Assembly (NCBI GenBank): GCA_031549985.1 | Contig: JAVBOZ010000106.1 | Location: 1-59,623 of the forward strand | Reading direction: 5' to 3' | DNA from: Oscillospiraceae bacterium | GTDB lineage: Bacteria > Bacillota > Clostridia > Oscillospirales > Acutalibacteraceae | Length of the DNA stretch: 59,623 bases | Part shown: positions 1 to 59,623 of the stretch, one piece after another | Numbering within the stretch: position 1 is the first letter of the stretch | How the letters are laid out: each line of letters opens with the position of its first letter | Notes under the pieces: model-generated | Told to the model about the DNA's origin: nothing | The model's input: only the letters and a program-made list of their open reading frames with translations | Databases searched by the model: none | Translations under genes and position numbers: made by a program

Positions 1-91
1 CGGCGTCCCAGGCCGTGTGCGCATGGTCCCGAATCAGTTCAATGGCTTTCATCTGGGATATCTGATGTTCCTTTCTGTCTCCTTTATTGTT

Positions 92-1243
<1,152 letters not shown>

Positions 1244-1300
1244 ATAATACTACCCCTTGGTAAAAATCCTTGCATCGTTCCGGTCTTTCGCCTGTACAAA

Positions 1301-2947
1301 TCAATTCTTATTCCCGTTCGACTCCCCGCCGCCGCGCTGCCCGTAGCCATAGCCGTAACGTCCGTAATGGCCATACCTGCTCTCAGCGCTGTAGCCGTAG
1401 CCGTAGCCATAGCCGCCGTAGTATTTGCCCGGACGGCGGTAGGCGGCGCTGTATCCATTGCGGCGCACCAGATTTTCCGGCGCTGCCATGGTGAGGATGG
1501 AGCCGACGACGCGGATGCCTGCGGTATTGATTTCGTCCAGGGTCTCGTTGATCTGGTTTGCCCGGGCAAAATCATAGCGGATCGCGTAAACAAGGCCGTC
1601 AACCAGCGGCGCCAGAGTGATGCAGTCCGAGACCACGCGCGCGGGCGGCGTATCCAGGATCACATAGTCGAATTCCTCCCGTGCTTTTTGGATCACGCCG
1701 CGCATCGCCTCCGTGCTGAGCTTTTCGGGCGGATTGTCGGCGGAGCCGCCGGTGGAAAGGACGAAGATGCGCAGCTGTTTGATATATTTGACGGATTCCT
1801 CGTACGTTGTTTTAAAATTCAGGATGGGCAGCAGACCGGTCGCGTCGCTGTCGGGGATGCCGAGCCCCTTGCAGATCGCGGGCTTGCGCAGGTCGCAGTC
1901 GATCAGCAACACATTTTTACCCATTTGCGCCAGCGCACAGGCCAGGTTGATTGAAATGGTGGTCTTGCCTTCGCCTTCGAAGGTGCTGGTCACGGCGAAT
2001 ACCTTCGCGTCCCAGGATTCGGCTATATTTTCAAGCTTGGTGCGGATCGCCTTGATGTTTTCAATGAAATCGAAGCTGACGGTTCGCTTATCGCAGATGT
2101 GCGGCACCCGGTCGGCGTTCTTGCGGCGCAGGCGGCCCTTTTGTGATTGATAGGGCGTCATGCCCAGCATGCGCTCGGCGGTCTGGTTGCGGATATCCTG
2201 CCCGCTGCGGATCGTGCGCTTGGAGAGTTCCAGCAGCACAAACACCGCCGCCGCCAGCCCGCCGCCGATCAGCCCCCCCATTAAAGCGGATTTACGGGAT
2301 TCATCGCTGTTATCGACCACCTGGGCCGGAATGGGACGACGGATCACCTCAATATCCAGAGTGGACTCAAAGTTTTTCAGGTAATCGGGCAGAATGGCGA
2401 TCAACCGGTCCAGGGTATAGTTACAGAATTCGGGGTCCTGGCTGGTGACCGAAAGCATAAAGATGGCCTTATCGTCCGTGCCGGTCATCGCGATCGCCGC
2501 GCGCAATTGGCTCAGGCTATATTCAACATGGTATTTTTCCAAAATGGCGTCGCGCAACATCTCAATCACGCGGTCGCCCTTCATGAGCTGGGAATACCGG
2601 CTGAGGTTCGCCTTTTCATAGTAATTGCGTTCGGCCTGCTTGACGACCATTTCATCGGGCTGCCCCTCATTGTGGATGATCTGGTTATATGTGATGATTG
2701 TGAAAGCCAGGGTGGTCGCAGTGCTGTACTGTACGTAAGCTTGCTTTTTTGAGTTGAAAAACATCACGCTTCCCAGCGCGACGGCCGCCAGAAAGACAAC
2801 CCATGCGCGGCGCAACACAGCGCGGAGAAGCCGCCCGTAATCCAGCTTTATCCCACCCGTGCTTCCGCCCCCCACGCCGCCGTTGGAAGGAGCATAGCCC
2901 CGCGACGGCTCCGGAACCATGTAACCCTGTTCCTGCTCTTGCTGCAT
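1301..2947 (-). CDS. Polysaccharide co-polymerase (Wzz-like) fused to a CpsD/CapB-type tyrosine autokinase
   Basis: 548-aa ORF. It has an N-terminal TM segment, a chain-length-determinant-like region and a second TM. The Walker A is FEGEGKTTISINLA, followed by LLIDCDLRKP. The C-terminal tail is Tyr/Gly-rich (YYGGYGYGYGYSAESRYGHYGRYGYGYGQ). RBS GAGGGG lies upstream. Confidence 0.85.
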   Translation of the reverse strand: MQQEQEQGYMVPEPSRGYAPSNGGVGGGSTGGIKLDYGRLLRAVLRRAWVVFLAAVALGSVMFFNSKKQAYVQYSTATTLAFTIITYNQIIHNEGQPDEMVVKQAERNYYEKANLSRYSQLMKGDRVIEMLRDAILEKYHVEYSLSQLRAAIAMTGTDDKAIFMLSVTSQDPEFCNYTLDRLIAILPDYLKNFESTLDIEVIRRPIPAQVVDNSDESRKSALMGGLIGGGLAAAVFVLLELSKRTIRSGQDIRNQTAERMLGMTPYQSQKGRLRRKNADRVPHICDKRTVSFDFIENIKAIRTKLENIAESWDAKVFAVTSTFEGEGKTTISINLACALAQMGKNVLLIDCDLRKPAICKGLGIPDSDATGLLPILNFKTTYEESVKYIKQLRIFVLSTGGSADNPPEKLSTEAMRGVIQKAREEFDYVILDTPPARVVSDCITLAPLVDGLVYAIRYDFARANQINETLDEINTAGIRVVGSILTMAAPENLVRRNGYSAAYRRPGKYYGGYGYGYGYSAESRYGHYGRYGYGYGQRGGGESNGNKN

Positions 2948-3047
2948 ACGAAAAACCCCTCTTCTTTTTCATGCCGTTCCGCGGAGCCAACACGCGTGGC
3001 TCCCCTCCCGCAGAATCGGAATGCTTCATACTACTCGTTTCGCCCGG

Positions 3048-3788
3048 CTAATATCTATCATCCGGCGGCCCTTTGTCTTCAAGCACCGCCTTAGGCGCTG
3101 TTTCGCACAGGTAATATATGGTCTCCGGGCGGATCCCCGGCGGAAAACGGCGAATCAACGAGGCCAACGCGGGCACGCGGTGCCGGATGCCGTGGGCATC
3201 GGTCGCCAGCAGGCGGGCCTGGCCTTTTTGAACCAACCGAAATGCCAGATGACATTCCGGCGCGGGTGCGTACCCCGCCACGCTCTCGGCGTTTACCTGA
3301 ATCAGCGTACCCTCCTCGCTGATTTCGATGAGCAATTCCTCATCGCGCTGGAAGAAGCGGTATCGCTCGGCGTGGGCGATCACAGGCACAAGCCCCTGAT
3401 CGCGAACCGCTTCAAGATATTGCCGCAACCGTGCCGGAGACAGCATTGCGCCCCCAAACTCCACCAAAAGAAAACGACTGCCCCCCAATGCCGCAGGGCG
3501 CAAATCGCCCGCATAAAAGATGTTGTCGTCCACATAGACCTCCGCGCCCGCATGCAGCCGTATCGGAATATGCCTGCGTTCCAGCGAAGATTGCAGCCGT
3601 TTGAGCTTTTCATCGCGCGTACGATAAAAAGGCGAAGGAGCAAGCTGCTGTTCAGGCAGAAAGTGGGGGGTTGCGCAGATGTCCGTTATCCCCTGTTCCG
3701 CCGCAAGGCCAGCCATGTCAATGGATTCCTCGCTGCCCTCAGGGCCGTCATCAATGCCGGGTAAAATATGACAATGCAAGTCAATCAT
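3048..3788 (-). CDS. cpsB: CpsB/YwqE-type PHP-domain protein-tyrosine phosphatase
   Basis: 246-aa ORF starting MIDLHCHILPGIDDGP, the hallmark of the family, with later ATDAHG. It sits upstream of the tyrosine kinase gene. Its start overlaps the rmuC stop (ATGA). Confidence 0.85.
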   Translation of the reverse strand: MIDLHCHILPGIDDGPEGSEESIDMAGLAAEQGITDICATPHFLPEQQLAPSPFYRTRDEKLKRLQSSLERRHIPIRLHAGAEVYVDDNIFYAGDLRPAALGGSRFLLVEFGGAMLSPARLRQYLEAVRDQGLVPVIAHAERYRFFQRDEELLIEISEEGTLIQVNAESVAGYAPAPECHLAFRLVQKGQARLLATDAHGIRHRVPALASLIRRFPPGIRPETIYYLCETAPKAVLEDKGPPDDRY

Positions 3789-5092
3789 GCGTTATCCTCT
3801 GTGGCGCTTTCTTCCAGCAGCAAAGCGGCCTCCGCTTCGGGCAGGCGCTCCACCTGGCGAAGCTTGCGACTCATCGCGTTTGTGCGGGTTCCGACAAGTT
3901 TTTCAATCTCTTGATCCGCTGCTTGGATCTTCTTTTGCGCGCTGCTCAGCGCGTCGGCAAAGCGGGAAAACTCAGTCTTTACGGCGCTGAGCACCTGCCA
4001 GACCTCCACGGAGCGTTTTTCGATCGCCAGGGTTTTGAATCCCATTTGCAGCGCGTTGAGGAAGGCCGAAAGGGTTGTGGGGCCGGTGACGGTGATCTTA
4101 TAATCCCGTTGAAGGCTCTCAAAAAGCTCTGTGTTTTGTACTACTTCGGCATAAAGGCCTTCGGTCGGCAAAAAGAGAATGGCAAAATCCGTTGTGCCCG
4201 GTGGGTCAATATATTTTGTGCAAATATCCTTGGCAAATCCCCGCAGCCTGGCGGCCAGGGCTTTGCGCGCGCTGTCGATCTGCTCTTTATCGCCGCTGTC
4301 GTAGCCGACCAGCAGGCGGTCGTAGTCCTCCTGCGGAAATTTGGAATCCATCGGCAGCCAGACAGCCTGACCATCCTCCCGCCCCGGCAGGCGCAGCGCA
4401 AATTCCACCCGATCAGCCGAGCCTTTGCGCGTTGGCACCTCGCGTTCATATTGCCCCGGATGGAGCATCTGCGCCAGAATGCGTTCAAGCTGCACCTCGC
4501 CGAAGGTGCCACGCACCTTGACGTTGGTCAGCGCTTTTTTCAGCCCGCCCACGTCCGTGGCCAGGCTTTGCATTTCACCCAGGCCCCGCTGCACATTTTC
4601 AAGGCTTTCACTCACCCGTTTGAAGGATTCCGTCAGCCTGGCGTCAAGCGTCTTTTGAAGCCTTTCATCGACTGTGCGGCGCATTTCCTCCAATTTCGCG
4701 CCGTTGCTTTCTTGCAGCTGCTGCAAAGAAAGCCGCTGCTCCTGGGTCAGGGCCAGAAGGGATTGCCGCAGCTGGCGCTCCACGGCGTCCAGGCGGTTTG
4801 CGCTCTCCTCACGTTGGGCGCGCAGCAGGCGTTCCTGTTCCATGCGGCTGTTGCTGAATTCACGGCTCAGCAGTTGGCCCAGTGCCTCCAAAAGGGCCTT
4901 TTGTTCGGCCATCTGCGCCGTCATCTGCGCCTGCAGGGCCTGCAACGCCGCCGCGCCTTTTGCATCGCTCAAATTCTGGTTGGCGGCGCGGATTTGGCGC
5001 AGCGCCAACAAGGCGCAGGCGGCGGCAAAGCCAGCCAAAAGGGCGGCGATCCAAAGCAAGAAATTTTCCAAAACTCCGCCCCTCCCATTCAC
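3785..5092 (-). CDS. rmuC: DNA recombination protein RmuC
   Basis: 435-aa ORF with an N-terminal TM, a long coiled-coil region, and then VKVRGTFGEVQLERIL plus a nuclease-like C-terminal domain typical of RmuC. Confidence 0.82.
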   Translation of the reverse strand: MNGRGGVLENFLLWIAALLAGFAAACALLALRQIRAANQNLSDAKGAAALQALQAQMTAQMAEQKALLEALGQLLSREFSNSRMEQERLLRAQREESANRLDAVERQLRQSLLALTQEQRLSLQQLQESNGAKLEEMRRTVDERLQKTLDARLTESFKRVSESLENVQRGLGEMQSLATDVGGLKKALTNVKVRGTFGEVQLERILAQMLHPGQYEREVPTRKGSADRVEFALRLPGREDGQAVWLPMDSKFPQEDYDRLLVGYDSGDKEQIDSARKALAARLRGFAKDICTKYIDPPGTTDFAILFLPTEGLYAEVVQNTELFESLQRDYKITVTGPTTLSAFLNALQMGFKTLAIEKRSVEVWQVLSAVKTEFSRFADALSSAQKKIQAADQEIEKLVGTRTNAMSRKLRQVERLPEAEAALLLEESATEDNA

Positions 5093-5128
5093 ATCGCGAC
5101 AAAAAAGCGTTGCGTTTTGCTAAGAAAT

Positions 5129-5157
5129 ATTGTAACATATTCTGCAGAAAAATGCAA
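5129..5157 (-). promoter_or_regulatory. Sigma-A-type promoter upstream of rmuC
   Basis: On the minus strand: TTGCAT (5157-5152), a 17-bp spacer, then TACAAT (5134-5129) preceded by TG (extended -10). It lies about 40 nt upstream of the rmuC ATG. Confidence 0.45.
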
Positions 5158-5268
5158 GTGGTTTGCAATCGGGGAATGTCCCGCTGCGTCTTTTGTGAAA
5201 AATCAAGAAGCAGACGAAAATCGGCGCTAGTCCGAAATGGGGAAAGAGGCGCATCGGGCAAAACGCAA

Positions 5269-5294
5269 CCCGCAGGCCATCGCGGGCCTGCGGG
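5269..5294 (-). terminator. Hairpin terminator downstream of the MFS transporter gene
   Basis: Perfect 10-bp GC-rich stem CCCGCAGGCC/GGCCTGCGGG with a 6-nt loop. On the minus strand it is followed by TTGCGTTTTGCC. It lies 27 nt after the stop at 5321. Confidence 0.5.
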
Positions 5295-5320
5295 TGAAAT
5301 CGCTCACATTCCTCCTGCGG

Positions 5321-6877
5321 TCATTCCGCCGATTCGGCCGCAACCTTGGCCGCAACCTGCTCCGCCATCGCGGCGCGGCGCACGGCCAGTTCCGCATACA
5401 TCTGTTCGCGGTCCTTTTGCGTAACGTTATAGAAAAATTTCGGCAACAGGCCCATAATGCTTGATACCGTTGGGATGATCGTCGAAAGGGCGAAGACGCC
5501 CAACGCCGTGCGCTCATCCTGCATGTTGTAGTCCTTGCCGGTCTTGAACCCAATGGCGTCAAGCAGCAGGTTTGTGATGCTGTTGCCGATCATGTTGGTG
5601 ATTTTGCCGGGGATTGCCCGCAGCGCACCGGTCATACCCTCGGAGCGGAAGCCGTTCTTCCATTCGCCGTAGTCGATGCACTCGTTTCGTATCTCCTCGT
5701 TAATAACCTTCTTTGAGCCGTAAAGGAACATATCCATGGTGATCTGAACGGTATAAACCCCCAGCATCGGCCCCAACTTGAGGAAGAAGCGCTGGTTGTC
5801 TTTCTTGCTCCGGATCAGGCCGAAGAAGAAGATCAGAACCGTGGTAGGCATTGTGATGTGGTTGCTGAGCAGCCATATTGTCTTGGTTGAAAATCGTTCG
5901 CGCAGCCAGGGAACGTACGCATAGCTGAGATAAGAGATCGGCGAACCGGGAATACCGGCAACGGTGCCAAAATTACGGAAGTTCAGGATGGAGTCGGTAT
6001 AGGTGCCCATCTGCCCCTTGATGCCCAGTTTTTCCAAAATCTCCGATAGCATCAACATGAGCAGCGGGCGGTTCCGGATCACGCCGCGCAGGGATTCCTT
6101 GACCGGGGTCGTTTTTTCCTGCGCCTGTTCGGAACCAAAGACGCGTTCGCGCGCGATGAGCGCGAAATACAATGAAAAAGCGCCGCTGATAACAACGGTT
6201 CCCACCCCGAACCAAAGATAAAGCCTGCGCATTTTATCTGTAATTACCGCAGCGGTAAGGGATTTGTTGTTTGCGATGATATCCTGTATAATAGAAAATA
6301 TCTGCCGCGGGCCGTCTTCACCGAACATGGAGAAGAACTGCGCCTTATTGATCAGACCAAGCCGGTCCTGCGGATCGGGTGTGAGGTTGGCAATCATCCC
6401 CGTGCGCGCGATCCCGCTGATGGTGCCCGTCAGCTCGTTGAACATGCCAATCAGCGCCCAGGTAATGATCTTCGGCATGAACTGCGGGTCGTCCTGCTGC
6501 CCGAGAAAGATGTAAGGCAGGATGTAAAAGAACAGTGACATCGGAATTCCGTAAACAGGATACAGCACAAGATAGGGGCGAAACTTGCCGAAGCGCGTAC
6601 GTGTTTTGTCTACCATCGCCGCGACAAAAAGGTCATTCACAATATCCCATGCCGTGGTGATGGGCGATACCGCCGCCTGAACAAGCTTGCTGATATTGAG
6701 GATACGGTCGGTGAACTCGCGCATACGGTCGCTGATGTTGAAGCTCGCAGCCACATCGAAAAGGACAAACCCGATCGTTTCTTGCGGGCCGACATAACGC
6801 CGTCCTTTGGGCGGGGCCGCCTTTGCAGCGGTGGCGGAGTTACTTTTCGCCAATGGACACACCCTTTCCATTCTCAT
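5321..6877 (-). CDS. MFS / glycoside-pentoside-hexuronide (GPH) family sugar:cation symporter
   Basis: 518-aa polytopic membrane ORF with about 12 hydrophobic segments. Its overall pattern is typical of MelB/GPH-like transporters. RBS AGAGGTG lies upstream. Confidence 0.75.
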   Translation of the reverse strand: MRMERVCPLAKSNSATAAKAAPPKGRRYVGPQETIGFVLFDVAASFNISDRMREFTDRILNISKLVQAAVSPITTAWDIVNDLFVAAMVDKTRTRFGKFRPYLVLYPVYGIPMSLFFYILPYIFLGQQDDPQFMPKIITWALIGMFNELTGTISGIARTGMIANLTPDPQDRLGLINKAQFFSMFGEDGPRQIFSIIQDIIANNKSLTAAVITDKMRRLYLWFGVGTVVISGAFSLYFALIARERVFGSEQAQEKTTPVKESLRGVIRNRPLLMLMLSEILEKLGIKGQMGTYTDSILNFRNFGTVAGIPGSPISYLSYAYVPWLRERFSTKTIWLLSNHITMPTTVLIFFFGLIRSKKDNQRFFLKLGPMLGVYTVQITMDMFLYGSKKVINEEIRNECIDYGEWKNGFRSEGMTGALRAIPGKITNMIGNSITNLLLDAIGFKTGKDYNMQDERTALGVFALSTIIPTVSSIMGLLPKFFYNVTQKDREQMYAELAVRRAAMAEQVAAKVAAESAE

Positions 6878-7063
6878 CTCAAAAGCACCTCTGCGCAGGC
6901 AGGGGGCGCTTTTGGCATTCTTATATGGTAATCATATCATAGTTCTTCAAAAAAAGCAAGCTGGTTTTGTTTAAAATGTTGTGTGTTTTTCTGCGCCGTC
7001 CCCAAGTGCAAACGGCAGAAAAATTGCGCTGACTTCGCTGTTCGAGACGGAAAATTAGAGTAG

Positions 7064-7681
7064 TTATCCCAGCTCCTTCGCAATCTCCAGATTAACCATC
7101 AGTACATTTACCGCTTCCTCGCCAAAGATACCAAGAAATTTTCCCTTGGTGTTCTCTTTAACGATATCTTTTAGTCGTTCCGCAGTCAGCCCGGTTGCCT
7201 CTGCCAATGCCGGAATTTGCACAACGGCTGACGCCGGGCTGATATGCGGATCAAGACCGGAACCGGAAGCGGTCAGAAGATCGGTCGGGATATCCTCACG
7301 CTTGATCTCAGGATTCGCTCTCAAAAACGCCTCAATATCTTTGGTTGCGCGTTGAATTAGTTCCGGACTGCCGGCCGAATAGTTGTTTGAACCAGAGCCC
7401 GGTCCGGCATAATCTCCATTTGCCTTATCTTCTTCAGTATAGGTATTGTAATCTACGGCAGAGGGGCGGCATTTCATAAATCGGACGTCTGTAAAATCCT
7501 GCCCGATCAGCTCCGAGCCGACTATTTTTCCGTTAGCTGTTAACAAACTGCCGTTCGCTTGTTTTGGAAAAAACAGCTGGCTGATCCCGGTCATCAAAAG
7601 CGGATAGATAAAACCGCATATGAGCAGCAATACCAGCGTAACTGTCACCGGCTTTCGGAGTCCCTTTATTATCTTTATCAT
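7064..7681 (-). CDS. kdpC: Potassium-transporting ATPase subunit C
   Basis: 205-aa ORF with an N-terminal TM and the motifs GQDF, SGSGLDPHISPASA and the QIPRVA-like region VQIPALA. It follows kdpB. RBS GGGAGGGG. Confidence 0.95.
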   Translation of the reverse strand: MIKIIKGLRKPVTVTLVLLLICGFIYPLLMTGISQLFFPKQANGSLLTANGKIVGSELIGQDFTDVRFMKCRPSAVDYNTYTEEDKANGDYAGPGSGSNNYSAGSPELIQRATKDIEAFLRANPEIKREDIPTDLLTASGSGLDPHISPASAVVQIPALAEATGLTAERLKDIVKENTKGKFLGIFGEEAVNVLMVNLEIAKELG

Positions 7682-7833
7682 TTCAAGCCCCTCCCGTTTG
7701 GCTTATTTTTTTCACTATGTAGCGGTTCATCCTCTTCGTGTGGCTGATCCTGATATACCTCCTGCACCTTTTTGTAAATACAAACAACCGCAATACAAAT
7801 AGTGAAAATACCGACATTGTCTAAAAATTCCAT
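7678..7833 (-). CDS. Small single-TM protein encoded between kdpB and kdpC (51 aa)
   Basis: ATG at 7833 is preceded by GGGAGGT (6-nt spacing) immediately after the kdpB stop. The product is MEFLDNVGIFTICIAVVCIYKK followed by an acidic tail. Its stop overlaps the kdpC ATG (ATGA). I recognised no homology. Confidence 0.55.
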   Translation of the reverse strand: MEFLDNVGIFTICIAVVCIYKKVQEVYQDQPHEEDEPLHSEKNKPNGRGLK

Positions 7834-7847
7834 ACAGATACCTCCCG

Positions 7848-9899
7848 CTATAATCCAATCAACCAAAGCAACGGCGTTAAGCACAAATCAATCAATTTTA
7901 TCCCCAAAAACGGTGCGGCGATACCGCCAAGACCATACACAAGCATATTGTGACGGAGCATCTTTTCCGACCGCTGCGGTTTATATTTCGCGCCTTTCAT
8001 CGCAAGCGGAATCAGGCACGGAATAATGACCGCGTTAAAAATCAGTGCGGACAATATCGCACTGTATGGCGTTGAAAGTTTCATGATATTGAGCACGTTA
8101 AGCTGCGGAATGACCGCCATGAACATCGCCGGAATGATTGCGAAATACTTGGCGATATCATTGGCGATGCTAAAGGTGGTCAGCGAACCCCGGGTGATGA
8201 GCAGCTGCTTCCCAATTTCAACCACCTCCAGAATCTTCGTGGGATCGGAATCCAGATCAATCATGTTGGCGGCTTCCTTGGCGGCGGTGGTGCCGCTGTT
8301 CATGCAAATCCCCACATCCGCCTGCGCCAGTGCCGGGGCGTCGTTCGTGCCGTCACCCGTCATTGCAACGATTTTGCCCAACTCCTGTTCCGCTTTGATG
8401 GCTCTGATTTTATCCTCAGGTTTGCATTCTGCGATAAAGCTGTCCACGCCGGCCTCCCCGGCGATTGTTGCGGCTGTAAGCGGATTGTCGCCGGTGCACA
8501 TAACCGTTTTGATTCCGATGTCGCGCAGCCGCTGAAAACGCTTCACAAGGCCCTCTTTAATGGTATCCTTCAGATAAATGACGCCGTAAATACGGTTTCC
8601 AACACAAACAGCAAGCGGCGTTCCACCCAACTTTGACACATTGCCGAGCTTATCGTCCAGATCCTCCGGGATTTCCCCGCCCAGCTCTTTCACATAGTTT
8701 TTTATAGCATCTGCGGCTCCTTTTCTGATTTTCGTGCCATCCTGCAGGTCTATACCGCTCATGCGTGTGCCTGCGGTAAACTCTAAAAATTCCGTTCCGG
8801 GAATGATCTCTTGTCGTTCGCCGCTGAGTCTTTCACCCAGCTCAACCACCGATTTTCCCTCGGGTGTTTTATCCTGCAATGAACAGGCCACAGAATAATA
8901 AATAAGCTTCTGTTCACTTATCTCCCCAACCGGAATGAACTCAGCCGCCATGCGGTTACCGTAGGTGATGGTGCCCGTTTTATCCAAAATCATGGTATCC
9001 ACGTCGCCGCAGGCCTCCACCGCTTTACCGGACATCGCAATGACGTTAAACCGTGTAACCCGATCCATGCCGGCGATACCGATGGCAGACAAAAGCCCGC
9101 CGATGGTGGTTGGAATCAAGCAGACGGTCAGAGCGATCAGTGTGGAGATTTGCAGCTTAACGCCGTTGTACGCTGCCATGGGGTACAGACAGATTATCAC
9201 AATCAGAAAAATGATGGTCAAGCCGACCAAAAGCGTGTTCAGCGCGATTTCATTGGGCGTTTTTTTGCGGGAGGCACCTTCCACCAAAGAAATCATTTTA
9301 TCAATAAAAGATTCGCCGGGATTAGATGTTATCTCAATTTTCAGCCAGTCGCTGGCTACGGTGGTTCCGCCGGTGACCGAGGCAAAATCACCGCCGCTTT
9401 CCTTGAGCACGGGGGCCGATTCACCCGTGATGGCCGATTCATCCACCGAGGCAATTCCGTCGATGACCTCGCCGTCGTTAGGGATCAGCTCCCCGGCTTT
9501 TACCAGCACGATATCGCCCTTTTTAAGCTCGTTGGCGTTTATAACGACTTGGCTACCGTCGGCTTTGATTATCCGCGCCTGCATATCCTTTTGCGTTTTT
9601 TTAAGGCTCTGTGCCTGCGCTTTACCGCGTCCTTCGGCCACCGCTTCGGCAAAGTTGGCGAACAGCAGTGTCAATAAAAGAATGACCGCCACCAAAATGT
9701 TGTAAAACAAAAGATTATCTTCATTCCCGAACAAGCCGGGAATGAAGCACAGGAGCAGCGTGATTAGAAATCCGACTTCGACGACAAACATCACCGGGTT
9801 TTTGATCATATACAGAGGATTCAGCTTTTTGAATGCGCCGGTAACAGAGGATTTCAAAATATCCGCTGAGACAAATTTGTTTTTCTTTTTTTCGCTCAT
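7848..9899 (-). CDS. kdpB: Potassium-transporting P-type ATPase subunit B
   Basis: 683-aa ORF with the P-type motifs DKTGTIT, TGDN and [16 protein letters not shown]. Confidence 0.97.
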
Positions 9900-9910
9900 G
9901 ATAGTTTCTC

Positions 9911-11635
9911 CTAACCTGCAAGAGTGAGATGTTCCGCGATTGGCCCCAACACCAGCGCCGGAAAAAAGGTCAGCGCCGCAATCAGGATAATAACCATCAG
10001 CAAAGCAACCGCAAAGGTGGGGGTGGTGGTCTTGAGCGTCCCTGCTGATTCGGCAACCGGCGCTTTTTTCAAAAGGGAACCGGCAATAGCCAAGCTAATA
10101 ACAATAGGCAGATATCGTCCGACAAACATGACCAGACCGGTGGATATATTCCAAAACAGTGTGTTGTCGTTAAGGCCCTCAAAGCCGGAGCCGTTGTTGG
10201 CAGCGGAGGAGGTATATTCATACAGCACCTGTGAAAACCCGTGATGCCCGGGGTTGCTGATTCCCTCAAGCCCGGCCGGAACAGAAACCGCAAGCGCCGT
10301 AAATGTTAAAATCAATAGCGGATGAATAACGATTCCCAGCGCGGTCAGTTTCATTTCCTTGCCCTCAATTTTTTTGCCGAGATATTCGGGTGTTCGCCCG
10401 ATCATCAGGCCGCAGATAAACACGGCAAGTATCGCATATAAAATGATGTTCATCAGCCCGACGCCCTTACCGCCGAACACCATATTTAGCATCATGTTCA
10501 CCAGTGGCACCGTGCCGCCCAACGGCGTTAAGGTGTCGTGCATATTATTGACCGAGCCTGTGGTAAACGCAGTGGTCACTGTGGTAAACAGTGAGGATTG
10601 TACGATGCCAAACCGCGTTTCCTTGCCCTCCATATTGCCCATGCTCTGGTTCAGCCCCGCTTCGGCCAGCATTGGATTTCCGGCGCTTTCGGCATAATAA
10701 CAAATGCCGATACCAGTGACAAGTAAAAGCGTCATGACCGCGATAATCGGTTTTGCCTGACTGCCGATCCAGACTCTTTTTGTTTTTACGGCTTGGTTTT
10801 CTTTTTTGCGGTTTTTCACCATATGCCCAAACGCTACGGCACAGGAGCCGGGCAGCAGCATCATGGACAGCATTTCGATTATGTTGGTGAACACATTGGG
10901 GTTTTCAAAGGGCGCAGACGAATTGGCGCCAAAAAATCCGCCGCCGTTGGTTCCCAAATGCTTGATGATTTCCAGTGAAGCGACCGGCCCCATGGGGATA
11001 TCCTGCAATTTACCCTCAATCGTTGCCGCAGTCACGTTGGCGGAAAGGTTTTGCGGGACGCCCTGCGAAACCAGTATAAGCCCCAGCAGAATTGACAGCG
11101 GTAGCAGCACGCGGATGATAATACGGATCAGGTCAACATAAAAGTTGCCAAAGGCTTTTGTTTTGCCCGCAAAACCTCTGGCAAACGCCATACAAACCGA
11201 ATAACCGGTGGCGGCTGAAACAAACATCATAAAGGTAATGACCAGCATCTGGCTCCAATAGGACAGCCCCGATTCACCCGCATAGTGCTGGATGTTTGTG
11301 TTGGTTATAAAGCTGATGGCGGTGTTGAAGCTCAAATCAGGAGCCATGCCGGATATGCGGTTCGGATTGAATACCGGCAGCGACTGAATACGCAGGATCA
11401 GATATCCGAGAGCAACCATGACGAGGTTTGTGCCGAGCATATGCAGAACATACTGCTTCCAGCTCATCTGTTTTGCTTTATCTATGCCGCAAACGCGATA
11501 AATCCCGTTATTTATCCGATTAAACACCGGGTCGGCAAAGGTGCGTTTGCCCGCCGCGATATGATATAAGTATTTGCCCATGGGGATGACCAGGGCAAAA
11601 AAGGCGATCAATATAGGTGCAATTTGGAACATCAT
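9911..11635 (-). CDS. kdpA: Potassium-transporting ATPase subunit A
   Basis: 574-aa polytopic ORF with KdpA selectivity-filter-like segments (NTNIQHY, GTNGGGF, SAANNGS). It is the first gene of kdpABC. Confidence 0.97.
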
Positions 11636-11692
11636 TTTTTCCTTTCCGGCAACGAGATAATCATGAAAAAGACTCCTTACGGCTACAGTTAT

Positions 11693-11757
11693 ATTATATC
11701 GGGTTTATGATTAGCCGGGGGTTAGGGTTTTTGTTATGATGTTAAAGTCGCATAAAG
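11693..11757 (-). promoter_or_regulatory. Putative kdpABC promoter with upstream direct repeats (possible KdpE site)
   Basis: Minus-strand TATAAT at 11698-11693, about 55 nt upstream of the kdpA ATG. The direct repeat CTTTAtgcgaCTTTAA (11757-11741, 11-bp phasing) lies 43-64 nt upstream of the -10. OmpR-family regulators bind phased direct repeats at such positions. Confidence 0.4.
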
Positions 11758-11809
11758 AAAACCGCACCTCTTTATTTTCTAAAGCGGTACGGTTTTTTGG
11801 ATAGTTTAT

Positions 11810-12514
11810 TTATTCCTCTATGACGCGCAGCATTCGGTATCCCACGCCTATATGGGTTTGAATGTACTGTGCGTTTGCCGGATTCGTTTCAATTTTTTTG
11901 CGAAGCGTCGCCATAAACACCCTCAAAGCGGAAACATCATTGGCATAGCTGCCCCAAATTTCTTTTACAATATAGTTATGCGTCAGAACCTTGCCCGTGT
12001 TTTTTGCCAACAGGCAGAGCAGCTTATATTCGTTGGGAGTCAGGTGTATTTCCTGACCATCAAGATAAACACAGCCTGCGGCATAGTCAATTTTTAGTGC
12101 TCCATTTTGGTAAACCGAGGCTTCACCAGTCAACTTCTCACTGTCATACCTTACACGCCGCAGACTGACGCGAATCCGGGCCAACAGTTCCTCTACGGAA
12201 AACGGTTTGGTCAAATAATCGTCGGCGCCGGCGTCAAGAGCGCCGATTTTATCTTTATCTTCGCTGCGCGCGCTGACCACAATGATGGGAATATTAGACC
12301 ATTCGCGTATTCTTTTAATAACATCCACGCCGTCGATATCAGGCAGGCCCAAATCAAGGATCATAATATCCGGTCGTTTTGACACCGCTTCGAAAATATA
12401 AGCTCCGCCGGGTTCGGCCGTATGATACAGATACCTTTGCGTTTCAAGGGTGGTCGTGATCAGCTTGCGAACTGCTTTATCATCTTCCACCACTAATATA
12501 AGAGGTTTATTCAT
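11810..12514 (-). CDS. kdpE: OmpR-family response regulator KdpE
   Basis: Start chosen at MNKPLILVVEDD (ATG at 12514, overlapping the kdpD stop by 8 nt). The product has a receiver domain (DLGLPDIDG) and a winged-helix output (THIGVGYRM). Confidence 0.92.
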   Translation of the reverse strand: MNKPLILVVEDDKAVRKLITTTLETQRYLYHTAEPGGAYIFEAVSKRPDIMILDLGLPDIDGVDVIKRIREWSNIPIIVVSARSEDKDKIGALDAGADDYLTKPFSVEELLARIRVSLRRVRYDSEKLTGEASVYQNGALKIDYAAGCVYLDGQEIHLTPNEYKLLCLLAKNTGKVLTHNYIVKEIWGSYANDVSALRVFMATLRKKIETNPANAQYIQTHIGVGYRMLRVIEE

Positions 12515-15185
12515 GCAGTTTTGCCTCCTCCGCCTGTAAAGTAAAACCGAAAACAGACCCTTTCGGATCATTGTCCTTAATGATGATTTCGCCTCCGTGC
12601 GCCTCCAGAATCGCCTTGCAGAGGTATAACCCGAGGCCAAGCCCCCGCCGAGCGTCGCTGCGCGCATTATCCGCAGTGTAAAACAGGTCAAATAACATGG
12701 GTTTTATCCCGTCTGGAATGCCCGGCCCGTCGTCCGCAACCTCAACCAGAATAAAACCGTTCCGCCGTTTTGCCGAAATCGTGATATGGGAACCCGCCCC
12801 GGTGTATTTTATGGCATTATCCACCAAATTGATGATAACCTGAACGACCAGACGGGAATCCATTTTTGCCATCAGCAGGTCGTCATTAAGCACTGTTTTA
12901 ATGTGATGCTCTGCGCTTTGACGACTGATGTGCCGCAGTGCTTCATTGATAACTTCCTCCAAAAGCTCCGGTTGCAAATTCAGGTGAACCTTTTTATCCT
13001 CTATCCGGGTGATGGATAGCAGATTTTCAACTAGATTTGTAAGCCATATGGCATCGTCATAAATATTGCTGTTCAGCTCTCGCTTTTGCTCTTCACTCAC
13101 CACATCGAAATTATTGAGCAAAATACCCGCATTGCCGGAAATGCTGGTCAATGGTGTTCGAAGATCGTGAGAAATCGCCCGGAGCAGATTGGCGCGAAGC
13201 TGTTCCTGCTCCATTTGTATTTCGGTCACCTTTTGTGCTTCATACAGCTTTTCTTTTTCCAGCGCCAAACCGCACTCACCCAAAATGGCAATCATCAGAT
13301 TTTTTTGAAAGGGATCGGGAGGCGATGATTTATCCACGGCAATGCCGATAACCGCAAGAACGTTGTTGCCGCCGCGCACCGCCATGTATAAACATTTGGC
13401 GGCGGACAGGGTGTTGGTGGTGGCTCCGGCTCGTTTGTTGTTTGTATAAACCCAACAGGCTACCGCACGTTCAGCGTCGCCGCAATAATCCGATTTTCGG
13501 CTATTCTCATCTCCAAAAAATTGAGGTTCCGAAAGCTCGTTTTTTTTGGCCAAATAAACAATGACTGGTTTTTCAAGCAATTTTATTAGCTGCCCGGCTG
13601 TTTTATTCATAATTTCAAGTTCGCCTTTTGCTTGTTGCAATTTGTGATTGGTTTCCAATAACACCTCAGTTCGGCAAGCCTTTTGTGCTGCCTGCCGCGC
13701 TTGTCTTTTCACCTTTTTCACCAATGTACTGGTTAGGAGAGCCGAACTCAACATGATGACAAAGGTGATTGGATACCCCGATCCGTAGGCATCGAGGGAA
13801 AAAAGCGGATCGGTAAAAAAATAATTAAACAGCAGAACGCTGAGAACGGAATAGCCTACGCCATAAAATAAACCCGTTGTAATAAGCGAATTGATTAGAA
13901 CGCCTAAAATATAGAGTGTGATAATATTGGTTTCGCTGAAGCCGAGGTAAGCGAACCATTCACCAAGCAGGGTGCAAATAACCAGCCCCAAAGCAGATTT
14001 CAAGACATCCACCAACGTCAGCTTCGCCGGTTTCAACAGTCGGAATACGTTTTTCTGTGAGGGCTGCGTATCGGGAATGATATAAATATCCAGATTAGGC
14101 GCTGCCGCCGTCAGCCGGTCTACAAGGCTTTGTTTCATAAACCATCTTTTTGCCTGAGCCGAGCGGCCCATTACTATTTTGGTAATGCGGCTCTCTTTCG
14201 CATATTCGGCAATTTGATACGCAACATCTTCACCGTAAACCGTGGCGATTTGCGCGCCAAGCTGTTCGGCCAGTCTTAAATTTTCCCGCAGGGCGATTTT
14301 GCTTTTATCCTGAAGCTCCACGCAGTCAGGCGTTTCAACAAACAAAGCCGTAAACGACCCGCGCAAAGCGTCGGCCATTCGCGCCGCCGTACGGATCGCT
14401 TTTGCGTTTGAAGGAGCGGAGGAAAGGCAAATCAAAATGTGCTCGTTGCCATACGGTTTGCTTTCCGCGTTTTTTTGTTGCACCGTGATATGTTCCGCCG
14501 ACCGGATGACCTGCTCCGCAGTTTTCCTCAAAGCAATTTCACGCAGAGCCGTTAATTTTTCCTTCGTAAAAAAGTTGTTAAGCGCACGTATAGCCTGATC
14601 TTCTTTGTAAATTTTCCCTTTATGCAACCGTTCAATCAAATCGTCCGGCTCAATGTCCACGATTTCCACTTGGTCTGCGTTATCAAATACTTTGTCCGGA
14701 ATGCGCTCGTGAACAGATACGCCGGTAACGGCAACAACCATGTCGTGCAGGCTCTCAATATGTTGTACGTTAACCGTGGTATATACATCAATTCCCGCCT
14801 GCAAAAGCTCCTCCACGTCCTGATACCGTTTTTTGTGCCGACAGCCTTCCGCATTCGTATGCGCCAGTTCGTCCACCAAAATCAACTGCGGTTTTCTTTT
14901 GAGAGCGCCGTCCAGATTGAATTCCCGAAGTATTCTTCCTTTATATTCAATGCAGGTAGGCGGCAATTCTTCTATGCCGCTGAGTAAAGCCGTTGTTTCC
15001 GGTCGTATATGCGGTTCAATGTATCCTGCAACCACGTCGGCGCCGTTTTCTTTTGCTTCGCGGGCGTCATGAAGCATGGCGCAGGTTTTGCCGACTCCGG
15101 CTGCATAGCCAAAGTAAATCCTTAATTTTCCGCGCTGATTTTTATGAGACTGCTCAAATAAATATTCGTCGTCTTTCAGGAGCAT
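12507..15185 (-). CDS. kdpD: Sensor histidine kinase KdpD
   Basis: 892-aa ORF. It has the N-terminal KdpD domain with P-loop GYAAGVGKT, a Usp-like region, 4 TM segments, H-box SHDLRTPL and an ATPase domain (DDGPGIP, GLGLGL). RBS AAGGAGG. Confidence 0.95.
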   Translation of the reverse strand: MLLKDDEYLFEQSHKNQRGKLRIYFGYAAGVGKTCAMLHDAREAKENGADVVAGYIEPHIRPETTALLSGIEELPPTCIEYKGRILREFNLDGALKRKPQLILVDELAHTNAEGCRHKKRYQDVEELLQAGIDVYTTVNVQHIESLHDMVVAVTGVSVHERIPDKVFDNADQVEIVDIEPDDLIERLHKGKIYKEDQAIRALNNFFTKEKLTALREIALRKTAEQVIRSAEHITVQQKNAESKPYGNEHILICLSSAPSNAKAIRTAARMADALRGSFTALFVETPDCVELQDKSKIALRENLRLAEQLGAQIATVYGEDVAYQIAEYAKESRITKIVMGRSAQAKRWFMKQSLVDRLTAAAPNLDIYIIPDTQPSQKNVFRLLKPAKLTLVDVLKSALGLVICTLLGEWFAYLGFSETNIITLYILGVLINSLITTGLFYGVGYSVLSVLLFNYFFTDPLFSLDAYGSGYPITFVIMLSSALLTSTLVKKVKRQARQAAQKACRTEVLLETNHKLQQAKGELEIMNKTAGQLIKLLEKPVIVYLAKKNELSEPQFFGDENSRKSDYCGDAERAVACWVYTNNKRAGATTNTLSAAKCLYMAVRGGNNVLAVIGIAVDKSSPPDPFQKNLMIAILGECGLALEKEKLYEAQKVTEIQMEQEQLRANLLRAISHDLRTPLTSISGNAGILLNNFDVVSEEQKRELNSNIYDDAIWLTNLVENLLSITRIEDKKVHLNLQPELLEEVINEALRHISRQSAEHHIKTVLNDDLLMAKMDSRLVVQVIINLVDNAIKYTGAGSHITISAKRRNGFILVEVADDGPGIPDGIKPMLFDLFYTADNARSDARRGLGLGLYLCKAILEAHGGEIIIKDNDPKGSVFGFTLQAEEAKLHE

Positions 15186-15213
15186 TCATGCAGCCTCCTT
15201 GTAGTTACACCAT

Positions 15214-15352
15214 CGTTGAAAAACCGGCACGGTTTTTCTCAATAGGGTAACCGATTCGTTTGACGCTATTATACCATAGATCAAGCGCCGGATTCTGAAA
15301 AACCGGCAGGTTTTTCCCAACGCGCCATACGACCCGTATGGCGCTATTATAC
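15214..15352 (-). repeat. Two copies of a promoter-like plus hairpin cassette, directly upstream of kdpD
   Basis: Read on the minus strand, each unit has TGGTATAAT (extended -10). This is followed by a short hairpin (CCATAC..GTATGG or CAAACG..CG-TT) and the hairpin GAAAAACC(G)tgcCGGTTTTTC. The same family occurs at 40531-40770 and 41040-41138. Confidence 0.7.
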
Positions 15353-15469
15353 CATATTCTTAATCATCAGGGAATTATGATTTTCATAATTGTATTAAGA
15401 TTTCATAAAGATTTGTTTTTGTTGATGAGCTATGGCGCAGCTATAATTTGTGATAGGCGGATCCCTATG

Positions 15470-15516
15470 GCGCAGCCCCCGGCGAAGTCATTCGCCGGGG
15501 GCTGCGCTTATATTTT
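15470..15516. terminator. Strong GC-rich hairpin between the pilus operon and the kdpDE region
   Basis: 17-bp perfect stem GCGCAGCCCCCGGCGAA/TTCGCCGGGGGCTGCGC with loop GTCA. It starts 20 nt downstream of the tip-adhesin stop. The T-tract (TTATATTTT) is on the plus-strand side, so the orientation is ambiguous. Confidence 0.6.
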
Positions 15517-15526
15517 GGGCATTGCC

Positions 15527-18500
15527 TTACGCCGTTGGGCGCTTTTTGCGACCCTTTGTATTGTTCGTGAGCCACCACAGTGGGACGGCTGCGCCGATCA
15601 GCATCACACCGATGACCGTGACCCATAGCCCGGTGGCGCGCCCCGTCTTGGGCAGCGTCATGGAAGGATAGTTGGGCAGGGAGTACTTCCCGCTTACGAG
15701 CTTAAACGCAGGCGGCATATTGGCTCCCCTGGCCGTGATGGTCAGTTTCGGGTTGGCCTTGACATCCACATGGATCAGCCACTGCCCCACCGGCAGCTGA
15801 TACCCGGCTTTCGTCTTCGTCTCGACCAGCATATAATCCCCGCTGACCAGATCGCCGAAGGAGACCAGACCGGCTGCCGTGCTTGTTGCCGTCCGGAAGG
15901 GACTGGCGACATTCCAGCAACAGCCTGGGTCGTTGGTTGCCGTAGTGGAGTGCACATGCCCTTGCACGGTTGCTTTGGTGCAGGTATAGAGCGCAAAGGA
16001 TACGCCTGAAAGCGGAGCGCCATTTTTATCCGTCTTGGTGAATTCAAAGGGGACCGTGCCGATGTACTTGTTGGTGAAAACGATGCACCCGTCCTCAGGG
16101 TCAGAGGCTCCAAGTTCGACCGAACAGGTCAGATTAACAAACTTGGCGTTGCCGCAGAGCAGGCTCTGCATGCAGATGTTGTCGATTTTCGGCGTCGCCA
16201 AAAGGCTGCCCTGAATGCTGCCCGCCACCAGATAGTTTTGCGAATCGGTCAACGTAAAGGTCACTGTGCTCGCGCCGGTATACGTCACGCTGATGGTGTC
16301 TGTCTTCAGCACCGCGACGCCGGGGCTGACCACTGCGCCGTTGACGCGCACTGTCAACCCGGTCTTCGGCGTCCAGTTGAGCGTAGTGTAATAGGTCTCC
16401 GGCTGATAGCCGACATGCGCAAAGGTAATTTTGCCCGTGGTCGCGCTGTCGGGCGTATAGCTCATTGCCAGCGCTGTGATGCTGTTCCCCGCGGCGGTTT
16501 GCTTATAGGAAGTCAGCATGTTGGAGATGATGCGCAGCACCTTATAAAATTCAGTGAGCGGAAGCCGGCTGGTCACGAAATCGCGCAGACCGTGGTTGAC
16601 CATCACGCTGCTGCCCGGTGCCTCCGGCAGATATTGGGGCCAAAGGCTCGCGTTGGTCATGCTCCAGTTGTATGTCGGATAGAGTTCCCGGAACTCAAAG
16701 AACCAGACGGCCGCCTGCAGCACCTCATAGCGCCGCTGCTCAGTATAATTCAGACCAAAGAATTTATTGAACTCAGCCAGCGACATCTTCGCCCCATAAA
16801 GTACGCTCTCCAGCGCATAGGCCAGCGTGGATTCCCTGTCGTTCCTGCTTGCGGAGACCTGATAGCGGATGTTGCCGATCGTCGCGGGCGACAGCCCGTA
16901 TTTGCTCAGCTCGGCAGCGGTCGGCGCGGAAATACCCAAGAAACCGCAAACAGTGTAATAGGTGTTTGTGCTGTCGTTTTCGTCCGCGATCTCAAAAATA
17001 GCCCAATTGTTATGCTGCGCCGTCACCTTATACCGCTTGCCGCTGACGGGCGCGTTGAACTGCGTCGCGTGGCTTGTCTGGGAATTCCCCGTCCCGAACA
17101 CCACGCCGCCCGTACTGCCGGGATAGATGACCCTGGCCTCCAGCGGCGACCCCTGCACGATCACCTCAATGACGTATGAATTCGTATCATACTCCCAGCC
17201 TGCAGCGCCGCTGTTGGTCTCCTCAACCTTGAAATAATAGGTCCCGGCCTGACTGACGGTGAACGGGCCAAATGTCACAAGGCCCGGCCCCGTGCGCGTC
17301 CTGGTCTGGGTGATGCCGCCCGCCTTGACGTCGTTCTTGTTCGAGGAATTCAGCTGCGTAAGAACGAAGGTAAACTGCGCGTCGCTCGGCGCGGCATCGC
17401 CGGTCACGGCCTTATTGGCGTAGATATTGAAGGTGACGTCCGGCGAAACATATTTGTTTGTGATTACGATAACGTTGGTGCCGCCATCGGCGCAGAGCAC
17501 GGCGGTGCTCTTGACGGTAATGTTACCGTCGGATGCCACGCCGATGCCGCAGACCGGCTGTGTATCCGTTCCGCTATTGTCAAAGAAGAACATCTGCGCG
17601 TCCTGCGTTCTGCCGCCGGAGCGCACCGTGGCACTTGCCGTCCCCTTGACAAGCGGCGTCGTGGGCGCGGGGTTAGCCGAGCCGACATTCACATAAAATT
17701 GGTAGCCGCTGGTCACGGTTGAAGGCACCGCGCCGCCGCTCGTGTTTGAAGAAAGCGTAAACCCGGGTTCGGCCGTCAGTGTGATCGGGACGCTGGTGGT
17801 GAATCCGGCGGGGTTCTGCGTCACCGTCACCTTGACCGGGCCGTAATAATTGCCGGTGCGCGTGGCGGCGGAGGTGTCAAAGTTCACCGCGATGGCAGGG
17901 GAAAGAACCGGTTTGCTCGTCGCCCCGGCGATTAGCTGGTTAAAGAGGCTCACGATGCGCGTGTGGGAAGGATCGGTGCCGTTCGGCTGCAGCACCGCTC
18001 GCAGGTCGGGGTTGGAGAAATACCACACAGCCGCCTGCGTTGCCGCGTATGCTTCGGCCTGCGTCAGGCCCGGGAGGTTATATTTGGCGCTCATCCACGT
18101 GATGTTGTTGGTGCCCGCCCAAGTGGTGACGCCGCTGGTCATACTCGGTTTTCCGTCGGCCCAAAAGCCGTTGCCGACAACCCAGAGGATCTCTTGTTTA
18201 TTGATATAGGTTCCGGGTGCGGGCTGATAATTGGGCGTCCCGGAGATCGCGTAGATTTCCGCGTCGACGCAATACACCGTGCCGATGACCACATTGTTGG
18301 CGCTGTCGGTCAGCCACATCGCACCGATATCGGCTTCACGGTCAGGGTGCCGCGTCTGCTGGAACGGCAGACTCTGGTTCAGCCAGAGCAGCTTGTTGCC
18401 GCTCGGGTAAGGCAGCGGAAGAGTTGTACCGCTTGTCCAATAAATCTGCATGTCGCCGACCGTCACCTTGCCCTGGTTGATCACCACCGTGATGAGGCGC

Positions 18501-20296
18501 GGTGTGGTGTCGTAAGTCCAGCCCGCGACACCGCCGTTAATTTCCTCCACCCTAAAGTGGTAAGTGCCGTCCGGCAGGCTTGTTATTTCGGTAAAAGTAA
18601 CCGAACCGGGGCCTGTGCGCGACTTCGTCACAACCAGGCCGCCGGGCATGATGTCATTCACATTGTCTGATTTCAGCTGGGTCAGCTTGAAGGTAAAGAC
18701 TGAGCCGTTGGGCGCGGTGCCGTTCACATTCTTCTCAACCGTGATCTCAACCGGCTCAAACGCCTCGTTGAGCAGCATGAAACCGGTCTCAATCTCCATC
18801 GCCTTCGTCGCGCTGCGGGTAACCCCGCCTTTGGCGAGCGAAAGTGTGTTTTCATAGGTCTTCTTCTGCGCGCTTTCGGGCACGAGGGTCGCGAACTCGA
18901 ATGCCGCGCGATAGACGTCGCCCTGCCCCGACGCGGGGACGGTATAAGTGAAACCGGTGGCGGTAACCGTCATCGGGCCGCTGGCGCCAAGCGAATATGT
19001 GATTGGCGCGCGCGCCGTGAGCTGCCCGCCCGTCAGGTTATAAAGCATGACCTTCACTTTTGTGCCCGCCGGAAAACTGAGGCCGTTTTTCGCCGTGTCG
19101 GTGATGACCGCGCCGTTCAGGAGCTCCTTACCGTCGCCGACCCACGTGCCATTCCAGATGATATAGTTGCCGTCGGCCTCCATCGTGGATTCTCCGGCCA
19201 GTTCAATAAATTTGCGGTTGACGGCCGTCTTGGTGGTATGGCTCACCTGCGGCGCTGCGGTGCCGTTGTATTTTCCGTTTACTGTCAGGTTATTATAAAG
19301 GGTGCCAATGTCATAGTCGGCCCGGTTGACGCTCCTGTCGCTCAGATAGGAAGCAAGTGAAATGGTATATTCGATGGTGATCTTGCGTCCGGCGGAAAGG
19401 GTCTTGCCTGTGAAGTCAAACCGCAAATCCTGGCCGCCTGCCGGGTTCCAGGGAACGCTGCTATATGCGGGCAGGGCCTGCCCGTCGAACTTGACTGCAA
19501 ATTGGTTGGCCGCGTAGGGCGCGATGCCCGGTTCGTCGCTTTTTTCAAAGGTCCAGCGCCCGTTGGTCATCGCGTTGCTGACGACCAGGTCGCTGATGGC
19601 GCCGCCTTGAGCGGTGATTTCAATTGCGTAGCGCACCATCTCTGTTGCGGGGTCATATGAGGCTGTGGTTGTGACAGCCGCCTGCCCTGCGGGCGGTGCC
19701 TGCACCTTAAGGGAAGTGCTCTGGCCATTGCCGAAAGCAATCTCCTTGGGGCCGCCCACTACGGCAAATTGCGCCTGAAACTGCAGCGAAAACGCGGCGC
19801 TCGTATAGTAATCAATAAAGTTTTGATTCCCGGGCGTCGGTGTTCCGTCCGTCTTGACGTTGTCGAACACAACCGAGATCAAGCCGCCGGTCGTGACACT
19901 GTATGTGCCGATCTTTTTGCCGCTGTCACTGTTGATTGTCTGCCCGCTGCTCGCCGTTGGGATAGAGACATCCGCAGGCAGCTGGCAGACCAGCGCGTTG
20001 CCGCTGTTGTAGGCAAATTGGAGATCCGCCTTCTCAGCAAACGCAAGGGTAAAGGAGTACCTCTCACCGGTATTCACCGTGCCACCGGTTTTGACAGCAT
20101 TGCCTGCGCCATCCTGAATCGTAACCGACGTCAGAAAGTTGCGCAGGTCAAACGGATCGTTGTTGGCCGCGTAGGGAAAGGCCAGCAGACATATAATCGT
20201 ACCCACCGCCAGCAGCGCTGACAATAAAACGATTACTCTTTTCTTAACCACAGCGATTCCTTCTTTCCATATAAAAAAGCTGAAAGAGCTTGTCAT
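15527..20296 (-). CDS. LPXTG-anchored pilus tip adhesin with two TQXA (thioester-type) modules
   Basis: 1589-aa ORF with a signal peptide. A likely alternative GTG start at 20251 is preceded by GAAGGAA. There are two repeats of a FctA-like isopeptide domain followed by a Cys...TQAAVW module (C676/Q754 and C1117/Q1194). A C-terminal CnaB-like domain (YMLVETKTKAGYQL) is followed by LPKTG, a TM segment and a basic tail. Confidence 0.9.
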   Translation of the reverse strand: MTSSFSFFIWKEGIAVVKKRVIVLLSALLAVGTIICLLAFPYAANNDPFDLRNFLTSVTIQDGAGNAVKTGGTVNTGERYSFTLAFAEKADLQFAYNSGNALVCQLPADVSIPTASSGQTINSDSGKKIGTYSVTTGGLISVVFDNVKTDGTPTPGNQNFIDYYTSAAFSLQFQAQFAVVGGPKEIAFGNGQSTSLKVQAPPAGQAAVTTTASYDPATEMVRYAIEITAQGGAISDLVVSNAMTNGRWTFEKSDEPGIAPYAANQFAVKFDGQALPAYSSVPWNPAGGQDLRFDFTGKTLSAGRKITIEYTISLASYLSDRSVNRADYDIGTLYNNLTVNGKYNGTAAPQVSHTTKTAVNRKFIELAGESTMEADGNYIIWNGTWVGDGKELLNGAVITDTAKNGLSFPAGTKVKVMLYNLTGGQLTARAPITYSLGASGPMTVTATGFTYTVPASGQGDVYRAAFEFATLVPESAQKKTYENTLSLAKGGVTRSATKAMEIETGFMLLNEAFEPVEITVEKNVNGTAPNGSVFTFKLTQLKSDNVNDIMPGGLVVTKSRTGPGSVTFTEITSLPDGTYHFRVEEINGGVAGWTYDTTPRLITVVINQGKVTVGDMQIYWTSGTTLPLPYPSGNKLLWLNQSLPFQQTRHPDREADIGAMWLTDSANNVVIGTVYCVDAEIYAISGTPNYQPAPGTYINKQEILWVVGNGFWADGKPSMTSGVTTWAGTNNITWMSAKYNLPGLTQAEAYAATQAAVWYFSNPDLRAVLQPNGTDPSHTRIVSLFNQLIAGATSKPVLSPAIAVNFDTSAATRTGNYYGPVKVTVTQNPAGFTTSVPITLTAEPGFTLSSNTSGGAVPSTVTSGYQFYVNVGSANPAPTTPLVKGTASATVRSGGRTQDAQMFFFDNSGTDTQPVCGIGVASDGNITVKSTAVLCADGGTNVIVITNKYVSPDVTFNIYANKAVTGDAAPSDAQFTFVLTQLNSSNKNDVKAGGITQTRTRTGPGLVTFGPFTVSQAGTYYFKVEETNSGAAGWEYDTNSYVIEVIVQGSPLEARVIYPGSTGGVVFGTGNSQTSHATQFNAPVSGKRYKVTAQHNNWAIFEIADENDSTNTYYTVCGFLGISAPTAAELSKYGLSPATIGNIRYQVSASRNDRESTLAYALESVLYGAKMSLAEFNKFFGLNYTEQRRYEVLQAAVWFFEFRELYPTYNWSMTNASLWPQYLPEAPGSSVMVNHGLRDFVTSRLPLTEFYKVLRIISNMLTSYKQTAAGNSITALAMSYTPDSATTGKITFAHVGYQPETYYTTLNWTPKTGLTVRVNGAVVSPGVAVLKTDTISVTYTGASTVTFTLTDSQNYLVAGSIQGSLLATPKIDNICMQSLLCGNAKFVNLTCSVELGASDPEDGCIVFTNKYIGTVPFEFTKTDKNGAPLSGVSFALYTCTKATVQGHVHSTTATNDPGCCWNVASPFRTATSTAAGLVSFGDLVSGDYMLVETKTKAGYQLPVGQWLIHVDVKANPKLTITARGANMPPAFKLVSGKYSLPNYPSMTLPKTGRATGLWVTVIGVMLIGAAVPLWWLTNNTKGRKKRPTA

Positions 20297-20337
20297 GTTT
20301 AACTAAACCTGTACTGTTTCACTCTTCTGGCGCAAAT

Positions 20338-21084
20338 CTATGTGATACGTTCGCAATAAAGGACATATCGCTGCGCGTTGGAACCCAGCGGATGGCAGGA
20401 AATGAGGGTGATCATGTCCCGCCCGTCCTGTATCAGGATCTCATCGACCTCGTGCGGCTGGATGATCTTGATTTCCTTGGCGCGGTAGTACAATTTTTCC
20501 TTAAAATTCGTGATGACGACCTCGTCGCCGAGCCTGACTTTATGTATGTTGCGTAACAGAACAGTGGCCCTGCCGCGGTGCGCTGCAATGACGCAATTGG
20601 TGTTGATGCCGCCGATCGGATACGAGGTATACGTCATATGCACGGCACCTTTTTTCAGGTTGTCTGTGCTGGCTCCGAGATAAATCGGCAATTCAGCCCC
20701 GATGGTGGGCAGCATGACGAAGCCGATGCAGTTATTCTCAATACCGTAGGCAGAAAGGTCTACCTTTGGCTGCTCATAAGCAAAGGCGTCGGTCAAGCCC
20801 GTTTGCCCCGTAAGATACAGCTTTTCATTTTCGGCCTGCAGCAGTTCATAAAGCGCGTCGTAAGCGGAGTTGTTAACAGGGGACTCTTTCCCCACGGAGC
20901 CCAGTGTGGGCGGGGACTGGGCGCGGAGCAGGAATTCCTTTTTCATGTCCGCAGTGTTGGAGACAAACCGCTGCTCAATCAGGCTTGGAAAGAACAGCGC
21001 GCCGACACCCGCGACCAGAAGAAGAACCGCTATGGTAGAAATCCATCTTCTTCGTTCCACCAATACTGCTTTCTCTTTCGCCAA
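20338..21084 (-). CDS. Sortase (pilin-specific, second copy, no C-terminal TM)
   Basis: Catalytic triad context: AAHRG (His), ITLISCHP (Cys), RYVLY (Arg). Start chosen at TTG 21084, preceded by AAGGAGGG. The ORF track's longer start at 21186 would overlap the upstream sortase by 157 nt. Confidence 0.82.
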   Translation of the reverse strand: MAKEKAVLVERRRWISTIAVLLLVAGVGALFFPSLIEQRFVSNTADMKKEFLLRAQSPPTLGSVGKESPVNNSAYDALYELLQAENEKLYLTGQTGLTDAFAYEQPKVDLSAYGIENNCIGFVMLPTIGAELPIYLGASTDNLKKGAVHMTYTSYPIGGINTNCVIAAHRGRATVLLRNIHKVRLGDEVVITNFKEKLYYRAKEIKIIQPHEVDEILIQDGRDMITLISCHPLGSNAQRYVLYCERIT

Positions 21085-22058
21085 CGATTCTCCCTCCTTT
21101 TCTTTATAATTACCAGCAAAAGAAACAGGATCATGGCGGCAGCGCCTACCGCCAGACCGATGACCATATTCCAGCCCGTGAACCATTGCACCACCGGGCG
21201 GCTGGTTCTGATTAACGTCTCGTGCTCTTCGGGAATATATTCCGTACGCTTCCCCCGCACCAAGAGCCGGTGGGTGTTGACTCCGATCGGCGTGCAGGTA
21301 ACAAGGGTGCAGTAATCTTCATTGGAAACTCTGCGTAAATTCGAAGCTTCTTCCGGCAGTACTGTCTTGATCTGGTCAACGCGGTATGCCAGCGTCTGGC
21401 CCAATATGTACACATAAAAGATGTCGTTCTTCCCCAGCTTTTCCAGGTCAGTGAACATTTTGGCCTGAACAAGACCCGAATGCCCTGTAAGAACGCTATG
21501 GCTGCCAACGCCGCCGATCGGCAGGGAAGAACCCTCCAGGTGGCCGACGCCTTCTTGCAATGTGCGTTCCGCCGTGCCGTGATAAATTGAAAGCTTGACG
21601 CCGATTTTCGGGATGGTGATGTACCCCATAATGCCGGTATCATCCAGGTTCAGGATTTTCGCGTAGTTTTCGGATTGAACCATCCCGCTGCCGGGAACAA
21701 AAGGATCGCGCGCGGGAGCTCCCTCCAACGTCTTGTTATACTCTTGCGCTTCTTTTAAGGCTGCGGTCAAAGCCTTGTCGTCCGTCTTCTCAACCGCTTC
21801 TTCATAGTCTTCCGTAATCGTGGATGCGTTGCGAACAAAAATATAATTTGAAACAATAGGATAGGCAAACAGGCCTACACCAATCAGCACAACGAGCACG
21901 ATGAGAAAATTCCGCAGTTTGCGCGTCAAGGCCTGCCGCCTCCCTTCCTTTTTGGAATCATACGGAGCCTTCGCGAAATTCGCTCTGCTCCAAATCCGTG
22001 TTAGAAGGGGGCGGCAGGCCGCCAGTGCCCGCGGGACCAAACAAATTTCAACGTTCAA
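21030..22058 (-). CDS. Class C (pilin-polymerising) sortase
   Basis: It has an N-terminal TM, the lid-like motif ARDPFVPG, LTGHSG (His), TLVTCTP (Cys) and RLLVRG (Arg). A C-terminal TM plus basic tail is typical of class C sortases. The exact start is uncertain. Confidence 0.88.
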   Translation of the reverse strand: MNVEICLVPRALAACRPLLTRIWSRANFAKAPYDSKKEGRRQALTRKLRNFLIVLVVLIGVGLFAYPIVSNYIFVRNASTITEDYEEAVEKTDDKALTAALKEAQEYNKTLEGAPARDPFVPGSGMVQSENYAKILNLDDTGIMGYITIPKIGVKLSIYHGTAERTLQEGVGHLEGSSLPIGGVGSHSVLTGHSGLVQAKMFTDLEKLGKNDIFYVYILGQTLAYRVDQIKTVLPEEASNLRRVSNEDYCTLVTCTPIGVNTHRLLVRGKRTEYIPEEHETLIRTSRPVVQWFTGWNMVIGLAVGAAAMILFLLLVIIKKRRENRWRKRKQYWWNEEDGFLP

Positions 22059-22148
22059 TCGCGGGATTTTGCGGCCTGCACGCCCCCGCAGGTTTTCACT
22101 TACGCGGGCCGCATGTGTTAAAACCTAAGACTTGCGCTTGACAGGTGC

Positions 22149-23726
22149 TTACCGGGCACCCTGCTTCTTTTTGCGGGCGCTCATAACCAGCAGGAACGCC
22201 GCGATGGCGATGAGCGTAACGCCGCCAGCCGTGAACAGGATGGTGCCGGTGCCGCCGGTCTTGGGCAGCGTGAACTTGTTGGTGTTCTTCACGACGATGC
22301 CGCAGATGGTGTAGCCGTTGGCGCCGTTGGATTTGGAGGCGTCAAATTTGACAATGATCGGGGCGGCCAGCAGGTTGAAGTTTGCGGGGGCCTTGGTCTC
22401 CACGATCCAATAGGTCAGATAATCAGCTGCCGTGGGGGTCACGCCCGTGTATTCTTTGAGGCCTTCGAACTTCACAATGGCCTTGCCGGCGTAGGTGCCC
22501 GAGGTGGCGAGTGTGCTCTTCTCAATCCAGGGGGTTGCGGTGGCGTAATCCGTCTCGCCGTAGTCGACCAGCTTGACCTTGCCGTTGACCGTCAGCTTGC
22601 GAATGTAGCGGCCGTTGTCGGCGTTGGCCTGGGAAGAGGCGATCTGGAACTCAGCGCCTTCGAGGGGCTTGTTGTTGTGGGTGTTGATCTTTTCAAGGAT
22701 GATGCAAGCGGTGTGGATCTCGACTTCGTTGCTTTCTCTGTTACGGGTGTTGGTGTCAAACTTGTTCTTGAATTCAACCTTCGCCTTGTTCTTAACGGTA
22801 TAGGCCGTGCGGGCAAGGATGTTCTGGTTGACGGTCGTGATGAAATCGACGCGGATGAACTTATAAGCGGCCAGCGCAGTGCGCCCGGCGGCGTTAAAGC
22901 TCACGGTCAGTTTGTTGGCGGCGTCAACGGAGGCGGTGTAATTGGAAGCCGCAACGGTGGTGCCGGTGGGCGCGGTCTTGGTCATCAGGCCGGTCACAAC
23001 AACACTGTTGGCTTTGTAATCAAGCGCGGTGTCAAGCGCGTCGGTCATGTCGAACTGCTGGAACGACGCGATGTCGGCGGGCACGGAGATGGTCACGGAC
23101 CACTTCACTTCTTCGCCCAGCTTCACGGCGGTCCTGTCAACGGCTTTGCTGATGCTGATGTCGCCGTTCTTGGGGTAAACGTGCACGTTCTGGATCCAGC
23201 CATCGCGGGTGGCGTTGGTCATGGGAACAGCCACGATGAAGGGGAAGCAGATGGAAACGACTTTGTCGTTGAGCTGCTCAACAACAAGATACAGGCCCTG
23301 CGCCAGGCCGGTGGAGGTTGCTTCGCCGCTGGCGTTGGTGGTCACGGTGCCGTTGGCGCCGCTCACTGCGGTCAGGTTAAAGGTCTTGCCATCGCTGGCG
23401 GTCAGGATCGTGGGGTTGGAGTAGTTGTTCAGTACGAATGCGGTTTCATCCAGGGGAGCCGTGCCGTCGGCGGGGATCGTAATTTTGTAGAGCTTAAAAA
23501 CAATGCCCGCGATCGGTTTGGCGCTGGCAGGGATATTCGTCGTCGTGTTGCCGTCATTGGGAGCGTTGGCCAGGGCCAGGTCGTCCATGATGTACTTGTG
23601 GATGGTCAGGTTGCCTGTCGCGGGGGGGAGCGAGGTGTTTTCTGCGAACGCGGTCAGGGAGGAGAACGCTGTCACTGCGAAGAGCATTGCCAGGAGAACT
23701 GCCAGAAACCTTGCTGCCTTTTTCAA
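22149..23726 (-). CDS. Backbone (major) pilin, SpaA-type, LPXTG-anchored
   Basis: 525 aa with a TTG start preceded by AGAGGGAAA and a signal peptide. It carries the pilin motif WIQNVHVYPKN (Lys186, codon 23171-23169), the E-box YWIVETKAPANF, and LPKTG (22268-22254) followed by a TM and a basic tail. Confidence 0.9.
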   Translation of the reverse strand: MKKAARFLAVLLAMLFAVTAFSSLTAFAENTSLPPATGNLTIHKYIMDDLALANAPNDGNTTTNIPASAKPIAGIVFKLYKITIPADGTAPLDETAFVLNNYSNPTILTASDGKTFNLTAVSGANGTVTTNASGEATSTGLAQGLYLVVEQLNDKVVSICFPFIVAVPMTNATRDGWIQNVHVYPKNGDISISKAVDRTAVKLGEEVKWSVTISVPADIASFQQFDMTDALDTALDYKANSVVVTGLMTKTAPTGTTVAASNYTASVDAANKLTVSFNAAGRTALAAYKFIRVDFITTVNQNILARTAYTVKNKAKVEFKNKFDTNTRNRESNEVEIHTACIILEKINTHNNKPLEGAEFQIASSQANADNGRYIRKLTVNGKVKLVDYGETDYATATPWIEKSTLATSGTYAGKAIVKFEGLKEYTGVTPTAADYLTYWIVETKAPANFNLLAAPIIVKFDASKSNGANGYTICGIVVKNTNKFTLPKTGGTGTILFTAGGVTLIAIAAFLLVMSARKKKQGAR

Positions 23727-23819
23727 TTTGTTTCCCTCTTTTCTTGATTTTTATAAAATTAACGGAAGAGTGCGGAACTCTTGCCGATAACTTTCGCCGC
23801 TGCCGGATGCCAACTTTAG

Positions 23820-24380
23820 CTATCCTGCTCCACTGTTGCAGGCCCGCAAAAGGACCAGCACCTTGCCGTCGATCTGGTTCCCCGCGACTGTACCGAAGCT
23901 TCGGGAGTCGCTGGAATGTTCCCGGTTGTCGCCCAAGACAAAAAATTCGTCTTTTTTTAGCGAGAGGGGAAATCGCAGCTCGGAACCTTTTTGGGTCAAA
24001 CCAATTGCGTAGGCTTCTTCAAGTACCTCGCCGTTGATCAAAACCCGTCCTTCCTTGTTGACATCCACCGTATCGCCGGGCAGGGCGACAATCCGCTTGA
24101 GGTATTTTTGCGTGTATGTGCTTTCCGCCCGGAGGATAACGACATTGCCGCGGCGATAATCGCCTATGCGTGAAAATAAAATGAAATCTTTCGCCTGGTA
24201 CGCCGGGCGCATTGAGTCGCCTCGCACGAAGGCCAGCCCAAATACGACGGCAAACGAAAGCAGGGTAATCAGAAATGTGCAGAGCAGGCTGATCAGCAAC
24301 CGTTTCCAGCTTTCGTGGCGAAGCAGTTTTGTCCGCTTGCGCTGCAGCACCTGCGTCGGGGTCAATGGATGCATTGGCAT
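23820..24380 (-). CDS. Type I signal peptidase (pilus-locus associated, SipA/LepA-like position)
   Basis: 186 aa with an N-terminal TM, GDSMRPAY (catalytic Ser box), YLKRIVALPGD (Lys box) and LGDNREHSSDSR. It lies immediately upstream of the backbone pilin. Confidence 0.85.
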   Translation of the reverse strand: MPMHPLTPTQVLQRKRTKLLRHESWKRLLISLLCTFLITLLSFAVVFGLAFVRGDSMRPAYQAKDFILFSRIGDYRRGNVVILRAESTYTQKYLKRIVALPGDTVDVNKEGRVLINGEVLEEAYAIGLTQKGSELRFPLSLKKDEFFVLGDNREHSSDSRSFGTVAGNQIDGKVLVLLRACNSGAG

Positions 24381-24392
24381 GGCACCCTCCCG

Positions 24393-24824
24393 CTACGCGC
24401 GCTGCCAGCTCGGTTCGGGCAGCCAGTTTTGTTCGGAAGCGCCGTACCACGCGGGCGGGGGAAGTTCCGTCTGCCTTCGCTGATCCAGTTCGGCCTGATA
24501 CGCCGCAAGCCTGCGCCGCAAAAGGTCGTTATCCGCTTGCAGGCGGGCGGTCATCTGCTCGTGCCATTCAACCAGCACGGCGCTATCCTGCTCGGTCTGC
24601 GCCAGCTCGGATTGCAACGCGGCGAAATGACAGGCGTTTTGCTCTTCCCGCGTCAGAAGCGCGGAAACAATTGCCTCGTACTGCAGCGTAATATGCGAGA
24701 TGTGATCCAGAACGCTCTCTTCATCGCAGCCGCCAAAAGCCTTGTGTTTGAACTTCATTTCTCGCAAATAGGCGGCGATGTTCTGAATTTCCGGCATATG
24801 CCGAAGGCCTAAGTTCAACTCCAT
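24393..24824 (-). CDS. DivIVA-domain-like coiled-coil protein
   Basis: 143 aa. FKHKAFGGCDEESVLDHISHI resembles the DivIVA N-terminal motif (F..RGYD..EVD.FL) and is followed by a coiled coil. RBS GGAGGAGG. The stop lies 12 nt before the signal peptidase start. Confidence 0.55.
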   Translation of the reverse strand: MELNLGLRHMPEIQNIAAYLREMKFKHKAFGGCDEESVLDHISHITLQYEAIVSALLTREEQNACHFAALQSELAQTEQDSAVLVEWHEQMTARLQADNDLLRRRLAAYQAELDQRRQTELPPPAWYGASEQNWLPEPSWQRA

Positions 24825-25339
24825 TTTTGAACCTCCTCCACTTTTTCTTTTTTGACGTCCCCTTCAGTTTTTCATCATTTTTGTTGAGCGGCCCATTTTT
24901 TTGATGCACTTCGTGCAGCCTTCCAAAAAAAGCTTTTTCCAAAAAATATTTGGTTGGATGAAGTGCAATTCTTCTGCGGAAAACATCCGCAGTTTAAGTT
25001 CTTTTGACGTCCCTTCAAAAGAGCTCATACCGGACCCTTCAACGGCCCTTCGCCAACGGAAGATTACGCTAAAGCGCTACAGGATTACTTTGCTATATTT
25101 CGCTTCCAATCCGTTTGGCGAAGTAGAATACCACGCCGCAAACGAAATGTCAAGATAAATCTGGAAATTTTTTTTATAATTTTTTCCAGTCGATTGTTCC
25201 CTTAAAAAGTCAAGCGACTCGCTGCAGTGTTTTTTCCTTCCAGAAAAAGCCGTGTTCTGTGGAAACATTGATGTTCCCTGACCTGCTCGTCGTTTTGCAA
25301 AGGCCCCTGCGCAAAGGCTTTCTCCTGCGTATGCATTTT

Positions 25340-25393
25340 GGGTTGCATAAAAACACAGCACAGCGATATGCCCCTGAAGGGCTGCTGTGCTGT
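25340..25393 (-). terminator. Intrinsic terminator downstream of the GNAT gene
   Basis: Stem CAGCACAGC/GCTGTGCTG (25356-25364 / 25384-25392) with an inner CCC-tgaa-GGG stem. On the minus strand it is followed by TGTTTTTATG. Confidence 0.55.
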
Positions 25394-25452
25394 TGGTTAA
25401 CATTCTCTTAGCGCGAAGGGATAAACCGTAACCATCCTGACAAGCCACTGCG

Positions 25453-26013
25453 CTACAGCGCCAGCCCCATAACGACGCTGGTCGGAATGCGCAGCAGCTT
25501 GCTAAAACCATACTTGCCGTAAAAGTTCCGGCCTTTTTTATTGCCCGCGCCCACCACGAGCAGCACACCCGGTATGCCCTTCGCGCGCAGCTGCGCCGTA
25601 AGAGCATTCATCAGCTGGCTGCCCAGGCCCCGGCGTTGGTATTCCTCCGAAATATCGATGTGCAGATGCGCCGGGTATTTCTTTGCCAAAAGCTTCGGCA
25701 AAAACGCCGACGCGCGGCATTCAGCCCGCATAAAAAAGGGTAGGCCCTTTAAGCGGGGTGCGTATTCCCGCAAAAAACGCGCACGATAGGCCCGGCAGTC
25801 CTGCGCGCAGAGGATATAGCCCACGGCCCTGTCATCGTCGTCGGCGACGACGAAACAGTTCTGCGGCTCGCATTCAATATAATAGTCGCAATAGCTGGTC
25901 AGCAGCATCGTGCGCGCCGGACCTGCCTGCGCCGCCGCGCCCGGCCCGGTCTCGATGCAGACCGCGCGCACGTCTTCTTTATCTTTCGGCTGATAGGAAC
26001 GAATTGTCGGCAT
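25453..26013 (-). CDS. GNAT-family N-acetyltransferase
   Basis: Start taken at MPTIRSYQPKD. The acetyl-CoA-binding motif QRRGLGSQLM is present, followed by KKGRNFYGKYGF. Confidence 0.8.
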   Translation of the reverse strand: MPTIRSYQPKDKEDVRAVCIETGPGAAAQAGPARTMLLTSYCDYYIECEPQNCFVVADDDDRAVGYILCAQDCRAYRARFLREYAPRLKGLPFFMRAECRASAFLPKLLAKKYPAHLHIDISEEYQRRGLGSQLMNALTAQLRAKGIPGVLLVVGAGNKKGRNFYGKYGFSKLLRIPTSVVMGLAL

Positions 26014-26165
26014 AGAAACAACCTTTCGAAAAGCAAGAGGCACGATTCGTCGCTGACATGATGTAAGTGCGGTGGCGGCGGTGCGAACGATGCAAGGATT
26101 TTTGCCCGCTTGCTCGACTAAAATTTGGTACCAAATAGCTATCTATTAGAAAGAGGAGACTTTGT

Positions 26166-27056
26166 ATGAGCCACACAAAAAAACTGACCGCACTGCTGCT
26201 GGCCCTTTTGTTGGCCCTTGGGCTGGCCGCCCCCGCAGCGGCCGCAGACCCCGCCTCGCCGGCCGTCACCCACATCACGGCGGAATGGAACGGCGAAATT
26301 GAGATTTCAGCTTATGGCGGGGGCCTGATCATCGACGACAACGTAACGATTACCGTGCATTATGCGGACAGCACGACAAGCACCAGCGCTGGATACTTTT
26401 TTTCAATCCACGACGCCAGCATAACCGCATGGTCGGCAAGCGAGATTGTTTTTACAAGGCACGACAGCAAGAGCGGCGAAGTGATATTCTATTATTGCAA
26501 CGACGCCCTGCGGCAGGCCTTCGCCGATGCCAACGGCATCACCGCGCGTCAGGTCAGCAGCAATGCGCCCGGCTTCCTCGAATCATTGCCGACGGCAAGC
26601 GTTACCTTTCCCCGGAACTGCGTCGAGCAATTCTTCAACAGCCGCATGCCATTGGAACAGCTCACGCCCGGCGAAACAAAGCTGGTTTCCGTGGTTGCCG
26701 CGCATGAGACGTGCGTCACATTCGCATTTACCCCGCGCAGAAACGGGCGGCACGTCTTTGAAGCCGCTTACATCTCCGGTCATGAACCGGGTTCTTACAG
26801 CGCGTTTGACGGCAATTTTTCGCTGATCGCCCAGGGCGGCTCAAGCGACGGCATGGCGATGAATCTCAAAAAGGGAAAGACCTATTACATTGTTATGGAT
26901 TTTTATACCTGGGGGAATGACCCGGCGCTGAGCGAAGCGAACGTCACCGTGAAATATAGCCCGCTGACTTTGTGGCAGAAAATCGAGAACTTCTTCATCA
27001 ACCTGCAATTCATTTTTTTGAATTTGTTGGTTTCAGCGCTGTGGTGGTTTTATTGA
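26166..27056 (+). CDS. Secreted protein of unknown function with a C-terminal hydrophobic segment
   Basis: 296 aa. RBS AGAGGAG. Signal peptide MSHTKKLTALLLALLLALGLAAPAAAA. C-terminal hydrophobic stretch LNLLVSALWWFY. No family recognised. Confidence 0.65.
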   Translation: MSHTKKLTALLLALLLALGLAAPAAAADPASPAVTHITAEWNGEIEISAYGGGLIIDDNVTITVHYADSTTSTSAGYFFSIHDASITAWSASEIVFTRHDSKSGEVIFYYCNDALRQAFADANGITARQVSSNAPGFLESLPTASVTFPRNCVEQFFNSRMPLEQLTPGETKLVSVVAAHETCVTFAFTPRRNGRHVFEAAYISGHEPGSYSAFDGNFSLIAQGGSSDGMAMNLKKGKTYYIVMDFYTWGNDPALSEANVTVKYSPLTLWQKIENFFINLQFIFLNLLVSALWWFY

Positions 27057-27078
27057 CCAGATTCAAGGCGGCATAATA

Positions 27079-28779
27079 TCAGTCCGTTGCGCGGGCTTTC
27101 CCGAACCAGACCACATCCCCAGCGGCGGAGACCTCCAGCCCGGTGACGCCTTCGGCCAGCAGGAGCGCGCTTTCCCGCGCTGCAAGCGGGTAATAAACCC
27201 CCATTTGCAGCAGGTGCTCCTCCGCCTTGCGCAGGGCTGCCGCCGCCGCCTTCTGGCCCGGGGTCTGCGCTGCTTCGGCCAACAGTTTTTCAAACGCCTG
27301 GGAACGATAGCCGGTCAGGTTGCCGCCGCCCTCCGTCAGTTGCTCAAGCACGTTCGGCGCGAAGGAGCTGCCCGCCTCCACCGTGGAAAGCGCGATGTCA
27401 TAATCCCCTTGCGCGATCCGGAGCGCCAGTTTTTCCGGCTCCGGGCTTTCGATGCTCACTTGCAGCCGGAGACCGAACGCGCTCTGCCACTGCTGCAGCA
27501 ACCGGCGCATCGCCAGGTTCGCCTCCTCCGGACAGAGCAGCGTCAGCGAAAGGGACGGTTCCTTACCGGCGGCCTCCCGCGCCGCGAAGCTTTCGCCCCA
27601 TAGGCTTTGCGCCCCGGCAATGTTGCGCCCCAGACCCGTGGCCGGGCCCGAAAGCGTCCGATAGGTATCCTCGCCCAGGCGCAACCCCGCCGGCAGCAGG
27701 CCTTTCGGCGGCGCGAAGCCCAGCGCAACCGGGTCAATCGCCATGCAGAGCGCGCGGCGCAATTTGGCGTCCGCCAACGGCGCGCCCGGCCCGCAACGGA
27801 ATAGCAGCGCCTGCGTTGCGTTCTCCAGCCGAACCGCGCCCGCATCGGTCTGCGCTGCGCCTGCGGCATCGGACGGTAACAGCACGGCGGAAAATCCGCC
27901 CTCCAGCCCCAGCAGGCGCAGCCGTTCGGAGACATTTGCCTCAAGCTTGAACACCACCCCGCCGGGCGCGATGGGTTCCGCACCTTTGTAGCCCTCGTTT
28001 TTCCGGAGCCGAAGAGTCATCGTCTCCCACGCGTAAAGATAAAATGGCCCGTTGCCGCAAAGATATTTCGCACCTAGGCCATAGCGCCCCTTGGTGGCGT
28101 TAAAGTAATCTTCGTTGCAGGGCATGGCGACGCTCTGGCAGAGTGCATAAAGGAATGATGCGTTGGGCTGCGCCAGCGTGATCACCAGCGTAAACGGATC
28201 GGGCACACTCACCCCGAGAGCCTCCGGCGGCTGCCTGCCCTCCAGAACCTCCCGGGCGTTTTGGATCGGGAACAGCAGCGCTGCGTTGGGTGCGTTGGTC
28301 TCCGGCATAAGGGCCCTGCGCAAGGCAAAGAGAAAGTCCTCTGCCGTCACGACGGTGTCAAACGCCGCAGCCTCCGCCTCACCCAAAAGCTTTTTCGCGT
28401 CCTTAGGCAGCCGCCAATGGGTATCCCTGCGCAGGTGGAAAGTGTAGCGCAATCCGTCGGACGATACCTCCCAGCGCTCCGCCACGCCGGGCGCGAAGAC
28501 CTCGGCGGGAGCGGAATTGCCTTGGACGGCATCCTGCCCGATGTCGCTGCCGCGCAGACGAATCAGGCCCTCGAAGCAATTGGCCAAGACGAGCGCCTCT
28601 TCCCGCCCGCCCGCGATGGCGGGGTCAAGATTCAAAGGCATAGCCGAAAGGGGAAAGCGAAATTCCTTCCCCTCCCCTGTATCTTTGCCGCAAGCCGCCA
28701 AAGAGAGTATCGCCAGCAACAGAGCAAGCAAAACCGCCGCAGTTCTTTTCATTGGATTCTCCTTCTGTTGCTGATTCAT
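27079..28779 (-). CDS. ABC transporter substrate-binding lipoprotein, family 5 (peptide/nickel type), orphan
   Basis: 566 aa with lipobox LSLAAC. Size and motif pattern fit SBP family 5. No permease or ATPase genes are adjacent. Confidence 0.8.
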   Translation of the reverse strand: MNQQQKENPMKRTAAVLLALLLAILSLAACGKDTGEGKEFRFPLSAMPLNLDPAIAGGREEALVLANCFEGLIRLRGSDIGQDAVQGNSAPAEVFAPGVAERWEVSSDGLRYTFHLRRDTHWRLPKDAKKLLGEAEAAAFDTVVTAEDFLFALRRALMPETNAPNAALLFPIQNAREVLEGRQPPEALGVSVPDPFTLVITLAQPNASFLYALCQSVAMPCNEDYFNATKGRYGLGAKYLCGNGPFYLYAWETMTLRLRKNEGYKGAEPIAPGGVVFKLEANVSERLRLLGLEGGFSAVLLPSDAAGAAQTDAGAVRLENATQALLFRCGPGAPLADAKLRRALCMAIDPVALGFAPPKGLLPAGLRLGEDTYRTLSGPATGLGRNIAGAQSLWGESFAAREAAGKEPSLSLTLLCPEEANLAMRRLLQQWQSAFGLRLQVSIESPEPEKLALRIAQGDYDIALSTVEAGSSFAPNVLEQLTEGGGNLTGYRSQAFEKLLAEAAQTPGQKAAAAALRKAEEHLLQMGVYYPLAARESALLLAEGVTGLEVSAAGDVVWFGKARATD

Positions 28780-28810
28780 GTGTGATTTTTACCAAGGGGT
28801 AGTATCAATA

Positions 28811-29048
28811 CAGCCTTTTGCCTGGACACGGCCCGCCGTGTCCCTACGATCGTCCATCAAACCCGCGCCGCAGCCGCCGACGGCCCACGTGGGGCCCATC
28901 GGGTAGGGCCGGCCCTTGGCCGTCCGCAATTACGCATCAATACCAACGTCGAAACAGCCTCGCCTTTTGCCTGGACACGGCACGCCGTGTCCCTACGATC
29001 GTACATCAAACCCGCGCCGCAGCCGTAGACGGCCCATGTGGGGCCCAT
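28811..29048. repeat. Two direct copies of a ~90-bp hairpin-bearing repeat with a GTAGGG element between them
   Basis: Units 28811-28899 and 28955-29048 are more than 90% identical by eye. Each contains GGACACGGCnCGCCGTGTCCCTAC. The spacer carries GTAGGGCCGGCCCTTGGCCGTCCGCAATTACGCATCAATACCAACGTC, which recurs in inverted form at 49075-49130. Confidence 0.8.
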
Positions 29049-29052
29049 AATT

Positions 29053-29754
29053 TTATTCCGCCTCTTCCTCCCCCGCCCCAGTAAGCATCTCCGGGCGTTT
29101 GCGGCGCGTGCGTTCCAGCGCCTGTTCCCGCTTCCACTGCTGCTGCTTCGCATGGTGGCCGCCGGTCAACACCTCCGGCACTGCGCGGCCCTCCCAGACC
29201 GGGGGGCGCGTGTATTGCGGGTATTCCAGCAGCCCCGCGAAGTGGCTCTCGTCATGGAAAACCTCCGCCGCAGGCAATACCCCCGGCAGCAGGCGGGCGA
29301 TGGCATCGCAGAGCACCAACGCGGGCAATTCACCGCCGGTCAGGACGTAATCGCCGATGGAGATTTCTTCATCTACCAGCGCCTCGATCACCCGCTCATC
29401 CACGCCTTCATAGTGCCCACAGAGCAGCGCAAGCTCCGGCAGGGCGGCCAACTCGCGGCAGCGTTGCTGGGTGAGCGTCTTGCCCTGGGGCGAAAGATAG
29501 ACAAAGTGCGGGCGGCTCCCCCATTCGGCGCAAAGGGCCTCATAGCAAGCGGCGATGGGCTGCGCCTGCATGATCATCCCGTAGCCGCCGCCGTAAGGCG
29601 CGTCGTCCACCCGGCGGTGCTTATCCAGGGTGTACGCCCGGATGTCGCGGGCGTTGCACCGCACCAACCCCTGTTTACGCGCCCGTCCCAAGATACTCTC
29701 ACCCAGCACGGCCTCGCACATCTCGGGGAAAAGGGTTAAAATTTCGATTTTCAT
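29053..29754 (-). CDS. trmD: tRNA (guanine37-N1)-methyltransferase
   Basis: 233 aa starting MKIEILTLFPEM, with YGGGYGMIM and GHYEGVDERV, which are canonical TrmD motifs. Confidence 0.95.
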   Translation of the reverse strand: MKIEILTLFPEMCEAVLGESILGRARKQGLVRCNARDIRAYTLDKHRRVDDAPYGGGYGMIMQAQPIAACYEALCAEWGSRPHFVYLSPQGKTLTQQRCRELAALPELALLCGHYEGVDERVIEALVDEEISIGDYVLTGGELPALVLCDAIARLLPGVLPAAEVFHDESHFAGLLEYPQYTRPPVWEGRAVPEVLTGGHHAKQQQWKREQALERTRRKRPEMLTGAGEEEAE

Positions 29755-29825
29755 CGTCAGAATGGCTCCTCAATAATGCCTGCGGTGCGCCCAATGGTCG
29801 CACCCTACAATTTATATCTTGGCGC

Positions 29826-29855
29826 GTAGGGACACGGCGTGCCGTGTCCAGGCAA
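29826..29855 (+). repeat. Inverted copy of the GTAGGGACACGGC hairpin element between rimM and trmD
   Basis: GTAGGGACACGGCGTGCCGTGTCCAGGCAA is the exact reverse complement of the core at 28973-28996. Confidence 0.8.
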
Positions 29856-29881
29856 CCGAAAACCATTTAGGTTCAATTGCC

Positions 29882-30394
29882 TCAAAACAACCCCTCCAAC
29901 GGCGTGATCAGTATTTCGCCCGCGTCGATATCTACAGCGCGCACGACCTCGTCAATGACAGGGATCAGCGCCTCACTGCCGTCCGCGCGGCGGATGTGCC
30001 AGACGTCGTTCGCGCCCCCGGCCCGGCTGGCGTCGCTCAGTGTGCCGTAACAGACGCTGCGGTCGTTCGCGTTCAGCACCCGGCTGCCCAACAGCTCGGC
30101 GATGAAATACTGGCCTTCGGCCAGCCGCGCGTCCGCCCTGCGAAACCAAAGTTTACGCCCACGCAGCGCTTCGGCGGCCTCGATATTTTCAACGCCTTCA
30201 AGTCGCAGCAGCGCGACGTTTTTATGTTCCCGCGCGCCCAGTACCCGCACGGGCCGCGCGCCTTTGTCATCCCAATAAAGCAAAGAAAACCCACGGAAAA
30301 ACGCGGGGGAATCGCACGCCGGAAGGACGCGCAGTTCACCCCGGATTCCGTGGGTGCCAACGATGGTACCGATCTCAAGATAATCGTATTTCAT
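29882..30394 (-). CDS. rimM: 16S rRNA processing protein RimM
   Basis: 170 aa. IVGTHGIRGELRV and a C-terminal PRC-barrel-like region. It is syntenic with trmD. Confidence 0.9.
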   Translation of the reverse strand: MKYDYLEIGTIVGTHGIRGELRVLPACDSPAFFRGFSLLYWDDKGARPVRVLGAREHKNVALLRLEGVENIEAAEALRGRKLWFRRADARLAEGQYFIAELLGSRVLNANDRSVCYGTLSDASRAGGANDVWHIRRADGSEALIPVIDEVVRAVDIDAGEILITPLEGLF

Positions 30395-30412
30395 ATGCCA
30401 CTCAAAGACAGT

Positions 30413-30649
30413 TTATTCGTCAATCTCGACGGAAATTTTCACGTGGTTGCGCACAGCGGCGGAACGCATAATGATACGGATCGCCTTGGCGATCTTGCCC
30501 TGCTTTCCGATCACGCGGCCCATGTCGTCTTCCGCCACGCGCAGGTGATAATACACGACGCCGTTCTCATCCGGCTCGTCAACGGTCACGCTGACCTCGT
30601 CTGGTTTTTCCACCAATCCCTTTGCCAGCACCATGAGCAGTTCTTCCAT
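30413..30649 (-). CDS. KH-domain RNA-binding protein (YlqC-like)
   Basis: 78 aa with VIGKQGKIAKAIR (a GXXG KH motif). It occupies the conserved position between rpsP and rimM. Confidence 0.85.
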   Translation of the reverse strand: MEELLMVLAKGLVEKPDEVSVTVDEPDENGVVYYHLRVAEDDMGRVIGKQGKIAKAIRIIMRSAAVRNHVKISVEIDE

Positions 30650-30699
30650 TTATTCAGCTCCTTCTGCCCTCACAGGGGTGAGAATCTTGCCTCTTACTT

Positions 30700-30945
30700 C
30701 TAGTTCAGCACGCCCTGCTTCTTTAGAATATCGCGCACCGTGTCGGTGGGCTGTGCGCCGTTCTTAATCCACTGCTTCGCCTTTTCGCCGTCCAGCTTGA
30801 CCTCGGCGGGGGAAATCAGAGGGTTGTAATAGCCCAGCTCCTCAATGAAGCGGCCGTCGCGGGGATAGCGGGAATCCGCCACCACGATGCGATAAAAAGG
30901 TGCTTTCTTCGCGCCCATGCGGCGCAGACGAATCTTGACTGCCAT
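30700..30945 (-). CDS. rpsP: 30S ribosomal protein S16
   Basis: Start taken at [26 protein letters not shown], the canonical S16 N-terminus. The ORF-track start at 31014 is an upstream extension. Confidence 0.93.
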
Positions 30946-31010
30946 GCGGTTGCCTCCTAGATTTTCAATGTTATTTTTTATATGATAAACTCCATGCGAA
31001 GAAGGAGAAA

Positions 31011-32351
31011 TCACCGAAGCCCGTTTTGCCCCATCATCTGCGCCATCGCGCTGCGCTTGCCGCCCTTGCCGTTCATCTGCTTAAACATCTTCTGCATCTG
31101 CTTATATTGGTTCAGCAGCCGGTTGACGTCCTCCACCTGCTGCCCCGCGCCGGCGGCGATGCGCTTTTTACGCGAGGGGTTGATGATATCGGGGCTCCGC
31201 CGTTCGCCGGGGGTCATCGAAAGAATCAGCGCCTGCACCCGGTCAAACTGCTTTTCGTCAATGTCGACATCGCGCAGCTGTTTGCCCAGCCCGGGCAGCA
31301 TACCCAAAATATCCTTCATGTTCCCAAGGCGGCGGATCTGCCGAAACTGATCCAACAGGTCGTTGAGGTCAAACTTGTTTTTGAGGAGCTTTTCCTCCAT
31401 CTCGGCGGCCTTTTTTTCATCCAAAACGGCCTCGGCTTTCTCAATCAGCGAAAGCACGTCGCCCATGCCAAGAATCCGGCTTGCCATGCGCTCGGGGTGA
31501 AAGATATCCAGGTCCCCCAGCTTTTCGCCCGTGCCGACGAACTTGATCGGCTTGCCCGTCACCGCCCGCGCCGAAAGCGCCGCGCCGCCGCGTGTGTCGC
31601 TGTCGGTCTTGGTCAGCACCAGGCCGTCGATGCCCAGCGCCTCGTTGAAGCTCGTGGCCACGTTTACGGCGTCCTGCCCCGTCATGGCGTCCACGACCAG
31701 CAGGATTTCCTGCGGGCGCACCGCCACCTTGATATTCTTCAGCTCCGTCATCAACGCCTCGTCGATGTGCAAGCGCCCGGCGGTGTCGAGAAAAAGATAG
31801 TCGAAGCCCTGATCACGCGCGTGGTTCAGCGCCTGTTTGGCAATCTCCACCGGGTCGATCTGCCCCAGCGTGAAGACCGGCACGCCGATCTTTGCGCCCA
31901 ATACCTCCAACTGCTGAATGGCTGCCGGACGGTAGATATCGCAGGCCGCCAGCAGCGGGCGGTGCCCCTGGTTCTTAAGCCAAAGGGCGATCTTTGCGCT
32001 GTGCGTGGTCTTACCGGAACCCTGCAGGCCGCACATCATCACCACCGTCGGCCCTTTGGAAGCCTGGGTCAGGCGCGACTGCGTACCACCCATCAGGGCG
32101 ATCAGCTCTTCGTTGACGATTTTAACGACCATCTGCGCGGGGGTGAGGCTTTCCATCACCTGCGCGCCGATGGCGCGTTCAGTAACCTGCGCTGTAAAAT
32201 CCCTGGCAACTTTATAGTTGACGTCAGCCTCCAGCAAGGCCATGCGCACCTCGCGCATCGCGTCGCGCACATCTTTTTCCGTCAGGCTGCCCTTGCTGCG
32301 CAAGCGCTTGAACGCCGCCTCAAGACGGTCAGAAAGGCCTTCGAACGCCAC
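31011..32351 (-). CDS. ffh: Signal recognition particle protein Ffh
   Basis: 446 aa with a GTG start after GGGGTGA. P-loop [20 protein letters not shown], and a Met-rich M domain. Confidence 0.97.
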
Positions 32352-32365
32352 AGATTCACCCCGTT

Positions 32366-32402
32366 CCAGATTTTAGCCTTTAGATTTTAGACATTAGACG
32401 TT
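32366..32402. repeat. 7-nt-phased TTAG repeat block (4 heptads) in the ylxM-ffh intergenic region
   Basis: TTAG occurs at 32373, 32380, 32387 and 32394 (exact 7-nt period) and the block ends in TTAGACGTT. An inverted, 5-heptad version lies at 50841-50877. Confidence 0.7.
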
Positions 32403-32495
32403 TCCGCCGTTACGTCTGCAATAACACAAAATTATAGCCCATTGAAAAGTTTTGCGGAGCTTTTTCAAAAGCGACCGTACCCCCGCGCCTGCCCT

Positions 32496-32861
32496 TTAAC
32501 TGACCATCAGTTTTTCCGCCGTGGCGGAAATTTGGGCCGCCGCCTCGTTGATCTCGCGTGAGAGCCCACAACGCAGGTTTTGCTCGTGCACCTGCTGGGC
32601 ACATTGGATGATCTCTTCCAGCCCACGCTTCATGTCTTCAAAACGCCGGGCCAGCGCAAGGCGTTCCTCCATCTCAAGCAGCTGGTGTTCAGCCCGCTTG
32701 ATGGCGTCGCGCACACCCTGGCGCGAAATCCCCTCGTTTTGCGCGATTTCTGAAAGGGAAAGGTCTTCGTAGTAGTAATATTCAAGGAATTCCCTCTGCT
32801 TTTGCGTCAGCAGTTCGCCGTAAAACCCCAGCAGCAGGGCCATGGATAAGTCCTTCGCCAC
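32496..32861 (-). CDS. ylxM: YlxM/UPF0122 putative helix-turn-helix protein
   Basis: 121 aa with YYYEDLSLSEIAQNEGISRQGVRDAIKRAE. It occupies the conserved position upstream of ffh. Confidence 0.85.
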   Translation of the reverse strand: MAKDLSMALLLGFYGELLTQKQREFLEYYYYEDLSLSEIAQNEGISRQGVRDAIKRAEHQLLEMEERLALARRFEDMKRGLEEIIQCAQQVHEQNLRCGLSREINEAAAQISATAEKLMVS

Positions 32862-32983
32862 CGCAGATCCCCCTCCTCCGCAGCCTGTAAAGGCGTTTAT
32901 CTTTACACCTCGGCGCGCTTATGCATTATACAGCATTCGCCCGCCCCTGTCAAGCCCAAAAAACGGCGATTTTTCGCTTGAAA

Positions 32984-33020
32984 TGTGGATAACCTTGTGG
33001 AAAACCCCATGTTATTCACC
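32984..33020. promoter_or_regulatory. Cluster of three DnaA-box-like 9-mers
   Basis: TGTGGATAA (32984-32992) is a perfect reverse-complement match to TTATCCACA. TGTGGAAAA (32996-33004) and TTATTCACC (33012-33020) each have one or two mismatches. Confidence 0.35.
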
Positions 33021-33228
33021 AAGAGGGTCTCGCTCCGGTAAGGAATCGCTTTATACCGCACTTTTCGGTGGCGTACGCGCAATTGTTCGGTGAAAAAGCT
33101 GTGAATAAGTTTTTTCAAATTTAGGAAGCTAAAGCGCGTTTTTCTTACAGAATACGGCAACGCGGTTTAACCCGTTCGCCCCTGCCGGCGCACGCAAAAT
33201 GAACGGTGTAAAGCGCATACAAAAGCGC

Positions 33229-33257
33229 TTGCAAAGTCTGGCGAATCATGATATAGT
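33229..33257 (+). promoter_or_regulatory. Sigma-A-type promoter for the M28 peptidase gene
   Basis: TTGCAA (33229-33234), a 17-bp spacer, then TATAGT (33252-33257). It lies about 80 nt upstream of the ATG at 33336. Confidence 0.5.
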
Positions 33258-33335
33258 ATTAGGGTTGCATGCCCGCTATTTTTCAAACCATATGTTTTGT
33301 GCTGCGCAAAAACTTGAAAAGGATGGATCATAATC

Positions 33336-34658
33336 ATGCCCAAACCAGTGACGCTGAACAACCCGCGGCTCGGGGTGGCCGAATCGACAAAACGCTATAT
33401 GGCCGAAGGGATCCGCCATGTCTGCGAGAACTTCAAGAAGCGCCTGCCCGGCACCCAGTCGGAGCGCGACGCCCAGGCCTTCTTTAAGGAAGAGCTTGAA
33501 AAAATTTCTGACCCCTCCCGGGGCGATGCCGTCTTGATGGAAGATTTTACGCTTCATCCACACGCTTTCATGGGGTTTATCATCCTCGCCTGCTCCTGCC
33601 TGCTTGGTACCGTTGCCTGCTTTTGGCTTGGCAAGAGCAGTATCGTCGCGGCAGCCGTTGGCGCGGTACTGGCCGTCTTCGCCCTGCTGGTCGTCTTGTT
33701 TGAGTTTTTGATGTATCGCGAATTTGTCGATTTCCTCTTCCCCAAGCGCGTTTCGCGCAACGTCTACGCGGTGCGCAAGCCGACCGGCGAAACGCGGCGG
33801 CGCATCATCTTCGGCGGTCACACCGACGTCGCCAACGAATGGACGTTTACCTATATGGCCGAACGCAAGGGCATGGCTTTCGCGTTGATCGGCGCGGGGG
33901 TCGGCCTGGCCGTCTGTCTGGCGGCCAGCGTCACGCGGCTTGCGTTTGTGCTGCAAATGCGCCTGCGCGAGGCGGCGGAGCTGACGGCGGGCAATGTGCT
34001 GATGAACGACGCCTACGCCATCAAGGGCGGCTGGCTGGCCTGGGGCGTTGCGCTGCTCTGCATGGTTCCGCTCGCCCTTGTTCTTATGAAATTCATCAAC
34101 TACAAGATCGCGGTCGACGGCGCAAACGACAACCTCAGCGCCAACTATGTCAGCATGGCTTTGCTAAAGGAAATGAACGACAGCGGCTTCCGCTTTGAGC
34201 ACACCGAGGTCTGCTGCCTGCTCACCGGCGCCGAGGAGGCGGGCCTGCGCGGCGCGAAGGCCTTTGCCAAGAAGCACCTGAAGGAGCTTTCGGAGGTCGA
34301 CACCGTCTTCATCGCAATGGACACCATGCGGGAAATTGAGGAGATGCGCGTCTGCAACATCGGCTGCACAGGCACCGTGCGCAATGATAAGGCTGTGGGC
34401 GTGCTGCTCCACGAAGCCGGGCGCGCCTGCGGGGTCGAGATTCCTGACGGCGAGGTATACCCCGGCGCGGTGGACTCCGAGGCGTTTTCGATGTTTGGCC
34501 TGCGCGCCACCGGCTTCACCGCCGTCAGCCACGAGGCCAAGCGCTATTACCACACCCGGCACGATACGGCGGACAACATCGACATGGACTGCATCGCCCT
34601 GAGCCTGAACATCTGCAAAGAGGCCGCGCGCATTTTTGACCAGAAGGGCGCGAATTAG
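33336..34658 (+). CDS. Membrane-associated M28-family metallopeptidase
   Basis: 440 aa. Several TM segments are followed by IIFGGHTDV and LLTGAEEAGLRGAKAF (M28 zinc-ligand motifs) and YHTRHDT. Confidence 0.75.
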   Translation: MPKPVTLNNPRLGVAESTKRYMAEGIRHVCENFKKRLPGTQSERDAQAFFKEELEKISDPSRGDAVLMEDFTLHPHAFMGFIILACSCLLGTVACFWLGKSSIVAAAVGAVLAVFALLVVLFEFLMYREFVDFLFPKRVSRNVYAVRKPTGETRRRIIFGGHTDVANEWTFTYMAERKGMAFALIGAGVGLAVCLAASVTRLAFVLQMRLREAAELTAGNVLMNDAYAIKGGWLAWGVALLCMVPLALVLMKFINYKIAVDGANDNLSANYVSMALLKEMNDSGFRFEHTEVCCLLTGAEEAGLRGAKAFAKKHLKELSEVDTVFIAMDTMREIEEMRVCNIGCTGTVRNDKAVGVLLHEAGRACGVEIPDGEVYPGAVDSEAFSMFGLRATGFTAVSHEAKRYYHTRHDTADNIDMDCIALSLNICKEAARIFDQKGAN

Positions 34659-34707
34659 TTCTTTTTCTTGAAAGAAAAAGAACCAAAAAGAACTTTAATA
34701 GCATTCA

Positions 34708-34736
34708 AAGGCGGCCCGCGAAAACGGGTCGCCTTT
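34708..34736. terminator. Bidirectional terminator between the M28 peptidase and XRE genes
   Basis: AAAGGCGGCCCG-cgaaaa-CGGGTCGCCTTT has A/T tracts on both sides and lies between convergent genes. Confidence 0.6.
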
Positions 34737-34778
34737 GCTGCGTTGCTATGGGCAAGAAGGGCGGTACATCGCACGCTT

Positions 34779-35078
34779 CTAGTTCCGTCTTGTTTTGTTC
34801 AATCCCCTGAATTCTTCCACCAACCCCGCCAGCAAAATGACCTGTTCATCCGTCAGCTCAGTGACGTCCATGCTCTTTGCGCGCTCCACGCCAAGGAGCC
34901 AATCCACCGATACGGAAAACTCCAGGGCAATCTTTATAAGCATCTCCAGCGAAGGCATGCGCATTTGTGATTCATAGGCTGAAATGATGGATTTGCGCAT
35001 TCCCAAGCGTTGCGCGAACGCCGTTTGCGTTAACCCCCGATCAACACGCAGTTTTTTGACCTTGTCACCAAATTCCAC
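34779..35078 (-). CDS. XRE-family helix-turn-helix transcriptional regulator
   Basis: 99 aa with a GTG start after AAAGGAGG. The segment LRVDRGLTQTAFAQRLGMRKSIISAYES is a typical Cro/C1-type HTH. Confidence 0.8.
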   Translation of the reverse strand: MEFGDKVKKLRVDRGLTQTAFAQRLGMRKSIISAYESQMRMPSLEMLIKIALEFSVSVDWLLGVERAKSMDVTELTDEQVILLAGLVEEFRGLNKTRRN

Positions 35079-35125
35079 GCAACCGCCTCCTTTATTGTAT
35101 TATACAAGGCGTGCGACTTCTTTTG

Positions 35126-35166
35126 GTGGAATTATTCTTTACATTTGTGGAATATCATGCTATAAT
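35126..35166 (+). promoter_or_regulatory. Strong promoter with flanking direct repeats (candidate XRE operator) for the Cys-rich ORF
   Basis: TTTACA (35138-35143), a 17-bp spacer, then TATAAT (35161-35166). The direct repeats GTGGAATTAT (35126-35135) and GTGGAATAT (35147-35155) bracket the -35. A divergent TATAAT for the XRE gene lies at 35104-35099 (minus strand). Confidence 0.6.
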
Positions 35167-35207
35167 GTTACAGATGATTGTATGATTTTGTTCTATGAGG
35201 TGCGCTT

Positions 35208-35393
35208 ATGCATAAGATGCCAGAAGACAACCGCCGTCGGCACTGCCATGAAAATGAGGGCTGCTGCGACGAATGTGACTACCTGATCTGCTGCACAAAT
35301 TTCAACGGGCTTTGCGACCGATGTTTTGAGGAGAATAATCTGTGCCCCGAAATTGAGAAAAAGCCCGGCGTGATCATTGCCACACCGGGTTAA
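35208..35393 (+). CDS. Cysteine-rich small protein (61 aa, 10 Cys), unknown function
   Basis: RBS GAGGTG lies 5 nt before the ATG. The sequence contains HCHENEGCCDECDYLICCTNFNGLCDRCFEENNLCPE. I recognised no family. Confidence 0.55.
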   Translation: MHKMPEDNRRRHCHENEGCCDECDYLICCTNFNGLCDRCFEENNLCPEIEKKPGVIIATPG

Positions 35394-35411
35394 AATGCCG
35401 CCAAGATAACT

Positions 35412-36101
35412 TTATTCCCGTGCCGACGCCTTCTTTTCCAGTTTGATCCAGGTCACAAAACCGATGGCGTTGACCGCCACCGCCAGTGCGGCGATCAGCA
35501 CAAAGCTCAGGTTCGCGATGTCCTGCTTCGTGTTCACGATCCAGAGGATCATCACCACGAAATTGCCCGCAAGGTTGAAGCACCAGTTCTCCACATAGCG
35601 CAGCAGCAGCAGCACCAGCCCCGGCGCAACGAACGCGAGCGAAAGGCTGTCATAAATCGCGTTCTCCGAATGCACCGCGCGCAAAAGCAGATAGATGCCA
35701 ACAAAGGCGACAACGCCCGCGCCCAGTGAAATCGCCCAGCCTTTGCCGTTGAGCTTCTTCATCGCCACGGTGGCCCCGCTCTTATGTTTGCCCCAGCTGA
35801 TCAGGCTGAAAAGATAGACCGGGAAGCCGAACAGCGTATTGAAAAAAGCCAGCCCATAAGTCTCGCGCGAAAAAAAGAGCGCACCATACGCCAGGCAATA
35901 CGCCATGCCGCAGGCGCAGCCCGCCCGCTTGCCCTCGGCCAGATACATCAGCGTCACGACGGAATACACCGCCAGCAGGATTTCGTACCAGACCTGTTCG
36001 GTCAATATGCCGCAGGCGATCAACACCGGTGCGGCGGCAAGGATGAATATAAACCTGCCAAGGCCAAAACCAAGGATCGTCTTTTCTTTCATCGCGGGCA
36101 T
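35412..36101 (-). CDS. PnuC-like nicotinamide riboside transporter (tentative)
   Basis: A membrane protein of about 229 aa with 7-8 TM segments. Its size and composition resemble PnuC, but the assignment is by resemblance only. Start taken at MPAMKEK. Confidence 0.5.
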   Translation of the reverse strand: MPAMKEKTILGFGLGRFIFILAAAPVLIACGILTEQVWYEILLAVYSVVTLMYLAEGKRAGCACGMAYCLAYGALFFSRETYGLAFFNTLFGFPVYLFSLISWGKHKSGATVAMKKLNGKGWAISLGAGVVAFVGIYLLLRAVHSENAIYDSLSLAFVAPGLVLLLLRYVENWCFNLAGNFVVMILWIVNTKQDIANLSFVLIAALAVAVNAIGFVTWIKLEKKASARE

Positions 36102-36115
36102 GGATTGTCCGCCTC

Positions 36116-36574
36116 TCACTCTTCAATCAGGTCGCCGTGCCCGTGCGCGTCGTCGTCCAGCCCGGCAAAAAGGGCCGGATCGTAGGCCACGCCGTGGCGG
36201 TCATAGTAATCCTTCACAGCCGCCTTGACGGCCTCCTCAGCCAACACGGAGCAGTGCAGCTTGACCGGCGGCAGGCCGTCGAGTGCCTCCACCACAGCCT
36301 TGTTGGTCAGTTCCAGCACCTGGCCGATGGGCTTGCCCTTGATCATCTCCGTTGCGATGGAGCTGGTTGCAATGGCCGAAGCGCAGCCGAAGGTCTTGAA
36401 CTTGACATCTGTGAGGATGCCCGCGTCCACCTTCAGGTAGACCTTCATGATGTCGCCACACTTGGCGTTGCCGACCTCCCCCACTCCGTCCGCGTCTTCG
36501 ATTTCCCCAACGTTCCGGGGGTTGATGAAGTGGTCCATCACCTTTTCACTGTATGTCATTGCCATAATGGTCAT
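36116..36574 (-). CDS. iscU: Fe-S cluster assembly scaffold IscU/NifU-like
   Basis: YSEKVMDHFINPRNVG, GNAKCGDIM, FKTFGCASAIATSS and KLHCSVLAEEA provide the three conserved Cys. The start may be 36559. Confidence 0.93.
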   Translation of the reverse strand: MTIMAMTYSEKVMDHFINPRNVGEIEDADGVGEVGNAKCGDIMKVYLKVDAGILTDVKFKTFGCASAIATSSIATEMIKGKPIGQVLELTNKAVVEALDGLPPVKLHCSVLAEEAVKAAVKDYYDRHGVAYDPALFAGLDDDAHGHGDLIEE

Positions 36575-36604
36575 TCCTTTCTTGGCGCTTTCTTACACAA
36601 AGCA

Positions 36605-37810
36605 TCAATCCAACCGGCCGGTCTTTTGGATGTCCTCCCAATAGGGGGACATGGCGCGTAAATATTGTACGGTCTCCCGTGTCGCCCGTACGGTGTGCGT
36701 GACTTCCTCCTGCGTATTGTAACGCGAAAGCGTCAGACGCAGCGAGCCATTGGACACCGCGTGCGAGCGGCCGATCGCCAGCAGCACGTGGCTGGGGTCG
36801 AGCGAGCCGGAGGTGCAGGCGGACCCTGAAGAGGCGGCGATCCCCTTTTGGTCGAGCCACAGCAGGAGCGCTTCACTTTCCGCCCCCGCGAAGCAAATGT
36901 TGACGTTGCCCGGCAGTCGCCGGTCGCGATCGCCGTTCAGGTAGGCGTATTCGATTTGGCAAAGGCCGTCGATCAGCTGATCCCGGTAGCCCGCGATACG
37001 CGCGGCAGTTTCGGGCATCTCGGCCACGGCCTCTTCCAACGCGGCGGCCATGCCCACCACGCCGGGGATGTTCTCCGTCCCCGCGCGGCGGTTGCGCTCC
37101 TGCGCCCCGCCCAGCAGCAGGGCCCGCAACGGCGTACCCTGGCGGCAATAGAGCGCGCCCACGCCTTTTGGCCCATGAAATTTATGCCCCGAAAGGCTGA
37201 GCATGTCCACATTCATTGCGCGCACATCGACCGGGATATGCCCCACCGCCTGCACGGCGTCACTGTGAAACGGAATTTTACGCGCACGGCAGGCCGCGCC
37301 GATTTCTTCGACGGGCAATATCGTGCCGATCTCGTTGTTGGCGGTCATGACCGTCACCAGCGCCGTATCCTCCCGCAGCGCAGCCTCAACGTCATTTACA
37401 GAGACAAGGCCCGTCTCCGGCGCCACCGGCAGGAGCGTCACCTCAAAGCCCTCTTTTCCCAGCGCCTCCAGCGTATGCAGCACCGCGTGGTGTTCAATGG
37501 CGGTGGAGACGATGTGCTTCTTCCCCTTGGCCGCACCCAGCCAGGCCGCGCTTTGGATCGCCTGGTTATCGGCCTCGCTGCCGCCGGAGGTGAAGTAAAT
37601 CTCCTTCGGATCGGCGTGCAGGCAGGCGGCGATCCGCTCGCGCGCGCCCTGAAGCGCCGCAGAAGCAGCCTGCCCCCAGCGGTGCAAGCTGGAGGGGTTG
37701 CCGTAAATCTCATCGTAATAAGGCTCCATCGCCCGCTTTGCGGCATCACTCAAGCGTGTGGTGGCCGCGTTGTCCATATAGGCTTCCACCGGAAGCACCT
37801 CCCTTGCCAT
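36605..37810 (-). CDS. nifS: Cysteine desulfurase NifS/IscS-type
   Basis: YMDNAATTR, SGHKFHGPKGVGALY (PLP lysine) and SSGSACTSG (active-site Cys). The start is 37810 or 37777; the ORF-track start at 37969 is an unlikely extension. Confidence 0.92.
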   Translation of the reverse strand: MAREVLPVEAYMDNAATTRLSDAAKRAMEPYYDEIYGNPSSLHRWGQAASAALQGARERIAACLHADPKEIYFTSGGSEADNQAIQSAAWLGAAKGKKHIVSTAIEHHAVLHTLEALGKEGFEVTLLPVAPETGLVSVNDVEAALREDTALVTVMTANNEIGTILPVEEIGAACRARKIPFHSDAVQAVGHIPVDVRAMNVDMLSLSGHKFHGPKGVGALYCRQGTPLRALLLGGAQERNRRAGTENIPGVVGMAAALEEAVAEMPETAARIAGYRDQLIDGLCQIEYAYLNGDRDRRLPGNVNICFAGAESEALLLWLDQKGIAASSGSACTSGSLDPSHVLLAIGRSHAVSNGSLRLTLSRYNTQEEVTHTVRATRETVQYLRAMSPYWEDIQKTGRLD

Positions 37811-38015
37811 AGAGGGATAAATTTCGACGTATCTTATTCTACCACATCTTGTGCGAAAATGCCATGGTTTTTTGTATTTTGCCCATCTGCATAGGAATTT
37901 TGCGCGGTGCGTCATAAAGACAGTGACCTTGCATGACGCCGCGTTATTTTTGATCACATTTTCTGCCATTGCGGCACAGCCGACCAGCCCGCCGCAGGCG
38001 CGTACCAGCTTATCT

Positions 38016-38162
38016 GCGGGCGGCCTGACTGACGCCGCCCCTACAATGCCTATCTACCTCGCCGCAGGGGCGTGCGTGGTGCGTCCGCCGGGAGTTTTTG
38101 CGCCCGGGGTCGTTCGCTCCCCCTCAAAGCGCCCTGCGTAGGGGCGGCGTCAGGCCGCCCGC
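38016..38162. repeat. Inverted pair of GTAGGGGCGGCG hairpin elements (MITE/REP-like)
   Basis: GCGGGCGGCCTGACTGACGCCGCCCCTAC (38016-38044) and GTAGGGGCGGCGTCAGGCCGCCCGC (38138-38162) are near-perfect inverted copies flanking about 93 bp. Confidence 0.75.
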
Positions 38163-38223
38163 ATGCAACGATGCGATGAGGTATGTCGCTGTATTTTGTC
38201 TATCGTTTGATAGAGGGGTAGTA

Positions 38224-39663
38224 TTAACCCATGGGAGGGATTTCGAGGATGGCAAAGCCGACGCAATGGAACGCAAAACACAGCGCCGCAACAATGGGCG
38301 CAGCTCTGCGCAACAGGCGGGTCAGCGGGGCGTCTTCCAGACAGCCATAGCAGAGCGTCGCCGCCAGCAACAGGAACAGATCCGAAAAAAAGAAGATGCG
38401 CTGGCCAGAGGCATAGACCGACCCCGAAAAGCCCGGAACGATCCCGCAGGCCGCCGCCGCCGCGCAGCAAAGTCCCGCACCCCAGCCCGCCATCGGGTTC
38501 CGGCGCAGCAACATCGCCAACATTGCGGCGGTTGAAAGAAAAAACGCGAAGCAAACCGCGAGCAGCAGAATTTCAGGCAGACCGGCTTGACCGCTCTCAA
38601 ACATGCGCTGAAAGCCCTGGTCGGGAATTTGACGCCGAGCAAGAAAATACAGCAGATTGCCGCCGACGCTCAGGCAGGCCCAGGCAACGCCGTGGGCGGC
38701 GGTCAGCGCCCTGCACTTGCGGCCCGGCCAGGCCTGCCGCAGCGCCTGATACAGCGTCAGCAGAAGCAGGGTCATTGCGGGCAGCGAAAGGAAGAAGGCG
38801 TAGGCGAAATAGTTGGATGCCCCGCAAAGCAGCCTTTGCGACAGAGACATATTCAGAAAGGCTTTAAAGCCGCCGGAGGCTTCGCCCGCGCTCCGCATGC
38901 GCGCGCCGGGTGAGGTGAAGAGAAACCAGGCCGTCACCGCCGCCGGAAGCAGCGGCATGAGGAAGCGTACCTTCCACCGCCTTCTCAGGGCCAACAGCGC
39001 GTTCAGGCAAACCAGCAGCGCCAACGTCGCGGCGGCCGTCTGCTCTTCGGCGGCGGCAAGCGGCGCGGCAAAGCAGGCCAGCGCGTGCGCCCACGGCGAC
39101 GGGGCCTGCTGTTCGTTTTGCGCCAGGGTCAACGCGGCGGGCAGGGCGGCCAACAGCATACCGGCGGCGGGCCAAAGATAGGTGAACGAACCGGCGAACC
39201 AGAATGCGCCCGCACTCAGGCAGGTGGGCAGAATCAGCCACACGCAGGCGCTCGCAAAACGGATGCGGTCCGCCTTCGCGCAAGAGCCGGGCAGCGCCAG
39301 CGCAAGGCGGCAAAGAAACCAGATGATAAAGCAAAACAGTGCGGCGGAAGCCAGCTTCCAGAAGACCGGGGGAATCCCCAAAAAGGTCATCATCAGCGCC
39401 TCACCGACGGTGCGGCCCGAGACCGTGGCGTAACGCTCGGCCAGCCAGGTGCGCAGTTCAAACCCCGGAGTATTGCGGATCCCGAGGAAATGGCCATCGT
39501 CGGTCTTGACCAACAGGCGGGTGAAGACCAGATAAAAAAGCAATGCCCCCGCGCAACTCAGGCCGAAGGGCCTCCAGGGCGATTTTTGAACGCGCCGCGC
39601 CATCTTTGCCAAAAGCGTATGCATGCGCTCCTGCGTTGATGTTATTTCATCGGCCTGATGCAT
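38224..39663 (-). CDS. Polytopic integral membrane protein (possible GT-C-like glycosyl/polymer transferase)
   Basis: 479 aa with more than 10 hydrophobic segments. Its ATG directly abuts the stop of the upstream gene (TAAATG), and GGAGGAGG lies inside that gene. The functional assignment is speculative. Confidence 0.65.
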   Translation of the reverse strand: MHQADEITSTQERMHTLLAKMARRVQKSPWRPFGLSCAGALLFYLVFTRLLVKTDDGHFLGIRNTPGFELRTWLAERYATVSGRTVGEALMMTFLGIPPVFWKLASAALFCFIIWFLCRLALALPGSCAKADRIRFASACVWLILPTCLSAGAFWFAGSFTYLWPAAGMLLAALPAALTLAQNEQQAPSPWAHALACFAAPLAAAEEQTAAATLALLVCLNALLALRRRWKVRFLMPLLPAAVTAWFLFTSPGARMRSAGEASGGFKAFLNMSLSQRLLCGASNYFAYAFFLSLPAMTLLLLTLYQALRQAWPGRKCRALTAAHGVAWACLSVGGNLLYFLARRQIPDQGFQRMFESGQAGLPEILLLAVCFAFFLSTAAMLAMLLRRNPMAGWGAGLCCAAAAACGIVPGFSGSVYASGQRIFFFSDLFLLLAATLCYGCLEDAPLTRLLRRAAPIVAALCFAFHCVGFAILEIPPMG

Positions 39664-40509
39664 TTAAGCCTCCTCCATTATCACGTATGGCCTGACGGCG
39701 CTGCCGTCGCCGCCAAAGCACAAAATCGCAGCCTTGCGCAGGCGCAACGCGGGGCAAACCCCGTTCATCCCATCTGTGGCGATGGATTTATAGAACGTTC
39801 CCTTTCCGGTGACGGAGGCGACGCTGCATGCGTTCGTCGCGATGGCGTCACGCGTCCAATACCAGCCGCTGCCGCGCAAAAAAAGATAGGGCGAGTTTTC
39901 CCGGGAAACGGCGGCGGCGGTGGGGGCGCGTCTGCGCTCAGGCGCTGAAAGCACCTTGAGCTGCGTGCGCGTGGGCAAAAAGACCGCGTCGCCTTGCGAA
40001 GTATCCAGCAGCGCCCTGAGCTTCGGCGGAAAGTTTTCCGAATGCAGAAAGCCCGGCTCGTGCGCATAGGGGTTGCGGCCTTCCCAGACTCTTGATTTTT
40101 CGGGCGCTGAACCGCGCCAGGGCACCGCCGCCCTGGTGCTGTTGAGCCACTGCCGCAAGGCGCTGTCTTCCCAAGCCGAAGAGCCCGCCGCCGGGTCATC
40201 GCAGGCCGCGAAGGCTTTGAAGCAGAGAATATGCTCGGCAAGCAGCAGGGGGCGTCCGTCTTCCATCGCCAGCACGCGCCAGAGAATGGGTTCCCCCGCG
40301 TATTGGCCAAAGAAGAGGTAATCGCCCCGCCGCAGTTGAACCTGGGCGGGTTCATCGACGCCCATCTCAGGCACGGGGTACTGCGCGCCGAACATCGCGT
40401 TGCCCAAAGCGGCCTTGAGAGGTGTTCGGCCCGCGCAAAGCACAAAGAAGGCTATGATCAAGGCAGCGACGCAAAGCGCCGGCCTGCGCAGGTGCGGTTG
40501 ATGTGGCAC
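39664..40509 (-). CDS. Secreted protein, DUF6273-like
   Basis: 281 aa with a GTG start after GAGGGGAGGTG and a signal/TM segment. FFGQYAGEPILWRVL...LLLAEHIL...WEDSALRQWLNS matches the pattern I associate with DUF6273-type domains. Confidence 0.7.
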   Translation of the reverse strand: MPHQPHLRRPALCVAALIIAFFVLCAGRTPLKAALGNAMFGAQYPVPEMGVDEPAQVQLRRGDYLFFGQYAGEPILWRVLAMEDGRPLLLAEHILCFKAFAACDDPAAGSSAWEDSALRQWLNSTRAAVPWRGSAPEKSRVWEGRNPYAHEPGFLHSENFPPKLRALLDTSQGDAVFLPTRTQLKVLSAPERRRAPTAAAVSRENSPYLFLRGSGWYWTRDAIATNACSVASVTGKGTFYKSIATDGMNGVCPALRLRKAAILCFGGDGSAVRPYVIMEEA

Positions 40510-40530
40510 GTAGGCACCTCCCCTCTTATA

Positions 40531-40770
40531 TTTGCGCTATATTAGCATAGATCAAGGCTGGATAATGCGGCAAACGACCCGTTTGACGCTATTGTAACAT
40601 AGATCAAGGCGCGATTCTGAAAAACCGGCACGGTTTTTCCCAATGCGGCAAACGACCCGTTTGACGCTATTGCGTCATAGATCAAGGCGCGATTCTGAAA
40701 AACCGGCACGGTTTTTCCCAATGCGGCAAACGACCCGTTTGACGCTATTATCGCTTTGCAAAAAATATCA
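40531..40770 (-). repeat. Tandem array of the promoter-like plus two-hairpin cassette (two full 78-bp units plus partial units)
   Basis: ATGCGGCAAACGACCCGTTTGACGCTATT recurs at 40565, 40643 and 40721 (exact 78-bp period). The units contain the hairpins CAAACGaccCGTTTG and GAAAAACCGgcaCGGTTTTTC. On the minus strand each carries CTTGATCTATGnnAnAAT (-10-like). Confidence 0.85.
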
Positions 40771-40783
40771 ACGCGCTGCCCCC

Positions 40784-40812
40784 TTGACAAATACCTCAGC
40801 GTGTGCTAAGAT
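40784..40812 (+). promoter_or_regulatory. Near-consensus sigma-A promoter with no downstream ORF
   Basis: TTGACA (40784-40789), a 17-bp spacer, then TAAGAT (40807-40812). It is embedded in the 12-bp inverted repeat GCCCCCTTGACA / TGTCAAGGGGGC (40778-40789 / 40818-40829). Confidence 0.6.
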
Positions 40813-40818
40813 AAGGGT

Positions 40819-40922
40819 GTCAAGGGGGCGCTGTGGCGTTGCCGAGACGGCAGTTCTCATTACGTTGTTAAGAACTAACCGCTCACGAGTTGCTAGCAGT
40901 GGAGCGGTTAGTTCTTTTTATT
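40819..40922 (+). ncRNA. Candidate ~100-nt small RNA (antisense/antitoxin-like)
   Basis: It is bounded by the promoter at 40784-40812 and an intrinsic terminator. The terminator has the 15-bp stem AAGAACTAACCGCTC/GAGCGGTTAGTTCTT (40870-40884 / 40902-40916) followed by TTTATT. There is no plausible ORF. Its 3' end overlaps the stop region of the convergent 26-codon ORF. Confidence 0.45.
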
Positions 40923-40988
40923 GGACTCGTAGAAAAGAATTGCCATCGCTAAGTACACGAATGCCATAGCAAGCAAGATTTCCAGCAT
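40908..40988 (-). CDS. 26-aa hydrophobic peptide (candidate type I toxin)
   Basis: AAAGGAGGTGA lies 7 nt before the ATG at 40988. The product is MLEILLAMAFVYLAMAILFYESNKKN. The stop TAA (40910-40908) lies inside the terminator stem of the convergent RNA. Confidence 0.5.
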   Translation of the reverse strand: MLEILLAMAFVYLAMAILFYESNKKN

Positions 40989-41039
40989 AGCCTCACCTCC
41001 TTTCGGAGGAAAACCACCGCCCGGCAAGCAACCAAACGC

Positions 41040-41138
41040 CATGGTTATTATAGCAAAGATCAAGTGCAAAATCAAGAGAAACTGACAAGTTTTTCCCAAT
41101 GCAACAACGACCCGTTTGACGTTATATTAGCATATTGC
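41040..41138 (-). repeat. Degenerate copy of the promoter-plus-hairpin cassette
   Basis: TTTTTCCCAATGCAACAACGACCCGTTTGACGTTATATTAGCATA matches the 40.5-40.8 kb units, with a decayed second hairpin. Confidence 0.7.
41047..41075 (-). promoter_or_regulatory. Sigma-A promoter for the 26-aa peptide mRNA
   Basis: On the minus strand: TTGATT (41075-41070), a 17-bp spacer, then TATAAT (41052-41047). The -10 context CTTGATCTTTGCTATAAT belongs to the repeated cassette family. Confidence 0.6.
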
Positions 41139-41252
41139 TTCTTTCGGGTCAAGTCTTTGCTTTGCCCGCCCTGAAAATAAACGTGGATTTTTCCGCGCAA
41201 ACATGATATGATACATGAGGCAAAAAATTATGCATACGGAGGGGTTCTGATT

Positions 41253-43088
41253 GTGAGACGGTTCAAGCGCATTCTTTCTCTGGTGCTGGCGGTTGCGTTA
41301 TGCGTGGGGTCGCTGGCGGCATCGGCGGCGGCGAAGGGGAGCGACAGCGCGTTCGGGGGCAGCACCGCTCCCGTTGTCCTCATTCACGGCAATACCCAGT
41401 CGGACGTCTATCTTTACCAGGCGGACAACGTAACCCGAGTGCTCGACGCCGACGGCAACCCCGTTAAAAACTGGATGCCAAAAGTGGATGTCCCGGCTAT
41501 GCTGCTGCAGCTCATCGGCCCGCTGCTTTTGAGCGTCGTGTTCCAGTGCGATTTCGGCCTGACCGGGGCGGTCAGGAATGTGGTCAGCGGCGCGATGCCG
41601 CTGCTGAAAATGGACGCAAACGGCATGCCCGCAAATAACATGCGCGTGCAAAGCTATGCGGACGCCAAGGGCAACCCGCTGAGCCTTGCCGAATGCTCAA
41701 AGGAGATGCGCGACATCGCCAACGAGCGTCTGCATATGGACGAGCGCGACCAGCGCCTCGGCGACGACAGGGTCTATTTCTTCGCTTACGATTCCTTCGG
41801 CAACAATGCGGTCAACACAAAGGCTCTGGCGGAATATATCAAAAGCGTCAGCAAAAAGCACGGTGGCTCAAAGGTCAGCGTTGTGCCCATTTCGCTGGGC
41901 GGCACGCTGATGAACAGCCTGATGGAGGACTATTACGACGAGGTGGTTCCCCTGTTGCAAAACGTCGTCTTCGTCGTGCCCGCAGCGGACGGAACCAATC
42001 TGGTGGGCGACGTTTACATGCGCAAACTCAGCGTGGATAACAAAAACCTCTATCACGACATGTTCCCGGCGCTGCTGGGGGCGTTCCCCGGCGCGCTGCC
42101 GGGCTGGATGCAATACCTGATCAACGCGGTCATCCGCGTCTTGCCCAAGCGGGTGCTGCACGGAATGCTCGACGCCGTGGTGGACGGCCTTGTGGGCGAA
42201 TACCTTTCCCGCAACACGACGCTGTGGTCGCTGGTGCCTTCCGGATCATACGAGACCGCGCGCGAAATCTGGCTCAAGGGCGACAGCTATGCCGCCATCC
42301 GGGCGCAGACCGACCACTACTACCAGGCGCAAAAGAACAGCCGCGCCAACATTCTGCGCATGCGCGCGGACGGCGTAAGGGTCTACGACATCTGCGAATA
42401 TGACACGCCACTGATCGCGATCGCCAGCTCTTACACGAAAGTCAATTCCGACAGCGTGATCCACCTGGATTCCGCTTCGCTGGGCGCGACGGCCGGCTAT
42501 GTCAATACCCCGCTCCCGAAAGGCTATCGGCCCGTCAACCCGCGCTGCACCGACCCCGCGCACAACCACAGGTCCCCCAACGGCGTCGTCGATGCCTCCA
42601 CCGGCACGCTTCCCGAACAGACCTGGTATTTCAAGGGCGGGTTGCATAACCTGACCAGCGACAATGACCTTGCCATGCGCCTGATCATTCGGCTGGTCAC
42701 CTCGGGCGAATACGAAACCGTCTATTCGATGGACGCATGGCCGCAGTTCAACAACGCACGTGAAAGCCGTGCGTTCCGCGTTGAAATCCTGCCGCAGGCC
42801 GAGGCAGTCGACCCCGCCACCCTTGCCGCCGCAGACGCCAAGGAACTGGCCGCCGCCATCGCCGAAGCCAGAGCCGTGCTGGCCAAGACCGTCGACGTGC
42901 CCGGTGAATACAGCCACGCGTATGACCGCGTCGTGGCCATCCTGGTCAAGCTGGGCCTGCGCGAAGCCGAAAAGCCCGATTACGCCGCCATGGTGCTCGA
43001 CCCGCTCTTCGCTCTCCTCAGCGATTTGCTTTATTGCACCGTCGGCCCGCGCGGGTTTTTTGATCCGTTTTGGGCGAAGTGGCAATAG
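41253..43088 (+). CDS. Secreted alpha/beta-hydrolase (lipase/esterase-like)
   Basis: GTG start at 41253 after GGAGGGG, with a signal peptide. VVLIHGN (oxyanion region) and VVPISLGG (GXSXG-like nucleophile elbow). About 611 aa. Confidence 0.7.
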   Translation: MRRFKRILSLVLAVALCVGSLAASAAAKGSDSAFGGSTAPVVLIHGNTQSDVYLYQADNVTRVLDADGNPVKNWMPKVDVPAMLLQLIGPLLLSVVFQCDFGLTGAVRNVVSGAMPLLKMDANGMPANNMRVQSYADAKGNPLSLAECSKEMRDIANERLHMDERDQRLGDDRVYFFAYDSFGNNAVNTKALAEYIKSVSKKHGGSKVSVVPISLGGTLMNSLMEDYYDEVVPLLQNVVFVVPAADGTNLVGDVYMRKLSVDNKNLYHDMFPALLGAFPGALPGWMQYLINAVIRVLPKRVLHGMLDAVVDGLVGEYLSRNTTLWSLVPSGSYETAREIWLKGDSYAAIRAQTDHYYQAQKNSRANILRMRADGVRVYDICEYDTPLIAIASSYTKVNSDSVIHLDSASLGATAGYVNTPLPKGYRPVNPRCTDPAHNHRSPNGVVDASTGTLPEQTWYFKGGLHNLTSDNDLAMRLIIRLVTSGEYETVYSMDAWPQFNNARESRAFRVEILPQAEAVDPATLAAADAKELAAAIAEARAVLAKTVDVPGEYSHAYDRVVAILVKLGLREAEKPDYAAMVLDPLFALLSDLLYCTVGPRGFFDPFWAKWQ

Positions 43089-43161
43089 GCAGGCGCAACA
43101 GAAAATACCAAAGGCGGCGGAAATCATCCGCCGCCTTGCTTATTTCAAGCCTTGCCCGCCC

Positions 43162-44055
43162 TTACCGCTGGCCCATCGCCGCCAAATCGCGGTAGCTGAT
43201 CTTCTTGATCCCGCAGTCTGCCATGTGCTTTTGGAACGCCGGGTCGCGGTAAAGCTCGTATTCCCAGATGCGGTGCTTACCGGCGCTGGAGGCGGTGGTC
43301 ACCTCTCCGGTGTCGATGGACGGGTGCAGGAAGGTCTCCGTCACGCCCTCGGGGTAGTTTTCGGCAAAGGTAAACATATAGTCACGGAAAGCCTCGTAGC
43401 TCTGCTTCTGCGGGCCGTCATAATCGGGGACGATCAGGTAATCCGGCGTAATGACGCCCCTGTCTCTGCAATAAGATTGCAGTTGCGCGAAGAGCTTGCG
43501 AACCAATTCCTCCGGAATCGGAATGTCAAGACTTTTTTGGCTTCCCAACTGCTCGATGCCCTTCATTGGGAAACGGAAGGGGAGGCCGTATTCCGACGAA
43601 AGATCAAAGATCATCTGCAACAGCTCAAAACGGCCTGTATAGATGCCATAAAGGCTGCCCATGTGGTTATCCCAATGGGAGGGGACAAGACCGAAGAGCT
43701 TTGCCCGCGCCAACTGGGCGCGAATTTCCCGCTCCGCCTCGTCCATATCGGCGCGTTCCTCAAACTCGTCGCTCTCGTGCCAGAAGTAACCCTCGGCGTC
43801 CCGGAGTGAATCGGTGCACTGCGCAGAGACCGGACCCCAGCGGTAGGCGCTCCATTCGCTGGTGGTGGTCAGGTGAACACCGATGGCGTATTCCGGATGC
43901 TCGGAGGCCCATTTGCAGGCGTGTTTTGCCCAGGGGCAGGGCGTCATGACGGTGGCCGAGGTGATGCAGCCCTTTTCAAGAAGTTCCTGGGTTGCCAGGT
44001 TCGCGCCGAGGAAGGAACCGTAGTCGTCCGCGTTGATGATGAGATACTTGTCCAT
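43162..44055 (-). CDS. YdjC/ChbG-family carbohydrate deacetylase
   Basis: 297 aa starting MDKYLIINADDYG, the family hallmark, followed by a histidine-containing core. Confidence 0.82.
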   Translation of the reverse strand: MDKYLIINADDYGSFLGANLATQELLEKGCITSATVMTPCPWAKHACKWASEHPEYAIGVHLTTTSEWSAYRWGPVSAQCTDSLRDAEGYFWHESDEFEERADMDEAEREIRAQLARAKLFGLVPSHWDNHMGSLYGIYTGRFELLQMIFDLSSEYGLPFRFPMKGIEQLGSQKSLDIPIPEELVRKLFAQLQSYCRDRGVITPDYLIVPDYDGPQKQSYEAFRDYMFTFAENYPEGVTETFLHPSIDTGEVTTASSAGKHRIWEYELYRDPAFQKHMADCGIKKISYRDLAAMGQR

Positions 44056-44103
44056 GGTTGAATTTCCCCTTTCGATATATGAATTTCAGGTCTCACAAAT
44101 AGC

Positions 44104-44130
44104 AGGGGCGAACATAACCAGTTCGCCCCT
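44104..44130 (-). terminator. Hairpin downstream of the PHP hydrolase gene
   Basis: AGGGGCGAAC-ataacca-GTTCGCCCCT lies 24 nt after the stop. On the minus strand it is followed by GCTATTTGTG. Confidence 0.5.
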
Positions 44131-44153
44131 TGAACGCAGGTATACGATTCCTT

Positions 44154-45479
44154 TTAGGCCAGCAGGTCGCCGATCTCATCAATCAGCAGCTGCACCAGAA
44201 ACGCGAACTTGGAAGCCGTCACCCAGCGGGTGAGGTCATAGCTGAACTTCGCCCAGCCGGTGGGGGCGTCGTTGACGCTGTGATCCTCCCCGTCGTCCAC
44301 AACGAAGGCCTGGGTAGTGCTGATGCCACCGGGGCCAACCAGTTGGGCGCGGACGTAACTGCCGATTTTCGCCGCGTAGTCGCGCAGCGCGATGCTCGGG
44401 CCTGTCGCGATCACCTTGCCGTCGGCAATCCACTCCACCTTATCGGTGTCGCTGACCGTCAGGGTGATGGTGTCGGTACTCTCGTTGACGACGATTTTGC
44501 GCACGAGCGGGAATGGAAGCTCTTTGCTGGCCGCGAAATCGTCGCCCAGCGTGTTGCGGTCACGACGGGAGCAGGCGAAGAAGGTGCCGGTCTCCATCGC
44601 GGTGCGGATATTTTCGACGGTGTTGGAGGGCATGACCAGATACTCGGCGGTGCCGCCGATGTCGTTGAGCGTGTGGGCATCATCGTTCGAAAAACCGAAG
44701 ACCTGCCGCCCCTCGGGAATCAAACGGCGCAAAAGCTCATCCCAAAGCACACGATCCCACCGCGTGACGGTGTCAATGCGGTTATAAATCTCAATGCCCA
44801 GGCAGGTGGAGTAGTCGCGCAGCATATCAGCGTAAAAATTGATGTTGGCCGGGTTGCGGGCTGCTGCTTCCGTATTGCCAAGCCAATCGCCCGGGTGGTT
44901 GATGAAGCTGAGCCCGTTCGTCTTTTCGGTCATCGCGATGGCGGTACGGTAGTCGTTCTCAATCCCCCACCATTCCCAGCCCCAACCCCCGAAGAAGCCG
45001 TTGACGTGGTTCTTGTAAAGTACGGCAGCGTTCATTTCAATCGCCTTGGGGACACTGATCATCCCGCGGCCCGCCAGCTCGCCCGTGCGGTCGCTGCCGG
45101 CGTTGATTACGGCCAGACGCTCTGATGTCAGAACGGGGCGGTCCTTAAACCAATTCTGGATATCAAGGGGGAAGGCAAGCAGCGGCTTTTCATCCCAGGG
45201 CGCGCCGACCACGCCGTGGTCGCTGATCGCCAGGACTTCATAGCCCTGCCTGTAATATTCTTCCACCACATCCCTGAGGCTCATATTGCCGTCCGAGAAA
45301 GTGGAGTGGGTATGCAGGTTCGTCTTGTAAATCTTCCAGGTATCCCAGTTCACGCCGTCATAGGGGCTGGTGATGGTGTAATCCGGCGGGGTATCCGCCG
45401 CCAGGGCCGGCATCGCGCAGAGCGAAACCAGCAGCGCGGCAAGAAAGAACGAAACGACGACTTTGGCTGTGTGCTTCAT
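44154..45479 (-). CDS. Secreted PHP-domain metallohydrolase (CehA/McbA-like)
   Basis: Start taken at MKHTAKVVVSFF (ATG 45479 after GGGAGGA), with signal peptide ..MPALAA. The PHP motif NLHTHSTFSDG and AISDHG are present. Confidence 0.8.
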   Translation of the reverse strand: MKHTAKVVVSFFLAALLVSLCAMPALAADTPPDYTITSPYDGVNWDTWKIYKTNLHTHSTFSDGNMSLRDVVEEYYRQGYEVLAISDHGVVGAPWDEKPLLAFPLDIQNWFKDRPVLTSERLAVINAGSDRTGELAGRGMISVPKAIEMNAAVLYKNHVNGFFGGWGWEWWGIENDYRTAIAMTEKTNGLSFINHPGDWLGNTEAAARNPANINFYADMLRDYSTCLGIEIYNRIDTVTRWDRVLWDELLRRLIPEGRQVFGFSNDDAHTLNDIGGTAEYLVMPSNTVENIRTAMETGTFFACSRRDRNTLGDDFAASKELPFPLVRKIVVNESTDTITLTVSDTDKVEWIADGKVIATGPSIALRDYAAKIGSYVRAQLVGPGGISTTQAFVVDDGEDHSVNDAPTGWAKFSYDLTRWVTASKFAFLVQLLIDEIGDLLA

Positions 45480-45662
45480 GACGAATAATCCTCCCATTTT
45501 TTCGAAAATATCGGAGCATAGCGCATATACAGCATAATACTTTCCGCCGCGCTTGTCAATCTTTTTTCCGGGAAAAGCAAGAAATGGGCGTGTAAATTCC
45601 CGGACTTTGCCCAAAATAAGGGGGCGATCATTATTATAGCAAGCGGAAAGGCGGGACTGCGC

Positions 45663-45929
45663 ATGATCAAGGGCGTAAACCACAGGGTGATTGAGGTTAT
45701 GGCGTGCGACTGCGAGTTTTTCGAGCGGGTGTTATTTTTTGTCAAGCCGGAGTATTCCGCGCTGAGCGAAGGCACATTGCGGGACCGGGCAAAAGCGGTG
45801 GCAAGAGCCGCCAGCGCGCCGCCGCCCAGCAAGATTATGCAATCACGCCTGCTGACGGCGGGGGCGCTTCTCTGCGCCGCCGTGCTGGGCGCGGGGATTC
45901 TGTTCGCGTTTCAGCTGCTGTTGCGGTAA
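45663..45929 (+). CDS. Small conserved-looking protein with a C-terminal TM (unknown function)
   Basis: 88 aa: MIKGVNHRVIEVMACDCEFFERVLFFVKPEY, then a C-terminal hydrophobic helix. The RBS is weak and the call is uncertain. Confidence 0.4.
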   Translation: MIKGVNHRVIEVMACDCEFFERVLFFVKPEYSALSEGTLRDRAKAVARAASAPPPSKIMQSRLLTAGALLCAAVLGAGILFAFQLLLR

Positions 45930-45964
45930 GGCGAATCCTTTTGCATGATGTTTTTGTATTGACT

Positions 45965-46075
45965 GCGGGCGGGGATGAAACCCCGCCCCTACATCTCGGC
46001 CATGCGTAGGGGCGACCGTCCCCGGTCGCCCGCAATTTTTATAGTCCGCCCGCAATTTTTATCGTTCGCTCGCAA
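45965..46075. repeat. Inverted pair of GTAGGGGCG hairpin elements plus CGCCCGCAATTTTTAT direct repeats
   Basis: GCGGGCGGGGatgaaaCCCCGCCCCTAC (45965-45992) faces GTAGGGGCGACCgtccccGGTCGCCCGC (46006-46033). These are followed by two to three copies of C(G/T)C(C/T)CGCAATT(TTTAT). Confidence 0.75.
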
Positions 46076-46093
46076 TTCCCCGCCCGCCCACGG

Positions 46094-48988
46094 TTACCCC
46101 AGCAGCGCTTTGGCCGCCTTGGCCGTCAGCTCCGCGCAGCGCGCCTGCGCCGCGTCAACCGCCGCGCCCGGCGCGAAGGCCTCATCCGTGCAGACGTAGA
46201 GCTTAATTTTTGGCTCTGTCCCGGAGGGGCGCAGCACCAGCCATTCGCCGCCCTTGAAATAAAGCTTTATGACATCTGAAAGGGGCAGGCAATACTTGCT
46301 AACGCCGCAGAGCGGGTCATCGAGCCGCGCCGGTTCGGCGTAGTCCTCCATGCGCGTGACGGTCTCGCCGGGGATGCACTCCGCCCAGTTCGCCCGCAGG
46401 CGGCGCATGATCCCCTGAATCTCCGCCTGCCCGGCGGCACCCTTGGCCTCGTGGTTATACAGCGCTTCGCTGACCGCGCCATAGGCCGCGTAAAGGTTTT
46501 GCAGCGCCTGATAGAGGTTGATGCCCTGTTCCAACTTATAATAAAGCGCCATTTCCGCCACCAGGGCGGAGGCGATCACCGCATCCTTATCGCGGCAGGC
46601 GTCGCCGGTGAGATAGCCGTAGCTTTCCTCAAAGCCGAAGAGGAAGCTATGGCTGCGCTCAGCCTGCCAGGCGTCCATGGTCTCGCCAATGTATTTGAAG
46701 CCCGTCAGCACCTTTTCAACATAAACGCCGTTGGCCTTACAGATCCGCTCGGCAAGCGTGCCGGTGACAATTGTGGTGACCGCACCCGCATTTTCCGGCA
46801 GTGTACCCAGTTCTATATGCGTGCGGATGAGGTAATCGCAGAGCAGCGCCCCGGTCTGGGTGCCGCTGAGCACCTCAAACTCACCGCCGGTGTTGACCAT
46901 CACGCCGATGCGGTCTGCGTCGGGGTCGGTGGCGAAAACGACGTCCGGGGCTTTTTCTTTCGCCCACCGCATCGCCAGCGTAAATGCGGCCTTTTCTTCC
47001 GGGTTGGGCTTCGGTACGGTTGGGAAGCCGCCGTCGCCGTCCGCCTGCTCCGGCACGACAAAGCAGTTGGGGTAGCCCAGCCGCGCCAGCATTTGCGTCA
47101 CCGGCGTCAGGCCGCAGCCGTGCAGGGGCGTATAGATCATGCGCAGCGCACTGCCCTTCGCGCGGGAAAACGCCCGGCGCGGCAGATGTTGCTCAATCGC
47201 GGCGTAATACCGTTCGTCCGCCTCTTCGCCCAGCCAGCTGAGTAGCCCCTTCGCCTGCGCCTCAGCCAGTGGCATATTGAGAAAAACCGCCTGCGCTTCG
47301 AAGACATCAACCTTGCCGATTTCCAGCTCCACCAGGCGCGAATCCTGATCGGTCAGCTGGCCGCCGGTGGGGCCGTAAGCCTTATATCCGTTGTATTCCT
47401 TTGGGTTATGCGAAGCCGTCAGCACCAGCCCGGCCTGCGCCCCGGCCTGCCGCACGGCGAAGGAGAGCATCGGCGTCGGGCGCGCTTCGGCGTACATTTC
47501 GACCGCAATGCCGCAGGCGCAGAGCACGCGCGCCGCGCATTCGGCAAAGCGCCGGGAGTTGTTGCGCGTATCATAAGCGACGCAGACCTTAACGGCTTCG
47601 CCGCTGTATTTGGTTTTGAGGTGGTTCGCAAGGCCAAGCGTTGCCCGGGCCACGACCTGCAAATTCATGCGGTTGCGCCCCGCGCCCATTTCAGCCCGCA
47701 GCCCGCCGGTGCCGAATTTTAGGTCCTGCCGAAAGGCGTCGCCCCGCAGGGCCGCGTCGTGCTCCATAAGCTCCAGCTGGCCGCGCCAGGGGTCATCCGC
47801 CGGAACGTTTTCCATCCAGCGCTGCCATTCCAGCAGCGCCTCATTCTTCTGAATCAGCGTCATGCGCTGACGCACACAGTCGGCGCTGCGCAGGGCGTCG
47901 GCGGGGGTGTTGAAGGCGTAGTCCAACAACCGCTCAACCGTTGTGCTCGCCGCGTGGAGCCGCGTATCGCTGGATGCGTAATAGATTGTCACCTCGCCCG
48001 TGGCCTCATCCACCGCCGCGCCGTTGGAAAACAGCACGTTCGAGACGTCGCCCACGCGCTCGCCGCCCACAGGCGCCATCAGGTAGCCCGAAGGCGCGGC
48101 GACGATCTCCCAAGGCCTTTGCAGGTCAGTGACGAAGAGGTAAAGCACATAGCGCAGCCCGGCGGCGGTGTTGCGCACCCCGTGGGCGATGTGCAGCCAG
48201 CCTTTTTCGGTCTTGATGGGCACCGCGCCCGCGCCGTTCTTGCTCTCGGTGATGGTGTGGTAGACCCGGGGGCTGACCAGGCGCTCTTCGTCGATCTCGG
48301 CAGCCTCCATGCTCTCGCAGAGGGCGAAACAAATGCCGCCGCCCTTGCCTGCCTCGATGAATCCGTCCTGCGGGCGGGTGAGCACGGCATATTTGCCCTG
48401 CACCTTTTCGGGAAACAGCACGACGTTGCGCTGCTGAGGCGACCGCGATTTCAGGTTTGGCAGACGCTCCCATGTGCGTAAATCCTTCGTCCGCACGATG
48501 CCGACAGACGCGACGGCGGCAGAAAGGTCGGGGGTTTCTCTATCTTTGCTTTCAGAACAAAAGAGGCCGTAGATCCATCCGTCTTCATGTTTGGTCAGGC
48601 GCATGTCATAGACGTTGGTCTCCTCAGGGCAGGTGTCGGGCAGGACGATGGGGCATTCGAAGACGAAGCCCTCGGCTGGCCGGTCGCTCTTTGCCAGCGC
48701 AAAGAACGATTTTCGGTCGCAGCCCTCCACGCGCACGGCCAGGTAATAGACGCCGTCCAGCAGAATCGCACCGCTGTTAAAAGTGGCGTTGACCCCCAGG
48801 CGTTCCAGGCATAGGGGGTTGGCGTCGGCGTCAAAATCAAAACGCCACGCGGGCGGAATGTGCGCGCGCGTCAGCACCGGATTGGCCCAGCGGCGCAGGA
48901 TGCCGTTATATTCCCCCGCCGGTTGGTTTGGCTGTTGAATCAGCGCCAGGTATTGCGCCTGAAGCCGTTTGGATGTCTCGCTCTGCAT
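46094..48988 (-). CDS. Fusion protein: GH130 mannoside phosphorylase (N-terminal) plus alpha-D-phosphohexomutase (PMM/PGM, C-terminal)
   Basis: N-terminal residues ~20-385 match my recollection of 4-O-beta-D-mannosyl-D-glucose phosphorylase ([89 protein letters not shown]). C-terminal residues ~395-971 carry KFGTGGLR, the phosphoserine loop [13 protein letters not shown] (Ser codon 47413-47411) and GFEESYGYL. It is a single uninterrupted frame. Start taken at ATG 48988 after GAGGGGGG. Confidence 0.88.
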
Positions 48989-49074
48989 GGCGTCGCCCCC
49001 CTCAAGCATTGATGTGCGTTTCCTTTATTTTACCATGTTTTCTCAAAAAAATCTATGATTATTTTTCTATTAGG

Positions 49075-49174
49075 CTGTTTTAGACGTTGGTATTGATGCG
49101 TAACTGCGGGCGAACACTGTTCGCCCCTACGGTTTGGCCGTTGTGTGCTTTGTAGGGGAGCACAGTGTGCTCCC
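49075..49174. repeat. Composite repeat: TTAGACGTTGGTATTGATGCGTAA core plus an inverted pair of GTAGGGG hairpins
   Basis: 49075-49105 is the reverse complement (1-2 mismatches) of 28925-28960. GCGGGCGAACactGTTCGCCCCTAC (49106-49130) faces GTAGGGGAGCACagtGTGCTCCC (49152-49174). Confidence 0.75.
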
Positions 49175-49187
49175 GTTGCCTCCTGTA

Positions 49188-50639
49188 TCAATACGTTTGT
49201 CTAAAAGAGCCTTCTATTATAATGACCAGTTCCCCCGCCACGCCTTCATATGTCCTGCGCAGTTCGCCTCCGGCTGCCTCCAGCGCGTCGGCGGCCTCCA
49301 AAAAGACCCGCGTCACGCGCTGGCCCGGCACAAGCAGCGGTATCCCCGGTGGGTATGCCCAAACATATTCGGCGCAGACAGAGCCCAGCGCATCGCTGCA
49401 CACAACGGAAATCTGTGGACGCTCCATCGCCTCGCTCAGCGGGAGCGCCTGTTCCCCTAACGGCGGCAGGCGATACAAGGGCGTCCGTGCGGCGGATGTG
49501 CCTGCCTTCGGCGCGAGCGCTTGCAAGGCATTCATCAGGCGCTCGGTGTGGGCGGGCGCATCCAGACAGGAGGTCATCAGCAGCACGATGTGGCCCAGAG
49601 CATATTCCGGCTCAATCCCCCGCGCCCGCAGTGCCTGCGCCAGCGCCTCGCCCGTCATTGCGAAGCGGCGGGCATCCAGCACCAGCTTGCTTGGGTCAAG
49701 GGCGTAACAGGCCGCGTCGCCGGTCTTCGTTGCGCGAAACGCGGTGAGGTGATCGCAGCGCATGTGCAGCATTTCCAACTGCGCTTGCCAAGCCGCAAAC
49801 ACCTCCCGCCGCCAGCGCTCCGGTTGACTGACAAGCCAGTCCATTGAGGCCAACAAGGGGTACGAAGGGCTGCTGGTCTGAAATACCGCCAACTGGTGTT
49901 CCAGCCGGAAGGGATCCACCCGATTGCCACAGCAATGCAAAATCGCCGCCTGCGTCAGCGCAGGCAGCGTCTTATGCAGGCTTTGTACGACGATATCAGC
50001 GCCCAGGCGCACCGCACTTTCGGGAAATCCGCCCCACTGCGCCAGTCCCAAATGGGCCCCGTGAGCCTCATCAACCAGCAAGGGGATGCCCTGCCCATGG
50101 GCAATTTCGGCCAACGCGGCGATATCACTCAGCACACCCTCATAGGTCGGCGATGTGACGACGCAAAGCACCGCGCCGGGGCATGCCTCCAAAGCGGTTT
50201 GCAGGACGCTCGGCGGCAGGCTGCCGTATAGCCCGGCCTCCGGGAGCCAGGCGGGTTCCAGCCAGTGGGGCAACAGGCCGCAGAGTTCAATTGCATGGAA
50301 CACCGAAGCGTGGCAGTTGCGTGCCACGAGCACGGCATCGCCCCGCTTTGTCAACGCACGTATACTCGCCAGCAGCGCTCCGGTGCTGCCGTTGACGCAG
50401 TAATAGGCGGCATCGCTGCCCCAGAGCGCCGCCGCGCGGGCCATGGAATCCCGCAGAAGTCCGCGCGGATGATGCAGGTCGTCAAAGCCAGGCAGTTCGG
50501 TGATATCAAGCGAAAAGGGCAGATCGGGCGGCAGGACTGCGGAAGCCCGATGGTGACCGGGCATGTGAAAGGGCGCGGTATCCGACTCCGCCAGAGTACG
50601 CAGGGCGGCGAGCAGCGGCGCGCGGGATTCGGAGGGCAT
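49188..50639 (-). CDS. PLP-dependent Orn/Lys/Arg decarboxylase-family enzyme
   Basis: 483 aa. FHMPGHHRA near the N-terminus and SLHKTLPALTQAA (PLP lysine) are typical of the YaaO/SpeA-like major-domain family. Confidence 0.82.
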   Translation of the reverse strand: MPSESRAPLLAALRTLAESDTAPFHMPGHHRASAVLPPDLPFSLDITELPGFDDLHHPRGLLRDSMARAAALWGSDAAYYCVNGSTGALLASIRALTKRGDAVLVARNCHASVFHAIELCGLLPHWLEPAWLPEAGLYGSLPPSVLQTALEACPGAVLCVVTSPTYEGVLSDIAALAEIAHGQGIPLLVDEAHGAHLGLAQWGGFPESAVRLGADIVVQSLHKTLPALTQAAILHCCGNRVDPFRLEHQLAVFQTSSPSYPLLASMDWLVSQPERWRREVFAAWQAQLEMLHMRCDHLTAFRATKTGDAACYALDPSKLVLDARRFAMTGEALAQALRARGIEPEYALGHIVLLMTSCLDAPAHTERLMNALQALAPKAGTSAARTPLYRLPPLGEQALPLSEAMERPQISVVCSDALGSVCAEYVWAYPPGIPLLVPGQRVTRVFLEAADALEAAGGELRRTYEGVAGELVIIIEGSFRQTY

Positions 50640-50786
50640 AGACGATTCTCCATTAGGTTCGCCAAAGTTTTATGTTGAAAAACTTTACAAGCTGAAATTC
50701 TCATGTTATGCTGAAAGGGAATTTCCGAAGGGATGGACACGCTGCTTAGAGCACCTCTAAAAAACAAGTTCTATAGCTATCCTTTT

Positions 50787-50877
50787 GTAGGGGACGCCGC
50801 CGGATGGCAGCCCCCCAATCCGACCCCAAATCACGCGCATCTAACGTCTAATATCTAATGTCTAAAATCTAATGTCT
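50787..50877. repeat. GTAGGGG hairpin element joined to a 5-heptad CTAA repeat block
   Basis: GTAGGGGACGCCGCCggatGGCAGCCCCC (50787-50816), then GCGCATCTAACGTCTAA. CTAA occurs at 50841, 50848, 50855, 50862 and 50869 (exact 7-nt period). The last heptads contain the stop codon of the GT2 gene. Confidence 0.75.
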
Positions 50878-51786
50878 GGCATCCATCAGCCGCATTTCGA
50901 AATCCTGCCGGTTTTTGCGGCAGATGTTATCCAGGATGAGACCACCGAAAAAGCTCTGTAGCGCCGCGATGCCAAAGAAGCCGCTGACAATCAGCGTGGG
51001 GTAGCGCGGCACCAGCCCTGTGCGGAAATAATCGACCAGCACAGGAATGAACAGCCCGATGGCCGCCAGCAGCAGCACTGCGGCCAATACGCCGAAAAAG
51101 GCAAAGGGCCTGTAATTCTTGACCATAACGAAGATTGTGCGCAGCACACGCAGGCCGTCGGAGACGGTGTTGAGCTTTGACTCGCTGCCCGCCGGGCGGT
51201 CGCGGTAATCAATCACCACGTTCTCGATGCGCATGTTCTTGTCAACGGCATGAATGGTCATCTCCGTCTCGATTTCGAAGCCCTTAGAAAGCACCGGGAA
51301 GGTCTTGACAAAGGGGCGGCTAAACGCCCGCAGCCCGGTCATAATGTCCTTTACGTCGGAATGAAAGAATACGTTGATCCCTTTGCGAACCAGCACGTTG
51401 CCGAAGTTATGGAACCGGCGCTTATTCTCGGTGAAATAGGTGGAGGAAAGCCGGTCGCCGACCACCATGTCAGCCTGGCGTTCCCGCACAAGGCGGACCA
51501 TTTCCGGTGCGGCTTCGGCGGGGTAGGTGTCGTCGCCGTCGGCCATGACGTAGACCTCGGCCTCGATCTCACGGAACATCCGGCGGATGACGTTGCCCTT
51601 GCCCTGGTTGAACTCGCGGCGCACAACTGCGCCCGCGGCTTCGGCCAATTCGGCCGTGTTGTCGGAGGAATTGTTGTCGTAGACATAGATGACGGCCTCC
51701 GGCAGCGCGGCCTTATAATCGCGCACTACTTTTTCAACGGTAATTGCCTCGTTATAGCAGGGGATCAAAACAGCGATTTTATCCAT
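50869..51786 (-). CDS. GT2-family polyprenyl-phosphate glycosyltransferase (GtrB/CsbB/ArnC-like)
   Basis: Start at MDKIAVLIPCYNE. The DxD-type region YVYDNNSSDNT and ADGDDTY is present, plus two C-terminal TM helices as in GtrB-type enzymes. Confidence 0.85.
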   Translation of the reverse strand: MDKIAVLIPCYNEAITVEKVVRDYKAALPEAVIYVYDNNSSDNTAELAEAAGAVVRREFNQGKGNVIRRMFREIEAEVYVMADGDDTYPAEAAPEMVRLVRERQADMVVGDRLSSTYFTENKRRFHNFGNVLVRKGINVFFHSDVKDIMTGLRAFSRPFVKTFPVLSKGFEIETEMTIHAVDKNMRIENVVIDYRDRPAGSESKLNTVSDGLRVLRTIFVMVKNYRPFAFFGVLAAVLLLAAIGLFIPVLVDYFRTGLVPRYPTLIVSGFFGIAALQSFFGGLILDNICRKNRQDFEMRLMDARH

Positions 51787-51876
51787 GTGAAAGTTCATTC
51801 CTTTCTGAATTTCGGAGAAATTCCATGCGTGAAGCGGAATCAGGCACAAACAGGGCTTGAAACTGTATCTTTCACG

Positions 51877-53139
51877 CTAACCTCCTTCTGCCGGGGCCTC
51901 CGGCGGTTTTTTCGTGGAATACAACTGCCCGAGCACTGCAAGCAGCGCAAACACCGTCACCAACAGATTGCGGTATGTAAACCAATAGTGAATATACGTA
52001 TGTTGCGCCAACGCAAACATCCAGAGCATGGGTGCGGCGGCGATCAGCCAATAAGCACCCTTCCCGGTCGGCTTTTGCGCCTTGCCATGGCGTTTTCTCA
52101 TATAAATAGCAAGCCCAATCAGCGCAAGGCAAAGCAGCAAAAACTCCGCAATGCCAAAGGCATAGATCGTCTTGAACGGGGCAAGAATCCTTTGAAACGC
52201 GCTCAGCGGGGACGCTTCCTGCATTTCGACCGTCTCGCCCGCGGTGATGCTGACAAAGCCCTTGGCCCTGGCGCCGGTGCGGAAAAATATCTGCCAAATG
52301 GAAATGAGGATTTCATTGCGGCCCAGCACCGCCGAAGCGACGCACCACTTTGCGAACCAGAGCGACACATAACCCGCTCCCCAGGCGGCGCTTTGCCCGA
52401 TCACAATGCGCAACCCCCGGGGTTCCCCCTCTTTGGCGCGCAGCAGAAGCAGGATCACCAGCGGCACACCCAGCGTCACGATGGGCGCGGTGAGTAAATC
52501 CACGAACACCGTGCAAGCGCCGACGGTGAAGAAATATTCCGGTAGGTGCCGCCGAAACCACGGCTTGCCGTAAAGCAACAGCAAAAGGTTCGCGGCGGGC
52601 AGCATCACCAAATACACGCCGGAATACTGCATCAGCAGCGGCACAGCAATATAGCCTGTCATCATCAGGGAAACCCCAAAAAAGACAGAATACCGCAGGC
52701 CCAGCCTTTGGGCCAGCAGACCAAGCAAAAGCCCCAGCATCGCGGCCTGACAAAGCGCGTTCCACCAACGCACCTGCGCCAGCGAGCCAAGCGCCAGCGC
52801 CGGACGCAGATAGGCCTGATAGCCATGCCAGTAGCGGGCATAATGTGGCACCTGCGCCGAGCGAAACAGGCTGTCGCCCGCTTCGCGCTTGACGTAGCCA
52901 TACATCCGCTTTTCGGTGCCGTAATCCATGAAGATGGGGCGGCTGCCGATGTGGATTTTGCCCGCGCCGGTGTTCTCCTTCTTCAGCTGCACGATCGCTT
53001 CGGCCGCGCGGCCCTCTACCCATCGCTCGGGTATGGCGTAAGCGGCGATCATCAAGGCAGTGAACAGCGCTGTCAGGCCAATGAAAAGCGCCGCCCAGCG
53101 AAGAGCGAGGCGCGGAAGGCGGGTCAATAATTGGCGCAC
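51877..53139 (-). CDS. Polytopic membrane protein, paralog A (putative GT-C-like glycan-modifying transferase)
   Basis: 420 aa with about 10 TM segments. It shares motifs along its full length with the next gene (AAYAxPE, MDYxT, SQVPxYARYWHGYQxYLRP, KPWFxxxxPxxFFTVGAxTVFxDLLTAPxxTLGVPLV, LxRNEIxISIxQIxFRTGA). The function is inferred only from context. Confidence 0.7.
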   Translation of the reverse strand: MRQLLTRLPRLALRWAALFIGLTALFTALMIAAYAIPERWVEGRAAEAIVQLKKENTGAGKIHIGSRPIFMDYGTEKRMYGYVKREAGDSLFRSAQVPHYARYWHGYQAYLRPALALGSLAQVRWWNALCQAAMLGLLLGLLAQRLGLRYSVFFGVSLMMTGYIAVPLLMQYSGVYLVMLPAANLLLLLYGKPWFRRHLPEYFFTVGACTVFVDLLTAPIVTLGVPLVILLLLRAKEGEPRGLRIVIGQSAAWGAGYVSLWFAKWCVASAVLGRNEILISIWQIFFRTGARAKGFVSITAGETVEMQEASPLSAFQRILAPFKTIYAFGIAEFLLLCLALIGLAIYMRKRHGKAQKPTGKGAYWLIAAAPMLWMFALAQHTYIHYWFTYRNLLVTVFALLAVLGQLYSTKKPPEAPAEGG

Positions 53140-53179
53140 GGCAAGTCCTCTTTCATGAGATAGCTGGGAACTCGAAGGG

Positions 53180-54508
53180 CTAAGGCCGCTTTTTGAGCTT
53201 CGCCATCGCTGCCTTTAACGTATCCTTTGCGTCGCCCTGGCTTTCGAGGAACAGCGCGCAGGGCAGGCAAAGCAGAGCCAGGCCTGTGGGTAACAGGTTG
53301 CGGTAGGCAAAGAAGGCGTGAATCGCCGAATGCTGACCCAGTGCCAACAACCACAGCGGCGCGAGGAACGCAACCGCCAGCAGCGGCGCGACCTCGGGGA
53401 TCGCGTTGCGGGTGCGCTTGCTCAGCAGACACGCAAGCAGGCAAAGCGTCAGCCCAACTGCAAACAAGGCTGGCAACAGCTCTGGATCAACCCATTTCTT
53501 TATCGCGCTGCCAAGTCCGTAGAATCGATTTAGGTTGTGAAAATCGTCCCAGGTCTGCACCTCTGCCGTCTCGCCGGCGTCGATGCTGATATACCCATCG
53601 GCGCTGGCGCCGGTGCGGAAGAGGATCTGCTGAATGGATATCCAAATCTCGTTGCGGCGCAACACAACGCCGCTGATCATCCATTTGCTGAACCAAAGGG
53701 CGACATAGCCCCCCGCCCAGGCGACGCAGCCGCAAAAATACTCCCAGAGGTTTCGCAGAGGGCGCTCGCGTTTCTCTCTGGCGCGCAGCAGCACCAGCAA
53801 CACAAGGGGCACGCCCAGCGTAATGACGGGCGCGGTCAGCAGGTCCATGAAGACCGTGGCAGCGCCAACGGTGAAGAAAAACTGCGGTATTCGTTTTTTG
53901 AACCACGGTTTTTCCCAAAACGCCAGCAAGGTTATACTCGCGCCCAGCATCACCAAAAATACCCCTGAAAATTGAAACGAATAGGGCACAACCAGATAGT
54001 CCACCATCGCCAGCGCCGCGCCAAAACAGAGCGCGAACACGGCATGCAGCCGTTTTGCCGCCAGCGCGGCAAAGAGGCAGATGGCGGCGTACTGCACCAG
54101 CGTATTGACCCAGCGGAGATCCTGCAGCGTACCCAGCGCCAGCCCGGGCCGCAGGTAGACCTGATAGCCGTGCCAATAACGGGCATAGTCCGGCACCTGC
54201 GAAGCACGGAGCAGGCCGGCCCCTTCTTCGCGCAGCGCGTATTCCAGCATGCGCGCATCGGTGCGGTAATCCATCACCACGCCCCTTTTAAAAGGGATGG
54301 TTGGCCAATAGCCGCCCGAGTCATGCTCCAACAGGGCCATGCCAGCGCGGGCATTTTTTTCGATCTTGCTTTCCGGCACCGCGTAGGCTGCAAGAATCAA
54401 GGCCAAGAAGATGAGCGTCAGCGCGGCGAACAGGCAGATATATCGCGTCGCGCCTTCAAGCAGCTTTGAAAAAAAACGTTTTGCCGAAACAGATGGGGTG
54501 TTGGGCAT
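53180..54508 (-). CDS. Polytopic membrane protein, paralog B (putative GT-C-like glycan-modifying transferase)
   Basis: 442 aa, a tandem paralog of 51877-53139 with the same motif set. Confidence 0.7.
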   Translation of the reverse strand: MPNTPSVSAKRFFSKLLEGATRYICLFAALTLIFLALILAAYAVPESKIEKNARAGMALLEHDSGGYWPTIPFKRGVVMDYRTDARMLEYALREEGAGLLRASQVPDYARYWHGYQVYLRPGLALGTLQDLRWVNTLVQYAAICLFAALAAKRLHAVFALCFGAALAMVDYLVVPYSFQFSGVFLVMLGASITLLAFWEKPWFKKRIPQFFFTVGAATVFMDLLTAPVITLGVPLVLLVLLRAREKRERPLRNLWEYFCGCVAWAGGYVALWFSKWMISGVVLRRNEIWISIQQILFRTGASADGYISIDAGETAEVQTWDDFHNLNRFYGLGSAIKKWVDPELLPALFAVGLTLCLLACLLSKRTRNAIPEVAPLLAVAFLAPLWLLALGQHSAIHAFFAYRNLLPTGLALLCLPCALFLESQGDAKDTLKAAMAKLKKRP

Positions 54509-54560
54509 ATTGCGCTCCTTTGTTCACTTTGCGTAAAACACTTTCATCAAACGCGAACGA

Positions 54561-55637
54561 TTATTCCTTCTTTGCTCCCGCAGCTTTATCAATCAGCTTT
54601 ACGGATGCCTTATGCGCCACGCCGATGACGTAGGACGACCCGATCGTCAGCGCCAGCATGAACAGCAAGACCAGCGGCGGGTATTTTGCAAGATAGACCA
54701 GCCCCGCAAAGGGAGCAATGTAGAAAAACATGTGGGTCAGCCAAATATTGGTTGAATGCTCGCCTAAAAATACGAATATGGCCTCCACAACCTTGCCCCT
54801 GCGCGGCAGCACAAATGCGCATATGGCCACGATGCCGGTGATTGGCGCGATGATTAGAGAAGGCACAAGGCCATGCCCAATAAGCAGTAAAGCAAACACG
54901 ACAACGCTCAGCGCGCGCACAAGCCGAGGCCTGTCAAACTCATCCAAATAGCCGCGCCAGCGGCTAAACCACTTCTGTTGGAAGAACGCCACGCCGGTAA
55001 CATAGGGGAACAGCGAGGTTCCAAGAAGCACAGCCTGCCTGCTCAGCCAAAAACCGTCCCAGCGCCATGTTTGCAGCTCAAACAAAGGGATCTTTTGAAA
55101 GCGGATCAAATAGGCAGCCACATAGATTGCGCCGAACAGCGCGACGCTTAACCACCAAGGCATCCGCCGCAGCAGGCGCAGCACGATGGGTGAAAGCGCC
55201 ACCAGCAACACATAGGTCGCCACAAACCACCAAGCGCCGTTAAAATTGCAAGATAACAGAAAAAAGTCTTTCAAAAAACTGGAGGGACGCAGCCCAAATG
55301 CCTTTGCCCGGCCCAGAAGCAGCACCGCCAGGGAAATCAGGCAAAGTACAATCCAATAGTTGAGCAAAAACTTCAGTACACGCATCGCGCTGTTGGGGAT
55401 ATAGCGCTTACCGTCTTTCTCCAGCAGCAGCGCGTGGGCGTACCCTGCGCAGAAGCAGTAGATCGGTACGCAGAAATCCGCCAGCAGGGCAAACCAAAAG
55501 ACCAGCGATTCCCCTCCAACGGTTGCCAACGGGGTGAATATCCCTTGGTAATCGCGCACCTGAAAAAGATGCAGCACGACCATCGCAAGAATCGCCAGAC
55601 CCTTGAGCATCTGGCTTTCGCGCCGCGTCAGCTCCAT
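54561..55637 (-). CDS. Acyltransferase-3 family membrane O-acyltransferase
   Basis: Start at [25 protein letters not shown], a typical N-terminal motif of the acyltransferase 3 family. About 10 TM segments. It overlaps the leuB stop by 10 nt. Confidence 0.78.
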
Positions 55638-56725
55638 ATCGCCTCCGCCACAGCGTCGCCTATGGCCGCCGTGCCGCACTTTTCGCAGTCGGGTTGCCAT
55701 ATATCCGGGGTGCGTTTTATTTTCAGCACTTCGTTGACGGCGTCCTCAATCGCGTCGGCGGCCTCGGCCTCGCCGAGCGTATGGCGCAGGAGCATCGCCC
55801 CCGAAAGGATTGTCGCCAGCGGATTGGCGATGCCCTGACCGGCAATATCGGGCGCGGAGCCGTGGATGGGTTCATAAAGGCCAAACCTTGCCTGGCCGGA
55901 TTTCGCTTCGCCCAGGCTGGCCGAGGCCAGCATTCCGATGGAACCACTGAGCATCGACGCCTCGTCCGAAAGAATATCGCCAAACAGGTTGGAGGTAACA
56001 ATCACGTCAAACTGACCGGGGTTGCGCACCAATTGCATGGCGCAGTTATCCACATACATGTGGCTCAGCGCAACTTCGGGATATTCCGCCGCAAGGCGCG
56101 CCACCGTTTCGCGCCAGAGCCGCGAGCTTTCAAGCACATTGGCCTTATCAACACTGCAAAGCTTGCCCGCCCGTTGCCGCGCCATCGAAAAACCGACGCG
56201 GGCGATGCGCTCAATTTCCGGCTCAGTATAGCTCTCGGTATCATAGGCCGCCGGAACACCTTCCTGCGTACGGCGACCGCGCTCACCGAAGTAAATGCCG
56301 CCCGTCAATTCGCGCACGACGAGAATGTCAAGGCCCGGGCCGATGATATCCTCGCGGATCGGCGAAGCGCCGCGCAGCGGGGCAAATATCTTGGCCGGGC
56401 GAAGGTTGGCGAACAACCCCAACGCGGCGCGGATGCCCAGCAGCCCCGCTTCGGGGCGCAAGTGGCCGGGCAGCGTATCCCACTTCCCGCCGCCGACAGC
56501 GCCCAGCAAAACGGCGTCGCTCTGCTTGCAGACGCTTGCAGTCTCCTCCGGCAGCGGAAGGCCCGTGGCGTCGATGGCACAACCGCCCATCAGGCAGGGG
56601 CTATACGCGAAGCCAAAGCCGAAGCGCCTGCCGGCGGCCTCAAGCACCTTCAGGCATTCATCCACAATTTCGGGGCCGATGCCATCGCCTTTGATGACGG
56701 CCAAAGAATATGTTTTCACAGGCAA
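55628..56725 (-). CDS. leuB: 3-isopropylmalate dehydrogenase
   Basis: 365 aa with [36 protein letters not shown] and [18 protein letters not shown]. Confidence 0.95.
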
Positions 56726-56759
56726 GTCCTTTCTGCGCGTTGCTCTCGCACTTAAAAAA

Positions 56760-57818
56760 TCAGGAAATAACTTTCAAAAGCCAGTCAAGCACCCGTCGCT
56801 TCCAGGGCTTCTTGGGCTGATCGCAGACAAGCGCCAGGGCGTCCTCCCAGCGCTCTTCAACCAGCGCCTCGCGAAAACCGGGCCTGCCGGAATGATCGGG
56901 CTTCGGGTGGCGAAGCGCACGATGAATCTGCGGAATCGCGCAGCAGCGCAGCATCTCCGCCCGCAACGCATCATCCGAATAGCCGCCTTTTTCGCGGCAG
57001 CTGCAAAGCCAGCTGTAAAGGCAGTTCTTAAGCTCCACGGCGGTATAATATTCGGCGTCGATGGGCATCTGCACCTTGGCGGCCATCGTCGCCTGAGTCT
57101 CGTGAATGGCCAGGCAGTCAGCCAGAAAGCTGGAGATAAAGCGGGAAGAGCCGCCCCCGAACCGATAGGAATAGAGCTTATCCGGCAGGTACACGAGGCG
57201 GTTCACCTGCGGCAGCAACTGAAGGTTGACATAATGGTCTTCCTCAAAAAAAACGATCTTCTTGGGGATTTCGGGCACCTGACGAACCAGCCACAGGGGA
57301 TAAAGCTTGATACACATGGAGCCTGAAAAACCCTGGATTCCAAAATAGGCGGGATACAGTTCCCGCAGAATCTCGTCACGTTCATAGACACGCGCCTGCG
57401 TGATACCCGTATAGGTATCGATGGTCTTGCCCAAAATCCGGCGCGTGTTCTGGAACACTACCATGTCAGCCTGCGCCCGCTCCGCCGCCTGCGTTGTGAT
57501 GCGCAGGGCGTCCGGATGCAGCAAATCGTCGGAATCGAGGAACATGACCCAGTCCGTATCAGCGCTGCCGCCGCGGGCAACGCACTCGGCGATGCCCCGG
57601 TTGCGGGCGGCAAAGTTACCGGCGTTTTCCTGGTGCACCACCGTGACGCGGCTGTCTCTGGCGGCAAAACGGTCGCAAAGCTTCCCCGCGCCGTTGGTGG
57701 AGCCGTCGTCCACAAGCACAAGGCGCCATTGCGCAAGGCTCTGCTTTTGCACGGAACGAATGCAGGCTCTGAGGTAACTGCGCTTTGTGTTATAGATGGG
57801 AACGACAACACTTACCAT
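56760..57818 (-). CDS. GT2-family glycosyltransferase
   Basis: 352 aa with [35 protein letters not shown] and FLDSDD (DxD). Confidence 0.85.
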
Positions 57819-57882
57819 GGCCTGCCGCCTTTCTCACTTTGTTTCTCTGAATTATACCATCTTTACCGCGAACTTGCAAGCC

Positions 57883-59623
57883 CTAGCCAAAGTAGCGCAC
57901 CGCCGCGCGGAACATCTTGTTGTCCGTTTCGCCCGGCACATTTTTATACAGCCATTCGCCCACGCGTTCGCTGTGGCCCATCTTGCCAAAGACGCGGCCG
58001 TCAGGTGAGGTGATGCCCTCCACCGCCAGCACGGAACCGTTGGGGTTATATTGCACTTGCATCGTAGGATTGCCTTCCAGATCAACATACTGCGTGGCAA
58101 TTTGGCCGTTCGCCGCCAAGCGTTCCAGCAGCGGCGCGGGACAGACAAAGCGGCCTTCGCCGTGGCTGATGGGCACAAGATGCGTCTCGCCCGGCTCGCA
58201 GAGCGCCAACCAGGGCGAAAGCACGCTGGCAACGCGGGTGCGCACAAGCTTGGATTGATGCCGGCCGATGGTGTTAAAGGTCAGCGTCGCGTCCTCCGGG
58301 GTCATGTCGCGGATCTCGCCATAGGGCAGCAGCCCCAGCTTGATCAGCGCCTGGAACCCGTTGCAGATGCCGCCCGCCAGACCGCCGCGCCGGTCAAGCA
58401 AATCGGCGACGGCTTCGCTGAGGCGCGGGTTGCGCAGAAACGCGGTGATGAACTTGCCGGAACCGTCCGGCTCATCGCCGCCGGAAAAGCCGCCCGGCAA
58501 AAAGAGAATCTGCGCCCCCGCCAGTGCCTTTGCCGCCCGCTCCACCGAATCGGCCAGGCCCTGGGCGGTCTTGTTGTTGACGACGAATATCTCGGCCTGC
58601 GCCCCTGCCCGCGTAAATGCGCGCGCGGTGTCATATTCGCAGTTGGTACCCGGGAACACGGGGATAAGGACGCGGGGGGGTGCGGTTCGGACGGCGGGCG
58701 CGGCTTCAGAGCGCATGGTATGACTGAGCGCGGGAACCGGCGTTGTTTCTTCCGGTGTGCGCAGGGGAAATACGCCTTCAAGCTTGTTTTCATAGAGGGT
58801 TTCCAGCTCGCGCAGATCAAGGCCGTCGCAAGTGTATTCGGCAACGGTCTTACCGATTGCAACGCCCAACGGCGCTGCCCCGGGCATAAGCTCGATCAAA
58901 ATATCGCCCGCCATAGGCGTATAGTCTTTGCTGAAGTTTCCTTTCACGCTGCGTTCGACGCCGATCTTGTTGCCCAGCGCCATCTTGAAAATGGCTTCGT
59001 CCACCCCGCCCGCCGTGAGCGCGTGGGCGGCAAGCACCTCTCCTTTTTGAATGGCGGCGCGCAGCGACAAGAAGTTCGCCATAAGGCTTGCGGCGTTTGG
59101 CAGCCCGTTTTCGTCTGCCTGCGGCTGAAGCAGCGCAACCGCACTGCCCGCGCGCTTGAATTCGTTGGAGATGACGTCCCCTGCCCCGCAGAGCGCCACG
59201 GCAAAGCTGACCAGCGTCGGCGGCACGTGCAGGTCTTCGAAGGAACCGCTCATGCTGTCCTTGCCGCCGATGGAGGCAAGGCCCAGGTCCAGCTGCGCCT
59301 GCATCGCACCCAACAGGGCCGCCAAAGGCTTGCCCCAGGTCGCCGGGGATTTCATGCGTTCAAAATATTCCTGGAAGGAAAGGTAGCATTGATCCAGCGC
59401 ACAGCCCGCCGCCGCCAGCTTGGCGACACTCTCAACCACCGCGCAATATGCGCCTTTATAGGGGTCGCGCTCGCTCAGGCAGGGGTCAAAGCCGTAGCTC
59501 ATGACGGAGCATTGATCGGTCTGGCCTTCCGATACCGGGAACTTCGCGGCCATCACCTGCGCGGGGGTCTGTTGATACCGCCCGCCGAAGGGCATGAGCA
59601 CCGTGGCCGCGCCGATGGTGCTG
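57883..59623 (-). CDS. purL: Phosphoribosylformylglycinamidine synthase (single-chain PurL with C-terminal glutamine amidotransferase), 3' portion only
   Basis: The frame is open to the window edge, so the N-terminus lies outside the window. It has an AIR-synthase-like domain followed by the GATase motifs FLPGGFSGGDEPDGSGKF, GICNGFQAL and SHGEGRF. Confidence 0.92.
   Translation of the reverse strand, partial: STIGAATVLMPFGGRYQQTPAQVMAAKFPVSEGQTDQCSVMSYGFDPCLSERDPYKGAYCAVVESVAKLAAAGCALDQCYLSFQEYFERMKSPATWGKPLAALLGAMQAQLDLGLASIGGKDSMSGSFEDLHVPPTLVSFAVALCGAGDVISNEFKRAGSAVALLQPQADENGLPNAASLMANFLSLRAAIQKGEVLAAHALTAGGVDEAIFKMALGNKIGVERSVKGNFSKDYTPMAGDILIELMPGAAPLGVAIGKTVAEYTCDGLDLRELETLYENKLEGVFPLRTPEETTPVPALSHTMRSEAAPAVRTAPPRVLIPVFPGTNCEYDTARAFTRAGAQAEIFVVNNKTAQGLADSVERAAKALAGAQILFLPGGFSGGDEPDGSGKFITAFLRNPRLSEAVADLLDRRGGLAGGICNGFQALIKLGLLPYGEIRDMTPEDATLTFNTIGRHQSKLVRTRVASVLSPWLALCEPGETHLVPISHGEGRFVCPAPLLERLAANGQIATQYVDLEGNPTMQVQYNPNGSVLAVEGITSPDGRVFGKMGHSERVGEWLYKNVPGETDNKMFRAAVRYFG

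What the first reader, a model, noticed from the sequence alone, without database searches (positions are those of the whole stretch)
40778..41075. Candidate type I toxin-antitoxin-like module: 26-aa hydrophobic peptide with a sequestered SD, plus a convergent promoter-to-terminator sRNA overlapping its 3' end
Seen directly in the sequence:
1. On the minus strand there is a near-consensus promoter: TTGATT (41075-41070), a 17-bp spacer, then TATAAT (41052-41047).
2. It is followed by a leader of about 50 nt. In it the SD GGAGG (41000-40996) can pair with an upstream CCUCC (41009-41005) across a GAAA tetraloop.
3. An ATG at 40988, 7 nt after the SD, opens a 26-codon ORF: MLEILLAMAFVYLAMAILFYESNKKN. 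That is one TM-length helix plus a polar/basic tail.
4. On the plus strand, convergent with the ORF, lies a second near-consensus promoter: TTGACA, 17 bp, TAAGAT (40784-40812). No ORF follows it. It ends at a 15-bp perfect stem (40870-40884 / 40902-40916) with a TTTATT tail, which predicts an RNA of about 100 nt.
5. The last codons and the stop of the peptide ORF (40908-40922) lie inside that terminator. The two transcripts must therefore be complementary at their 3' ends.
6. A 12-bp inverted repeat, GCCCCCTTGACA / TGTCAAGGGGGC, brackets the sRNA promoter.

Established knowledge: this architecture is the hallmark of Gram-positive type I TA loci such as fst/RNAII, txpA/RatA, bsrG/SR4 and sprA1/SprA1AS. 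Its elements are a small membrane peptide, SD occlusion in the toxin mRNA and a 3'-overlapping antisense RNA that shares a terminator.

Inference: this is an unannotated, possibly new type I TA family. I recognise no similarity to those known peptides. It sits in an accessory stretch and is fused to a repeated promoter cassette.
Basis: partly seen in the sequence, partly recalled or inferred. Interest (0 to 1): 0.75.

Follow-up and report, generated by a model that had tools for sequence, protein, structure and literature searches.

The report
Unannotated type I toxin–antitoxin module
A tiny unannotated gene for a 26-residue membrane peptide, faced by a small antisense RNA gene, forms a toxin–antitoxin-type module built like the Bacillus txpA/bsrG systems; it is real and conserved, but it is a new member of a known kind.

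Summary
The ORF has the best Shine-Dalgarno (SD) site of the whole 59.6-kb window, a 12-nt perfect match. The two convergent promoters are 2 of only 7 sites of that quality.

The type I toxin–antitoxin (TA) reading is supported by comparison.
- Two homologues in a JGI metagenome encode 26-aa peptides in the same register (MLEYLLAIAFVLIC[LV]AIVLH[TM]ANKKR). They differ by 8 synonymous and 2 nonsynonymous codon changes.
- They keep the promoter, the stem over the stop codon, the 3' box, the inverted repeat and the convergent promoter.
- The leader/SD-hairpin motif recurs in more than 140 loci of Oscillospirales genomes and phage contigs. It is followed by 25–31-aa ORFs in 125 of 149 cases.
- Some of these loci are recognised members of Pfam Hol_Tox and Rfam BsrG.
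- A covariance model built from the pattern-independent 3' halves of 14 such loci picks this locus as its best hit in the window (33 bits).

The predicted mRNA fold matches the probed bsrG mRNA: a 5'–3' helix, an SD hairpin, a stop-codon stem and a 3' hairpin. The roughly 103-nt antisense RNA lies wholly inside the toxin's 3' UTR.

The peptide and the RNAs match no Pfam or Rfam family. Transcription and toxicity are untested.

The parts
41047..41075 (-). Promoter of the peptide (toxin) mRNA: TTGATT-17-TATAAT with a TG extension. The inferred start is near G41040.
   Evidence: 10/12, TG. GTTGATTTT and TATAAT are conserved in homologues L147 and L148. It is one of 7 sites of this quality in the window. 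The start site is inferred.
41010..41041 (-). 5' leader, which forms the 5' arm of the long-range helix P1.
   Evidence: RNAduplex with 40858-40826 gives 28 pairs, 6 of them G.U, at -40.7 kcal/mol, against -26.0 on the opposite strand. This is the 1st percentile against natural segments of the window. The equivalent pairing is found in 97/103 and 18/22 related modules.
40993..41009 (-). SD hairpin: CCUCC-GAAA-GGAGG. The SD GAAAGGAGGUGA (41004-40993) is a 12-nt perfect complement of the 16S rRNA 3' end.
   Evidence: The motif recurs in front of 25-31-aa ORFs in 125 of 149 cases elsewhere.
40908..40988 (-). 26-codon ORF plus TAA: MLEILLAMAFVYLAMAILFYESNKKN. It has one hydrophobic helix-length stretch (I4-Y20) and a polar/basic tail.
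   Evidence: Homologous 26-aa ORFs occur in L147 and L148 with 8 synonymous against 2 nonsynonymous changes.
40870..40916 (.). Perfect 15-bp stem with a 17-nt loop. On the minus strand it is the stem-loop holding the stop codon (SL3). On the plus strand it is the intrinsic terminator of the antisense RNA, whose U tract (40917-40924) is the complement of the Asn/Lys codons.
   Evidence: (I2). TAACCGCTC..GAGCGGTTA is conserved in L147 and L148. TAACCGCC..GGCGGTTA occurs in class-2 relatives. It is the core of covariance model R1, which hits 40931-40844 at 33 bits.
40826..40858 (-). 3' arm of helix P1, in the toxin 3' UTR. On the plus strand it is the 5' part of the antisense RNA.
   Evidence: It starts 49 nt after the stop, and the family mode is 42-57 nt (16 of 22 class-2 loci). 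CGGCAACG..GCGCCCCC is conserved in L147 and L148.
40778..40829 (-). 3' hairpin of the toxin mRNA, formed by the 12-bp inverted repeat GCCCCCUUGACA / UGUCAAGGGGGC. It is directly adjacent to P1, in the position of bsrG SL4. A U run follows 13 nt later (40764-40759).
   Evidence: I6. The hairpin is in the MFE fold. CCCCCTTG.A / TTGTCAAGGGGG is conserved in L147 and L148. Its role as a terminator or stabiliser is inferred.
40784..40812 (+). Promoter of the antisense RNA: TTGACA-17-TAAGAT with a TG extension. It is embedded in the hairpin above, with the -35 in one arm and the -10 in the loop.
   Evidence: A convergent TTGACA-17-TATAAT sits at the equivalent place in L147 and L148. It is also present in 100/103 and 19/22 related modules.
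40819..40922 (+). Predicted antisense (antitoxin) RNA of about 103 nt. It has no ORF with an SD and is fully complementary to the toxin mRNA from the last 5 codons to the 3' arm of P1.
   Evidence: The ends are inferred from the promoter and terminator. Fold -40.8 kcal/mol, z = -3.25. No Rfam family matches.

Best explanation
This is a chromosomal type I toxin–antitoxin-type module of the txpA/bsrG design.

Toxin mRNA. The minus strand gives an mRNA of about 270 nt, from about 41040 to about 40770.
- Its first 32 nt pair with its own 3' UTR (helix P1), closing the molecule.
- Its very strong SD is held in a short GC hairpin with a GAAA loop.
- It encodes a 26-residue single-helix membrane peptide with a polar/basic tail.
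- The stop codon lies in a 15-bp stem-loop.
- The RNA ends in a hairpin formed by the 12-bp inverted repeat.

Antisense RNA. A convergent promoter inside that last hairpin gives an antisense RNA of about 103 nt (40819 to about 40922). Its terminator is the complement of the stop-codon stem. It is therefore fully complementary to the toxin 3' UTR.

Mechanism, inferred from bsrG/SR4 and txpA/RatA.
- The two RNAs first touch through the complementary 17-nt loops. A duplex of about 100 bp then forms and is cut by RNase III, so the mRNA decays.
- Removing the 3' arm of P1 frees leader nt ~20-31. These are predicted to lengthen the SD hairpin from 4 to more than 12 pairs and to cover the AUG.
- When the antisense RNA is lost, the peptide would be made and would damage the membrane.

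Shown here: the sequence features, their conservation, purifying selection on the peptide, and relatedness of the scaffold to recognised BsrG/Hol_Tox loci.
Inferred: transcript ends, RNA pairing in vivo, RNase III cleavage and toxicity.
For: - Features and statistics in the window.
- True homologues: L147 and L148 have a 26-aa ORF in the same register, with 8 synonymous against 2 nonsynonymous changes. They conserve the promoter, stop stem, 3' box, inverted repeat and convergent promoter.
- Recurrence of the leader motif: CCTCCGAAAGGAGGTGA + ATG in 22 phage contigs, 21 followed by 26-34-aa ORFs. GGCGGT..CCTCCGAAAGGAGGTGA in at least 117 genome loci, mostly Oscillospirales. ORFs are 25-31 aa in 125 of 149 cases.
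- Pattern-independent features of those modules: a convergent promoter in 100/103 and 19/22, and leader-3'UTR pairing with z < -2 in 97/103 and 18/22. The pairing is stronger on the toxin-sense strand in 92 against 7 and in 16 against 5.
- Link to known families: peptides of several such loci are Pfam Hol_Tox at 25.8-39.4 bits, cut-off 23.3. L061 hits Rfam BsrG at 82.5 bits; L108 and L089 hit it weakly. An E. faecalis plasmid locus with the same plan hits RatA at 58.4 bits.
- Covariance model R1, built from the 3' halves of 14 modules without the window, has its best window hit at 40931-40844(-): 33.0 bits, E = 1.2e-5. L147 scores 24.8 bits and L148 19.8 bits.
- The fold matches the probed bsrG mRNA (PMC3834814) and the B. 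subtilis rules in PMC6562991: RBS held in 4-5 GC pairs, SD of 11-12 nt, and 100-140 bp of 3' overlap. The hairpin extension when the antisense target is blocked is predicted.
Against: - There are no expression data of any kind.
- The peptide matches no toxin family (Pfam, NCBIfam, PHROG). The RNAs match no Rfam family even at E = 10.
- Only two homologues of this particular peptide were found, both from one metagenome.
- The P1 energy is only in the 1st percentile against natural segments of this GC-rich window.
- The toxin mRNA has no canonical terminator; the U run starts 13 nt after the 3' hairpin.
- The antisense -10 is TAAGAT.
- Some peptides of this kind are not detectably toxic, for example YhzE-2 in PMC2887945.
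- Similarity of the leader and hairpin to the fetched loci is by construction of the search pattern.
Confidence: 0.8

Rival explanations
1. It is a regulated small membrane protein rather than a toxin. The transcripts and the antisense control are the same, but the 26-aa peptide has a non-lethal role, for example modulating a membrane protein or serving a mobile-element function. The antisense RNA simply tunes its level.
For: - The architecture alone cannot show toxicity.
- YhzE-2 was not toxic in its native host, and TxpA is host-specific (PMC2887945).
- BsrE and BsrH are toxic only on overexpression (PMC6562991).
- The window copy is not in a prophage.
Against: Double locking of translation (P1, SD hairpin and a fully overlapping antisense RNA) is typical of genes whose product must be kept off. 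The same scaffold carries recognised Hol_Tox toxins. Modules are multi-copy and phage-borne.
Confidence: 0.13
2. It is a leader peptide or upstream regulatory element of the co-oriented DUF6273/DUF6056 operon (40509 and downstream on the minus strand). The stems would act as attenuators.
For: The orientation is the same as the downstream genes. No canonical terminator lies between the ORF and the 281-aa gene.
Against: Homologues L147 and L148 sit in front of an unrelated gene (MFARVNS...). Related modules occur in many contexts, in tandem and on phage contigs. Three promoter-like cassette units lie between the module and the operon. A convergent near-consensus promoter is conserved.
Confidence: 0.04
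3. It is a non-coding palindromic repeat or miniature mobile element whose inverted repeats and promoter-like boxes create a chance ORF.
For: The locus is embedded in an array of repeated cassettes. The leader and 3' box are in effect a 32-nt imperfect inverted repeat.
Against: - The 12-nt perfect SD with an ATG at 7 nt is unique in the window.
- ORF length and register are conserved, with a synonymous excess.
- G.U pairs make the helix strand-specific, -40.7 against -26.0 kcal/mol.
- There is only one copy in the window.
Confidence: 0.03

Closest known systems
bsrG/SR4 of Bacillus subtilis prophage SPbeta (Rfam BsrG RF01412)
   Same: - Helix P1: in the probed bsrG mRNA, 5' nt 1-35 pair with 3' nt 232-262. 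Here it is 41041-41010 with 40858-40826.
- The SD sits in a 4-bp GC stem on top of P1.
- The stop codon is in the 5' part of a stem-loop.
- A hairpin directly follows P1.
- The antisense RNA pairs with the 3' part, with first contact between its terminator loop and the stop-codon loop. Binding frees the 5' arm and lengthens the SD helix (PMC3834814). The same refolding is predicted here.
- Pattern-related loci L061, L108 and L089 hit RF01412.
   Different: - The window RNA does not hit RF01412 at E = 10.
- The peptide is 26 aa against 38 aa and has no detectable sequence similarity.
- The antisense RNA is about 103 nt against 180 nt. Its promoter lies inside the toxin's 3' hairpin rather than beyond it.
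- No canonical terminator tail is present.
txpA/RatA (B. subtilis skin element; Enterococcus faecalis homologues; Pfam Hol_Tox PF16935, Rfam RatA RF01776)
   Same: - The antisense RNA overlaps the 3' UTR.
- The SD has about 12 nt of complementarity to the 16S rRNA and is sequestered (PMC6562991, PMC3834814).
- The E. faecalis pESC1 locus L145 shows the same plan by eye: leader/3' box pairing, SD hairpin, TAA inside a stem after poly-Lys codons, and a convergent promoter.
- EF3263 has an antisense RNA of about 110 nt (PMC2887945).
   Different: - The window peptide does not match PF16935.
- The plus-strand RNA does not match RF01776.
- Model R1 scores L145 at only 13.4 bits.
- TxpA is 59 aa.
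bsrE/SR5 and bsrH/as-bsrH (B. subtilis)
   Same: Toxins of 29-30 aa with one helix and a K/R tail. They have 3'-overlapping antisense RNAs and a sequestered RBS (PMC6562991). Class-2 relatives such as MSVYEALVLMIAFAVLMLKLIDYIDKRK are Hol_Tox members on the same leader motif.
   Different: The window peptide lacks the MS.[YF]E start and has no profile match. These loci were not compared at the DNA level here.
hok/Sok (and aapA1/IsoA1) fold-back-inhibited toxin mRNAs
   Same: 5'-3' end pairing keeps the full-length mRNA closed (PMC3834814 discussion).
   Different: In those systems the antisense RNA binds the 5' leader and activation needs 3' trimming. Here the antisense RNA covers the 3' UTR. 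There is no sequence relation.
fst/RNAII (par of pAD1) and Clostridioides difficile type I TA modules
   Same: A small hydrophobic peptide with a charged tail and convergent antisense transcription. Many copies lie in prophages (PMC6563280).
   Different: par uses 5' direct repeats plus a shared bidirectional terminator. The C. difficile toxins are 34-59 aa. No similarity was found here to either.

Membership tests
Type I toxin–antitoxin system (general definition) | Small (<60 aa) hydrophobic peptide ORF with its own ribosome-binding site | tested here: met
   A 26-aa ORF with a 17-residue apolar stretch and a 12-nt perfect SD at 7 nt. It is conserved, with a synonymous excess, in L147 and L148.
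Type I toxin–antitoxin system (general definition) | Cis-encoded antisense RNA complementary to the toxin mRNA | tested here: inconclusive
   A promoter and terminator for a ~103-nt RNA are present and conserved in homologues and in 119 of 125 related modules. The transcript itself cannot be observed with these tools.
Type I toxin–antitoxin system (general definition) | The peptide is toxic on overexpression and the antisense RNA neutralises it | not testable with these tools
   This needs expression experiments.
TxpA/BsrG–BsrE/BsrH toxins (Pfam Hol_Tox PF16935) | The peptide matches the family profile at or above the gathering score (23.3 bits) | tested here: not met
   No PF16935 hit for the window peptide at E up to 10. 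Peptides from loci with the same leader motif score 25.8, 34.6 and 39.4 bits.
Rfam BsrG (RF01412), RatA (RF01776), rli28 (RF01492) | The RNA matches the covariance model | tested here: not met
   No hit in the window at the gathering score or at E = 10, nor in L148. Positive controls: L145 hits RatA at 58.4 bits and rli28 at 142.7 bits; L061 hits BsrG at 82.5 bits.
bsrG-type toxin mRNA architecture (PMC3834814) | 5'-3' helix P1 enclosing the SD stem-loop, the ORF and the stop-codon stem-loop, with a hairpin directly after P1 | tested here: met
   Met by prediction only: the MFE is -121 kcal/mol with exactly this layout. P1 is strand-specific and at the family-typical position. P1 is at the 1st percentile against natural sequence. 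No structure probing has been done.
bsrG-type toxin mRNA architecture (PMC6562991) | The antisense RNA overlaps the toxin 3' region by about 100-140 bp | tested here: met
   The predicted overlap is about 103 bp, 40819-40922. It depends on the inferred transcript ends.
Oscillospirales/phage modules with the GGCGGT..CCUCC-GAAA-GGAGGUGA leader (defined here) | The pattern-independent 3' half (Lys codons, TAA, CCGC stem, ACCG[TC] box) matches a model built without the window | tested here: met
   Model R1 has its best hit of the whole window at 40931-40844(-), 33.0 bits, E = 1.2e-5 (rough calibration), matching the full model length.
fst/RNAII (par) family | Toxin and antitoxin RNAs share a bidirectional terminator and pair through 5' direct repeats | tested here: not met
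   The stem has a U tract only on the plus strand. No direct repeats link the two RNAs. The peptide gives no hit to an Fst profile.

The most novel reading that the evidence does not exclude
The unit that is conserved and spreads is the RNA scaffold, not the peptide. The scaffold consists of the P1 helix, the SD hairpin, the stop-codon stem that doubles as the antisense terminator, and the convergent promoter.

The same scaffold carries unrelated cargo peptides:
- recognised Hol_Tox helices;
- several unclassified helix peptides, including the MLE..NKK type of this window;
- a dominant non-membrane-like family, M[PR]ITLT[FL]HIG.FTVTI.VK..NRH[SP][AG][KR].

On this reading, the window peptide founds a new toxin family of uncultured Oscillospirales. 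The scaffold is a general 'keep-off' expression device whose cargo has been exchanged repeatedly.
Probability: 0.35. Interest if true: 0.6.

Novelty: new member of a known kind. Interest (0 to 1): 0.4.

Why it matters
- It adds an unannotated gene pair to a genome of a rarely sampled organism. The organism itself was not identified; its flanking proteins occur in only two sequencing runs.
- Neither the peptide nor its relatives are in a 15-billion-protein collection, because gene callers skip ORFs this short.
- The bsrG/txpA design, studied almost only in Bacillus and Enterococcus, turns out to be abundant in Oscillospirales and their phages.
- The work yields a simple DNA signature and a covariance model to find such modules.
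- Such modules matter for prophage and genome-island stability, for stress responses, and as portable RNA switches.
- For this locus alone the gain is modest: one more type I TA module with a divergent peptide.

Tried and rejected
- The 63-aa extended ORF gave no homologue in the 5.8-billion protein database. Its upstream part is the leader read as protein; a viral 'relative' (L146) matched only that part and is spurious.
- blastn of the locus against plasmids and phages found nothing.
- The 626-aa neighbouring protein had no relative in genome contigs. Contigs carrying the neighbouring proteins come from two runs only and break at the repeats, so synteny could not be used.
- The 26-aa peptide was too short for the search for related loci. 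The 31-aa class-1 peptide was too short for the search for homologous proteins.
- The stop-stem pattern gave one unrelated hit in viral contigs.
- RNAalifold on the three homologues misaligned the leaders, so P1 is not in that consensus. It did recover the stop-codon stem and the terminal hairpin.
- An early reading of two 'compensatory' P1 changes between the window and L148 depended on the alignment register. I withdrew it; in the RNAduplex register the changes are one-sided (C-G to U-G and similar).
- Perfect-stem detection missed most class-1 stop stems because they contain bulges.
- The leader-peptide, non-coding-repeat and shared-bidirectional-terminator readings were rejected for the reasons given under the rival explanations.
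Full report
**The observation**

Reading 40500-41400 confirms each element at the stated coordinates.
- The scan tool reports the two best promoter-like sites of the region as TTGATT-17-TATAAT on the minus strand (41075-41047) and TTGACA-17-TAAGAT on the plus strand (40784-40812). Both score 10/12 with a TG extension.
- Over the whole window only 7 sites reach that quality.
- The repeat finder gives the perfect 15-bp stem 40870-40884 / 40902-40916 and the perfect 12-bp inverted repeat 40778-40789 / 40818-40829.
- The ORF 40988-40908 encodes MLEILLAMAFVYLAMAILFYESNKKN.
- Its Shine-Dalgarno (SD) site GAAAGGAGGTGA is a 12-nt perfect match to the anti-SD complement. The next best site in 59.6 kb has 8 nt.
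- Both strands fold better than shuffles, with z = -3.25 and -2.9. The CCUCC-GAAA-GGAGG hairpin is part of the minimum-free-energy fold.

**Surroundings**

The neighbours are ordinary chromosomal genes. They are DUF6273 and DUF6056 proteins on the minus strand, an unclassified 626-aa protein, and YdjC, PHP, GH130-phosphoglucomutase and KdpD. This is not a prophage.

The module sits inside an array of a repeated intergenic cassette. The organism was not identified and is rarely sampled. The neighbouring proteins occur in two sequencing runs only, on short contigs that break at the repeats. The 626-aa protein has no relative among 185,579 species representatives.

Rfam gives nothing for the window. 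The locus has no blastn match in plasmids or phages.

**A recurring leader motif**

Searching phage contigs for the SD hairpin plus start codon (CCTCCGAAAGGAGGTGA, 2-8 nt, ATG) gave 22 loci. In 21 of them the ATG opens an ORF of 26-34 codons.

A second pattern added the leader box GGCGGT. Nearly all titles shown are Oscillospiraceae, Oscillibacter, Faecalibacterium, Acutalibacteraceae and relatives, often with several copies per genome. Of the 149 hairpins, 125 are followed by ORFs of 25-31 codons.

Two peptide classes appear.
- Class 1, the dominant one: M[PR]ITLT[FL]HIG.FTVTI.VK..NRH[SP][AG][KR].
- Class 2: one hydrophobic helix plus a K/R tail, as in the window.

Similarity of the leader and hairpin is by construction of the patterns. 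I therefore measured only features that the patterns do not contain.
- A convergent promoter of at least 9/12, usually 11-12/12, lies 30-230 nt after the stop in 100 of 103 class-1 and 19 of 22 class-2 modules. In the window its -10 ends 95 nt after the stop.
- The 32 nt before the hairpin pair with the 3' UTR better than with shuffles (z < -2) in 97 of 103 and 18 of 22 modules.
- In class 2 the partner starts 42-57 nt after the stop in 16 of 22 loci. In the window it starts at 49 nt.
- The pairing is stronger on the ORF-sense strand in 92 against 7 and in 16 against 5 cases. This is what G.U pairs produce if selection acts on that RNA.
- By eye, class-2 loci place the TAA stop and the preceding Lys codons in or just before a stem (TAACCGCC..GGCGGTTA). 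The U tail of the antisense terminator is therefore the complement of the Lys codons, exactly as in the window.

**Link to known families**
- Several class-2 peptides are members of Pfam Hol_Tox (PF16935), the TxpA 'holin-like toxin' family. They score 25.8, 34.6 and 39.4 bits against a cut-off of 23.3 (PMC2887945).
- Locus L061 hits Rfam BsrG at 82.5 bits over the full model. L108 scores 33.3 bits and L089 25.9 bits.
- An E. faecalis plasmid locus annotated 'putative holin-like toxin' has the same plan by eye. It hits Rfam RatA (58.4 bits), rli28 and BsrG.
- The window peptide and RNAs hit none of these models.

As a formal test free of the search pattern, I built a covariance model. It used only the 3' halves (stop-24 to stop+80) of 14 class-2 modules and excluded the window.
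- Its best hit in the whole window is 40931-40844 on the minus strand: 33.0 bits, E = 1.2e-5, full model length.
- It also finds L147 (24.8 bits) and L148 (19.8 bits).

**True homologues of this peptide**

A metagenome scan with the extended ORF found two loci in JGI metagenome Ga0123353. They encode MLEYLLAIAFVLICLAIVLHTANKKR and MLEYLLAIAFVLICVAIVLHMANKKR. Both are 26 aa with start and stop in the same register as the window.
- The two differ by 8 synonymous and 2 nonsynonymous codon changes. Differences at codon positions 1/2/3 are 3/1/7.
- Against the window there are 12 replacements, mostly hydrophobic for hydrophobic, with MLE, AFV, AI and NKK kept.
- The alignment shows conserved GTTGATTTT and TATAAT promoter boxes and the leader start GGCGTTG.
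- It also shows the stop stem TAACCGCTC..GTGAGCGGTTAG and the 3' box CGGCAACG..GCGCCCCC.
- The inverted repeat CCCCCTTG.A / TTGTCAAGGGGG is kept too, around a convergent TTGACA-17-TATAAT.
- Leader-3'UTR pairing is kept in all three: -40.0, -44.7 and -40.6 kcal/mol, against -24.6, -32.6 and -31.5 on the other strand.
- In the two homologues the SD is masked by an upstream CUCUUCCC element instead of the GAAA hairpin.
- They lie in front of a different gene, so the module is self-contained.

**Structure and mechanism**

The minus-strand RNA from 41040 to 40770 folds at -121 kcal/mol.
- Helix P1 joins 41041-41010 to 40858-40826.
- A 4-5-bp SD hairpin sits on top of it.
- The 15-bp stem-loop contains the stop codon.
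- A terminal hairpin, made by the 12-bp inverted repeat, lies directly next to P1.

This is the layout found by structure probing of bsrG mRNA (PMC3834814). There, nt 1-35 pair with nt 232-262, the SD sits in a 4-bp stem, the stop codon is in the 5' part of SL3, and the terminator lies one nucleotide after P1.

It also fits the B. subtilis rules in PMC6562991. The ribosome-binding site is sequestered in 4-5 GC pairs, txpA and yonT have SD sites with 11-12 nt of complementarity, and antitoxins pair with 100-140 bp of the toxin 3' end.

The plus-strand RNA (40819 to about 40922) lies entirely within the toxin 3' UTR. When its target is blocked in the fold, the leader is predicted to fold back and lengthen the SD helix over the AUG. 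This parallels the SR4-induced change from 4 to 8 bp in bsrG.

The antisense promoter is built into it.

**Caveats**
- Nothing here shows transcription, translation or toxicity.
- P1 in the window is only at the 1st percentile when the leader is tested against all natural 145-nt segments of this GC-rich window (mean -31.4, sd 4.3, observed -40.7). Its weight comes from its position, strand bias and conservation.
- The family counts are not phylogenetically independent.
- E-values from my model are rough.
- The toxin mRNA lacks a canonical terminator tail.

**Verdict**

The finding is real and the type I TA interpretation is supported. It is a new member, with a divergent peptide outside current profiles, of the known txpA/bsrG kind. 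It is not a new kind of system.

Noticed in passing
window 40535-40750, 41085-41134 and 15210-15360: A repeated intergenic cassette occurs as about three 78-nt tandem units, a partial copy, and two units upstream of the kdpD-like gene. On the minus strand each unit has three parts:
- CTTGATCTATGnTAnAAT, which resembles a TG-extended -10;
- a CAAACGGGTCGTTTG hairpin;
- a GAAAAACCGTGCCGGTTTTTC palindrome.
It has no Rfam hit and is absent from all 148 fetched loci. Short-read contigs break at it. The TA module lies inside this array. Its promoter spacer (41064-41054) matches the cassette motif 10/11 in the same register, although homologues lack that spacer. This is unexplained.
   Followed up: partly
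loci L006-L144 (e.g. L006 7816-7899 on the - strand, L059, L096, L136): The same RNA scaffold most often carries a different peptide of 25-32 aa that does not look membrane-like: M[PR]ITLT[FL]HIG.FTVTI.VK..NRH[SP][AG][KR].
- There are more than 70 distinct DNA versions in Oscillospirales genomes and 15 phage contigs.
- Close pairs show 708 synonymous against 242 nonsynonymous single-base codon differences.
- It has no Pfam, NCBIfam or PHROG match.
- It is absent from the text of the searched papers.
- Its sequences are almost entirely absent from the 15-billion-protein collection.
It may be an undescribed toxin family.
   Followed up: partly
L039, L049, L062, L077, L082, L121, L124, L127: Modules of this scaffold often occur as tandem pairs about 280-440 nt apart, and several times per genome. 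Examples are the SIG562 and CAYZOU assemblies.
   Followed up: no
L147 3016-3096 and L148 3025-3105: The two homologues of the window peptide mask their SD with an upstream CUCUUCCC / CUCCUUCC element about 20 nt away, instead of the tight GAAA hairpin. SD masking is therefore kept while the means differ. Both lie just upstream of a gene starting MFARVNSMGCYG.
   Followed up: partly
window 34779-35393: A 99-aa XRE-type helix-turn-helix ORF (34779-35078, minus strand, AAAGGAGG SD) is divergent from an 11/12 promoter at 35138 (plus strand). That promoter precedes a 61-aa cysteine-rich ORF at 35208-35393: MHKMPEDNRRRHCHENEGCCDECDYLICCTNFNGLCDRCFEENNLCPEIEKKPGVIIATPG.
   Followed up: no
window 32925-32953 (- strand): This is the only 12/12 consensus promoter of the window (TTGACA-17-TATAAT). 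It lies about 570 nt upstream of the next long minus-strand ORF, which starts at 32351. No Rfam family was found in between.
   Followed up: no
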